DNA of 64,000 bases from Candidatus Poriferihabitaceae bacterium. Its GTDB lineage: Bacteria; Pseudomonadota; Gammaproteobacteria; Arenicellales; Poriferihabitantaceae. The notes beneath the pieces are model-generated. The model did no database searches. It saw only the letters and a list, made by a program, of their open reading frames with translations, and was not told the origin of the DNA. Of the stretch, positions 1 through 64,000 are shown piece after piece. The stretch's first letter is position 1. Each line of letters opens with the position of its first letter. Location: positions 6,805 through 70,804 of the forward strand of contig CBDBQB010000033.1 in NCBI GenBank assembly GCA_965209105.1, written 5' to 3'. A program made the translations under genes and the position numbers.

Positions 1-518
1 CAATTGACGACATCTTACAGAGATGCGATGCTGAAATACATCTGACGCATGCCGAAGCTAAGCATTGGGGCAGTACTCAATTCAAATCCAGTCTTCATTA
101 TGGGGGCGACCAATTAAGACTTGGCGACACCAATATTGAGATATTACATACGCCCGGACATACACCCGGCTCTGCCTGCTATAAAGCAGGGGATCAACTG
201 ATTACCGGCGATACCATGTTCGTGTTTGGCTGTGGTCGCTGTGATATGACGGGGGGCGATCCCAATGTGATGTTCGAGACACTGAATAAAATTAAACGCA
301 ATCTTCCGGGCGACACCGAGATATTACCCGGCCATAACTATGCCGTTAAACCCACTGCGAGCTTAGATGAACAAATCGAAGGTAATCCCTTTATGCATTT
401 TGATCAAGCGGAAGATTTTGTGAAGTTCAGAATGCAACTACACGGCAAGCTTAGGCAATCGCCCTACGACGCAATCAGTCATCAATGCGCACATGATTGG
501 ATGGAACAACATTCATAA
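1..518 (+). CDS. MBL-fold metallo-hydrolase (glyoxalase II-like), 5' end cut by window edge
   Basis: Frame is open from nt 3 to the stop at 516-518. Translation contains ILHTPGHTPGS, ITGDTMF..GCGR and LPGHNY, typical metal-ligand motifs of the beta-lactamase fold. Listed ORF 216..518 is only the C-terminal part. Confidence 0.7.
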   Translation, partial: IDDILQRCDAEIHLTHAEAKHWGSTQFKSSLHYGGDQLRLGDTNIEILHTPGHTPGSACYKAGDQLITGDTMFVFGCGRCDMTGGDPNVMFETLNKIKRNLPGDTEILPGHNYAVKPTASLDEQIEGNPFMHFDQAEDFVKFRMQLHGKLRQSPYDAISHQCAHDWMEQHS

Positions 519-672
519 GTCGTTGCGCAATGTTTTGAGCAAAAGATTGGAACCGATTAATTTTTTTATTTTATGCTTTGGTGATGTTGAGATCATAAGA
601 TAAAAGATGCCCGCAGTCTGCGTGGCATGCAGAGGATAAATCACACTACGAGCATCTCCATCTCAATGACGT

Positions 673-1884
673 TTAGTCAGCCTGTTGATTACGGATAAAC
701 GCAGGCACATCTAAATCGGCATAGTCAATTTGACCACCGCCTGACACACGCGCACCGCCGTCAAAGTTTCCACGCGAAGGCGACGCGGGGGGTACAAACC
801 CCCCTCGACGGTCTTCTGACTGACCGACTTGTGGATGATTAAAATCAGGTTTTGATGTATTGCGAACTTCGCCGATCGCTGGTTTAGGCGATTCGATTTT
901 CTGCGGTGTTTCCTGAACTGCTTGGGCACCTTCACCCAGTCCGGTCGCAACCATTGTTACGCGCAGCTCACCCTGCATAGACGGATCAACGGCTGAGCCA
1001 ATCACCACTACCGCATTTTCACCGGCAAACTCATGCATCATATCGCCAATTTTTGAGAACTCACCAATCGTCAAATCAGGGCCAGCCGTGATGTTCACTA
1101 ACAAGCCCTTGGCACCATGTATGTCGGTATCTTCAAGCAGCGGGCTAGAAATGGCCTTTTCCGCAGCCTCTAGCGCTCGGTTTGCACCAATCGCCGTTGC
1201 TGAGCCCATCATCGCCATCCCCATCGCCGACATGACGGTTCTAACATCCGCAAAATCAACGTTAATCATGCCGGGTCGCGTAATCAGTTCTGAAATACCC
1301 TGTACCGCGTTTTGCAGAACTTGATTGGCCTCAGAAAACGCGTCTATCATCGTTGCATCACCACCCATATGCTCGAGTACGCGTTGGTTCGGGATGGTAA
1401 TTAAAGAGTCGACATGCTCTTTTAATTCTTCGAGACCTTGCTCAGCGAGCATCATGCGTCGTTTGCCTTCAAACTTAAACGGCTTGGTCACGACCGCAAC
1501 CGTCAGTATACCTTTTTCACGGGCAAGCTCTGCGACCACGGGGGCTGCCCCGGTGCCGGTTCCGCCACCCATGCCTGCGGTGATAAAAATCATATCCGCA
1601 CCATCAATTGCTTCGGCGATGCGATCGCGATCTTCCATCGCTGCCTGACGCCCAATCTCTGGGCTCGCACCCGCGCCCAAGCCCTTGGTTAAGGATTCAC
1701 CCAACTGTAAGGTGGTATGCGCCAGGGATGTACCGAGTACCTGCGCATCGGTATTGGCGTTGATAAAATCAACCCCGTCGATGGCGGTCTTCATCATATG
1801 GTCGACGGCATTTCCTCCTCCACCACCGACCCCTATCACTTTAATAACGGCTTGTGAGCCGACCGAATCTACTAGTTCAAACAT
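673..1884 (-). CDS. ftsZ: cell division GTPase FtsZ
   Basis: VIGVGGGGGNAV and AGMGGGTGTGAAP tubulin-signature motifs; last gene of the dcw cluster after ftsA. Confidence 0.97.
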   Translation of the reverse strand: MFELVDSVGSQAVIKVIGVGGGGGNAVDHMMKTAIDGVDFINANTDAQVLGTSLAHTTLQLGESLTKGLGAGASPEIGRQAAMEDRDRIAEAIDGADMIFITAGMGGGTGTGAAPVVAELAREKGILTVAVVTKPFKFEGKRRMMLAEQGLEELKEHVDSLITIPNQRVLEHMGGDATMIDAFSEANQVLQNAVQGISELITRPGMINVDFADVRTVMSAMGMAMMGSATAIGANRALEAAEKAISSPLLEDTDIHGAKGLLVNITAGPDLTIGEFSKIGDMMHEFAGENAVVVIGSAVDPSMQGELRVTMVATGLGEGAQAVQETPQKIESPKPAIGEVRNTSKPDFNHPQVGQSEDRRGGFVPPASPSRGNFDGGARVSGGGQIDYADLDVPAFIRNQQAD

Positions 1885-1939
1885 GTTGTACCTCTGCTAA
1901 TGCCACTAAAAAAGAAACTCATTGTTTTAAAATGAATCA

Positions 1940-3172
1940 TTAAAAACTGCCCTTAAACCAACCTTTCATCCTTGCAAGCACCTCGCTAAAGCTGCTTGAT
2001 TTCTTGCTACGTTGTTTGGCTCGTCCAATACCCTTATGGCCAAACTTTACCAATCCCGTGCCAGTGGCATAGATTGGATTTAATACCATTTCGCTTAAAC
2101 TACCCTCGTAATTGGGCAGGCCTAAGCGAACCGGCATGTGAAAGACTTCTTCCGCTAATTCAACTGCGGCTTCTATTTTTGAACTACCGCCTGTAATGAC
2201 AACTGAGGTCACGACCTCCTCAAATCCACTGCGTCTAAGTTCGCCCTGCGCAAGCACAAAAATCTCCTCCATGCGCGGCTCAATCACTTCAGCCAAATTG
2301 TGCCGTAATAGTTTTCGGCTCGGCTTGCCGCCAATACTCGGGGCATCGATACTCTCTGATTCACCCACCTGACTGGCCAAAGCACAGCCATATTGTTTTT
2401 TAAGATCTTCCGCCGCGCTGGTCGGAGTTTGAATCGCAATAGCGATATCGTTGGTTACCTGATCGCCCGCAATCGGAATCACCGCGGTGTGTTTGATTGT
2501 GCCATTTTGAAATATCGCGATATCTGTGGTACCGCCCCCAATATCCACCATACATACACCGAGATTTCGCTCATCGTCGCTTAAGACCGACTCGCTTGAA
2601 GCAAGTTGCTCTAGAATAATGTCGTCCACTTCAAGCCCGCAACGTTTGACACACTTCACAATATTTTGCGCTGCGCTTACCGCGCCGGTAATTAAGTGCA
2701 CCTTGGCTTCAAGTCGAACGCCGCACATCCCTAGCGGTTGCTGTATTTCGTCTTGCCCATCAATCACGTATTCTTGTGGCAACACATGCAAAATGCGTTG
2801 ATCGTTTGGAATTGCCATCGCTTGGGCTGCTTCGATGACGCGACCCACGTCACTTTGCGTCACTTCCCCGTCGCTGATTGCCACCACACCGTGAGAGTTA
2901 AAACTATTTATGTGGGCACCCGCGATGCCAACATACACCGAGAATATTTGACAGCCCGCCATCAACTCCGCTTCTTCTATCGCGCGTTGAATGGATGAAA
3001 CCGTGGATTCGATATCTGCCACCACGCCACGGCGCAAGCCTTTAGCAGGATGATGCCCGACACCAATTATTTCTAACTGCGACTCATTGTTAATTTCCGC
3101 CACGATGGCAAGCACTTTTGATGTGCCTATATCTAGACCAACGATCAAGTTATTGTCAGTTTTTTTAACCAT
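1940..3172 (-). CDS. ftsA: cell division protein FtsA
   Basis: Actin-like ATPase motifs (GLDIGTSKV, DIGGGTTD); located between ftsQ and ftsZ. Confidence 0.95.
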   Translation of the reverse strand: MVKKTDNNLIVGLDIGTSKVLAIVAEINNESQLEIIGVGHHPAKGLRRGVVADIESTVSSIQRAIEEAELMAGCQIFSVYVGIAGAHINSFNSHGVVAISDGEVTQSDVGRVIEAAQAMAIPNDQRILHVLPQEYVIDGQDEIQQPLGMCGVRLEAKVHLITGAVSAAQNIVKCVKRCGLEVDDIILEQLASSESVLSDDERNLGVCMVDIGGGTTDIAIFQNGTIKHTAVIPIAGDQVTNDIAIAIQTPTSAAEDLKKQYGCALASQVGESESIDAPSIGGKPSRKLLRHNLAEVIEPRMEEIFVLAQGELRRSGFEEVVTSVVITGGSSKIEAAVELAEEVFHMPVRLGLPNYEGSLSEMVLNPIYATGTGLVKFGHKGIGRAKQRSKKSSSFSEVLARMKGWFKGSF

Positions 3173-3190
3173 GCTTATCTCTTAAGGCCA

Positions 3191-3985
3191 TTAATTGGTG
3201 ACTTGTGCCAGTTTATCTGGCGGGTGATGGGAAACCGAAAACCCATGGGGATAACGTAGATCGACCTTCTTGATATAACTCGGCTGGGCGATCATCTCCT
3301 GACGATAGCTCGAAACAAAAGCCCGCATTTGTTGATCTGCATTACTTTCAAGCAACACCAATTCAATTCCGCCTAAACGCTGATTGCCTTGCACTGCGCG
3401 TTCAAGCTTTAAGGTATATAAATGCTGATCGCTCAAGCGCATATTGCGTAAACGCAGGCCAAGGCTGGCGAGCTTTTTCGTCCAATCCTGATATTTTTTC
3501 CAAACCAGCTCTACTTGATCATCAGGGCCTTCGAGCTGTGGCAACACAATGTTTTTTGGCAGGGGTAAAGTAACGAGTTTGCCGCTGGTCGTTAGCCACC
3601 GCTCCTTTCCCCACAGGGCAATAGGTTGATACTCTTCAATGTTGATCATCAATGTATCTGGCCATTGACGCCTAAGGCGCGCGGTTTCTACCCACGACAA
3701 TTCATTTAGGACTTTCAGCAGTCGATGTGAATCTAAGGAAAAATAGTTGCCGTCAATTAAGCTTGAGACGGAATCAGTCAAAGACGCTCTATCGACATGC
3801 GCTGCGTCTCCGGTCAGTGTAATCTTTGTAATATTGAAGTGATTCGGGTTATATAAATAATCCGTCATTAAAGTAAGCAACAAGCTTATACACGCGAGTA
3901 TGCTGGTGATCACAAGCACCAGTTTGAGCCTTGGACTCAGTCCTTCATTGCTGGCGCTCATATTGGGATGCCGTCCTTTAGTCAT
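3191..3985 (-). CDS. ftsQ: cell division protein FtsQ
   Basis: Single N-terminal TM segment followed by a POTRA/FtsQ-type periplasmic domain; dcw position. Start placed at ATG 3985 (MTKGRHP), overlapping the murB stop by 8 nt. The ORF can extend to 4063. Confidence 0.85.
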   Translation of the reverse strand: MTKGRHPNMSASNEGLSPRLKLVLVITSILACISLLLTLMTDYLYNPNHFNITKITLTGDAAHVDRASLTDSVSSLIDGNYFSLDSHRLLKVLNELSWVETARLRRQWPDTLMINIEEYQPIALWGKERWLTTSGKLVTLPLPKNIVLPQLEGPDDQVELVWKKYQDWTKKLASLGLRLRNMRLSDQHLYTLKLERAVQGNQRLGGIELVLLESNADQQMRAFVSSYRQEMIAQPSYIKKVDLRYPHGFSVSHHPPDKLAQVTN

Positions 3986-4922
3986 GCTTATTCTCCGCAC
4001 TGCCAGGACTTTGTTGACCCACAATGCGAACTTCTGGCTCCAATTTGACGCCAAAGCGATCAAACACTGTAGTTTTAGCCAACTCGATTAACGCCTCGAT
4101 ATCCGCCGCCGTCGCCGAACCTTCATTTAAGATAAAGTTTGCATGCTTGTGAGAAATAATGGCCCCACCCATACGCTGGCCTTTCATTCCAGCTTCTTCC
4201 AGCAAACGCGCAGCATAGTCCTCGGGTGGGTTTTTAAACACCGATCCGGCATTCGCGCTCTGCACGGGTTGTGACAAACTTCGCGTTTTGAGTAACTCGC
4301 GTATACGACGCGCCAAATCTAAACCCTGAATTGGATTAACTTGGATTTCAGCGCCGAGTACCCAGTGTTCTGCGGGGAGTTCGACATGGCGATAGTCATG
4401 CACAATATCTTTTTTATCAATCCACTGTAAATTGCCATCCCGATCCAGACATTCAATTCGCTTAATTAACGACCATGTGTCACCACCGAAAGCCCCCGCA
4501 TTCATCGCGACGGCCCCGCCGAAAGTACCCGGAATACCGGCTAGAAACTCCGCACCCTCGAGCCCGTTTCTCGCACAGTATTTTGCAATTTTAGCGCTGG
4601 TCACGCCCGCTTGGACGTAGACCACATCGTCGCTGACTTTCTCAAGTTTTCCCAGCCCTTTTAGGGTGCACACCACCATTCCAGTGATACCCGCATCTCG
4701 AACCAGTAAGTTACTGCCCAGACCAAACCAAAATACTGGCACATTGCCTGGCAACTGGCACATCAACTGCACCAAGGAAGATTTACTGTTTGGCACGAAG
4801 TACATCTCGGCTGCACCACCCACCCGCCAAGAGGTGTGTTTAGACATCGGCTCGTCATAGCGGATTGATCGCTCCAATCCCTCTAAATGGCTACTCAACG
4901 GTCGTTGCATCACGGCGTACAT
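3978..4922 (-). CDS. murB: UDP-N-acetylenolpyruvoylglucosamine reductase MurB
   Basis: FAD-binding MurB sequence (HTSWRVGGAAEMYF, GLGSNLLVRD, SAGSVFKNP). Start chosen at ATG 4922, preceded by GGAGGG. The longer ORF to 4979 overlaps murC. Confidence 0.9.
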   Translation of the reverse strand: MYAVMQRPLSSHLEGLERSIRYDEPMSKHTSWRVGGAAEMYFVPNSKSSLVQLMCQLPGNVPVFWFGLGSNLLVRDAGITGMVVCTLKGLGKLEKVSDDVVYVQAGVTSAKIAKYCARNGLEGAEFLAGIPGTFGGAVAMNAGAFGGDTWSLIKRIECLDRDGNLQWIDKKDIVHDYRHVELPAEHWVLGAEIQVNPIQGLDLARRIRELLKTRSLSQPVQSANAGSVFKNPPEDYAARLLEEAGMKGQRMGGAIISHKHANFILNEGSATAADIEALIELAKTTVFDRFGVKLEPEVRIVGQQSPGSAENKHD

Positions 4923-6304
4923 ATTCCCTCCTTCGCTAACGTTTGAGCGAATCGGCCAATGTCGCCAGCCCCCAAACACAACAAAACATCCTTATCTTGT
5001 AGCTGATGCAATAGCACTGTACCCGCTTGATCAATCTCCTGAATAAAAACAACTTCACCACCCAGCGCTCGTATCGCATTGGCCAGCGCCCGCCCATCTG
5101 CGGTTTCAATGGGTGTTTCGCCTGCGGCATAAACTTCTAGTAACAGCAAATTGGCCTGCGTACTTAACACCCGCGCGAAGTCATCCAGCAAAGCTTGAGT
5201 TCGGCTATATCGATGCGGCTGGAATAAGCAAACGATCCGCCTGCCCGGCCAAGCCGCTTTACTTGCGGCAAGGGTCATCGCCAACTCGCTGGGATGATGC
5301 GCATAATCATCGATCAATAGGACCGACCCGCCTTTGGGTAGTTTCATCTCGCCGATTTGCTCGAAGCGCCGGCCAATACCCGTAAATTCTTGCAAGGCGC
5401 GGCGCACATCAGCGTCTTTCAATCCCAACTGGGTTGCAATAGATATGGCGGCCAAGGCATTTTGTACATTATGGACACCCGGCATAGCCAATATAAAATT
5501 TCCCGCGGGCTTGCCGTAGCGAAGCAATTCAAAGTGTGTGTTCAAGCCCTCTTGCTTTATTTTCCTTGCCTGGATATCCACGCCATCACGCAGGCCGTAA
5601 CTCATTACTTTACGATTGATTTGGCTCGCCAATTCACGTACGACAGGATCGTCAAAACACAGTATTGCCAAACCATAAAAAGGCAATTTATGTACAAATT
5701 GGACAAAGGTTTGTTTGAGCTTATCGAAGCTATTGTCATAGGTTTCCATATGATCGGCATCGATATTGGTGATCACTGAAATCATTGGGGTCAGCTGTAA
5801 AAATGAGGCATCACTTTCATCCGCTTCCGCCACCAATAGCTCGCCTGAACCCAGTCGTGCGTTAGACGCTTCACTATTGACAATCCCTCCGATCACAAAG
5901 GTGGGGTCTAAGCCCGCGGCGATCAACACTGCTGAAACCAAGCTTGTGGTGGTGGTCTTGCCATGGGTGCCTGCAATGGCAATGCCTTGTTTAAAACGCA
6001 TCAGCTCTGCAAGCATTTCAGCCCGCGGCACCACTGGAATATTTTTCGCTCTTGCTTCGAGCACTTCTGGGTTATCGTCCGCCACCGCGCTGGACACCAC
6101 CACCACATCAGCGCCTCGAATATTTTCTGCAGCATGACCGATATGTGTAGTCGCCCCTTTGTTCGCCAGACGCTGTAGGACGACGCTGTCGTTAAGGTCC
6201 GAGCCCGATATTTTGTAGCCCTGCTCTAATAATACTTCAGCGATCCCACTCATGCCGATCCCACCGAGGCCAACGAAATGCACGTGCTTAACAAATTCAC
6301 GCAT
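4910..6304 (-). CDS. murC: UDP-N-acetylmuramate--L-alanine ligase MurC
   Basis: Mur ligase with FVGLGGIGMSGIAEVL N-terminus and GTHGKTTTT P-loop; dcw position. Confidence 0.95.
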   Translation of the reverse strand: MREFVKHVHFVGLGGIGMSGIAEVLLEQGYKISGSDLNDSVVLQRLANKGATTHIGHAAENIRGADVVVVSSAVADDNPEVLEARAKNIPVVPRAEMLAELMRFKQGIAIAGTHGKTTTTSLVSAVLIAAGLDPTFVIGGIVNSEASNARLGSGELLVAEADESDASFLQLTPMISVITNIDADHMETYDNSFDKLKQTFVQFVHKLPFYGLAILCFDDPVVRELASQINRKVMSYGLRDGVDIQARKIKQEGLNTHFELLRYGKPAGNFILAMPGVHNVQNALAAISIATQLGLKDADVRRALQEFTGIGRRFEQIGEMKLPKGGSVLLIDDYAHHPSELAMTLAASKAAWPGRRIVCLFQPHRYSRTQALLDDFARVLSTQANLLLLEVYAAGETPIETADGRALANAIRALGGEVVFIQEIDQAGTVLLHQLQDKDVLLCLGAGDIGRFAQTLAKEGICTP

Positions 6305-7391
6305 TCATCACCTCCATGCAAATATCGGCAAGATCTTGAGTAGCATTTGGTCGAGCAAAACTACGTGCTTTTTCCGCCATCTCGATTAGGCGTACGCGAT
6401 CTTTGGCAAGGTCGGCGACCTCGCCAATCCACTCGCCTTCGACAAAATTGGTTTGTCGTAAGCTGATCGCCGCCCCTGTCTTCGAAAGAGATTGCGCATT
6501 GAAATATTGATGATCGTCAATCGCATAAGGGAACGGGACGAATAAGGCGACCGCGCCCGCAGCAGAAATTTCTGAAACCGTCATTGCACCAGAACGGCAA
6601 ATAACAATGTCTGACCAATGGTAAGCCGCCGCCATATCAGCAATAAACGTTTCCACCTTAACTGCATCGGCTGATGCAAACACTTCTGCGTAACGTTTGC
6701 TTACCTCAGCTTGCTGGTCTTTCCCGCATTGATGACGAACTTTCAATGTGACCGAACCAGCCAACTCAGATTGAAGTTGATTCAGTAGCGCTGGCAATTC
6801 TTCGTTAAATACCCGCGCGCCCTGGCTACCACCGACGATCAAGACATTTAGCTCGCCTGCTCTACCCGACAAGCGCTCTGCCGGCGCAGCAAGTTCAACA
6901 ATTTCTGGCTTAACTGGATTCCCAATATGTTCACCACGGGGCAAGGCCGACACCGCATTAAAGCCCGTTAATATCCGTCGAGCAAATGGCGCGAGCAGTT
7001 TATTCGTGGTACCCGCAATGGCGTTTTGTTCGTGCAAAACCAATGGCTTTCTCAGCAAGCGACCCACTACGCCGCCGGGGCCTGAAACAAATCCGCCCAT
7101 GCCCAGTATGGCATTTGCCTTGGATGACAACACGATCGATATGGATTGTACGGCTGCGCGAATTAGCAGCCATGGCGCGACCAGCTTGCGAACCAAACCG
7201 CTACCCCGCACACCTTTAACCTTTAACAACTTTAATTCAAAACCTGCTTTAGGGACGAGGTCATATTCGATTCCTTGGCGCGTACCCATCCAAACAATAC
7301 GAACCCCCCGATCGCGTAGATTATCGGCAACCGCTAAGGCAGGCATCACATGCCCACCCGTTCCACCCGCCATGATCAGCAAGGTCTTCAC
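6297..7391 (-). CDS. murG: undecaprenyldiphospho-muramoylpentapeptide beta-N-acetylglucosaminyltransferase MurG
   Basis: LIMAGGTGGHVMPALAVA motif. Start proposed at GTG 7391, which overlaps the ftsW TGA (GTGA). The listed 452-aa ORF (to 7655) runs into ftsW and is too long for MurG. Confidence 0.9.
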   Translation of the reverse strand: MKTLLIMAGGTGGHVMPALAVADNLRDRGVRIVWMGTRQGIEYDLVPKAGFELKLLKVKGVRGSGLVRKLVAPWLLIRAAVQSISIVLSSKANAILGMGGFVSGPGGVVGRLLRKPLVLHEQNAIAGTTNKLLAPFARRILTGFNAVSALPRGEHIGNPVKPEIVELAAPAERLSGRAGELNVLIVGGSQGARVFNEELPALLNQLQSELAGSVTLKVRHQCGKDQQAEVSKRYAEVFASADAVKVETFIADMAAAYHWSDIVICRSGAMTVSEISAAGAVALFVPFPYAIDDHQYFNAQSLSKTGAAISLRQTNFVEGEWIGEVADLAKDRVRLIEMAEKARSFARPNATQDLADICMEVMNA

Positions 7392-8554
7392 GATCTTGAC
7401 CTCCGGCTGGGTTTGGCGCGACTGTTTCGATCTATCGCAAACAAAAGCCCAACCGCGACAAAACTCACAATCATGCTTGAGCCACCTGCGCTCATTAGCG
7501 GCAACGTCAATCCCTTGGTCGGTAAAATTCCCGTATTCACGCCAATATGAATGCCAGCGTTTGTGACAAACAACAAGCCGATACCATAGGCCAGATATGC
7601 CGCAAACCGCTGACCAAGCTGTAGGGCTCTCGAGCCGATCAAAAAAGCACGCCACAAAAGAATCATGAATAAAATTATCACCACCATAACGCCCAAGGCA
7701 CCGAGTTCTTCGGCGAGAATCGCAACCAAAAAATCATTGTCGGCATGGGGTAGGTAATTGAGTTTTTGCAAACTGTTTCCAAGTCCCACACCAAACCAAC
7801 CGCCGCGCCCCACCGCCATTAAGGCCTGAGTTAATTGAAAGCCCTTGTCAAACGGATCGGCCCACGGGTCTTGATAGCTGAGCAATCGATCCATACGATA
7901 GGGTTCTAAAACCGCAATGGCTGCCAGCGCCATCAGGATGATAAAAAATACCCCGACGAAATATCCAAACCTGACGCCTGCAAGAAACATCAAACCCGCG
8001 GTCGTGACCACAATCACCACCACTGTTCCGAAATCGGGCTGCGCCAAGAGCAAGGCGCCGACCAAAATAATAGGTAGACCAAGATTCAGCACGCCAACTT
8101 TAAATAAGTGCACACTGTTTTGTTTACGCGCGTAATAATCCGCGACGTAAATCAAGCAGATAAGCTTCATCGCTTCCGCGGGTTGAACGCGAATGCCCAC
8201 CACTGACATCCAGCGTGTACTGCCATTAACTTCTATACCAATACCGGGAATCAGCAAAACGGCTAACGCCAACATTCCGATTAGCAACAACACCCGACTT
8301 GCGCTTTGCAACCATGACAAATTGAGGAATATGACGAGCGACATTAGTACGAGACCGACTACGATGTGCACACTATGTTTGAGTAAGTGGTTAGTCTTAA
8401 AAGTAATTTCCTGACCATCGCCTGCAACCCCAGCAGAAAACACCATCACCATACCAAGTAAGGCAATCGCCCCTATCGTCGCCGCCAACAGGCCATCGAA
8501 GGCCTGTTTATCAAAGGCTCTGCCCGCGTGATATCCCATACTAGAAGTCATCAT
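7388..8554 (-). CDS. ftsW: SEDS-family lipid II flippase / peptidoglycan polymerase FtsW
   Basis: Polytopic membrane protein with SEDS motifs (LPHADNDFL, LPTKGLTLPLMSAGGSS); dcw position. Confidence 0.93.
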   Translation of the reverse strand: MMTSSMGYHAGRAFDKQAFDGLLAATIGAIALLGMVMVFSAGVAGDGQEITFKTNHLLKHSVHIVVGLVLMSLVIFLNLSWLQSASRVLLLIGMLALAVLLIPGIGIEVNGSTRWMSVVGIRVQPAEAMKLICLIYVADYYARKQNSVHLFKVGVLNLGLPIILVGALLLAQPDFGTVVVIVVTTAGLMFLAGVRFGYFVGVFFIILMALAAIAVLEPYRMDRLLSYQDPWADPFDKGFQLTQALMAVGRGGWFGVGLGNSLQKLNYLPHADNDFLVAILAEELGALGVMVVIILFMILLWRAFLIGSRALQLGQRFAAYLAYGIGLLFVTNAGIHIGVNTGILPTKGLTLPLMSAGGSSMIVSFVAVGLLFAIDRNSRAKPSRRSRS

Positions 8555-9924
8555 GCGTCTCCCTCAGCAAGCACATACTCATTTACTAATGCCCGAAAAT
8601 CATCGCCGCGCTCAAGATAGTTTGAATACATGTCAAAACTCGCGCAAGCCGGAGAGAGCAGTACCACGTCACCTTTTTTCGCTTTCTTTTTGGCGAGTAA
8701 AACCGCCGCTTCTAGCGATTCGACCTCAGTGAATGAAACCTTACCGTCGAAAACTGATGCGATTTTTCCCGCGTCTTCTCCCATCAATATAAGGTGCCGG
8801 ATACCCTTGTCCATGACGGGCAGCAATGCAGATAGATCAGCGTTTTTACTTTGGCCGCCCATAATCATGATCTTCGGTTGGGTAAACCCTGATATCGCTG
8901 CTAGCGTTGCACCCACGTTGGTGCCTTTGGAATCATTGACCCACATCACGCCATCGCGCTCGCCAATTTGCTCGCAGCGGTGCGGCAAGCCTTCAAAATC
9001 ACAAGCTGCTTTAATCATCGCTGCGTTGATCGACAAGCCAAACTGCTGCACGATGGCGAAGCTTGCCAGTACGTTGAGCCAATTTTGCTGGCCTTTAATG
9101 CTAAGCTTCGATGTCTCGAGTAATGTCTTGTCGCCCTGCGCCAGCCACGTCTTATCACCCTTTTTGAGCACACCAAAGGCTTGGCTATCTTCAGGCACAT
9201 TTAGGCCAAAACTGATTGAATGCGCTAGGGTGATCTGCGGAGCAGAGGGATCGTTTCGATTAATCACCTCGCCAATGGCATTTCGATATATGCGTAATTT
9301 GGCGTCAAGGTATAACTGATACGCCCCGTATCGATCCATGTGGTCTTCACTTACATTGAGCACCACTGCAACATCCGCAGCCAAGCTCGACGTTGTTTCT
9401 AACTGAAAGCTAGACAGTTCCAATACATAAACATCGGGCGTTGCTTGCGCAAATAAATCTAAAGCGGGAATACCGATATTTCCACCGAGTAAAACCGTCT
9501 TCTTGGCTGCTGTAATCAAACGCTCAACAAGCGTGGCAACCGTACTCTTCCCGTTCGAACCCGTAATCGCAATGATCGGCGCATTTGCGTATCGAACAAA
9601 TAACTCAATATCGCCGATTAACTCGGTTTGAGGCCCAATCTTATCGCGTAAATGGGTCGCTCTAATATCTACGCCCGGACTCACCACCACCATATCTGCA
9701 GTTTCAAGGGTATGTTGATCCAAGCCCCCGGTTACAATGCGCGCCTTGGGGAATAGCCGTTTTAACTCTTTCTTATTCGGCGCGGAATGTCGTGTGTCCA
9801 TCACAATCAACTCAGTGGTCGATTTTTTTAAGTATCGAATAACAGATTGTCCCGTCAAACCAAAGCCAATCACCGCAATTTTCTTATACGGGACGACAGT
9901 GCTGGGTTTTAGAATGGCTTGCAT
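8551..9924 (-). CDS. murD: UDP-N-acetylmuramoylalanine--D-glutamate ligase MurD
   Basis: Mur ligase, GSNGKST P-loop; dcw position; 4-nt overlap with ftsW. Confidence 0.95.
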   Translation of the reverse strand: MQAILKPSTVVPYKKIAVIGFGLTGQSVIRYLKKSTTELIVMDTRHSAPNKKELKRLFPKARIVTGGLDQHTLETADMVVVSPGVDIRATHLRDKIGPQTELIGDIELFVRYANAPIIAITGSNGKSTVATLVERLITAAKKTVLLGGNIGIPALDLFAQATPDVYVLELSSFQLETTSSLAADVAVVLNVSEDHMDRYGAYQLYLDAKLRIYRNAIGEVINRNDPSAPQITLAHSISFGLNVPEDSQAFGVLKKGDKTWLAQGDKTLLETSKLSIKGQQNWLNVLASFAIVQQFGLSINAAMIKAACDFEGLPHRCEQIGERDGVMWVNDSKGTNVGATLAAISGFTQPKIMIMGGQSKNADLSALLPVMDKGIRHLILMGEDAGKIASVFDGKVSFTEVESLEAAVLLAKKKAKKGDVVLLSPACASFDMYSNYLERGDDFRALVNEYVLAEGDA

Positions 9925-9926
9925 AC

Positions 9927-11009
9927 TTATCTAACCTTTAGCGTTGCAAGGCCAATAATGACCAAAATAAAGCTGATGATCCAAAATCGTACGATCACCC
10001 GCGGCTCGGGCCAGCCCTTCAATTCAAAATGATGGTGAATCGGTGCCATCTTAAAGACCCTCCGACCCACCAACTTGAAAGAAATAACTTGGATAATGAC
10101 CGACAAAGTTTCCACCACAAACAAGCCACCCATAATCATCAGGACGACTTCTTGACGGACAATAACCGCCAACACCCCGAGTGCAGCGCCCAATGATAAG
10201 GCACCGATATCACCCATAAATACCTGTGCCGGATAGGCGTTAAACCATAAAAATCCGAGACCCGCCCCCATTAGTGAGGCGCAAAAAATCATCATTTCTC
10301 CCGCACCGACCAAATACGGCACGTTTAGATACTCTGAGTAAATGGTATTACCCGACATATAGCTAAAGATCCCTAAGCCCCCCGCGACCATGACCACCGG
10401 CAATATCGCCAGACCATCCAAGCCATCGGTCAAATTGACCGCATTGCTGCTTCCCACGATAACAAACCACGCCAAAGGAACAAAAACCCAACCCAGATTT
10501 ATCATCACACCCTTGAAAAAGGGCACAAATAGCTGCAGTTCAGCCGGTGCGCTTGCGCTGGCATATAGATAGTAAGCGGCAATAAATCCTGCCACCGACT
10601 GACTCAAGAACTTAGCACCGGAGCCCATGCCCTTAGGATCTTTATTGACCAGTTTTTGATAATCATCGTACCAACCGATCAAGCCAAAACTTAGCGTGAT
10701 AAACAGGGTCACCCATAAATACCGATTGCTTAAGTCCATCCACAACAAGGTTGGAATCACCACTGCAAATAAAATCAACAACCCGCCCATCGTCGGCGTA
10801 CCCACCTTTGAAAAATGCGTCGGCGGGCCATCGTCTCGTACGGTTTGACCAATCTGATATTGACTCAGTTTGCGAATCATCATCGGCCCGAACATAAAAG
10901 ACAGAGTAAGGGCCGTTAACACGCTCATAATGGCGCGAAAGCTAATATATTGAAAAACACTAAATATGCTGTAGTGCTCGGCTAGCCGTTCAAATAACCA
11001 CGTGAGCAT
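9927..11009 (-). CDS. mraY: phospho-N-acetylmuramoyl-pentapeptide transferase MraY
   Basis: Ten-TM MraY sequence ([18 protein letters not shown]). Confidence 0.96.
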
Positions 11010-12373
11010 TACGCTACCTCCTGATCAAGAAGCGCGGAAATCACGCGCTCCATTTTGGTAAATCTCGACCCTTTAACCAATAGTGTGCAGGGCGATTTTT
11101 GCAGCGCTTCGAGCCGACTTAGCAAGCTTTTTATGTCACTGAACATGGCGGCAGAACCTCCAAAACCATCGACATAGGCCGCTATGTTTTGCTTGACCTT
11201 ACCCTCTGGCGCGTCGGCCAAGGCAAGTAAGACATCAATGCCTTGCGAACGCGCATAGCGACCCACTTCTTGATGGATGTTTTCTGCTTGGTCGCCCAGC
11301 TCGCCCATGGCACCCAGCACTAATATCTTCTGGCCGTCACAGTCAACAAGCACATCAATCGCTGCGCGCATCGACGCTAGATTGGCGTTGTAGCTATCAT
11401 CTATCAATGTGGTGTTTGAACAAAGCGTGTATGCCTGCAAACGGCTGTTTACAGACACGCAGTTTTCCAAGCCTTTTTCAATTGCCTCAATAGGAAGCTC
11501 TGCTGCCACGGCAACCGCAATCACCGCCAAGGCATTGTGCCGGTTATGTCGGCCAATCATCGAAAATTTAAAATCGTGGGCTTGCGCAATAATCCGCACA
11601 GTGATTCTAGAGGCGTTTGAGGACAGCAGACGAATATCAGCCTGATCACTCTCTCCAAAACTCAGTACCTTTCTACTACCGCAGCGCTTTTTCCAAACGG
11701 TATAAAACTGATCATCTCGGTTTAATACGACCACGCCTTGCTGATCCACAAAATCGATCAACTCGCCTTTTGCTTCTGCCACACCTTCAATGGTTTTTAA
11801 GCCTTCTAAATGCGCTGCCGCCGCATTGATAATCAAACCAATCGTGGGCTTAACAATTTTGCCAAGATAGCTTAATTCGCCGGCATGATTCATCCCCATC
11901 TCAATCACAGCGGAACGATGGTTTTCACGCAATTTCAATAAGGTGAGTGGCACACCCCAATGGTTGTTAAAGCTACCCTCGGGGGCGATACCCGGTATGT
12001 GGCCCGAAAAAATCGTATTCAGCATTGCGGCAACGGTGGTCTTGCCATTGCTGCCGGTAATGCCCACCACCGGCACGTCAAATCGCTCGCGCCAATAGGC
12101 CGCCAACAGACCCAGCGCTAGGGTTGTATCTTCTACCTTAATGTGACGTATCGATTGATCATCAGCGAAATCTTCATCTGCCACGCTGGCCAAACTACCG
12201 CGATCAATCGCCGCAGGAATAAAATCATGGCCATTTTTACTTTCCCCATGAATCGCGAAAAATAGTGCGTTCTGTTCCAAACGGCGCGTATCAAATTCAA
12301 CCGACATAAAACGCGCGTCTTCACCGCTTAACCGGCCTTTCATTGCTGTACTCGCTTCGCTTAACATCATCAT
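11009..12373 (-). CDS. murF: UDP-N-acetylmuramoyl-tripeptide--D-alanyl-D-alanine ligase MurF
   Basis: Mur ligase, [10 protein letters not shown]; dcw position. Confidence 0.94.
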
Positions 12374-13845
12374 GCTGCTAACTGCTCCAGCGCTTTTCTT
12401 ACAATCAAACGATCATCAAATGTCTGGCTATGATCTGCGAAAATCTGTTCTGATTCATGGCCTTTACCTGCGATCAGCACCCAATCCTCGGCGTTTGCCT
12501 GTCTGATCGCCGTGCGGATGGCCTGCTCTCTATCGTGCAACACCCAAACCGCTCGCTGCATTCCTTCTACAATATCCGCTACTATTTGATCTGCAGATTC
12601 GGTTCGCGGATTGTCGTCCGTGAGGTAAATATGATCGGCCATTTTTTCAGCAATTTCACCCATGATGGGGCGCTTGGTTTTATCTCGATCACCCCCGCAT
12701 CCAAAAACCACGGACAGACTGCCCTGGCAGTGCGACTGACAAGCCAGCAATGCCTTTTCTAACGCATCGGGGGTATGGGCGTAATCCACCACCACTGCCG
12801 TTTGCGTTGCTGCGCCGACGATACGTTCCATCCGCCCGGGCGCTGCTTCACAGTTCACTAAGGCGTCGGCCATTGCTTTCAATGAGCAACCCATCGCGCG
12901 ACCCACCCCGAGCACAGACAGTAAATTGTAAAGATTAAACTGCCCGATAAGCTGGGTGCTTAAAACGCATCGCTCCGTGCCTTCGTAAACCTCGCAATAC
13001 AAACCATCCTGTTTGAGTTCAATTTGATCGGCGCGTAGTTCACCCGCATTGATCCCCACTGAGAAAGTATTGCTTTTCAGGGAACCCAGCAATTTCTGAC
13101 CCATCTCATCGTCTGCGTTGATCACAGCAGTGTGGTAGTCAAAAGTTTCAAAGAGGCGTTGCTTGGCCGTGGAATACGCCTCCATAGAATGATGAAAATC
13201 CAAGTGGTCTTGACTCAAATTGGTCAATACAACATGCTCAAACTTAAGCGCGTTGACCCGCCCCAGCTCCAGACCATGTGATGAAACTTCCATACAAACA
13301 ACGTCAACGCCTTGCTCTTTTAAATCTGCCAACGCTTTTTGCGTCGAGACCGCATCGGGCGTGGTCATACCCGTCGATACCACTGCACCCAGTTTACCCA
13401 CGCCCAAGGTACCGATCAGCCCTGTATCCAGCCCCAAGCGCTGTAACATTTGCGCCAAATAATAGACAACCGTGGTTTTGCCATTGGTGCCGGTCACGCC
13501 AATGACTTTAAGGCTACGCGAGGGGTGTCCGTAAAAACGCCCTGCTATCCTACTGATTGATGCGGATAACTCGGGTATCTCAATCACAGTTCCGTTTTCG
13601 GCAATTTTCGGATCCAAAACAGGCGTTCCCCCGGCTTCGATCAATACTGCAGCGGCACCCTTTTGGAATGCTTGCACTAGGTCTTTTCTAGCATCGTATT
13701 GCGCCCCTTTGAGCGCAATGAATAAACAGCCCTTTGTGATGTCTCGGCTATCTAAGCAAACAGCGGAGATATCTAGCGCAGGAATATCCCGTACGATATT
13801 CATGCCATTTAATAATTCTTCGAGTGACGCACGATAGCTACTCAT
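12370..13845 (-). CDS. murE: UDP-N-acetylmuramoyl-L-alanyl-D-glutamate--2,6-diaminopimelate ligase MurE
   Basis: Mur ligase, GVTGTNGKTT, DNPR motif (LTDDNPRTE). Confidence 0.95.
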   Translation of the reverse strand: MSSYRASLEELLNGMNIVRDIPALDISAVCLDSRDITKGCLFIALKGAQYDARKDLVQAFQKGAAAVLIEAGGTPVLDPKIAENGTVIEIPELSASISRIAGRFYGHPSRSLKVIGVTGTNGKTTVVYYLAQMLQRLGLDTGLIGTLGVGKLGAVVSTGMTTPDAVSTQKALADLKEQGVDVVCMEVSSHGLELGRVNALKFEHVVLTNLSQDHLDFHHSMEAYSTAKQRLFETFDYHTAVINADDEMGQKLLGSLKSNTFSVGINAGELRADQIELKQDGLYCEVYEGTERCVLSTQLIGQFNLYNLLSVLGVGRAMGCSLKAMADALVNCEAAPGRMERIVGAATQTAVVVDYAHTPDALEKALLACQSHCQGSLSVVFGCGGDRDKTKRPIMGEIAEKMADHIYLTDDNPRTESADQIVADIVEGMQRAVWVLHDREQAIRTAIRQANAEDWVLIAGKGHESEQIFADHSQTFDDRLIVRKALEQLAA

Positions 13846-15590
13846 GCGCCCTCCTTTGCCAGAGCGGACGGCTCTGCTGCGACCTTAAGTTCTTCGGCTC
13901 CACTGAGGGCGCTATCCGGTGCAATATTATATAAACGCAGGGTATCTCCCATTAACTTTGAAAAAACGGGGCCTGCGACCGTACCACCGTAATATTTTCC
14001 GGCTTGCGGATCATCCACCATAACAACGATCACAAAGCGCGGATCGCTCATGGGCGCCAATCCCACAAACCACGACACATAATGACCTTCTTCGTAACCA
14101 TTGCCCGTATTGCGCCGCGAAGTACCGGTCTTCCCGCCAACTCGGTATCGGTCTACCCGCGCGCGACGGGCGGTCCCTTCGGATGTGGTCACGCCTTCTA
14201 ACATATGCAATATCTGCGTATTGGTTTGCCGACTGAAAACTCGTCTCCCATTGACTCGACTATTAGCGGGGCGCTTTTCAATGGTGGTCGGCTTTAACAC
14301 TCCATCGTTAGCAAAAATGGTATAGGCGCGCGCAATTTGTAAAGGCGTTGCATTCAAGCCATATCCATACGACTGGGTTAAGCGGTCGATCAGGCGTTTT
14401 CTTTTCGGTAATACACCGCTGACTTCAGCGGGCACCGCGTTGACCTTACGACCAAATCCTACTTTACTGAAAGTCTCGTATAAGTCTTCGTATGGCAGTT
14501 CCATCGAGAGCTTGGCTGCACCGATATTGCTAGACTTGATCACGATCTCTGCTAGCGTCAATACGCCGTTGGGACGCGTATCGGTGATACGTCCACCCGG
14601 CACTTTAAATGGCAGCCTACCGGTATCAATCGTCGATTGAGGTGTGAACGCTCCCGACTCCAATGCGGTCGCAACCGTGAAAGGTTTAACGGTTGAGCCC
14701 GGCTCTTGTACATCCGTTACTGCGCGGTTTCTAAATTTATCTGGCTGCAGCGTACGCCGATCATTCGGATTGAATTGCGGCGAATCTACCAGTGCCAAAA
14801 TTTCTCCAGTCGGTGCATCGATTAAAACCGCGCTGCCACCTTGTGCCTGATGTTGGCGAACTGCCTGCTCTAAATATCCACTGGCTAAATATTGTAAGCG
14901 ACTATCAATACTCAAAACCAAGGGCGCGCCATTTTTAACTGCGTCAATTTGCTCAACAAATTCTACAAAACGACCTTTACTATCTCGATGGACAATCTGC
15001 TTGCCCTTTTTACCTTGCAGTATTTTTTGGTAAGCCTTCTCAACGCCCTCTTGGCCCGCACCATCAATATCCGTAAATCCAATTAAATGACCCGCCGCAG
15101 GGCCGGAAGGGTAAAAACGCTTGTAATCGCGCTGCAGATGCACGCCGGGCACATTAAGCGCGGCCACGCGCTCGGCAAGTAAAGGCGCAACTTGGCGCTT
15201 AACGTACATAAAGTTATTTTTAAACCCGCCCGCGCTGCGCTTTTTACAAGCCTCAGTCAGCGCTGAGGGTTTAATCGGCACCAATTTGGACATCGCCTTC
15301 CACTGTGCTTGTGCCGCGCAGAACAATTTTGCTTCCGCCCAAATCGTGTCCACCGGCGTACTCACTGCCAAGAGGTTTTGATTACGATCGTAAATCGGCC
15401 CTCTAATCGCAGGAATTTGGATCGAACGTACATGACGCGCCTTGGCTTCAGCCACCAAGCGATCATGCCCGAACAACTGAATGGTCAGCAATTTAGCCGC
15501 CAAGACTAAAAAACCCACACTCACCACGGTCATCAACATGCGCTGACGAAAAATCGTGCGCTGGATATTATGGGCATCTTGGAGTCTCAT
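13842..15590 (-). CDS. ftsI: peptidoglycan D,D-transpeptidase FtsI (PBP3)
   Basis: N-terminal TM anchor; PBP dimerisation and transpeptidase domains (STVKP, SSN, KTGT). Confidence 0.95.
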   Translation of the reverse strand: MRLQDAHNIQRTIFRQRMLMTVVSVGFLVLAAKLLTIQLFGHDRLVAEAKARHVRSIQIPAIRGPIYDRNQNLLAVSTPVDTIWAEAKLFCAAQAQWKAMSKLVPIKPSALTEACKKRSAGGFKNNFMYVKRQVAPLLAERVAALNVPGVHLQRDYKRFYPSGPAAGHLIGFTDIDGAGQEGVEKAYQKILQGKKGKQIVHRDSKGRFVEFVEQIDAVKNGAPLVLSIDSRLQYLASGYLEQAVRQHQAQGGSAVLIDAPTGEILALVDSPQFNPNDRRTLQPDKFRNRAVTDVQEPGSTVKPFTVATALESGAFTPQSTIDTGRLPFKVPGGRITDTRPNGVLTLAEIVIKSSNIGAAKLSMELPYEDLYETFSKVGFGRKVNAVPAEVSGVLPKRKRLIDRLTQSYGYGLNATPLQIARAYTIFANDGVLKPTTIEKRPANSRVNGRRVFSRQTNTQILHMLEGVTTSEGTARRARVDRYRVGGKTGTSRRNTGNGYEEGHYVSWFVGLAPMSDPRFVIVVMVDDPQAGKYYGGTVAGPVFSKLMGDTLRLYNIAPDSALSGAEELKVAAEPSALAKEGA

Positions 15591-15889
15591 TCTGATCGCG
15601 CCTCACCGTTCGACGCAAGACGGATGGTTTGGATATTGCCACTCGTGGGTGGCAGCATTTCGTAACGGCCGCGCACCTCGGATTCCACATTGTGCGCCAA
15701 ACGCCAGGTGGAGTATTCCGCCATCAGCTGACGCCATTCAATCGCAAGATCGTCGCGTTCGCGTTCAAGCTTTTGCGCCGTATAAAAAGACAAGCGATTA
15801 AACTGTCGCACCGACACCAAGGCCAAGGCACTGGCCACGACCGAAACAATCAAGGCGGCACACACCATTGACTGTGTATTCCATCTCAT
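15587..15889 (-). CDS. ftsL: cell division protein FtsL
   Basis: 100-aa bitopic protein with a coiled-coil region, between rsmH and ftsI. Confidence 0.85.
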   Translation of the reverse strand: MRWNTQSMVCAALIVSVVASALALVSVRQFNRLSFYTAQKLERERDDLAIEWRQLMAEYSTWRLAHNVESEVRGRYEMLPPTSGNIQTIRLASNGEARSE

Positions 15890-16824
15890 CGACGAACCTT
15901 CTGCGCAACACGCATAATCGCGCTGCGTGCGCGTCTGTTTCCGTCAAGTTCTTGCTCACTCGCGCGGATTGGCTTTCCAATGAGTTTTATTCGCGGTTTG
16001 ATTTGATCCGCACGAATCGGCAGCTCCGGTGGATAATCATCGCCTTTCGCCTCTTTTTGCAACAACCGTTTGACGGGACGATCTTCCAGGGAATGAAAAC
16101 TAATCACCACCAATCTGCCGTCAATGGCCAAAGCATCGAGCGCGTCTGGCAGTACCGCGATAATTTCTTGCAACTCCTCATTGATCGCGATACGAATCGC
16201 CTGAAACGAACGCGTCGCGGGATGTTTCTCACGCTCATGCATGGGCATGGCATCGCTAATGATTTTTGCCAAGGTCGCGGTAGTTTCGATGGGTGAAATC
16301 TCGCGCTGCTCAATTATTGCGTTAGCGATACGCTTTGCAAAACGCTCTTCGCCATACACCCTGAGCACCCGCACTAAATCTCTAAATTCAACCGTCGACA
16401 ACCACTCGGCCGCTGTTTGGCCTTGCGTAGTGTCCATGCGCATATCGAGTACACCATCGCGCTGAAACGAGAATCCGCGATCCGGCTCATCGAGTTGCGG
16501 TGAAGACACACCAAAATCAAACAGGATGCCATCAACCGCTCCGAGCAGGTCGAGCGCTTTTAATTTAACACCAAGGCTTGAAAATGGCGCATGAATAATC
16601 GTGACCCGCTCATCATCACCCATCAGCTTAACCGCAACGGCAACCGCGTCAGGATCTCGATCCATCACCCATAAACGACCATCTTGATTAAGCTTGGCTA
16701 AAATTAAACTCGCATGACCGCCGCGTCCGAAAGTGCCGTCCACATAAAAGCCGCCGGGTCGCATCTGTAGCGCATCGACGGCTTCGGTGAGCAACACAGA
16801 TTGATGCGCTGCTCCAGTATTCAC
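15886..16824 (-). CDS. rsmH: 16S rRNA (cytosine1402-N4)-methyltransferase RsmH
   Basis: HQSVLLTEAVDAL and DGTFGRGGH motifs. Start proposed at GTG 16824, overlapping the mraZ TGA (GTGA). The listed ORF start 16884 overlaps mraZ by 64 nt. Confidence 0.92.
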   Translation of the reverse strand: MNTGAAHQSVLLTEAVDALQMRPGGFYVDGTFGRGGHASLILAKLNQDGRLWVMDRDPDAVAVAVKLMGDDERVTIIHAPFSSLGVKLKALDLLGAVDGILFDFGVSSPQLDEPDRGFSFQRDGVLDMRMDTTQGQTAAEWLSTVEFRDLVRVLRVYGEERFAKRIANAIIEQREISPIETTATLAKIISDAMPMHEREKHPATRSFQAIRIAINEELQEIIAVLPDALDALAIDGRLVVISFHSLEDRPVKRLLQKEAKGDDYPPELPIRADQIKPRIKLIGKPIRASEQELDGNRRARSAIMRVAQKVRR

Positions 16825-17279
16825 AGCTGAAGTATCTCCATGTCCGGCGTGGGTTCGGTGGCATCGCTTGAGGCATCCAACCATTTATCACAACTTTCTT
16901 CCCAATCCTTGGCGCTCCAAATTTCAAATTTATGGCCCTGCCCAATAAAGTACAGCTCTTTGTCTATCCGAGCGAAGGAGCGTAAAGAAGGCGGCAACAA
17001 AATTCTGCCCGTTTTGTCCATCTCAACATCCGCAGCATAGCCGATGAAGAAACGTTTGAGCCGAACATGCTGGGGCTGGAAGCTCGGCAAATCATTGATC
17101 TTTTTCTCAACGCGCTCCCATTCGTCCAAAGGGTACATCCATAAACAATGCTCTGAGGTATTGTTCACCGTCACGACCATCGAACCTTTGCATCGCTCAA
17201 GGAGTTCTTGACGATAGCGTGTCGGCAGGGCTAATCTGCCCTTGCCATCCACTTTAAGTTGATTAACGCCGCGATACAT
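16821..17279 (-). CDS. mraZ: division/cell wall cluster transcriptional regulator MraZ
   Basis: MYRGVNQLKVDGKGRLALP start, duplicated SpoVT/AbrB-like halves; first gene of the dcw operon. Confidence 0.95.
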   Translation of the reverse strand: MYRGVNQLKVDGKGRLALPTRYRQELLERCKGSMVVTVNNTSEHCLWMYPLDEWERVEKKINDLPSFQPQHVRLKRFFIGYAADVEMDKTGRILLPPSLRSFARIDKELYFIGQGHKFEIWSAKDWEESCDKWLDASSDATEPTPDMEILQL

Positions 17280-17331
17280 GTCGATAAAACCGTGATACTC
17301 CGATTAAGTGCACTTTTTACCACAGAATGGA

Positions 17332-17360
17332 AATATAGGGCTTATCCGAAAATAAGTCAA
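17332..17360 (-). promoter_or_regulatory. candidate sigma70 promoter of the dcw operon (Pmra)
   Basis: Minus strand reads TTGACT, 17 nt, TATATT, ending about 50 nt upstream of the mraZ ATG. Downstream GTGGT/GTGCA repeats at 10-bp spacing resemble MraZ boxes, but only weakly. Confidence 0.5.
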
Positions 17361-17469
17361 GGTTTTTCAACAAGATACGTTCGATTTAACGGTGAAATAC
17401 CGTCAATATTCTTACCTTATAAATCAAACAGATAAAGAATTTACCTAATTTGAATTAACAAGAAAAAGA

Positions 17470-17830
17470 AGTAAGTTGATCTGTAAGCCGGGTTCTGTCT
17501 AGGACGATCATTCATCTGGGATATTTGTCGCCAAATACCTCATGCAACCTACCCGAAACCAACGCGGGTCGCGCCTTGCTTGGAATAAACCAAGATGGTT
17601 TCCTATTTGGTCTTGCTCCAAGTGGGGTTTACCCTGCCACGACGATTACCCGCCGCGCGGTGCGCTCTTACCGCACCATTTCACCCTTACCCGCCGAAAC
17701 GAGCGGTATATTTTCTGTGGCACTGGCCATCGGCTTGCGCCGCCCAGACGTTATCTGGCACTTTACCCTGCGGAGCCCGGACTTTCCTCGACACTCAAAA
17801 TGAACACCGCGATCGCCCGATCAACTTAGG
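17470..17830 (-). ncRNA. rnpB: RNase P RNA, bacterial type A
   Basis: Minus strand contains GAGGAAAGTCCGGGCTCC (complement at about 17772-17789) and ACAGAACCCGGCTTA near the 3' end. Terminal P1 pairing AAGTTGATC/GATCAACTT. ORFs 17525-17870 lie inside it and are spurious. Ends are approximate. Confidence 0.9.
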
Positions 17831-17971
17831 CCAGACTCTATGCAATCGCAGCGTGATTGGCAAGCAATGAGTAGGGATATATTGTATTTATCAAGCAGCA
17901 AGAAACCTTTCTCGTTATTGCACGCACCAAAGCTACGCGCCTTATGTTCACGCTACAGGAGTTAGATATAT

Positions 17972-19120
17972 CTAACTGGGACGAACGTGATCTGCCATGA
18001 AGTTACGCTGCATTTTAATGCCAATCCAAGCGCCCACGATAAGCGCTGCTAAATCGAAGAAAGAGCCCAGTGCGAGGGTTGAAACACCTGCCAAGCCTTG
18101 CCCCAAGGTACAGCCCATCCCTAAGATTCCGCCAATGCCCACCATCAAACCACCGACCGCATAGCGCACCGCTTCACCCACCGAAGTAAACCATTCGAAA
18201 CGAAAACTTCGAGTAAATATAGCTTGCAGTAAAGCGCCCGCACCGACGCCTAAAAAAGCGATCAAACCAAAAGTGATTAAATAAGCCAGCGGATTAGCAC
18301 TAACATAGAGGAGATCACCCATTGGGCGAATAAAGGTATACGACTGTACGCCCATGCCATATTGAGGAATATCTTGAAATTCGGAGTGTTCCATCGCTTC
18401 CGCAGCAATGGGACTACTCGTCAACCAAAATGCTGCAACAATAAACGCGCCTATAAAAAATCCGCCAATCAAGTTGTTGCGCCTAGCCATAAAATCGCCA
18501 GAACGAAATACAAAATAGAGGATAACAGCCGCTAACGAAACGCTCGCGACCGTTCGGGTGATGCCTAAATCTGTGCCAATGGTGGTCGACACTAGCGTGC
18601 CGATATCTTGATGGTCAAAGCCGCTTTCCACGAGATCGGGTGTTAGCGGCATGACCCAGTTTAAAAAATAGGTCGAAAAGAAACCTTCAACATACAGCAT
18701 CAATACTGCGGCTGAGCCCATTCCAAGGATCGCGACGATCGCTTTGAGATTGCCGCCGCCGAGATTGATCATATTTTTCATCCCACAGCCCCTGCACAGA
18801 GTCATCCCCACCCCGAAAAACATCCCGCCTGCTAGAAAAGCCGGCCATCGAAATTGGCTCATTCGGTAAGGTGGACGAGTCGAATCTAAATTTAATATAC
18901 CCAGCGCCTCAAGCAATGCGACACCCAAGACAGCCATGGCAATCGCAAAGAAATACATTCTAAAACGCCCGGTATTGCCTGTATCAACAATATCAGCAAT
19001 GCCCCCGAGCGGACAAAACTCTGTTTTTTTCGCTACCATGCCGAACAACATGGACAATAAAAATGCGCACAAAAAAAGTACGCCCACAGGATTTAGTTCT
19101 CCAATCAAAGGAATGCTCAT
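17972..19120 (-). CDS. YeeE/YedE family inner-membrane protein (sulfur-compound transport family)
   Basis: Polytopic protein with two related halves, each carrying conserved Cys motifs (EFCPLGG, LCRGCG, GMGCTLGQG). Confidence 0.75.
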   Translation of the reverse strand: MSIPLIGELNPVGVLFLCAFLLSMLFGMVAKKTEFCPLGGIADIVDTGNTGRFRMYFFAIAMAVLGVALLEALGILNLDSTRPPYRMSQFRWPAFLAGGMFFGVGMTLCRGCGMKNMINLGGGNLKAIVAILGMGSAAVLMLYVEGFFSTYFLNWVMPLTPDLVESGFDHQDIGTLVSTTIGTDLGITRTVASVSLAAVILYFVFRSGDFMARRNNLIGGFFIGAFIVAAFWLTSSPIAAEAMEHSEFQDIPQYGMGVQSYTFIRPMGDLLYVSANPLAYLITFGLIAFLGVGAGALLQAIFTRSFRFEWFTSVGEAVRYAVGGLMVGIGGILGMGCTLGQGLAGVSTLALGSFFDLAALIVGAWIGIKMQRNFMADHVRPS

Positions 19121-19534
19121 CTATCTATCTCTAATCTTATTTTTTGTCGCCAGCCTAAGCATCGCATGGTGGCGCGATGTAGCGCCAGAGAAGTTTCAAC
19201 TGTCTTAAACGATTATCAAGTCGACAAACACGCTAGAACTACATCAGTTATCGCTTATGAGAGGATAATAATTTGGCGAGCGGTTCACAAGTTACAAACT
19301 CACACAGTGCCGTCGAAGATAGCAATTCTAACTCTTTGGTGGAAGAGCCACTATTATATTTTTGCTAGGCAAACCCACTTTGGATCTTTCCCTATAAAAT
19401 AATCATTCGTTTTGAACTCTAACTAATGTTAGAGATATTTATGATCAAAGAAAGGGCGACTAAAGTACATATTAGACGGATAGTTATTTACATCGGCATG
19501 CATTCAGCTATATTTTCCGCGCGCTTGAAACCAA

Positions 19535-20908
19535 CTACAGGCAGAACACAATCGTCTTATTGTTTGCGCTGTTTGTGACATAGCAAGTTCCTTTATCGTT
19601 ATTCACTCTTTCTACTGAGCCGATATCGCTGAAGAACGCCGAATCGCTGCCATCAACGCCGTCCTGAAGTCGGGGCAGTGAACGTTGATCCTCACTTTGT
19701 GCATTCGGATCTGCACCAGTGATCGCATTAATAGCCGCACTGCCATCCCCTAGAACATGAGTCAAAGTAGGGCCGCCACTATTCGCAAGTGGCTCCAACA
19801 TCGCATCTGCGACCGTCATATTCCCATTCGTGCCAATGGTCATTCCGCAGGATGCTGTTCCACCAAATATATTGTTATTTCCCTTGCCATTCATTGTTTC
19901 GCTGGCCCCGCAATCCGAATTACCCATATTCTGATTGAATAAATTGTTATCGATTTTGATCAGGTTGCTATTGGGTGTGTTGCCTAAGCTTAGTACCTGA
20001 TAGTTGGTATTAAATGCAAAAGTATTGTGTATCACGGTGAAGGTAATCAACAGCGAATTGGTCAGCAAAGCGCCGGGGGAATTATTACTAAATGTAGAAT
20101 TGATCACCGAAAAGCTGTCTGAAAAGGCGGAAATTGCACCACCTAAGGATAATGAGACCAAAGGAACCATTGTCGCGGCATTGTTGTTGAAGGTTGATCG
20201 ACTGATTTGGGTGTCTAAGTTACGCGTTTCGACGGCCCCAGAAAAACCAGAGTTAGCCGTGTTGACTCCATTGGAGGCCCCAAGACCTGTAGAGTTATTG
20301 CTAAAAGTGCTGTCACTAATCATTAACGTGCCGTCTGTGTCATTATTAGTATAAATCGCGCCACCCGAACCACCTCTTCCAACACTGATATCTGTATTTA
20401 GGGCGCCGTCTCCTGTTTGATTATTATTCAAGGTGCAAAAGTTGAGGCTAAGCGAGCCGAGACTAAAGATGGCGCCCCCTCCCGGCGCAAACCCATCCGA
20501 ACTGAATGACGTATTTGTATCGGTAATACCATCGCTTGAGTGCCCATTTTGTATCGTCAGCTGATTGAATATGATATTTGCATTGACCCCAAATTTGAAC
20601 AATCTGAACTGCGGTGCGGCATCTGCACGTTCTATCGTTGCACCATTACCGTTTATAGTGATCCCTGTATCGACTAGCGGCAGACCATTCGCGCCATCTA
20701 CATCGGTATTGTTTACAGCAGTGAGTGAGTAAACGCAGCCAATATCGAGATCCAAGACATCGTCTACGCCATTGCCTTCGGCTGTAGTGATAGCGGCTAT
20801 CAAATCATTTGCAGTACAGGCCACGTTAATCGTAACTGCGGTTGACGGGCAACTGAAGATAATCCCTGTAAGAAATAAAAACAACTTTTCAAAATGTCTA
20901 GTTCTCAT
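19535..20908 (-). CDS. secreted right-handed beta-helix repeat protein (choice-of-anchor Q / polymorphic outer membrane protein-like)
   Basis: N-terminal signal peptide. Repeated GGAI..N/..S.F.NN units. C-terminal ANSGGPTLTHVL...DQRSLPR...DIGSVE block typical of this family. Confidence 0.6.
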   Translation of the reverse strand: MRTRHFEKLFLFLTGIIFSCPSTAVTINVACTANDLIAAITTAEGNGVDDVLDLDIGCVYSLTAVNNTDVDGANGLPLVDTGITINGNGATIERADAAPQFRLFKFGVNANIIFNQLTIQNGHSSDGITDTNTSFSSDGFAPGGGAIFSLGSLSLNFCTLNNNQTGDGALNTDISVGRGGSGGAIYTNNDTDGTLMISDSTFSNNSTGLGASNGVNTANSGFSGAVETRNLDTQISRSTFNNNAATMVPLVSLSLGGAISAFSDSFSVINSTFSNNSPGALLTNSLLITFTVIHNTFAFNTNYQVLSLGNTPNSNLIKIDNNLFNQNMGNSDCGASETMNGKGNNNIFGGTASCGMTIGTNGNMTVADAMLEPLANSGGPTLTHVLGDGSAAINAITGADPNAQSEDQRSLPRLQDGVDGSDSAFFSDIGSVERVNNDKGTCYVTNSANNKTIVFCL

Positions 20909-20974
20909 GCTTGAAGCCTAAGTTAATTTCTTAAACTTAGCATATTACTCCATGTGGGCTGCTGGCAGAGTCAA

Positions 20975-21150
20975 CAATCTTTTCGATGTTCTTGAATCTA
21001 TCCATACGCTGCACGGATTTCTTTTGAAGCTATGTGACTTTGACAATCATATGCTCTGGCACCCCTTGCCCGATTAACTTGTCGGGATGATGCTGGCTGA
21101 TGAACTCTTAATAGGCACGTTTAATTTCTTTGTCACTGCTTTGTATGCAA
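20975..21150 (-). pseudogene. degenerate fragment of the djlA 3' end (J-domain coding)
   Basis: Aligns by eye to 29455-29630, the 3' end of the intact djlA, in the same orientation at roughly 70-80 percent identity. Translation SDKEIKRAY*EFISQHHPDKLIGQGVPEHMI carries stops and a 1-nt indel. Confidence 0.75.
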
Positions 21151-21210
21151 TAGTGCAAAAGGGGATAAGCTGCCCATAGACCGGTTTCAACTATAATCAG
21201 CTTAGAGCAC

Positions 21211-22878
21211 TTATAACGATACACGATTTAATAGCGTTAAAAGCAGGTTCTTTTGATCTGGGTCTGACATCGGATAGGTCAGCAACCAGTTGATTGCGGA
21301 AAAATCCGCCTTTAGCGCCTCAATTTCAGCGGCCTCCCATTGCGCACTTTCTATATCGCCTAACTGGACTTGCGCGGCTGCCATATAGACATGCGCCTCC
21401 AAAATGCTCGGATTTCGGCTCAAAGATTCTTTTAAATTGATGATGGCCTGTTCCGTGTCGCCAATAAAAAAGTAGGCTCTGCCTAACAACAAAAAATAAA
21501 GCGACCCCGCACTAGGGTTTAAACGCATCGCTTTTCTGATTAATTCAATGGTTTCCTTTGGTCTGCCGATATAGGTTTTAATGCCGCCCAATAGCGCGTG
21601 AGCATCTGCGTAATTTGGGTCTAAATTAAGCGCATGATCCAAGTGTTCAATCGCCAGATCATGTCGCCTATCCTGAGCTGAAACATAGGCCATAACCCAA
21701 TGCAAATGGGGGATGTCGGATTGAATACCCAATGCGGTTTCCGCCAATTCCTTGGCGCGCTTTAAGGAATTTGGAAGATTTTCAGACCATTGATTTCTAT
21801 AGTCCGCCGCATGACTTAGAGCCAAACCCGCATAGGCGCGGGCAAACATTGGGTCACGCTCAATCGCCTCTTGATAAAGCGCTCTGGCCAACAAATTTTG
21901 CTCTTTGCGGCGCGCGAGTAAATGATTCTGACCCTGCATAAAAAGCGAATACGCCTTGTCATCTCGGGTATATGCTTGCCTTTCGCGACGACTATCTTCA
22001 GCAATTAGACTTGTCTCCAGCCCTTCAGAAATTTGATCGCTCAGAAGTAAAACTGCATCATCCATAGTCAATTTTTGTTGATAATGCTCCGACCATAGCA
22101 ATCGGCCGGTGGCTGTGTCGATCAGTTCAATGTCTGCTATTAAACTGTTTGAATTTTGTTGCGCACTACCCGTCACAAGATAGTTTGCGCCTGATTGACT
22201 CGCCTGATTGACAGATTCAGCCTCTTTTAGCAACGCCTCAGGACGAATCACCCACAAATGCTCTAATTTAGATAATCTCAATGAAACCGCATTCGAGAGC
22301 CTGCTTGCAAACAATGATTGTTTTTCACCTTCGCGCACCGCAAGCAGTGGCATCACCATAACGCTAAGCCTCTCTGATGAATATTGCGAGCGTTGTGGCT
22401 CGGTCGTTTGGGTTGATTTTTGAGCCACGCGCTGTGCACTCATGAACCAGACCGTCACAGCCAACAGGATGAAAAATGCGCACAAGCTCGCAAGCCGACG
22501 CCAGCTTAGCCAGTTCGGATTCGAGTCCTGGGTAGCCCCTTCATTTCGGTTCTCGGCCAAGAAGCGGTAACCCCGTTTGGGAATGGTTTGAATATACTGA
22601 GGTTTGCGCGTGTCATCTCCAAGTGCCTTGCGCAATTTGATGACCAACTGGGTGAGTGAATCGTCACTGACAATAACATCAGGCCATAAATCAGACAGCA
22701 ATGCTTCTCGACTGAGCACTTGATTGCTGCGCGAGAGGAATAACTTCAATAGATCCGCTGTCTTAGGCTCTAAACGGATCGTCTGCTTAGAAGATTCAAG
22801 CTGATTAAGCGCTGGATTAAATTCCCATACACCGAAGAAAATAACATCTTGGCGATTTTGGTCTTGGTTCTCGGTCAT
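21211..22878 (-). CDS. CadC/ToxR-like membrane-bound transcriptional regulator (winged-helix DNA-binding domain, TM segment, TPR domain)
   Basis: N-terminal OmpR/PhoB-type wHTH (IQTIPKRGYRF), one TM segment (LCAFFILLAVTVWF), and C-terminal TPR-like repeats. Confidence 0.75.
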   Translation of the reverse strand: MTENQDQNRQDVIFFGVWEFNPALNQLESSKQTIRLEPKTADLLKLFLSRSNQVLSREALLSDLWPDVIVSDDSLTQLVIKLRKALGDDTRKPQYIQTIPKRGYRFLAENRNEGATQDSNPNWLSWRRLASLCAFFILLAVTVWFMSAQRVAQKSTQTTEPQRSQYSSERLSVMVMPLLAVREGEKQSLFASRLSNAVSLRLSKLEHLWVIRPEALLKEAESVNQASQSGANYLVTGSAQQNSNSLIADIELIDTATGRLLWSEHYQQKLTMDDAVLLLSDQISEGLETSLIAEDSRRERQAYTRDDKAYSLFMQGQNHLLARRKEQNLLARALYQEAIERDPMFARAYAGLALSHAADYRNQWSENLPNSLKRAKELAETALGIQSDIPHLHWVMAYVSAQDRRHDLAIEHLDHALNLDPNYADAHALLGGIKTYIGRPKETIELIRKAMRLNPSAGSLYFLLLGRAYFFIGDTEQAIINLKESLSRNPSILEAHVYMAAAQVQLGDIESAQWEAAEIEALKADFSAINWLLTYPMSDPDQKNLLLTLLNRVSL

Positions 22879-23053
22879 TGTTGTTCGCTACTCGACATAA
22901 ACAGATGCCACGTAAGCACTTGAAATAATGTGGATTCGTATGTTTTTAGGAAATTCTTAGTACTTTCTTTGGGTGTTTTAGTGAACATTTACCTAATCTA
23001 TTAGCGAACACGAACCAGCTACTTTTTTAAGACTCTAATTGAGGTAACGATAA

Positions 23054-23920
23054 ATGACAACTCAAGCAACCGAGTTTAACCCGCTCGCCTATAAAGCCAC
23101 GACCCGCCAGCAGTGGGAGAATGCAGCCCAAGCTTGGAATGATTGGGGCACGCTATTAAATAAATGGCTGGGCCCCGCGACCGACCAAATGCTTGCAATG
23201 GCCAATATCAAAGAAGGCAGCCATGTTTTGGACGTCGCAGCGGGCGCTGGCGAGCAAACCTTAAGCATCGCACAAAGGGTTGGTCCAAACGGCCGTGTGC
23301 TGGCAACGGATATATCGCCAAGTATCTTAGCCTACGCCGCCAAAAATGCCAAAACAGCAGGCTTTAAGAATGTGATTGCACGCGAGCTAGATGGCGAGGC
23401 TTTAGCTGATTTAGATGCAAATTCATTTGACGCAGTCGTCTCAAGAGTCGGATTGATCTATTTCCCTGATCAGCAAAAAGCATTGGGGGGAATGAAACAC
23501 GCCTTAAAACCCGGCGGTAAAGTGGCAGCGATGGTTTATTCGACGCCTGAAAAAAATGCGTTCTTCTCCGTTCCCGTTTCAATCATCAGACGACGCGCCA
23601 AGCTTCCGCCGCCCCTAGCAGGGCAACCCGGGCCCTTTAGTTTAGGAGGCGACGGGGTTTTAGAAAATACCTTTGCACAAGCCGGATTTAAAGATATCGA
23701 GGTCGCACGCGTTAATACACCCGTACAACTTAAATCCGCGTACGAATGTCTACGTTTTGAACAAGAGTCTTTTGGCGCATTACATCAAATGCTTGGCGGT
23801 TTACCTAAAGACGAGCAAGATGAAGCTTGGGCTGAAATACACGAAGCACTCGGTGAGTTCGAAGCCAATGGTCGATTTGAAGGCCCTTGCGAAATGCTGA
23901 TTGCGGTAGGCACAAAGTAA
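23054..23920 (+). CDS. class I SAM-dependent methyltransferase
   Basis: VLDVAAGAGEQT glycine-rich SAM motif and LKPGGKV motif. Confidence 0.75.
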   Translation: MTTQATEFNPLAYKATTRQQWENAAQAWNDWGTLLNKWLGPATDQMLAMANIKEGSHVLDVAAGAGEQTLSIAQRVGPNGRVLATDISPSILAYAAKNAKTAGFKNVIARELDGEALADLDANSFDAVVSRVGLIYFPDQQKALGGMKHALKPGGKVAAMVYSTPEKNAFFSVPVSIIRRRAKLPPPLAGQPGPFSLGGDGVLENTFAQAGFKDIEVARVNTPVQLKSAYECLRFEQESFGALHQMLGGLPKDEQDEAWAEIHEALGEFEANGRFEGPCEMLIAVGTK

Positions 23921-23936
23921 TGAAAACCATTGAGGT

Positions 23937-24881
23937 ATGTTGATGAATAAAATAGCGATAGTGCAATCTGCACCTGTTTTCTTAGATAAGAAAAAAAGTA
24001 TCGCCTTAGCGGTCGATAAAATTGCAGTCGCCGCAGCGCAGGGCGCTGAATTGGTGCTGTTTTCAGAAGCATTTATTCCGGGTTACCCTGCCTGGATATG
24101 GCGCTTGAAACCGGGAGGCGATTGGAACCTCAATGAAACGCTGCATGCTCAATTATTAAGTCATTCAGTCAGCCTAAACTCAAATGACCTTGACCCGCTG
24201 TATGCGGCGGCGAAAAAACATCAAGTCACCGTTTTATGTGGCATCAACGAGCGGGATGATCAGTTATCACAATCAACCCTTTACAATTCATTTGTCATTA
24301 TCGGCGCAGACGGCAACCTATTAAATAAACACCGCAAAATCATGCCAACCAATCCAGAACGCATGGTGTGGGGCTTTGGTGATGCCAGTGGTTTGAAAGT
24401 GGTAGAGACCCCAGTGGGTCGTATCGGCGGTTTAATGTGTTGGGAAAATTACATGCCATTAGCGCGCTATGCGCTGTATGCCCAAGGTATCGAACTATAT
24501 ATAGCGCCCACCTACGATAGTGGAGAAGGCTGGCTGGGCAGCTTACAGCATATTGCCCGCGAAGGTCGTTGCTGGGTTCTGGGTTGCGGCAATTTATTGC
24601 AAGCAAGCGATATCCCCGATGATTTCCCCGAAAAAGACCGGCTTTACCCCGACCCTGATGAGTGGGTGAACCCCGGCGATTCAGTGGTGATTGCGCCGGG
24701 TGGAGAAATCGTCGCAGGCCCCATGCGAGAGCAATCGGGCATTTTATATTTTGATGTCGATAGAGCAAAAGTCGCCGCCTCGCGCCGCACATTGGACGTT
24801 TGTGGGCACTATTCTCGCCCCGACATTTTTCAATTAAACATCAATACCCAACAACAATCGCCTGTGACATTCGATGAATAA
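23937..24881 (+). CDS. nitrilase family carbon-nitrogen hydrolase
   Basis: Nitrilase-superfamily catalytic context: FSEAFIPGYP (Glu), HRKIMPT (Lys), GGLMCWENYMP (Cys). Confidence 0.85.
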   Translation: MLMNKIAIVQSAPVFLDKKKSIALAVDKIAVAAAQGAELVLFSEAFIPGYPAWIWRLKPGGDWNLNETLHAQLLSHSVSLNSNDLDPLYAAAKKHQVTVLCGINERDDQLSQSTLYNSFVIIGADGNLLNKHRKIMPTNPERMVWGFGDASGLKVVETPVGRIGGLMCWENYMPLARYALYAQGIELYIAPTYDSGEGWLGSLQHIAREGRCWVLGCGNLLQASDIPDDFPEKDRLYPDPDEWVNPGDSVVIAPGGEIVAGPMREQSGILYFDVDRAKVAASRRTLDVCGHYSRPDIFQLNINTQQQSPVTFDE

Positions 24882-24949
24882 GTGTTTTGACCCAAGCATT
24901 AAGAAAACTTAAGCCTTAGTTGTATTAACCCGATATAGGAGAATAATCT

Positions 24950-25402
24950 ATGAACACTAAAACACATCAAGCGAGTTGTTTCTGTGGAGACGTACAATTC
25001 ACAGTCAGCGGAGACCCCGAAGGCATGGGCTATTGCCACTGCGAGTCTTGTCGTCAATGGTCAGCTGGCCCCGTGAACGCGTTTACACTCTGGAACCCTG
25101 AAGCGATAGAAATCACCCTAGGGGCCGATAACATCGGCAGTTATGGAAAAGTACCCAACACCCCAGAAAAAGAAATCACCAGCCATCGGAAATGGTGCAA
25201 AACCTGCGGTGGACACGTTTTTACTGAACATCCAACCATGGGGCTAATAGACGTCTACGCGGCGGCAATGCCGAGCTTCCCATTTGAAGCAGGGGTACAT
25301 GTTCATTACCAAGAGACGGTATTACCTATGAAAGATGGCCTTCCAAAAATGCAAGATTTGCCGGCTGAAGCAGGTGGCTCAGGAATCAGCCTAGCCGAAT
25401 GA
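24950..25402 (+). CDS. GFA (glutathione-dependent formaldehyde-activating / CENP-V-like) family protein
   Basis: Cys-rich zinc motifs CFCGDV, CHCESC and CKTCG. Confidence 0.75.
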   Translation: MNTKTHQASCFCGDVQFTVSGDPEGMGYCHCESCRQWSAGPVNAFTLWNPEAIEITLGADNIGSYGKVPNTPEKEITSHRKWCKTCGGHVFTEHPTMGLIDVYAAAMPSFPFEAGVHVHYQETVLPMKDGLPKMQDLPAEAGGSGISLAE

Positions 25403-26472
25403 GAAACAAACTAAGCCGCCGGCGATTCAACCAATGGCTGGCGGCGAGCCTCGCGGGAGGGGTTTCGTCTATCGAAGCCAATATACAGCCCAGTCCATCT
25501 ATCCAGTTGCCCATTGCGGCAATTCAAATGGTACCCGAACTAGGCAATGTGCAATCCAATCTAAAACAAGCCGAACACTTAATTCAGCAAGCGCTTAAAC
25601 AAGGTGCACGCTGGATTGTTTTGCCTGAAATGTTTACCTCTGCAGTGGCGTTTCACAACGACATGATGGGCGCAATTGAACCGCTTGAGGGCAAAACATT
25701 ACAACGATTGAAAACGCTCGCAAAGCAAGGCAATGCCCATATTGGGGGTTCTTTTCTCGCCCAGCATCGATCAGGCGTATTCAACACCTTTGTGCTGGTT
25801 TCACCTGATGGCAGTGTCCAAATACACAACAAAGACCAACCAACGTATTGGGAAAACTGCTATTACCAAGGCGGGAATGATGACGGCGTATTGCAAACGT
25901 CAATTGGACCGATAGGTGCTGTACTCTGCTGGGAGTTTATTCGCTCAAAAACCGCTCGGCGTTTACTCAATAGAGTGAATCTGGTGTTGGGCGGCTCTTG
26001 TTGGTGGACCTTGCCTGATGATGCCAGTCCAGACAGCCCTCGATGGGCGGACAATCTCAAAATGTTACAACAAGCACCCGTAAAAATGGCACAAATGCTC
26101 GGCGTACCCGTTGTGCACGGATCACACGCGGGAGAATTTGAAGGCTTTTTCAGCCCCGAACTCGCAGATGTTGCCTATCACTCCTCTTTTCTGGGCGAAA
26201 CCATGATTGTTGATTCAGAAGGTCACGTGCTCAATCGCTTATCCAAAAGCGAGGGTGAAGGTGTTGTTTTTTCAGAGCTAGAAATATCTAAGCCGATACC
26301 GCCAAGTGAAACCATACCAGATTCCTTTTGGATGCCCAATGAAATGCCTGAAGATTGGAAAAATTCATGGGAGCGTTGGTTTGATCAAGGTGCGGATTAT
26401 TATAATTTGGTCACCGAGCCTTATCTTGAGACGGGGTTGATCAACGACTACGAGCCGCCTTACTTGCGGTAG
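25399..26472 (+). CDS. carbon-nitrogen hydrolase family protein with twin-arginine (Tat) signal
   Basis: N-terminus MRNKLSRRRFNQWLAASLAGG fits the S-R-R-x-F Tat motif. CN-hydrolase core has LPEMF (Glu) and LCWEF (Cys). 4-nt overlap with the GFA gene. Confidence 0.7.
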   Translation: MRNKLSRRRFNQWLAASLAGGVSSIEANIQPSPSIQLPIAAIQMVPELGNVQSNLKQAEHLIQQALKQGARWIVLPEMFTSAVAFHNDMMGAIEPLEGKTLQRLKTLAKQGNAHIGGSFLAQHRSGVFNTFVLVSPDGSVQIHNKDQPTYWENCYYQGGNDDGVLQTSIGPIGAVLCWEFIRSKTARRLLNRVNLVLGGSCWWTLPDDASPDSPRWADNLKMLQQAPVKMAQMLGVPVVHGSHAGEFEGFFSPELADVAYHSSFLGETMIVDSEGHVLNRLSKSEGEGVVFSELEISKPIPPSETIPDSFWMPNEMPEDWKNSWERWFDQGADYYNLVTEPYLETGLINDYEPPYLR

Positions 26473-26540
26473 AGGGTTAAGCAAAGGAACTGTTCCTTCT
26501 AATTCAATTTATTCATTATCTGGAGTCTTTCCCCGTTTAT

Positions 26541-27082
26541 TTAGGTGTTGCTTCTCCAGTTTTTTGGTTCTTTCCCGCCTGACATATGCTTTCCTGTAGA
26601 TGTAAAAAAGTCCTGATCTTTTCGTTCAGGCATTCTACGAATAACTGTCCAGTATTCCTCCCGTATATCCTCATCGACATATACCTTAGTTTTATACAAA
26701 CCATCATTCCCGTCTTTGCGGCATTTAGAAATCCAATAGTGCTCTTCAGTTTCAATATCAAAGTAATTAGCCTTAGACCCTGATCCTTTTAACGACTAAA
26801 AATCTTTACCATCGTGCTTCAATGTTTTTCCACTTTTAGAAAAAGATACTTTACGAGAGTTTTGCATAAATCAGTGGCGAAAGAAAAATGAGGTAAAATT
26901 TCTCTGTTTAAGGCGGGAAATGCAGCTAATAGCGGGCTATTGGCCAGTTTCCCAACGAAAAACAGGGGAATTTTAACCATTTTTACTCGTTATCTGATTA
27001 ATGCAAAGCTCTCTTTACCTATACACGCTTCTAGCGCCGCAACTCCTGCTTTCTCCTCGATGTACATGATTTCGTATTTCAT
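26541..27082 (-). pseudogene. small conserved hypothetical gene, disrupted by a MITE and an in-frame TAG
   Basis: Removing the MITE and one TSD copy restores MKYEIMYIEEKAGVAALEACIGKVSFSKSGKTLKHDGKDF*SLKGSGSKANYFDIETEEHYWISKCRKDGNDGLYKTKVYVDEDIREEYWTVIRRM.... The amber codon is at about 26801-26803. Confidence 0.6.
26855..27013 (+). mobile_element. 159-bp MITE, copy 1
   Basis: Terminal inverted repeats GAGAGTTTTGCATAAATCAG and CTGATTAATGCAAAGCTCTC. Flanked by a direct TTTAC duplication. Near-identical copy at 49051-49209. Confidence 0.8.
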
Positions 27083-27092
27083 TTCACACGAC

Positions 27093-27161
27093 ACCTAACG
27101 TTTGAGCTGTGGGGCTTGAGGTGCGAAGCAACGAAAGTCCCACACTAGTGATTTGTTAGGC
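27093..27161. other. attC-like imperfect palindrome (candidate integron-cassette recombination site)
   Basis: Ends ACCTAAC and GTTAGGC fit RYYYAAC and GTTRRRY on either strand. Inner boxes ACTAGTG/AGCTGTG pair with one extrahelical base on each side. Sits immediately upstream of the small pseudogene. Confidence 0.4.
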
Positions 27162-27307
27162 ATTGATCATTACCTAGGGAGGCCATATTTATTTTCACTA
27201 GATAAGCCCTTCATTAAAAAGCATAAAGTAATTGGTAGTACGGGCACAATAAGCCACCATCCATTTCTTCCAATGTCATGAAGGCGTCGGATATGAACTA
27301 TCAATAC

Positions 27308-28510
27308 GAGACCGCAGCATAACTCACGATTTCAGTCTGACATTTCCGAAGGGGTCATTTTTTGAATCATATTTGTCGATTTTCGCGTATTTGATCATGA
27401 TTTAGCGACTTTTTATTGATTCGCGCCCCTAAACCCATATTAAAGGCGCAACTATCTTGCATAGTGCCAATCTGGCAAGCCATACAAACTTAAGAATTTA
27501 GCGCCTTTACGGATATTCGCCGCTATCGCCGCTAGGCCGTAAACAGTCGTGTTTTTAGCTAAGCCCATAAACCGAGTCCGAGCTAAACCATAGTGCTGCT
27601 TGTAAGTGGCAAAGGGCCGTTCGCCTCCTGCTCGTGTTACTGCAATAACTGCATTGCGGCTACGGTCTGCATCTGACAACGGATTATCTCGATATCCCTT
27701 GCGTTGAACTTGGTCATCAATTCCAAGTTGCTCCAGTTTATCTCGCGTCTCATGCGAGCTATACGCCGCATCAGCATATAGGGCAGTCTCATCGCCCAAC
27801 AGTAATTCATCGCGCTGCTGACTGTCATGAACATGCCCTGGCGTCACACTCTGGCGCTGAACAAACCCATCCTCATCAACTCCCGTATGCACTGAGTAGC
27901 CATAGGTGGATTTCTTTCGACCTCGGCTGTCATTCTTAACGTGCCAGCTGGCATCAGGATCTCGCTTAGGCGTGCCATCTTTGCCGTTACCATTTCCAGA
28001 ACGAGCCGCTTCTATAGGAGTTGCATCTATAATATTGATACGCCCCTTGCTCATAATAATGTTCTTTGATTCAAGTTGGCGATTGACCTCACCTAGCAAA
28101 CGATCCCATAGCTCGTGCTCTACTAGCTTGCTTCGAAAGCGCCCAAGGGTTGAAGCTTCGGGCACATCACCGCCTAACTCAAAGCGGCAAAACTTACGAA
28201 ACAATAAATCCCTAAATAAGCACTGCGCTAACTCCCTATCCGACAGCTCATACCAAATGCCCAGCATCAAGCTGCGGAACAAACTAAGTAATGGATAGCT
28301 TGGGCGGCCCGTAGTACCAGCGTAAATAGATGACAGCAGCATCTCTATTTCGCTCCAATCTAATAGTGCTTCTGTATCATCAAGGCTATGCAGAATTGGA
28401 TGATCCAAGTCTGATCTTGATACTAATAAATCTCGTTGCGTGGTGAATGGTTTTTGCATGCCTGATTTTAACAAATTATCCGATCGCTCGATGAGTTATG
28501 CTGCACTCTC
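27308..28510 (-). mobile_element. IS5-family insertion sequence, complete copy (about 1.2 kb)
   Basis: Imperfect 18-bp terminal IRs (GAGACCGCAGCATAACTC and GAGTTATGCTGCACTCTC). 5-bp direct duplication AATAC at 27303-27307 and 28511-28515. Single transposase ORF. Confidence 0.9.
27452..28474 (-). CDS. IS5-family DDE transposase
   Basis: InsH-like N-terminal domain plus DDE_Tnp_1-type core (IIDATPIEA, LYADAAYSS, GERPFATYK), 340 aa. Confidence 0.9.
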   Translation of the reverse strand: MLKSGMQKPFTTQRDLLVSRSDLDHPILHSLDDTEALLDWSEIEMLLSSIYAGTTGRPSYPLLSLFRSLMLGIWYELSDRELAQCLFRDLLFRKFCRFELGGDVPEASTLGRFRSKLVEHELWDRLLGEVNRQLESKNIIMSKGRINIIDATPIEAARSGNGNGKDGTPKRDPDASWHVKNDSRGRKKSTYGYSVHTGVDEDGFVQRQSVTPGHVHDSQQRDELLLGDETALYADAAYSSHETRDKLEQLGIDDQVQRKGYRDNPLSDADRSRNAVIAVTRAGGERPFATYKQHYGLARTRFMGLAKNTTVYGLAAIAANIRKGAKFLSLYGLPDWHYAR

Positions 28511-28521
28511 AATACAATGTT

Positions 28522-28561
28522 TAATGCAATTAGAGCTGGAATAATGCAATTAGAGCTGGAA
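28522..28561. repeat. exact 20-bp tandem duplication (TAATGCAATTAGAGCTGGAA x2)
   Basis: Read directly; begins 11 bp beyond the IS copy-1 end. Confidence 0.9.
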
Positions 28562-28787
28562 CAAAAACTAGAATTGTATTTGGTAGAAATATGTTTATCA
28601 CTTTTTCATACCAAAATATAAACAATATGTATCCAAGAAAGACTAGCCAAAACTCTCACCTTGTAGCTCTGCCATCTGGATTGAAGAAGAATTCGAATAT
28701 TTCCTTCATCTTTTGTTCCTAACAATCATTATACACCTTGCTTAAAGCGTACAATAATAAGTTAAAACGTAACAGGGGGCGACCTAG

Positions 28788-29108
28788 CTAACCAGCACGA
28801 TGCTTTTTTGCGTCCGTATTGAACGCCTTGTTAGCCATAATGTCGTGTAGGCCACCTGAAACATATTTATGAAGCACGCTGGACACTAATGTCTGATAAG
28901 GAATACCTTCCTCAAGCGCGCGTCTTTGTAGTGACGCTAAATCACGACTTGATATCCTAATGTTAATTCGTTTGTCTTTTTTAAAAGTTTCTTCAGCGGC
29001 AGCTTGCAACATTTTCTTACGTTTTGGCGTAAGAACTGATTTGAATTCGCCGGCCTCAAAATCCTTAAGGATTTGATTCTCTTCTTTGCTAAGTTTAGGG
29101 TCGCTCAT
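28788..29108 (-). CDS. type II antitoxin, BrnA/CopG-like
   Basis: KDKRINIRISSRDLASLQRRALEEGIPYQTLVSSVLHKY ribbon-helix-helix-type C-terminal region. 4-nt overlap with the upstream small toxin gene. Confidence 0.65.
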   Translation of the reverse strand: MSDPKLSKEENQILKDFEAGEFKSVLTPKRKKMLQAAAEETFKKDKRINIRISSRDLASLQRRALEEGIPYQTLVSSVLHKYVSGGLHDIMANKAFNTDAKKHRAG

Positions 29109-29383
29109 GATGATTCTCCTAAGTATATCTTAGTTGCCTTTCTGCTTGGAATGACAGTCTTTAAAAATATTTCTTTTCTGTTTTCTAGATATGGAACAAG
29201 ATGGGCATAATTATTTATGTTGATAACAAATACCCGTTGGTTTGGGTATTTGTCACTATTTGGATGCTCAATATCATCAAGTAATGCATCTTGTTGTAGG
29301 TAAAAAACAATATCCTCAAATGAAATGCCACGCTCTGAAATGAGCTGTTGATTTTTGGTGGCATTCCAATTTATTGGTTTCAT
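29105..29383 (-). CDS. type II toxin, BrnT-like (DUF497-type)
   Basis: 92-aa protein (W..K...L...RGISFEDI ... FLKTVIPSRKATK) directly upstream of and overlapping the antitoxin gene. Confidence 0.55.
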   Translation of the reverse strand: MKPINWNATKNQQLISERGISFEDIVFYLQQDALLDDIEHPNSDKYPNQRVFVININNYAHLVPYLENRKEIFLKTVIPSRKATKIYLGESS

Positions 29384-29451
29384 ACTTTAGAGCATAGCAT
29401 ATATGTGTGCCTATTGGCATCATCCAATAATTGCGTCGAATTGCTAAACTA

Positions 29452-30285
29452 TTACCCCTTCCGATGTCCCTGAATCAATTCATACGCCGCGTGGATTTCT
29501 TTTGATCGTTCTGTGGCCTTGGCGATCATGTCCTCTGGCACGCCCTGCCCGATTAGCTTGTCGGGGTGGTATTGGCTGATGAGCTTTCGATAAGCGCGCT
29601 TAATTTCTTTGTCACTGTTCTGCGCATTCACCCCCAAAGCTTGGTGGGCTTCTGCCAGGGTATTGGTCGCGCGGGTAGGTCTTGCGCCGCGGGCTTGTTC
29701 GTATTGCCCACCGGCTTGATCGCGAAAACGGTTTTGCCCTTGGATCATCAGCAGTAGCTGATCAAAGGCGCGCTCGTTATAGCCAAACTGCATCGATATT
29801 TTTAACATCAACTCGCGTTCGGCGGAATGCAGCTCACCGTCCGCTAAGGCAACACCGACTAAATAGACCAACAGCAAATGCCTCATTTGCAAGGAGCCGC
29901 CGCAGACCTTAACGAAATGCGCTAGGGTCGCTTCATATTCAAATTCAGGTTTTGCACCCGCTTTAAAATGGGCAACCGCCTCGCTCCGATGTTCACCCGT
30001 CATGCCCATCTGCGATATAAATTTCTCGATATGATCGATTTCCGATTGTGAGACTTGTGAATCCGCCTTGGCCAATTTCCCCATCAGTAGGAATAGCGTT
30101 TTAAGGAAAACTGCTTGGCGTTGTTTTTGAATCTCCGCGCGCCCGCCCGGCAAAATAGCTTTGGGGCCATCTCGCAATAAAGTAGTGACTAGGCCTCCTC
30201 CAATCCAGCCCAATATTGCGCCGAAAAAACCAAAGAATGAAAGGCCTAGAATCGCCGCAATCGGCCTAATGAATAAAGTAATCAT
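29452..30285 (-). CDS. djlA: co-chaperone DjlA
   Basis: N-terminal TM segment, TerB-like middle domain and C-terminal J domain (AYRKLISQYHPDK). Confidence 0.88.
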   Translation of the reverse strand: MITLFIRPIAAILGLSFFGFFGAILGWIGGGLVTTLLRDGPKAILPGGRAEIQKQRQAVFLKTLFLLMGKLAKADSQVSQSEIDHIEKFISQMGMTGEHRSEAVAHFKAGAKPEFEYEATLAHFVKVCGGSLQMRHLLLVYLVGVALADGELHSAERELMLKISMQFGYNERAFDQLLLMIQGQNRFRDQAGGQYEQARGARPTRATNTLAEAHQALGVNAQNSDKEIKRAYRKLISQYHPDKLIGQGVPEDMIAKATERSKEIHAAYELIQGHRKG

Positions 30286-40811: not shown

Positions 40812-41456
40812 TTGGCTGAACTCCCAAATTGGTTGCCGTTCTTATTGGCTTCAATTGGTTTAACGCTGTTGCCCGGCCCTGACAATCTATTCGTCATGAG
40901 TATCGCAAGCGTGCAAGGCGCTCAAAAGGGCGTCGCAATTGCACTGGGCATGGCGTCGGGAAATTTTTTACATACGCTGGCAGTTGCCTTGGGCTTAAGT
41001 GCGCTCGTCATACAAACTCCCGCGCTTTTCACCCTCATTAAGGGCTTGGGTATTGCCTATCTGCTAAACCTCGCCTACCAAAGTTGGCAACCTCCCAATC
41101 ACATTGATTTAGCCAAGGCGTCAACACCCGCAAAAAACTCAAGCTTAAGCCTGTTTAAACGCGGTGTCTTAATGAACGTTTTAAACCCAAAAGTCAGTTT
41201 ATTTTTCATTGCTTTTTTGCCACAATTTCTGGGCCAAAATAGCGCTCACCCAATGGCAGATATACTTTTGCTTGGCACGATTTTTGTGATACAAGCCGCG
41301 ATAATTTTTAGCCTAATTGCTCTGCTAGCAGGGCAATTGTCGCCCGCGATACAGGGCACTTCGCCGATCCTGATTGCCAGGATTAGCAGCGGCATCTATC
41401 TCGCGTTAGCGGCCTATCTCGCCTTGGTTTATGCTTTACCTTATACCCAGCATTAA
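40812..41456 (+). CDS. LysE/RhtB family amino-acid efflux protein
   Basis: Six-TM protein with N-terminal LLPGPDNLFV motif; non-ATG start. Confidence 0.8.
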   Translation: MAELPNWLPFLLASIGLTLLPGPDNLFVMSIASVQGAQKGVAIALGMASGNFLHTLAVALGLSALVIQTPALFTLIKGLGIAYLLNLAYQSWQPPNHIDLAKASTPAKNSSLSLFKRGVLMNVLNPKVSLFFIAFLPQFLGQNSAHPMADILLLGTIFVIQAAIIFSLIALLAGQLSPAIQGTSPILIARISSGIYLALAAYLALVYALPYTQH

Positions 41457-41464
41457 GCCTTGGC

Positions 41465-42280
41465 TTAGCGCTGACACTCCGGGCAATAGTAGCTGGCGCG
41501 CTGCCCGATTACTCGATTTTGTATCTTCGCATCACATTGCGAACACGGCTCTCCCGCTCGACCATAAACAAGGAGTTCCTGTTTGAAATAACCGGGTTGA
41601 CCCTCTGCATTAGAAAAATCCTTAAGGCTGGTTCCGCCTTGTTTAATCGCGCGAGTCAGTACCCCTTTAATATGATCAGCCAGTTTCGCATAACGCGCTC
41701 CCGACACCCTTCCAGCTAGCCGAACAGGAGAGATTCCCGCGAGAAACAAAGCCTCACTAGCATATATATTGCCCACCCCAACCACGATTTTCTGATCCAT
41801 GATGAAGTTTTTCACGGCCAACTTTCGACCGCGCGATTTTTTAAACAAACTTTTACCGTTGAAGTTTCCTGTCAGCGGTTCAGGGCCGAGTGACGCCAGC
41901 AAAGGATGCGTGAGGACGTGCTGCTGCGTCCAAAGTAAACATCCGAATCGACGCGGATCGTTGTAACGAATGATCGCGCCGGTATCGACCTGAAGATCAA
42001 TATGATCGTGCTTATTAATCTGTGTATTTGAATCCACAATTCGCATCGAACCGGACATGCCCAAATGCCAGATCATGCTGCCACTATCAAGCTCGATCAG
42101 AATATACTTCGCGCGGCGTTTAAGAGAACGTATACGCTGCCCGCGAACCTGGGTGGCGAGGTCTACTGGCACCGGCCATCTTAAGCGCGAATCTCTGACA
42201 ATGAGTGACTGGATACGCTGGCCGTCGAGCACGCCTTTAATCCCTTGTAGCGTGGTTTCAACTTCTGGTAATTCTGGCAT
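41465..42280 (-). CDS. mutM: formamidopyrimidine-DNA glycosylase
   Basis: MPELPEVET N-terminus, H2TH domain and C-terminal zinc finger CSQC...CPECQ. Confidence 0.95.
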   Translation of the reverse strand: MPELPEVETTLQGIKGVLDGQRIQSLIVRDSRLRWPVPVDLATQVRGQRIRSLKRRAKYILIELDSGSMIWHLGMSGSMRIVDSNTQINKHDHIDLQVDTGAIIRYNDPRRFGCLLWTQQHVLTHPLLASLGPEPLTGNFNGKSLFKKSRGRKLAVKNFIMDQKIVVGVGNIYASEALFLAGISPVRLAGRVSGARYAKLADHIKGVLTRAIKQGGTSLKDFSNAEGQPGYFKQELLVYGRAGEPCSQCDAKIQNRVIGQRASYYCPECQR

Positions 42281-42346
42281 GATATTGACTGTTATTCAGA
42301 AACACGAAACCCTACAATAGCGCCAACTTATCAGCACGCAAATATT

Positions 42347-43372
42347 ATGAGTTTTAAAGTTCGCAATATATCGAACAATACCTCGTTTCGCACCGAAAAA
42401 GGTGAACCCGTTTTGACCGCCGCCCTGCGCAATGGCCACTTATACCCGTATGGCTGTCAGGCCGGTGCTTGTGGCTCATGCAAGGCGAAACTCGTCAGTG
42501 GACGGGTCGAGCATATTACCCGAGATCCGAGCGTGCTGTCTGATGATGAGGTTAAACAGGGCTTATGTTTATTATGTCAGGCTGTCCCGACCCAAGATAT
42601 TGAAATCGATATCAAGGAAGTCGCGCGGGTTAAACACATCGAGATAAAGACCATGCCAACCCGCGTGCGTGAGAAAACTATGCTCGCCGATGATGTCGTG
42701 CAGTTATTTCTCAGCGTGCCCAAAACACATGTCTTTGATTTCCTGCCCGGCCAATATTTAAAAATATTGCTAAAAAATGGCAAAGAGCGCAGTTTTTCTA
42801 TCGCCAACACGCCACAAAATATGTCTGATCAAGGCATAGAGCTACACATCCGCATCGTGCCAGAAGGGCATTACTCGCCCCAAGTCATGAACAGCCTTCA
42901 GGTCAAAGACATCTTGCGCATACAAGGCCCGTTCGGCACCTACTTCCTACGCAAGGAAAAAGATCGACCAATCATTATGGTCGCGGGGGGAACGGGCTTT
43001 GCGCCGATCAAAGGCATGATCGAAGATGCCTTTGAAGCAGGGGTTTCACAAGCGATCACCCTATACTGGGGCGCCAGAACGGAAGCGGATTTATATCTGA
43101 ATGACTTGGCCGAGAAATGGCAGCAAGACAGGCCAAATTTTAATTATGTGCCGGTACTTTCAGAACAGTTAGACGACCCCGATTGGCACGGCGAAACGGG
43201 CTTTGTCCACGAAGCGATTATTCGCGCGCATGGCTCACTCGGCAACACCAGCGTTTACGCGTCTGGACCGCCCGTCATGATTGACGCCTTGAGCAATAGC
43301 CTACCCGACCAAGGCTTGGACACTGAATTTTTTTACACCGATGCTTTTGACTACGCCGCCGCGAGCGAATAG
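42347..43372 (+). CDS. 2Fe-2S ferredoxin-fused FAD/NAD(P)H oxidoreductase (Fre / CDP-6-deoxy-hexulose reductase-like)
   Basis: CQAGACGSCKAK plant-type ferredoxin cysteines, RSFSIAN flavin motif and GGTGFAP NAD motif. Confidence 0.8.
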   Translation: MSFKVRNISNNTSFRTEKGEPVLTAALRNGHLYPYGCQAGACGSCKAKLVSGRVEHITRDPSVLSDDEVKQGLCLLCQAVPTQDIEIDIKEVARVKHIEIKTMPTRVREKTMLADDVVQLFLSVPKTHVFDFLPGQYLKILLKNGKERSFSIANTPQNMSDQGIELHIRIVPEGHYSPQVMNSLQVKDILRIQGPFGTYFLRKEKDRPIIMVAGGTGFAPIKGMIEDAFEAGVSQAITLYWGARTEADLYLNDLAEKWQQDRPNFNYVPVLSEQLDDPDWHGETGFVHEAIIRAHGSLGNTSVYASGPPVMIDALSNSLPDQGLDTEFFYTDAFDYAAASE

Positions 43373-45187
43373 ATGAAACAATTTTACTACCTGTTTGTTC
43401 TTGTAATTGTTTTAAGCGCTTGTGACGCCCCCTCAACAACAGAAAAAACAGCCGATTCAATACAAAGCACAGCCACGACACCACAAAAGGATATTGGCCA
43501 TCTGACCACGGATGCCGCGAACGCCTTAATGCGCGAATCTACGCCGGAAATTTTGGCCTATGAGCAAGCTATCGCCGACATGCTAGCCACTGATCTGCCC
43601 ATTTTGACCCTCAATGCCCAGCCCCAGCCAAGCTTATCGCTGAACGACCCTGGCCTAGTAGCGGAAAAGCTAGCGCTGCGGAATCGCTCATTTCGCAAGT
43701 TCAGCCACCACATTCAGAACAAACAAGCCCTGCGCAGCGAAGTGATGCTATCGCGCCGAGCCTTACCTGGAGATTTTAGGAAAAACCAAGCGGCGCACTG
43801 TGCCAAAACGGCGTGCTATCGCGTCGATATGTACAACTATTTTTATAATCTAACCAGTACCGCCATCGTCGATATTACAGCCAAACGTGTGGTGTCGGTG
43901 GATCATCTGGCCAATACGCAGCCCGACTTGAATGCGCGACTCAAACAACTCGCGCTGGCAATCGCCAATCATTCGCCGGATGTGATCGAACGCCTCGGTG
44001 CCGCACACGGCGATCTACAGCCGACCATGGTGGAGATCAAAACCGCCTTAAAAGGCAGTCGTTGTGAACGCTCCAAACATCTGTGTGTTGCGCCCACCTA
44101 CGTCGTTGGTAATCGCGCATTATGGGCGATTGTGGATTTAACCGATCTTAAACTGGTGGGCTTGCGATGGAGCGAATTGGGAACATCTGGGCCGCCAGTG
44201 ATCGTCACTGAACGGACTTTAGAAAACCGCTATGTATTCAATGAATTTTGTGAGAAAACCAATCATTACGCATCCAATGATTGGTCGTTCGATTACAACA
44301 TCACCAGCTCAGACGGAATGCATCTCACCGACGTCAAGTTCAAGAATAAGGCAACAATCGATAGCGTCAAGCTGGTGGATTGGCATGTATCGTATTCGCA
44401 CCAAGACAATTTTGGCTACTCCGACGCGATAGGCTGCCCCGTATTCAGCTCTGCCGTGGTGGTCGCACACCAAGGCCCTAAACAAGAAACGATTACGCAT
44501 GAGGGCAAGCAGATCGGCTTCGCATTTATCCAAGATTTCCGTCAGCTTCCGTGGCCGGCGCCTTGTAATTATCGCTATGAGCAGCGCTTTGAATTTTATA
44601 ATGATGGCCGATTTAGAATCGCCTTTGCCGATTATGGTCGTGGCTGTGGCACCGACGGGACTTATCGCCCGGTCGCGCGCATTGATCTTGCGCAAGATGC
44701 TACTGCACCTTTTGAAATCGCCCATTATTCCGATGGTCAATGGGAGACTTGGGATCAGGAGCGCTGGACACAGCAAGATGATATTGGCGCCTTGGAATCA
44801 CAATACAGCCATCGTATCGCAGACAAGCACGGCGAAGGTTTTTACTTAGCGCCGAGCAACGGCCAGTTTAGCGACAAAGGTCGCGGTGATCACGCCTATA
44901 TCTATGCAACCGTCAATCATCCTGATCGAGACGAGGGCGAGCGCGACTTAAGTACTTTGGGTTCGTGCTGTAATAAGGATTACCAACAAGGCCCCGAGCT
45001 TTTTATGCAGCCCGCCGAAAGCTTGGTCGAGCAGGATTGGATATTGTGGTACGTCGCGCAAATAAAAAACGACGGTGCTGCTGGCAGCGAATACTGTTGG
45101 GCGGACACCGAAGTCGTCAACGGCTCACCCAAAATAAAAGTATGGCCCTGCTTTGCGGGACCGATGTTCGTACCGATCAAGCCCTAA
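43373..45187 (+). CDS. lipoprotein of unknown function
   Basis: Lipobox VLSAC. 604 aa. The start codon directly abuts the stop of the reductase gene. Only a vague resemblance to the copper amine oxidase catalytic region (W.F....DG..L..V.F; NYRYE). Confidence 0.55.
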   Translation: MKQFYYLFVLVIVLSACDAPSTTEKTADSIQSTATTPQKDIGHLTTDAANALMRESTPEILAYEQAIADMLATDLPILTLNAQPQPSLSLNDPGLVAEKLALRNRSFRKFSHHIQNKQALRSEVMLSRRALPGDFRKNQAAHCAKTACYRVDMYNYFYNLTSTAIVDITAKRVVSVDHLANTQPDLNARLKQLALAIANHSPDVIERLGAAHGDLQPTMVEIKTALKGSRCERSKHLCVAPTYVVGNRALWAIVDLTDLKLVGLRWSELGTSGPPVIVTERTLENRYVFNEFCEKTNHYASNDWSFDYNITSSDGMHLTDVKFKNKATIDSVKLVDWHVSYSHQDNFGYSDAIGCPVFSSAVVVAHQGPKQETITHEGKQIGFAFIQDFRQLPWPAPCNYRYEQRFEFYNDGRFRIAFADYGRGCGTDGTYRPVARIDLAQDATAPFEIAHYSDGQWETWDQERWTQQDDIGALESQYSHRIADKHGEGFYLAPSNGQFSDKGRGDHAYIYATVNHPDRDEGERDLSTLGSCCNKDYQQGPELFMQPAESLVEQDWILWYVAQIKNDGAAGSEYCWADTEVVNGSPKIKVWPCFAGPMFVPIKP

Positions 45188-45500
45188 ACCGCGCGGTAAA
45201 GTGCATGGTTTATGTTCCCGCTCGTTTGAGCCGAATTAGCCCTCGAACACAGGCAAAGATCGCGTATATAAATAGGCCGCTTAAAATAGCCGAGCTGCCC
45301 GCCCAAAGAATGGTTTTACCCGCGGGCCATCGATTGGGTTCTGCCGCATTTAACCAAAGGAGACCTCTGCATAACTACAGCACAAGACAAAACGCCTAAT
45401 AGGTTCCAATCTTTTCGCCAAAATATCGCGCAATAGCTCGCTAATACACTCCATTTTGTCAAAAACCTTGAAAATATTATCTCGTTTTCCTATGCACTTT

Positions 45501-45517
45501 AGTTATGCTGAGGTCTC
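45501..45517. repeat. solo IS5-family terminal-repeat relic
   Basis: AGTTATGCTGAGGTCTC matches the IS right end AGTTATGCTGCGGTCTC at 16 of 17 positions. There is no IS body next to it. Confidence 0.5.
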
Positions 45518-45653
45518 CAAAGATAAAATATCACGCCTACACGCCTAGTGCGCAATAAATTGCGGCCATCATTGAACCGATTAGTCCGAGCCAATATAAG
45601 ACGAGCATATTGTTTGCGGTGACGAACACTCATGCCTAAGCAAACATTATGCT

Positions 45654-46991
45654 TTAAGCTTTATGCTCGATAACGCTTGTGGGCACAGGGCTCGCAGCCG
45701 CGTCGGTTGCCAAATTCCCGCCGACAATCACCAACGCCGGATCACGCGTGCTGGATGTTTCATTCATTTCTAATGCTGGAGTTGCGGTCGCACTCCCAAC
45801 GACCGAACGCTCCCCAATTGATGCTTGCATACCTTGTTTGTAATACGACAAAGCCGTTTTTGGATTGCCCTCGGCTTCATACAGCTGGCCGAGCTCGTAA
45901 AACGCTTCGTCCCCTGCCCCCAGCGCAATCGATTTATTGAAATACAAACGCGCCTTATCCGCCAGCCCGTGTGCTTGATTAAGCCGCGCCAAACATAAAT
46001 TTACATTGGCATCATCTTCGTGCTCTGCAAGCCACGCCGTCGCGAATGCAATTTGCTTGCGTAAATCTTTCATCCGAGTTTTGCCATATAACGCGGCCAA
46101 GTCCGTGTTCCACTGCTGCTTTATGGCTTTGCGCACCACCACTTCAGCATCGTTTAACTCGCCTTCTGTGATGAGTTTCTGCGCGTAGAGCATGGCCATC
46201 TGCGCATCTTTTTTGCGCTTTGCCGGCAGCTTTTTGTATTGCGCTAGGGTCGATAGATTGTTCGCGTCAGGAACCGCTACATGAAGATTCGCTTCGCGCA
46301 CCGAAATATCAAGCGCACTCAGCTGATCTTTGGGCAAGGCCTTTGCCTTGCTTAATTTCGGTAGTAACGCACTGACCGCTTGCCAGTCGCCAGTCTGCTG
46401 ATAATTGTCAGCCATTAAGCGCAGGATGGTTTTATTGGCCGGCGCGTGATGGTGCATATCGGCCAATAACGCCGTCACCTGCTCGAACTCGCTGGCTTGC
46501 AGCAGCATTCTGGCTCTGGTGATGTCGATGGCCATGCGATTGGCCGGATCAGTTTTTTCTGCCTCGGCAAGATATTCATCGCGCTTGTCATAGTTCTTCT
46601 GCTGTTGCGCCGCATATGCGGCACCCAAATAGTTGAGCATCGGCGTGTTGCAATGCCCCAAACGCTTAAGCAAATCTTTCTCGCCCTGTGCCCAATTACC
46701 CTCAATTAAGCGGGCATAACCCCGAAGGGTGTCGGTTTGCGCATTTTTGTTCTGCCGCTGTTGGTTCCATTGCTTAACCTTCTTAGGCGCCCGAAACAAT
46801 CCAAACAAGAAGTTAAACAATAAATATAATATCGCAAACGCAGCGAAGATCAATAAAACTGCGAGCACCAAGGGCAATTCCCAGCTATTTTGGCCATACG
46901 ATAACACCATCAAGCCAGGATCATCCAAAAACACCAGCCCAAGCGTCGTTGCCGCGACTAAGGCTATGACGCTGACAATTAATAATTTCAT
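45654..46991 (-). CDS. hemY: heme biosynthesis-associated TPR protein HemY
   Basis: Two N-terminal TM segments followed by TPR repeats; follows hemX. Confidence 0.85.
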   Translation of the reverse strand: MKLLIVSVIALVAATTLGLVFLDDPGLMVLSYGQNSWELPLVLAVLLIFAAFAILYLLFNFLFGLFRAPKKVKQWNQQRQNKNAQTDTLRGYARLIEGNWAQGEKDLLKRLGHCNTPMLNYLGAAYAAQQQKNYDKRDEYLAEAEKTDPANRMAIDITRARMLLQASEFEQVTALLADMHHHAPANKTILRLMADNYQQTGDWQAVSALLPKLSKAKALPKDQLSALDISVREANLHVAVPDANNLSTLAQYKKLPAKRKKDAQMAMLYAQKLITEGELNDAEVVVRKAIKQQWNTDLAALYGKTRMKDLRKQIAFATAWLAEHEDDANVNLCLARLNQAHGLADKARLYFNKSIALGAGDEAFYELGQLYEAEGNPKTALSYYKQGMQASIGERSVVGSATATPALEMNETSSTRDPALVIVGGNLATDAAASPVPTSVIEHKA

Positions 46992-47063
46992 CGTAATCTC
47001 CCCCCTCTACAGGCGCTCCTATTGATTAAACGAAAAGCCAACCATTGACATACATGCATAAGC

Positions 47064-48291
47064 TTAGTTCTCCAATACCATGACGCGATCCAAGGCGCTC
47101 AGCGCAGCCGTGATTGAATCGACATTTAAGCCAATATCTTGCTCAGCGAGCGATTGTAGCTCCGATGAAAAAAGCTCGGCTTTTGGCTCATCCAGATTAA
47201 AGCTTGCTTTCAACGCGGCTTCGGCCTGCCCCAGATGAGACTGAAATATCGCTGTATCTCGGCGTAGCAATGCCACCATTGCGGCTTTGAATATTTAGCT
47301 GCAAAGATTCATACACCACAAAGCGAGCACTGGAATCCAGTGACGGCCTGAGCGGCGCATCGAGATTTTTGTGTTTAACCATGCTGCCAATTCCGCCAAG
47401 CAATGACTTGCCCATTGCCATCAAACCATCATCGCTCGCTTTTTCCGGGCTTGTATCCTCTGCATTTACACCGGCTTGCCCTCGCGAATCTTCGGCCAGC
47501 GCCAGTTGTGGAATTAAATCACTCAGGCCACGCAGCCTGTTATTTAGTGCCGGTACATCCAGCATTTCATGGGACTTAAGCTGGAGTCTATCTTTTGCCA
47601 GCGCTGATTTGACTGCTGCGAGTCTTGGATTGTCCATTCGTCCCAACATGGCTTGGGCAATTCCCAAGCCTTTTTCGGCGCGAGCGGCATCGCCGCTTAA
47701 GGTATACAGTTGATTCACCCCTGAAAGCAGCGAGTGAAGCTCATCGAGCTTCCAGCGGGCGACACTTTGGCCCAAATTCGCTTTGACTTCGTCCATTGAT
47801 GCGCTCGTTACTTGCTTAAGATCATCCAAGCCAGATTCGAGCGTGCGCAAGCTCTCATCTATGCGCTTAACATCGCTGTCTAAACGATCCCCCATATTAT
47901 CGGCATCTTTATCGGCTTCAGACAACAATGATTTAAGACTTTGCTGATCGGTCGTCAGTAATTTTAAGCGATCATCAAAGCTGCCCACTTGGGCGCCTGT
48001 CACCTGCTGGTTAAGGGTCGTTTGATACGCAGCATAGCCGCCTGCTGCCAAGGCTAAAACACTGCACAATAGTGCCAACCAAGCAATTCCGCGACCTGGC
48101 TTAGGCTGGGCTTGCTTGCTTACATTATCAACAGTTGCCGCAATCACAGAATTGACTGCAAGTTCGGTAGGCTTAGATACCGCGGGTTCTTTTTCCGATT
48201 GTTTTGCAGCGCTACTCGAAACAGGTTTGGATACCTCTGGGCTGGTCGCTTTAGATGTACCAAGCTTTTTTGTCGACTTTTTACGACTCAC
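47064..48291 (-). pseudogene. hemX: HemX (uroporphyrinogen-III methyltransferase-annotated family), apparent 1-nt frameshift
   Basis: ORF 47197..48291 and ORF 47064..47279 are consecutive parts. Removing one A from the coding-strand run (complement TTT at 47286-47288) gives ...SLQLNIQAAMVALLRRDTAIF.... Confidence 0.75.
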
Positions 48292-48431
48292 AAGTCCTCC
48301 TTTGTCGGTAACATATTAGTTTACTCCGCTTTGGTATGGCTGGAGCAATACTGATTTTGGCTCACTATTATAAGCATAATGATGAAGTGGATGAATCTAA
48401 ACTTCGAGCAACTCGGTTTCCCAACTCAATT

Positions 48432-49025
48432 TTATGTCGCGTAACACAACCACGTTGTGGCGATATATTTAACCCCTTGCGCTAACTCGGAATTCTGATG
48501 CAAGTATGGCCAAAAAGGAGGGAATAACACTAGGCGCCCAGCCTTAGGCTGAATAGATAAATTCTGATGGTAAAACTCGGTGGCGCCGCCCGGCCCCGCA
48601 ACGTCGTTCAAATACCATATTGCGACCAATACCCGCTGGCTTAACTCACCTGAACCGGCATCAACATGCCAACGATAATATTCTCCTGCGCGCGTTCGCT
48701 GTAAATTGTAGCCCAAATCTTTAAACGTATTGGCACTAAAAAACGGATGCAAGGCAGATAGGCTGCGAAGAGCTTTGTGCATCGAGGCACGTAACAAATC
48801 GTCGTATTGTTGCCAATCTTCGCGTCCACTGATGTGTAAATCGGTCGACTTTTTGACTTGCTCAGCAAGCTCGCGCTCCGCACCAATTCTGCCTTGATAA
48901 TGCTGCCCTGAATTCGCTTCAAATTGTCCGATCATGGCTGAACACTGATCCAATGGAATCGCCTCATCCACCGAATAAATAAAACTCTGTGGTGCAATCT
49001 CCTGCAAAGGATATAAATCTGTCAT
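48432..49025 (-). CDS. 2OG-Fe(II) oxygenase (prolyl 4-hydroxylase-like)
   Basis: WHVD (HxD) and a downstream His/Arg in a double-stranded beta-helix context (GRLVLFPP). Confidence 0.65.
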   Translation of the reverse strand: MTDLYPLQEIAPQSFIYSVDEAIPLDQCSAMIGQFEANSGQHYQGRIGAERELAEQVKKSTDLHISGREDWQQYDDLLRASMHKALRSLSALHPFFSANTFKDLGYNLQRTRAGEYYRWHVDAGSGELSQRVLVAIWYLNDVAGPGGATEFYHQNLSIQPKAGRLVLFPPFWPYLHQNSELAQGVKYIATTWLCYAT

Positions 49026-49050
49026 AAACTTTTTACGCTTTAAAACACTA

Positions 49051-49209
49051 GAGAGCTTTGCATAAATCAGTAGCGAAAGAAAAATGAGGTAAAATTCCTC
49101 TGTTTGAGGCGGGAAATGCAGCTAATAGCAGGCTATTGGCCAGTTTTCCAACGAAAAACAGGGGAAGTTTAACCATTTTTACTCTTTATCTGATTAATGC
49201 AAAGCTCTC
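49051..49209 (+). mobile_element. 159-bp MITE, copy 2
   Basis: TIRs GAGAGCTTTGCATAAATCAG and CTGATTAATGCAAAGCTCTC. Flanks CACTA and TACTA (4 of 5 identical). Intergenic, upstream of fabA. Confidence 0.8.
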
Positions 49210-49315
49210 TACTAGCAGTACGCCAAGCCAAATAGTCGCGTCTAGGTTTGCTTTGATGTCTACGCGGGAGTCTAGTAGAATCGCGCGCTTGGTGCACCCT
49301 TACCAATAAAATAAT

Positions 49316-49831
49316 ATGTCTAAGCAAAATAAATATAGTTACAAGGAACTTATTGCCTGTGGCCATGGGCAAGTTTTCGGTGACGGCAACGCAAGGCTCC
49401 CCCTGCCCAATATGCTGATGTTTGATCGCATCACACATATTAGTGATGAAGGGGGTGAGTTTGGTAAAGGAGAAATTGTTGCCGAATTGGACGTAAAACC
49501 TGAACTTTGGTTTTTCGATTGTCACTTCGAAACTGACCCGGTGATGCCCGGCTGTTTAGGGCTAGACGCCTTATGGCAGCTCGTTGGATTTTATCTCGGT
49601 TGGATAGGTGGGCCGGGCAGAGGCCGCGCGCTGGGTACCGGCGAAGTAAAATTCACCGGGCAAATATTACCCACCGCTAAAAAAGTTACCTATCGTTTGG
49701 ATTTAAAGCGGGTTATTTCGCGCCGCCTTTATATGGGTATTGCTGACGGCACCGTTGAAGTGGATGGAAGAGTAGTCTACAACTGCAAGGATTTACGCGT
49801 TGGCTTGTTTACCGACACCAGTAGTTTCTAG
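49316..49831 (+). CDS. fabA: 3-hydroxydecanoyl-ACP dehydratase/isomerase FabA
   Basis: [24 protein letters not shown] active-site region; 171 aa. Confidence 0.95.
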
Positions 49832-49841
49832 GGGAAATCAC

Positions 49842-51057
49842 ATGCGTAGAGTCGTCGTCACTGGAATGGGCATTGTCTCCAGCCTAGGAAATCACAAATC
49901 AGAAGTCTTGGAATCGCTTAAGGCTGGGCGCTCAGGGATTGTTGCCGCCCCCGAATACACCGAATTGGGCATGCGCTCTCAAGTTCATGGCAAGATAGAT
50001 ATCGACGCAAAAGGAATAATTGATCGCAAGATATATCGCTTTATGGGCGATGCCGCAGCGTTTACTTATATCGCCATGCAAGAAGCCATTGAAGATTCTG
50101 GTTTGAGCGAGTCGCAAGTTGCTTCTGAGCGAACGGGGCTCATTCTTGGCACCGGCGGTGCGTCGCCTGAAAATATCGTTAAAGCAGCGGACACCCTGCG
50201 CGAACGCGGCGTCAAACGCGTGGGGCCGTATATGGTCACCAAAGCAATGGCCAGCACGGTTCCTGCTTGTATCAGTACGCCATTTAAAATTAAAGGCGTG
50301 TCGTACACCATTTCCTCGGCTTGCTCAACCAGCGCGCATTGTATCGGCCACGGCGCCGAACTGATTCAATTTGGCAAGCAAGATATTGTCTTTGCGGGCG
50401 GTGGAGAAGAAGTCCATTGGTCCTTATCCGTCTTGTTTGACGGCATGGGCGCCATGTCTAGCAATTATAATGACACGCCGCAGCGCGCATCACGCGCCTA
50501 TGATCAAGACCGCGACGGCTTTGTTATCTCTGGCGGCGGTAGCGTTTTGGTACTTGAAGACTTAGACCATGCGCGTGGCACGCGGTGCGACAATTTACGC
50601 CGAACTGAGCGGCTATGGCGCTACCTCTGACGGCTACGATATGGTGCAGCCTTCTGGAGAAGGCGCAGCACGTTGTATGCGTCAAGCCATGCAAACCGTC
50701 GACGCACCCATTGATTATCTGAACGCACACGGCACCAGCACACCCATCGGAGATCTACGCGAACTAGAAGCGATTAAAGAAGTATTTGGGGACAATTCAC
50801 CGAAAATTAGCTCGACCAAATCCTTGTCCGGTCATGCCCTGGGTGCCGCTGGCTCGAATGAAGCGATATACTCATTGCTGATGATGCAAAACGATTTTAT
50901 CGTCGGCTCAGCGAATATAGAAAACTTGGATGAACAAGCCAATGATTTTAAAGTTATCCAAGAGAACCAATACGATACGCGCATAGACACTGTTATGTCG
51001 AACAGCTTTGGTTTTGGTGGCACCAACTGTTCTCTGATTTTTACGCGTTATCGTTAA
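49842..51057 (+). pseudogene. fabB: 3-oxoacyl-ACP synthase I FabB, apparent 1-nt frameshift
   Basis: [17 protein letters not shown] start. ORFs 49800..50630 and 50569..51057 are the two halves. Deleting one base near 50574 gives ...[27 protein letters not shown]..., colinear with FabB. Confidence 0.85.
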
Positions 51058-51183
51058 AAAGCCAAACGGAACATTTTTTAAATATTTTGGATTAATCCCA
51101 GAGCATCATACTGACAATCCCCATTCAATTCGTTACACTCACCGATTTACGGCCATTCACTAGGACGAACACCTTTAATAATC

Positions 51184-52306
51184 ATGATCAGCTTATCTAT
51201 ACTACGCAAAACCCTACTACTTTCTTGCTACGCCAGCTTCGGCCTTACAGCAAGCTTTTCAGCACACGCCGAAACAATTGACGGATACAAGCAAGTTACA
51301 CGCCTCGGGGGCACGAGCCAATCGATCTGTCGACCGGGCATACGAACGGCTGGCGAACTCCAATCTTTTGCGCTTAATCAACGCCAGGACCTCCTCGACA
51401 TCCTTCAAAGCGCTCAATGGACAGGCAATACAGATGACGTCTTTAATGCCATTGAAGCCGGTGATTTTGCAGAAAAATCGTTCCCAGTCGGCACTAAATT
51501 AGAGTGGATGGGACTACGTGAGAAAAACCAGCCAGTCGCGTCGAGCAAACGCCAATGGGCAGGCAAACAAGCATTTGAGGGCTTCGAGCTAAACCTAGTA
51601 TCAAATTGTGCGCAACACCAGTTGGTCATCCCAAAGCTTGCTGCAACGTTTCATTGATCAAATCAAGTTCGATTGATATTCCCTCACCCGTGGTGCTCAT
51701 CAATACCACAGAGGAATCGACGACAATCGGCGTTAACAGCCATAGCGCAAAACAACTCACCACCCTCATACATCCAGACGGAAGCAAAGAAACGCTCACC
51801 CTCACTGATGGGAATTGGTCTGGTAGCTTGCCCCCGGCAACTATAGTATTGAGTCGATGAGCATGACCGATTGCGGAGAGTCAGCACTTACAAGCAAAGA
51901 CTTTAGTGTCGCCGCGCTCGTTGCAATACCCACTGGCGGGGCATTCTTCGCGCCTTTTATTGGTCGCCAAGTGCGGTCCATTGATCCGCCTCTCGTGGGC
52001 ATACAAGGCGGGCTGATCACGCCGATCAACGACAAAACCAGCTGGTTAGTTCAGGCAGGGGGTTCTTATAATCTCGATGTAGAAGAACTTTCAGTCTATG
52101 TCGATTTGGGTGTTGAACGCAAGATCGGCGAACACGGCTTTATTGGCGGCGGCCTCGGACTATGGGATATCAATAACAGTGATGATCTACCGAATAGCAA
52201 CAGCCCCAAACAAGACATCAGTTATTTCATTCATGCGGGCGCCGATACGGCATGGAAAATCAACGACCGTACCGTCCAATGGTTCGGCGAGGCACGTATT
52301 TTTTGA
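51184..52306 (+). pseudogene. secreted protein with C-terminal beta-barrel-like domain, apparently split by two 1-nt deletions
   Basis: Three successive overlapping ORFs lie in three frames. Only the first has a signal peptide, and the last ends ...WFGEARIF. Adding one C to the runs at 51630-51632 and 51831-51835 joins them (…QLVIPKACCNVSL… and …GSLPPGNYSIESMSMTD…). Confidence 0.4.
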
Positions 52307-52384
52307 TGATTTTACTGACGACATCAGTCATCATAATATCCTAAGACTGGGCTTGCGCATTATGCATTAAGACGTCTTAGAACA

Positions 52385-52414
52385 AAAAAAGCGGCGTCCA
52401 GCGCCGCTTTTTTT
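52385..52414. terminator. bidirectional rho-independent terminator
   Basis: AAAAAAAGCGGCG-TCCAG-CGCCGCTTTTTTT lies between convergent genes, with a GC stem flanked by an A-run and a T-run. Confidence 0.8.
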
Positions 52415-52471
52415 ATGCCTGATTGTTAAGGATAGTACACTGTCCAGACCAAATTGATGGATTCAGTGAGC

Positions 52472-53672
52472 TTAGCCATGAAACTTTTTTACCGCGCGAG
52501 TCATTCGTTCTAGGCCGAGTAAAATATCTTCCTCGGACACGATCAGTGGCGGCGCCATCCTCAATACATCTGGACCGGCCACCAAGGGCTAGCACGCCCT
52601 CTTCCATCATCAATCTGACCAGATCACGCGACTTGCCGAGATAGTCGGGCGCTAGCTCGCAACCCATCAACAAGCCCGAGCCGCGGATTTCGGAGAACAC
52701 CTTAAATTCACGATTGAGCGCACCCAAACCTTCTCTAAGTTTTTTGGAGGCGGCTTCAATATGACCCTTCATTTCAGGCGCTAGGACGATCTCTAAGAGC
52801 TTATTTGCAACTGCGCAAGCCAAAGGATTGCCACCAAACGTACTGCCGTGAGCGCCGACAACAAAAGCTTGTGCTATCTCATCTGTCGCAAGTGTTGCTG
52901 CGACGGGGATACCTCCGCCCAAACCTTTGGCGGAACTTAATATATCTGGCGTCACCCCTAAACCCATATACGCATACAATTCGCCCGTTCGCATTACACC
53001 CGTTTGTACCTCATCAAATATCAGCAAAGCATTGTGTTGGTCACATAGCTCGCGGGCAGCTTGCGCAAATTCTGACGTCGCAGGATGCACACCGCTCTCG
53101 CCTTGAATCGGCTCCATGATCACTGCGCAAGTTTGGGCAGATATTGCTTCGCTGAGTGCTTGCACATCGTTAAAAGGGAGGTGCGTAATACCCTCTATTT
53201 TTGGCCCAAACCCTTCACTGTATTTGGGCTGCCCTCCCACGCTAACTGTAAACAAAGTTCGGCCATGAAAGCCATTCTCAAAGGCGATAATCTGAAATTT
53301 CTCTGGGCCATATTGATCATGCGCGTAGCGCCGAGCCAATTTAAGTGCAGCCTCGTTGGCCTCAGAGCCCGAATTCGAAAAAAACACTCGATCTGCAAAG
53401 GTATGCTCTACCAGCGTTTTAGCCAGCTCAATCGCCGGCATATTGGTCAATAAATTACTGACATGCCAGAACTTTTTCGCTTGGTTCGTTAAGGCGCTGA
53501 CGAGTTCTGGATGCGCATGCCCTAAGGCACTTACCGCGATACCCGCGGCAAAATCGATATACTCCTTACCCTGCGTATCCCACAAACGCGCGCCTTGTCC
53601 ATGCGAAGGTAGAATATCCAGCGGCGCGTAATTGGGGAACAAATATTGTTCGTGCATCTGTCGTGTTGTCAT
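52472..53672 (-). pseudogene. argD: acetylornithine/succinylornithine aminotransferase (ArgD/AstC family), apparent 1-nt frameshift near the 3' end
   Basis: Class III aminotransferase (SNSGSEANE, DEVQTG, SSAKGLGGG). Removing one G at about 52582-52583 replaces the nonsense tail with ...VLALVAGPDVLRMAPPLIVSEEDILLGLERMTRAVKKFHG*, ending at 52472. Confidence 0.85.
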
Positions 53673-53814
53673 CTTAATTTCAAAGAAAGGTCAATGGCTA
53701 GTGCTGTGCGTTGTCGTTAAAGCTTGCTAGAATACAATGCGCAGAATATAACAACATTCAAACTGGGGTTCCGATGTTTATTTGGCTTAACAATACAGAG
53801 CAGTCTAGGCCCAA

Positions 53815-54711
53815 ATGAAATCTAAGCGACTTGAGGCCTTAGCCGAAAATACGGCCAATATTGAGCGATGGATCGTACCCCTGCTTTTATTGTTGGTCGT
53901 CACAGTGGGGGGCATCCGCTTGGCCCCCTGGCTCGAAAATCATATCCCCCAATGGCTTTCCGGCGCACCCTTGAACGAAACCAATCCGACTCAAAATAAT
54001 TCAAGTGATTCGTCCATCATTGTCGACACAGAGCTCGCACCGATTATCACAGACAATGACACCCCCTTAAGTGAGTCGCGCAGCGAACAGCTCACCGAAT
54101 TTCTCTCGGAAATTAAAGACAGCCCGAGCGTCGATATTGCGATCGGCAGCGAAGATACAATATTGGTGCATGACGTTACCTCTCCAGACCCTAGTCAAGC
54201 TGCCGCCACACCAAAATTCAAGCCCGAGACATTTGATAGCCGCCAAACAGCGGCGGCCACTGCACAGACTCAAAAAGACAATACCGGCTGGTGGCCGCGT
54301 CCAACAACGGCCGAGACCAAAGAAGCAACGAGTCAAAAAAAGCGCATTGCAGAAAAAGACCGAATATCCCAAACCCTGAACAGCTGGGCGAAAAAATGGT
54401 CGGAACAAAATGTGGAAGCGTATCTCAATCATTATACGACGGACTATTCCACGCAAAAGTATGCCAGCCACCAGAAGTGGCGAAAATGGCGTAGAGCAAG
54501 AATTTTGCACCCCAAAACAATCGAAATTATTTTGGAAAACGTTGAAATCAACCTTAATGAAATAAATAAAAACCGCGCGAGCGCTACATTTTTACAAAAA
54601 TACCGCGCCGATCAATATGCCGACGATACCATCAAATCAATTGGGCTGGTTCGCCAAGAGGCGCGTTGGCTTATATACAAAGAGACCTCTATCGAAACGA
54701 TTAGAAAATAA
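53815..54711 (+). CDS. membrane-anchored protein with C-terminal NTF2/SnoaL-like domain
   Basis: N-terminal TM segment, a low-complexity linker, and a C-terminal region (LNSWAKKWSEQNVEAYLNHY...) resembling NTF2-like domains. Confidence 0.45.
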   Translation: MKSKRLEALAENTANIERWIVPLLLLLVVTVGGIRLAPWLENHIPQWLSGAPLNETNPTQNNSSDSSIIVDTELAPIITDNDTPLSESRSEQLTEFLSEIKDSPSVDIAIGSEDTILVHDVTSPDPSQAAATPKFKPETFDSRQTAAATAQTQKDNTGWWPRPTTAETKEATSQKKRIAEKDRISQTLNSWAKKWSEQNVEAYLNHYTTDYSTQKYASHQKWRKWRRARILHPKTIEIILENVEINLNEINKNRASATFLQKYRADQYADDTIKSIGLVRQEARWLIYKETSIETIRK

Positions 54712-54785
54712 ATCTGCTGAATGTCGCAATTATTCAGGCGAAAAGAATACGCGTTGATTAAGCCATGTCTATAGCAAATGCTGGA

Positions 54786-55823
54786 TTACCCAATTTTTAA
54801 TTGACTTGTTGTCCTAACAAGTAAAATGCTAATCGTGAAAACGATCACCGCTGTCGCTTGATGCAAGGCGCCCAGCGTAACAGGAACAACATTTATCAGC
54901 GTCAATACTCCCAAGATAAATTGCGTGACAAGGCCAAGCAGCAATAATGCTGCCACCCTCCTTAACTGGAGAGACCCCCACTGAGAGCGTCTAGCTTTAA
55001 TATATACAATGAAAGCTAGTATCAAGCTGGCCGTAGCAAGCAATCGATGGTTGAATTGTACTGCGGCAATATTTTCGAACCAGTTGAGCCAAAATGGCTT
55101 GAGTGTTGCATATCCCTCAGGGATAAGACGCCCATTCATAAGCGGAAAGGTATTAAAAGCAAAGCCTGCCTTTGTGCCCGCGACGAAACCACCTGCAAGC
55201 AGCGTAATGAATATCGTTATCATCGCCGCGATACTCAACAATCGAAAATTGCGCTTAGGTGCAATCACAGACTGCCCGTCTCGAACAAAATAGGCTGACG
55301 CCATCCAGAAAATAGCGCCATACAGTGCCAGCGCAAGCGATAGATGAGCCACCAATCGATACTGACTGACATGAGGATCATTCACTAAGCCGCTTTGAAC
55401 CATATACCAGCCCAGCAAGCCTTGCGCACCACCCAGCAAAAATAATCCGAATAGTTTAAGTTTTAAAAGTCTAGAAAGCGGGTATCGAATAAAGAAATAC
55501 AGCATAGGTAAGAAGAACAGTACGCCAATCAACCTACCTAATATTCGATGCAGATATTCAAACCAATAAATCGATTTGAAGCCCTGTAGATCCATTTCGC
55601 TGTTGACCCTTAAATATTCTGGCGACGCCTGATATAACTCAAAAACTGCCATCCATTGCTGAGTATTTAGGGGAGGCAATATGCCCGTAATAGGTGCCCA
55701 CTCAACCATCGATAAGCCAGAACCTGTTAATCGCGTCACTCCACCAAGAACGATCATAGCAAAAATGACCGCGCAAACCAGCAGCAGCCAGATCGATATA
55801 TTTCGATACTGGGTATCCGTCAT
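54786..55823 (-). CDS. ctaA: heme A synthase (COX15/CtaA)
   Basis: Eight-TM protein with VTRLTGSGLSMVEW and FEYLHR motifs. Confidence 0.88.
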   Translation of the reverse strand: MTDTQYRNISIWLLLVCAVIFAMIVLGGVTRLTGSGLSMVEWAPITGILPPLNTQQWMAVFELYQASPEYLRVNSEMDLQGFKSIYWFEYLHRILGRLIGVLFFLPMLYFFIRYPLSRLLKLKLFGLFLLGGAQGLLGWYMVQSGLVNDPHVSQYRLVAHLSLALALYGAIFWMASAYFVRDGQSVIAPKRNFRLLSIAAMITIFITLLAGGFVAGTKAGFAFNTFPLMNGRLIPEGYATLKPFWLNWFENIAAVQFNHRLLATASLILAFIVYIKARRSQWGSLQLRRVAALLLLGLVTQFILGVLTLINVVPVTLGALHQATAVIVFTISILLVRTTSQLKIG

Positions 55824-55863
55824 GGAAGCTTCTACGTTGGGTAAGTCAGTAACGAATAAAAGA

Positions 55864-56196
55864 TTAGTCTTCGAACAAGTAATATGTTTCGTTCAAAAAC
55901 GCCGTAATATCGTCGAGCTGATCTTGGTTTAATTCCCCATTTTGCGTGTTGGTATTACAGATATCAACACGTTGCATAAGGCCTTCTATCGTCTTAACGC
56001 CACGATTGGGCCGGGTATATATCTCGCTACCATCACCACCGAACATACCTACATGGCATCCTGAGCAGCGAGCGGTCACCACGTCCCCACCCTTTTCAGC
56101 ATCCCCCAGCAAAACTGCTAAGGCTAAGGCGGTCGGTGCCGCGCATAGACCTAAAACAAGCCCTACAATGGTCAAGAAATTTCGATTACATTTCAT
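55864..56196 (-). CDS. small c-type cytochrome
   Basis: Signal peptide and a single CSGCH heme-binding motif. Confidence 0.8.
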   Translation of the reverse strand: MKCNRNFLTIVGLVLGLCAAPTALALAVLLGDAEKGGDVVTARCSGCHVGMFGGDGSEIYTRPNRGVKTIEGLMQRVDICNTNTQNGELNQDQLDDITAFLNETYYLFED

Positions 56197-56367
56197 TTTA
56201 TATCTCCTAAAACGGTTATTATCTCAAATTGGGACTTCAGCATAACGTAGCGAGCGCAGAAAAGACCAGACAAGAATAAGCAAAAAAACGCAGTTTACAC
56301 CTATCTTTCACTTCGTGACCCCGCCTTTTGAACGAGTTTTCAGAACCCGACCGAAAAATGAGGAATA

Positions 56368-56537
56368 CTTATATTTGCGCACAATCATCCAAGTGGAGTG
56401 TGTGAGCCAAGCAGTTCTGATAAAGCGATTACGAAAAAGCTTCGAGAGGTGTTGTCTCTATTTGAGATTCGCGTTCTTGACCATCTTATTGTCAGTGGCG
56501 AGGAGATTACCTCAATGGAAGAAAAGGGCTTGCTCTA
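56368..56537 (+). pseudogene. RadC/JAB-domain gene, 3' fragment only
   Basis: Translation [57 protein letters not shown] is the C-terminal third of RadC, including HxHPSG...PS..D. A stop codon lies immediately upstream. Confidence 0.8.
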
Positions 56538-56596
56538 AGTGCAACCATCAAGGCTACCGTCAACGTACGGTAGCCTTTAATATTTTCCTTTATAAG

Positions 56597-57376
56597 CTAC
56601 TGTATTTCTTCTAAATTGCTATTTAGTTTTGCAACTCGGTTAGCAATTTTTGCTGCGCGGAGTTGATTATTCGCCAGCTGTTTTCCAATTCGGGAAACTT
56701 TAGTAGCATTAGTAGTGCTTGCACGCTTTGCGGTTAACGCTTCAATTTTCTCGGCTATCTTAGCTTGCTTACCAATCATCTTAGTTAGTTTTGATTCCAG
56801 CTTCGCTTTGTAAGCTTCGATTTGGTCAACTATCGCCTGCTCGTCCGCGACGATCTTTGCATTAAGTGAGGCGATTTTCTCATCTAACTTTATTATTTTG
56901 GATTGCTTTTTACCTAGGTCTTCAGATTTACTTATTAGTGTGGCTTGGATTGCTGCAAGCTCAGTTGGGTCTGTTTCAGCACCAAGTGCAACCTCGAGAT
57001 CATCTATTTCTTCTTGCAAAAGACCAGTATCGGAAACTACGGTTAGGCGCTCACTTAGTTTCTCTAGCTTTTTCTGACGTTTAGAAATTTTAGAAGCCAT
57101 CTTTTCATGGCGCTTTGATTGATGCTCAGCATCTTCTTGATCGATCTCACTATCTTTCATCTGTTCTTCTAGTTCAACATAGCTTTGAAGGACGGGTCGA
57201 TCTTCTGATATGAGTGCCTTGGTTCGCTCTTCCTCGGTCAAAGGTGGTTCAATTGAAAAGGGTGTTGAAGTGGCGGTTAACATATCCGTGCGTAATTCAT
57301 CTTGAGCGTAGATATTTTGTGTAGCCAGTAATGTAAAAATTGCGGTAATCAGTGCGGTTTGTTTTTTCATATCCAT
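56597..57376 (-). CDS. secreted coiled-coil protein, unknown function
   Basis: Signal peptide (…LLATQNIYAQ) followed by long K/E/A/L-rich heptad-like sequence. Confidence 0.6.
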   Translation of the reverse strand: MDMKKQTALITAIFTLLATQNIYAQDELRTDMLTATSTPFSIEPPLTEEERTKALISEDRPVLQSYVELEEQMKDSEIDQEDAEHQSKRHEKMASKISKRQKKLEKLSERLTVVSDTGLLQEEIDDLEVALGAETDPTELAAIQATLISKSEDLGKKQSKIIKLDEKIASLNAKIVADEQAIVDQIEAYKAKLESKLTKMIGKQAKIAEKIEALTAKRASTTNATKVSRIGKQLANNQLRAAKIANRVAKLNSNLEEIQ

Positions 57377-57826
57377 TTATCGGTTCATTGCGTTGTCTAT
57401 TTCTGTTTGGGTAAGTCCCGTTTCAGCGGTGAACTTCTCCATAACGGGTTTGGGTAGCGAGTCCCCAGCATCTGCTGAGAGCTGAGCCTGAATGCGCGTT
57501 CGATTCACTGAGCTACTTGGAACTTCTAGTGGTGTGATGATGGGTAGATCAGGTACTTTTTGTGGTGCACGGGCTGATTCTAAATATGCTTGCATCTGAA
57601 TATCTCGCTTTTCCTGTCGCACTCGCATAGTAGCTATCTTATCTTTGAGATCGGTAATTTCTTGCTTGTGCCTTTGCTTGTTTTCAGCATGATTTGATAA
57701 TGCTTCTCCATCTAGAATGGGGTTCGTTTTTGCCACCTTAGAAGGTTGATGTACATAGGCGAAATAAGCTCCACCTGCCAAAAGAATGGCAAGGGGAAAA
57801 GCAACGATATATAGCTTAATCTTCAT
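57377..57826 (-). CDS. N-terminally membrane-anchored protein, unknown function
   Basis: One TM segment (LYIVAFPLAILLAGGAYFAYV), then a charged helical region. Its stop abuts the start of the coiled-coil gene (TAAATG). Confidence 0.55.
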   Translation of the reverse strand: MKIKLYIVAFPLAILLAGGAYFAYVHQPSKVAKTNPILDGEALSNHAENKQRHKQEITDLKDKIATMRVRQEKRDIQMQAYLESARAPQKVPDLPIITPLEVPSSSVNRTRIQAQLSADAGDSLPKPVMEKFTAETGLTQTEIDNAMNR

Positions 57827-57944
57827 TTTGAGATATCAAGTTGGCTGACCCCTCGATTTTCTTTTGAGATATCAAGTTGGCTGACCCCTCGATTTTCAAG
57901 TTGGCTGACCCCTCGATTTTCAAGTTGGCTGACCCCTCGATTTC
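57827..57944 (-). repeat. tandem array of the junction motif (2 x 35 nt, then 2 x 24 nt)
   Basis: TTTGAGATATCAAGTTGGCTGACCCCTCGATTTTC twice, then AAGTTGGCTGACCCCTCGATTTTC twice. The array fills the gap between two minus-strand genes. Confidence 0.9.
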
Positions 57945-58201
57945 CCTGCGCGATTCCCTGCGCGATTCCCTGCGCGATTCCCTGCGCGATTTCTTCCTCG
58001 ATTTCTATTCGTCCTTGAGCTTTTTGAATACATAGCGAGCGTGAATAAAAAACCAAGGGTTACTGTTATCCAGCCAATGACAGCTAAAATATAACCAAAA
58101 TCATATGTGCCTTGCTGATGCAAGAACACACCCAAAAAACCGACACAACAGCCAGCCAGTGCTATTTTAAAACCTTTGCGATTTCCTCGATTTCTTTTCA
58201 T
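57920..58201 (-). CDS. small two-TM protein with Arg/Asn-rich termini
   Basis: Start at ATG 58201 (ATGA overlap with the upstream gene). The C-terminal about 30 aa is encoded by tandem repeats and ends GKSRGQPT* inside the junction motif. Confidence 0.5.
   Translation of the reverse strand: MKRNRGNRKGFKIALAGCCVGFLGVFLHQQGTYDFGYILAVIGWITVTLGFLFTLAMYSKSSRTNRNRGRNRAGNRAGNRAGNRAGKSRGQPT
57945..57992 (-). repeat. 4 x 12-nt in-frame tandem repeat (CCTGCGCGATTC)
   Basis: Encodes (NRAG)x4 at the C-terminus of the 57920..58201 ORF. Confidence 0.9.
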
Positions 58202-58488
58202 AAAAACCCTTTCCACGCTAATACTATAAAAAAAGCTATCATAGACAATAGTACATTGACTTGAATCATTTTTCTAATTTTCACTCTGTATATAAACTTC
58301 ACCCCTTTTTTGGTTTTCTCTCGTGCTTTCATATCGAGGTAACCCGGTGTACCTGAAAAAAAGAGCGAAGATTTAATACCTTGTCGTCTTAAAAAGAAAT
58401 GGAAAAATATATTCTCAAATATAAATACAAAACCAGAGAGAAGGAACCATATTCCAATAGCGGAAAGAATTAGTTGGTTATAGTCCAT
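58198..58488 (-). CDS. small membrane protein (two TM segments)
   Basis: Start at ATG 58488 (MDYNQLILSAIGIWF...), overlapping the stop of the 87-aa gene (ATGGACTATAA). Confidence 0.5.
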   Translation of the reverse strand: MDYNQLILSAIGIWFLLSGFVFIFENIFFHFFLRRQGIKSSLFFSGTPGYLDMKAREKTKKGVKFIYRVKIRKMIQVNVLLSMIAFFIVLAWKGFL

Positions 58489-58741
58489 CGTGACCAAATA
58501 CCGGTGGTAAAAATGTTGTAGTTGAGGTGCTAACAGCCGCAGGAACTCCCGCAGATACACCTAGAGTCGTGCCTTCCCATAAACGATCAGGACTTGAAAA
58601 AGTTCCTCCTGAAACAATGCCTAGCCCTAAATCTGTGTTATTGAAATCTCCTTGCCATGCGCCGCTCCCATCGCCCCAATTTACCTGAGCAGACCCGCCT
58701 AAGCTAAAGCCTGTGGAGTTTTCAGTGCTTTTATCTCGCAT
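58478..58741 (-). CDS. 87-aa Gly/Ser/Thr-rich protein without signal peptide
   Basis: ATG start 5 nt after the lipoprotein stop; translationally coupled to the two small membrane proteins downstream. Confidence 0.45.
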   Translation of the reverse strand: MRDKSTENSTGFSLGGSAQVNWGDGSGAWQGDFNNTDLGLGIVSGGTFSSPDRLWEGTTLGVSAGVPAAVSTSTTTFLPPVFGHDGL

Positions 58742-58746
58742 AATAG

Positions 58747-59154
58747 CTAGTATTTCCGTATTTCTCTAATCCCAATCTCATCCACTTCTTGGGGCTTAAG
58801 TGATCGTAAGCTATATATATATATATTTTCATGAGACTCTATAAATCGCTCTATATAGTATTTTGCCCATTTCAATTTTTCAGGGCATGTCTCATAGAAA
58901 TAAAAATAGAACCCATCATCAGATATCTTTGTCATTCCCGGCAAGTACTTGATACGCCTATTATTGCTGATGTTATCCTTTATCATAAAGGAAGCAATCC
59001 AATCAGCACCAATCGTTCCAAACCCTCCGCCTGATTTAGGGCTATCTACAGAAATAATACACTTCTTGTAATCATAGTTGTATTCTTCAGTGACAGTTCC
59101 ACAGCTTGCTACAAACAAGACCAATAAAACCACGATACTTAAAATGCTCTTCAT
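58747..59154 (-). CDS. small lipoprotein (candidate orphan immunity protein)
   Basis: Lipobox FVASC; 135 aa. Directly follows the truncated toxin remnant and a junction motif. Confidence 0.6.
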   Translation of the reverse strand: MKSILSIVVLLVLFVASCGTVTEEYNYDYKKCIISVDSPKSGGGFGTIGADWIASFMIKDNISNNRRIKYLPGMTKISDDGFYFYFYETCPEKLKWAKYYIERFIESHENIYIYSLRSLKPQEVDEIGIREIRKY

Positions 59155-59187
59155 TTGAGATAACTTCTTATCATTAGTGCCTAGTCT

Positions 59188-59313
59188 TCAAGTTGGCTGA
59201 CCCCTCGATTTTCCCAAAACACCCGTCACAAAGCCGTCTCCAAAATTTCCACCACTCAATCTCATTGGTAGCGCATCATTCTGATCACTTTCTTGCTGTC
59301 CACATTGTAAAAC
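59188..59313 (-). pseudogene. remnant of an Rhs C-terminal region
   Basis: Start-less frame reads ...LPMRLSGGNFGDGFVTGVLGKSRGQPT*. SGGNFGDGFVTGV parallels VGGSFEDGFVTGV of the main Rhs CT (aa 1062-1074). It ends inside a junction-motif copy (59188-59213). Confidence 0.65.
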
Positions 59314-59389
59314 ACATCAACTACATTTCCTCCACCTAACACGCCATTCTCTTTCATATTATTAGTTATATCGGTATTTTCTGCTTTGA

Positions 59390-59581
59390 TTAATCAAAAC
59401 CCAATCCACTCCCAGGGCTGCTATACCTAAGCTCTATATTTCCCCCGTCGTAACTCCACCCTAGTTCATCTTTTAGGTATTGCATGATACGATTTGTCTC
59501 TTCACAGCTTAGAACTGTATTGTTTGCTATTGATAGCGAAGAAATAAAAAACAGTCCCGTAAGAATAATTTTTTTCAACAT
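59390..59581 (-). CDS. 63-aa secreted protein (candidate orphan immunity protein)
   Basis: Start MLKKIILTGLFFISSLSIA at ATG 59581, overlapping the double stop of the orphan toxin frame (TAATAATG). Confidence 0.5.
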   Translation of the reverse strand: MLKKIILTGLFFISSLSIANNTVLSCEETNRIMQYLKDELGWSYDGGNIELRYSSPGSGLGFD

Positions 59582-59583
59582 TA

Positions 59584-64000: not shown

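Follow-up and report, generated by a model that had tools for sequence, protein, structure and literature searches.

A short, low-copy repeat at gene junctions of an Rhs orphan toxin array and its possible part in recombination

An integron attC site is recognised by an R'' (RYYYAAC) and an R' (GTTRRRY) core set in an imperfect palindrome of about 57 to 141 nt, and an integron by an adjacent IntI-type tyrosine recombinase with attI and Pc. Elements such as e14 and phage 21 integrate into the 3' end of a gene, at icd, and a replaced 3' end with the old end left behind is the pattern of such integrators. In type III toxin-antitoxin systems, the RNA partner ToxI is a tandem array of 36-nt repeats that precedes toxN. 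Orphan CT/immunity arrays that follow rhs and cdiA genes are believed to arise and to be rearranged by exchange through a repeated conserved coding region, VENN or the Rhs core, which supplies the homology (Poole et al. 2011, PMC3150448; Koskiniemi et al. 2014, PMC3967940). The rAID-1 arrays of Bacteroidales carry a repeated motif in most of their intergenic regions and have a XerD-family tyrosine recombinase at their head (Ross et al., bioRxiv 10.1101/471110; PMC12247911).

The locus described here lies in a stretch of 64 kb (64,000 nt), called the window, to whose coordinates all positions refer (Table 1). It is a standard Rhs orphan array with one added feature, a short repeated motif. A full-length rhs gene with the DPSGYFF cleavage motif (1219-aa ORF; PF05593, E = 1.4e-15) is followed downstream by a fragment homologous to the pre-toxin region and by small ORFs, all island ORFs being on the minus strand, and GC content is 0.397 at 58-60 kb versus about 0.48 elsewhere. 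A homologue search with the orphan toxin matched only the toxin itself. The assembly probably contains frameshifts outside the island, for example in fabB, which is split at 49800-51057.

Table 1. Coordinates of the motif copies, associated repeats and genes in the window.
Feature	Position	Strand	Basis or remark
IS5-like element, two copies	27308-28444 and 37226-38362
Diverged long-form copy TTTGAATATCAATTTGGCTAACCCCTCGATCT	36717-36748	+	sequence, nhmmer
RadC C-terminal fragment	56398-56538
259-aa gene, second of pair	56597-57376	-
149-aa membrane-anchored protein gene	57377-57826	-	directly downstream of array
Motif array	57945-57826
Two tandem 36-nt long-form units, TTTTGAGATATC + AAGTTGGCTGACCCCTCGATTTTC	57826-57897	+	TRF, sequence
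Two more 24-nt core units	57898-57945	+	family D1; last ends CC, not TC
98-aa ORF, small predicted two-transmembrane protein, ending (NRAG)4-GKSRGQPT-stop	57920-58216	-
12-nt tandem array TTCCCTGCGCGA x4.2, decaying into TTCCTCGATTTC	57942-58003	+	D2; TRF 57942-57991
17-nt direct repeat TTCCTCGATTTCTATTC, contains 9-mer CCTCGATTT	57994-58010	+	D7; 16/17 identical to partner
17-nt repeat, second copy TTCCTCGATTTCTTTTC	58183-58199	+	189 nt from first
120-aa membrane ORF	58560-58198	-
Gly-rich 87-aa ORF	58741-58478	-
135-aa lipoprotein gene	59154-58747	-
TCTTCATTTGAGATAAC, start codon of 135-aa lipoprotein gene + TATCTCAAA extension	59150-59166	+
Single exact core copy A, after the Rhs pre-toxin remnant on the minus strand	59188-59213	+	supplies GKSRGQPT-stop
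Rhs pre-toxin remnant (..SGGNFGDGFVTGVL)	59216-59261	-	47 nt about 77% identical to main rhs gene 60757-60803
67-aa ORF	59593-59390	-
Orphan toxin P0001, 59 aa, HTHPS motif	59763-59584	-	weak JAB match
Half-copy B, CCCCTCGATTTGCCAAA; minus-strand left half TTTGGCAAATCGAGGGG, then diverges	59795-59811	+	D8
Immunity-like ORF	60339-59830	-
Main rhs gene, N-terminus beyond window; RHS repeats, DPSGYFF cleavage motif, pre-toxin end GVFSRAFNDN	60321-63980	-

Alignment of all copies gave the conserved core (A)TCAAGTTGGCTGACCCCTCGATTT, a 24-nt sequence that reads (G)AAAATCGAGGGGTCAGCCAACTTGA on the minus strand and to which a long form adds TATCTCAAA(A). Four cores stand in tandem at 57836-57943, as two 36-nt units followed by two 24-nt units; a single copy, A, occupies 59188-59211, and a further copy with three mismatches lies at 36725-36748, giving five exact cores and one with 3 mismatches in the window. 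Every one of them is carried on the plus strand, where chance would be expected to produce 0 copies. The 24-mer AAGTTGGCTGACCCCTCGATTTTC was found with no mismatch at 57838, 57874, 57898 and 59190 and with one mismatch at 57922, all on the plus strand, and had no match in any of 100 shuffled sequences. TRF described the same array as 36 nt x2.0 at 57826-57897 and 24 nt x3.0 at 57872-57943, in both cases with 100% matches and a score of 144. The tandem array that the original prediction placed at 57827-57944 is therefore real, and the exact match at 59190 likewise confirms the single copy said to close a toxin remnant at 59188-59213.

The diverged copy predicted near 36717-36747 is also genuine, being identical to the core at 21 of 24 positions over 36725-36748 (nhmmer E = 1.2e-8), with an exact TTGGCTAACCCCTCGAT / TTGGCTRACCCCTCGAT at 36730-36746 and the long-form extension present as TATTCAAA. 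The non-coding DNA around it spans 566 nt; a 604-aa ORF interrupted by an IS follows 220 nt downstream, and the nearer IS5-like element, whose ends are unrelated to the motif, is about 480 nt away. At about 59.8 kb, where a variant had been proposed, an exact 11-mer CCCCTCGATTT is present and 15 of 17 positions match across the D8 repeat, but this half-copy B, located 18 nt past the stop of the immunity-like ORF and 45 nt before the ATG of the orphan toxin, comprises only the left half of the motif in the minus-strand reading. An nhmmer profile of the motif detected no copies in the window beyond those described.

Directly abutting the motif array is a second tandem array, with a 12-nt period, which has the ending CGATT(T/C)C in common with it and which on the minus strand codes for the (NRAG)n of the 98-aa ORF. 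The 9-mer CCTCGATTT occurs eight times in the 64 kb, with 8/8 copies on the plus strand and 8/8 within 57851-59805, and the pair of 17-nt repeats that contains it flanks the two-transmembrane body of the 98-aa ORF. Translation of this ORF gives N-R-G for the 9-mer at 58193 and 58004 but K-S-R for it in the motif copies; since it is read in two frames inside a single ORF, its recurrence is a feature of the DNA rather than one imposed by the protein. The 12-nt array, the clustering of the 9-mer and the nature of the gene after the array had all been missed before. The last eight codons of the 98-aa ORF and its stop (GKSRGQPT-stop) derive from the first motif copy, and a homologue search with this ORF came back empty. 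As had been proposed, the same GKSRGQPT-stop ends two minus-strand frames, that of the 98-aa ORF at 57920-58216 and that of the Rhs remnant.

The anatomy of the junctions is clearest at copy A. Here the remnant can be aligned with the main rhs gene (59261-59216 versus 60803-60757, 47 nt, about 77% identity) as far as ..GGTGTTTT, directly after which comes the motif. The canonical pre-toxin end, FSRAFN, is found in the main Rhs protein and in its relatives P0010 and P0011, the two relatives returned by a pre-toxin search, both of which have the canonical junction and neither of which (0/2) contains GKSRG. The remnant thus breaks 5-6 codons early, and it is the TGA of the motif that closes it (GVL-GKSRGQPT-stop). 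Copies A and B have in common the string TG(T/A)TTT(G)GG(A/C)AAATCGAGGGG and diverge right after GGGG, whereas the array, the 36.7-kb copy and an identical copy in another genome (L019, described below) have the core and the right half in common and differ on the left, so that the breakpoints are grouped at the two edges of an 11-nt core. In each of L019, A and the array, it is the CGATTT side that bears the broken piece, and beyond the TCAAG side an intact gene end is found at a distance of 34 nt (L019), 33 nt (A) or 9 nt (array). In all, the motif or half-motif is present at 2-3 of about nine gene junctions of the island (59.80, 59.19 and 57.83 kb), and the view that it is non-random, confined to accessory DNA and placed at junctions of the Rhs orphan array holds.

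On the minus strand the last long-form unit stops 9 nt short of the ATG of the 149-aa gene, and the TATCTCAAA(A) extension followed by ATGAAGA occurs both at the array and at A, in the latter about 23-25 nt from the core. The idea that two cassettes begin just after the motif is borne out as far as this context goes, ATCTCAAA(A)TGAAGA being present at 57.83 and 59.15 kb, but not for the gene at 57.83 kb as a cassette. The 149-aa protein has eight relatives among 1.84 billion representatives, and the 149-aa and 259-aa genes form a rare pair that is also found together in three other loci (L024, L025 and L026), in L025 beside RadC and an IS3 transposase. None of these three loci contains the motif, for L025 also by nhmmer. 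We conclude that the 149-aa gene is a member of a rare pair associated with mobile elements and is not an Rhs cassette; because the pair occurs elsewhere without the motif, the array has a mobile-element remnant on one side and the Rhs orphan array on the other, rather than an Rhs cassette on each.

Matching sequences in other genomes were rare. A scan with the query TTGGCTRACCCCTCGATYT over one genome for each of 185,579 species returned 23 matches, namely, 12 at one conserved Stenotrophomonas site, 10 singletons and L019, a Methylophagaceae MAG (JABSQO010000009.1). The singletons have unrelated flanks and their number is close to the approximately 17 expected by chance, so they were set aside. 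L019, the sole true match, has a single copy with 25/25 nt identity, which extends the 19-mer seed by 6 nt (chance about 0.003, given about 12 independent seed hits). This copy lies 34 nt past the stop of a CBS-domain gene, and 5 nt after it lies a displaced second copy of the last 85 nt or so of that same gene, about 70% identical, frameshifted and with an 8-nt indel. From this sequence arrangement, the CBS gene appears to have received a new 3' end while its old one stayed in place just beyond, and the motif marks the distal joint. One metagenome scan gave no matches and a second gave four chance matches, one of which is a tRNA-Cys terminator hairpin (L031); a viral scan and a plasmid BLAST gave chance matches only, and a literature search for the motif sequence itself found nothing. 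The related orphan-Rhs locus L027, whose IS is 90% and whose Rhs pre-toxin region is 66% identical, contains an orphan Rhs-CT, a tyrosine integrase and IS91-type genes; it has no motif, also by nhmmer, and neither L025 nor L027 has comparable tandem arrays. A REP-type element spread evenly over the genome would have spoken against a link to mobile or toxin loci; as far as this can be checked no such spread was seen, with one relative and one copy among the 185,579 species genomes.

Known classes of repeat were compared with the motif as well. It is not palindromic and, with three loci in 64 kb and one copy in the species-representative scan, is no REP or BIME element. The units stand head to tail without spacers, and the 12 nt that separate the two long units also recur as a repeat, in agreement with the earlier statement that this is no CRISPR array. 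The statement that it is not attC stands too: GTTGGCT and AGCCAAC are each matched at 6 of 7 positions, in one orientation only, with no inverted core partner, no palindrome and no significant hairpin. No terminator-like site was called at any copy, and the motif resembles one hairpin arm only, so an intrinsic terminator was rejected. Sigma-54 and sigma-70 promoters, a dif/Xer site, a Tn3-type inverted repeat, a Tn7-type end, an iteron and a G-quadruplex were each dropped on inspection of the sequence for a misfit in spacing, symmetry, orientation or key bases. Of the features of a MITE or IS end, neither an inverted partner nor a target-site duplication was seen at the motif. A search of the window for tRNA genes, as possible attachment sites, gave none.

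The 6-bp RNA stem that had been proposed for the minus-strand transcript did not hold up. It appears in the centroid structure only, a single unit folding at -6.6 kcal/mol (z = -1.28, not significant; 29 of 200 shuffles fold as well), and the 36.7-kb variant loses one pair of the stem with no compensating change. The four-unit array folds at z = -2.54. A search of Rfam at E <= 1 left the island without a match; at the gathering threshold, the whole window gave RNase P (17468-17828) only, and no motif copy was matched.

We tentatively regard the motif as a lineage-specific junction repeat of low copy number, at whose core AAATCGAGG(GG) recombination would take place and whose array would be due to slippage, a reading that we consider quite possible rather than probable. 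The motif would act at the DNA level and would mark the breakpoints of joined DNA at the decaying downstream end of the Rhs orphan toxin/immunity array. Recombination would repeatedly resolve at or beside the short core, leaving a truncated gene piece on the CGATTT side and an intact gene end 9-35 nt away on the TCAAG side, and the TGA that the core carries in one frame would close any frame fused to it, as in GKSRGQPT-stop. The tandem arrays of 36, 24 and 12 nt would be products of replication slippage seeded on the same short repeat. We infer that the motif promotes or marks short-homology recombination with no dedicated enzyme. Such a junction repeat is in line with the co-oriented, non-random copies, with the stop of Rhs homology at the motif and with the 25/25 identity in L019; the tandem units, 100% identical and with periods of 12, 24 and 36 nt, bear the signature of slippage, B has only the left half in common with the others, the 9-mer is read in two frames, and the setting looks foreign, with its low GC content, RHS repeats and weakly JAB-like orphan toxin. 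Against it, there are four independent loci only (three in the window and L019), of which two, A and L019, lie directly beside a gene fragment that can be demonstrated; within 35 nt of the 36.7-kb copy there is no intact gene end; L027 lacks the motif despite its closely related IS and pre-toxin region; and passive short-homology recombination leaves the identical 25-nt sequence in L019 and the 36.7-kb site unexplained. The junction repeat thus fits the local pattern well and the dispersal poorly, so that a site-specific system and the end of a decayed element remain serious alternatives; an RNA-level role and a neutral minisatellite are less likely than either of these.

The first of these alternatives is that the motif is the dedicated site of a recombinase encoded outside the window, in the manner of an att core or of an integron- or rAID-like cassette junction; AAATCGAGGGG would be the core at which segments are inserted, excised or swapped, and the direct repeats would be successive attL/attR-type sites. 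All copies are in direct orientation with breakpoints on both sides of one 11-nt core, the 25/25 copy in L019 sits at a gene whose 3' end was replaced and whose old end was left behind, A and B are in the same codon phase so that A-left plus B-right gives an open pre-toxin-toxin frame, and in its short, AT-rich genes of common orientation and its repeated intergenic motif the island is like rAID-1. We nonetheless consider such a site unlikely. The suggestion that a cognate recombinase might be encoded near the copies was not substantiated: the Pfam-scanned ORFs of the window (about 21-64 kb, the island continuing beyond 64000) contain no recombinase besides the IS transposase and, in the visible part of the island, no integron integrase domain, and neither a tyrosine nor a serine recombinase was found in the 2.9 kb of L019. 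The motif is without the dyad symmetry of recombinase core sites, having no more than a 6-bp imperfect repeat with a spacer of 11 nt. The motif is moreover at 2-3 of about nine junctions only, a head-to-tail array with a 24-nt period is impossible by circle integration, and L027, which does have an integrase, has no motif. That the motif might be the crossover site of an undescribed Methylophagaceae cassette-exchange system, with the same core AAATCGAGGGG and its recombinase elsewhere, is improbable; if this were true, toxin/immunity cassettes behind rhs and the 3' ends of ordinary genes, such as the CBS gene of L019, would be swapped in an integron-like manner without attC hairpins.

The motif could instead be the terminal sequence, or the arm-type integrase-binding repeats, of a decayed small mobile or integrative element, one end of the incoming DNA being the motif and the other having been resolved by homologous recombination in the target gene. 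The truncated target is indeed always on the CGATTT side and the intact incoming gene end on the TCAAG side (L019, A and array), the array adjoins a module of mobile-element type (RadC and IS3 transposase in L025, a RadC fragment in the window), and the motif is sporadic, with one copy in 1 of 185,579 species-representative genomes. Such an element is nevertheless rather improbable, since no copy has an inverted partner end, a target-site duplication or a transposase, an nhmmer search of the homologous loci L025 and L027 gives no copy, and conservation crosses the presumed boundary, AAATCGA lying outside a GGGG-type end. An element acting in the minus-strand transcript, as a terminator or processing site, as a translational start context or as a ToxI-like antitoxin, is very unlikely. 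It would account for the position of the motif 9-33 nt upstream of two start codons that share ATCTCAAA(A)TGAAGA and for the tandem 36-nt repeats upstream of a same-strand gene, the form of a type III toxin-antitoxin system, and the z-score of the array (-2.54) is in its favor; yet a single unit folds no better than many shuffles, Rfam and the terminator search gave nothing at any motif copy, the 149-aa protein has no family match in Pfam, NCBIfam or PADLOC and its homologues have no repeat array, and no comparable gene follows the copies in L019 and at 36.7 kb. A neutral local minisatellite is improbable too; in this view, one junction scar would have undergone segmental duplication within the island and the distant copies would be due to chance or to assembly artefacts. 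The perfect identity of tandem units with periods that are multiples of 12, the downstream ATG context common to A and the array, as segmental duplication would give, and the probable assembly frameshifts in fabB all suit it, but neither the L019 copy, 25/25 at a chance of about 0.003, nor the 36.7-kb copy, with its E value of 1.2e-8 and its long-form extension, can be reached by local duplication.

A separate short non-coding sequence located at exact breakpoints and at the gene end in L019 could represent a second, sequence-directed route for swapping gene ends, in addition to exchange through the homology of conserved coding regions, and the motif could serve as a marker for finding such swaps. 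If it is a slippage-prone scar only, the motif would be an ordinary by-product of island decay.

Compared with known systems, the tandem 36-nt units immediately upstream of a same-strand gene are reminiscent of ToxIN, but the protein here has an N-terminal membrane anchor, has no match to ToxN/AbiQ/CptN/TenpN-type families in Pfam, NCBIfam or PADLOC, has homologues without repeats and is accompanied by single copies of the motif elsewhere. Slipped-strand mispairing in bacterial minisatellites (VNTRs) gives nested, perfect head-to-tail units like those of 12, 24 and 36 nt here, which have a short seed in common; the motif differs from a minisatellite in that its unit is met again as a single copy at three further loci, of which one is in a different genome. 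Like e14 or phage 21 at icd, L019 has a gene with a new 3' end and the old, diverged end just downstream; unlike them, it has about 60 nt including the motif between the two copies, and no element or integrase. The layout of orphan CT/immunity arrays is reproduced by the full-length rhs gene, the co-oriented toxin-fragment and small immunity-like ORFs that follow it, and the one fragment that keeps a short homology to the region just upstream of the toxin; in contrast to those arrays, the repeat here is a largely non-coding 24-nt sequence that starts where Rhs homology stops and that is also found outside the island and in an unrelated gene context. With respect to rAID-1, two of its three defining features are absent or out of view: the motif is at 2-3 junctions and not in most intergenic regions, and no XerD- or IntI-type recombinase is in view, the window ending inside the island. 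From rAID-1 and attC alike the locus further differs in having an array without spacer genes and no R''/R' inverted pair or palindrome. What it has in common with rAID-1 is a set of co-oriented short genes of low, skewed GC content that are related to interbacterial toxins, together with a repeated intergenic sequence close to start codons, and, judged by this analogy, the nearest described counterpart of the motif is the repetitive intergenic motif of rAID-1.

The diverged copy of the 24- to 36-nt repeated motif near 36.7 kb lies 220 nt upstream of a 604-aa ORF, which is uninterrupted once the second copy of an IS5/IS1182-type element (see the table) and one of two 19-bp duplicates are taken out (36969-37225 joined to 38382-39939). 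The duplication, ACATAATCAACTTCAAAAT, is direct and is found on either side of this IS copy. The two IS copies in the window are 100% identical and stand in opposite orientations, and the 604-aa ORF had no match in Pfam or NCBIfam. Immediately to the left of the motif copy, noncoding DNA contains an 11-nt perfect inverted repeat, GTCCCCCGAAC and GTTCGGGGGAC (36469-36479 and 36629-36639), with its arms 150 nt apart, and this pair could represent a small MITE-like or structured element.

Features identified in the window and their coordinates
Feature	Coordinates	Strand	Size	Details
IS5/IS1182-type element, copy 1	27308-28444		1137 bp	DDE_Tnp_1 + DUF772
IS5/IS1182-type element, copy 2	37226-38362	inverted relative to copy 1	1137 bp	DDE_Tnp_1 + DUF772
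RadC-like protein, C-terminal fragment	56398-56538	+	46 aa	
Rhs C-terminal region	60700-61500	-		

At the tandem array of the motif, a second minus-strand frame (57823-58056) is open across all of the 12-, 24-, and 36-nt units, reading ..IAQGIAQG..NRGVSQLENRGVSQLDISK up to a TGA stop that overlaps the ATG of the adjacent 149-aa gene (ATGA). The unit lengths are all multiples of three, and the openness of this frame is thus probably an accident. A run of eight C residues (eight G residues on the minus strand) was observed at 59795-59802, just upstream of the orphan toxin and within half-motif B, which comprises only the left half of the motif as read on the minus strand. This run is possibly a site of slippage or of sequencing error, and it would set the frame of the 5' extension of the orphan toxin.

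In the interval that separates the cytochrome c gene from the 259-aa gene, a strong hairpin of 11 bp, AAGGCTACCGT...ACGGTAGCCTT (56550-56577), comes after the RadC-like fragment, and the two together resemble what is left of a mobile element. Further to the left, a fabB-like ketoacyl synthase is divided between two overlapping ORFs, N terminal (49800-50630) and C terminal (50569-51057), and an argD-like aminotransferase (52413-53672) ends in an unusual C-terminal tail. Either these genes are frameshift pseudogenes, or the assembly has indel errors at these places.

Past the DPSGYFF sequence, the Rhs protein continues with a Lys-rich amphipathic stretch of about 45 residues (KKLFKSIKKVFKK...), then a long Gly/Ala-rich hydrophobic region, GGxFxxGF repeats, and finally the toxin. 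Only 2 relatives of its pretoxin region were found in a search among 5.8 billion proteins. At a related locus, L027, which is devoid of the motif, an orphan Rhs pretoxin/toxin ORF (8855-10567 on a 1.44-Mb contig) adjoins a truncated Aminotran_3 gene, its neighbors being an IS5-like element and genes for a TIR protein, a tyrosine integrase, and IS91-type (Y2_Tnp) proteins. The L027 element shares 90% identity with the IS copies of the window, the alignment at copy 1 running on to 28516. L027 is another rearranged orphan locus.
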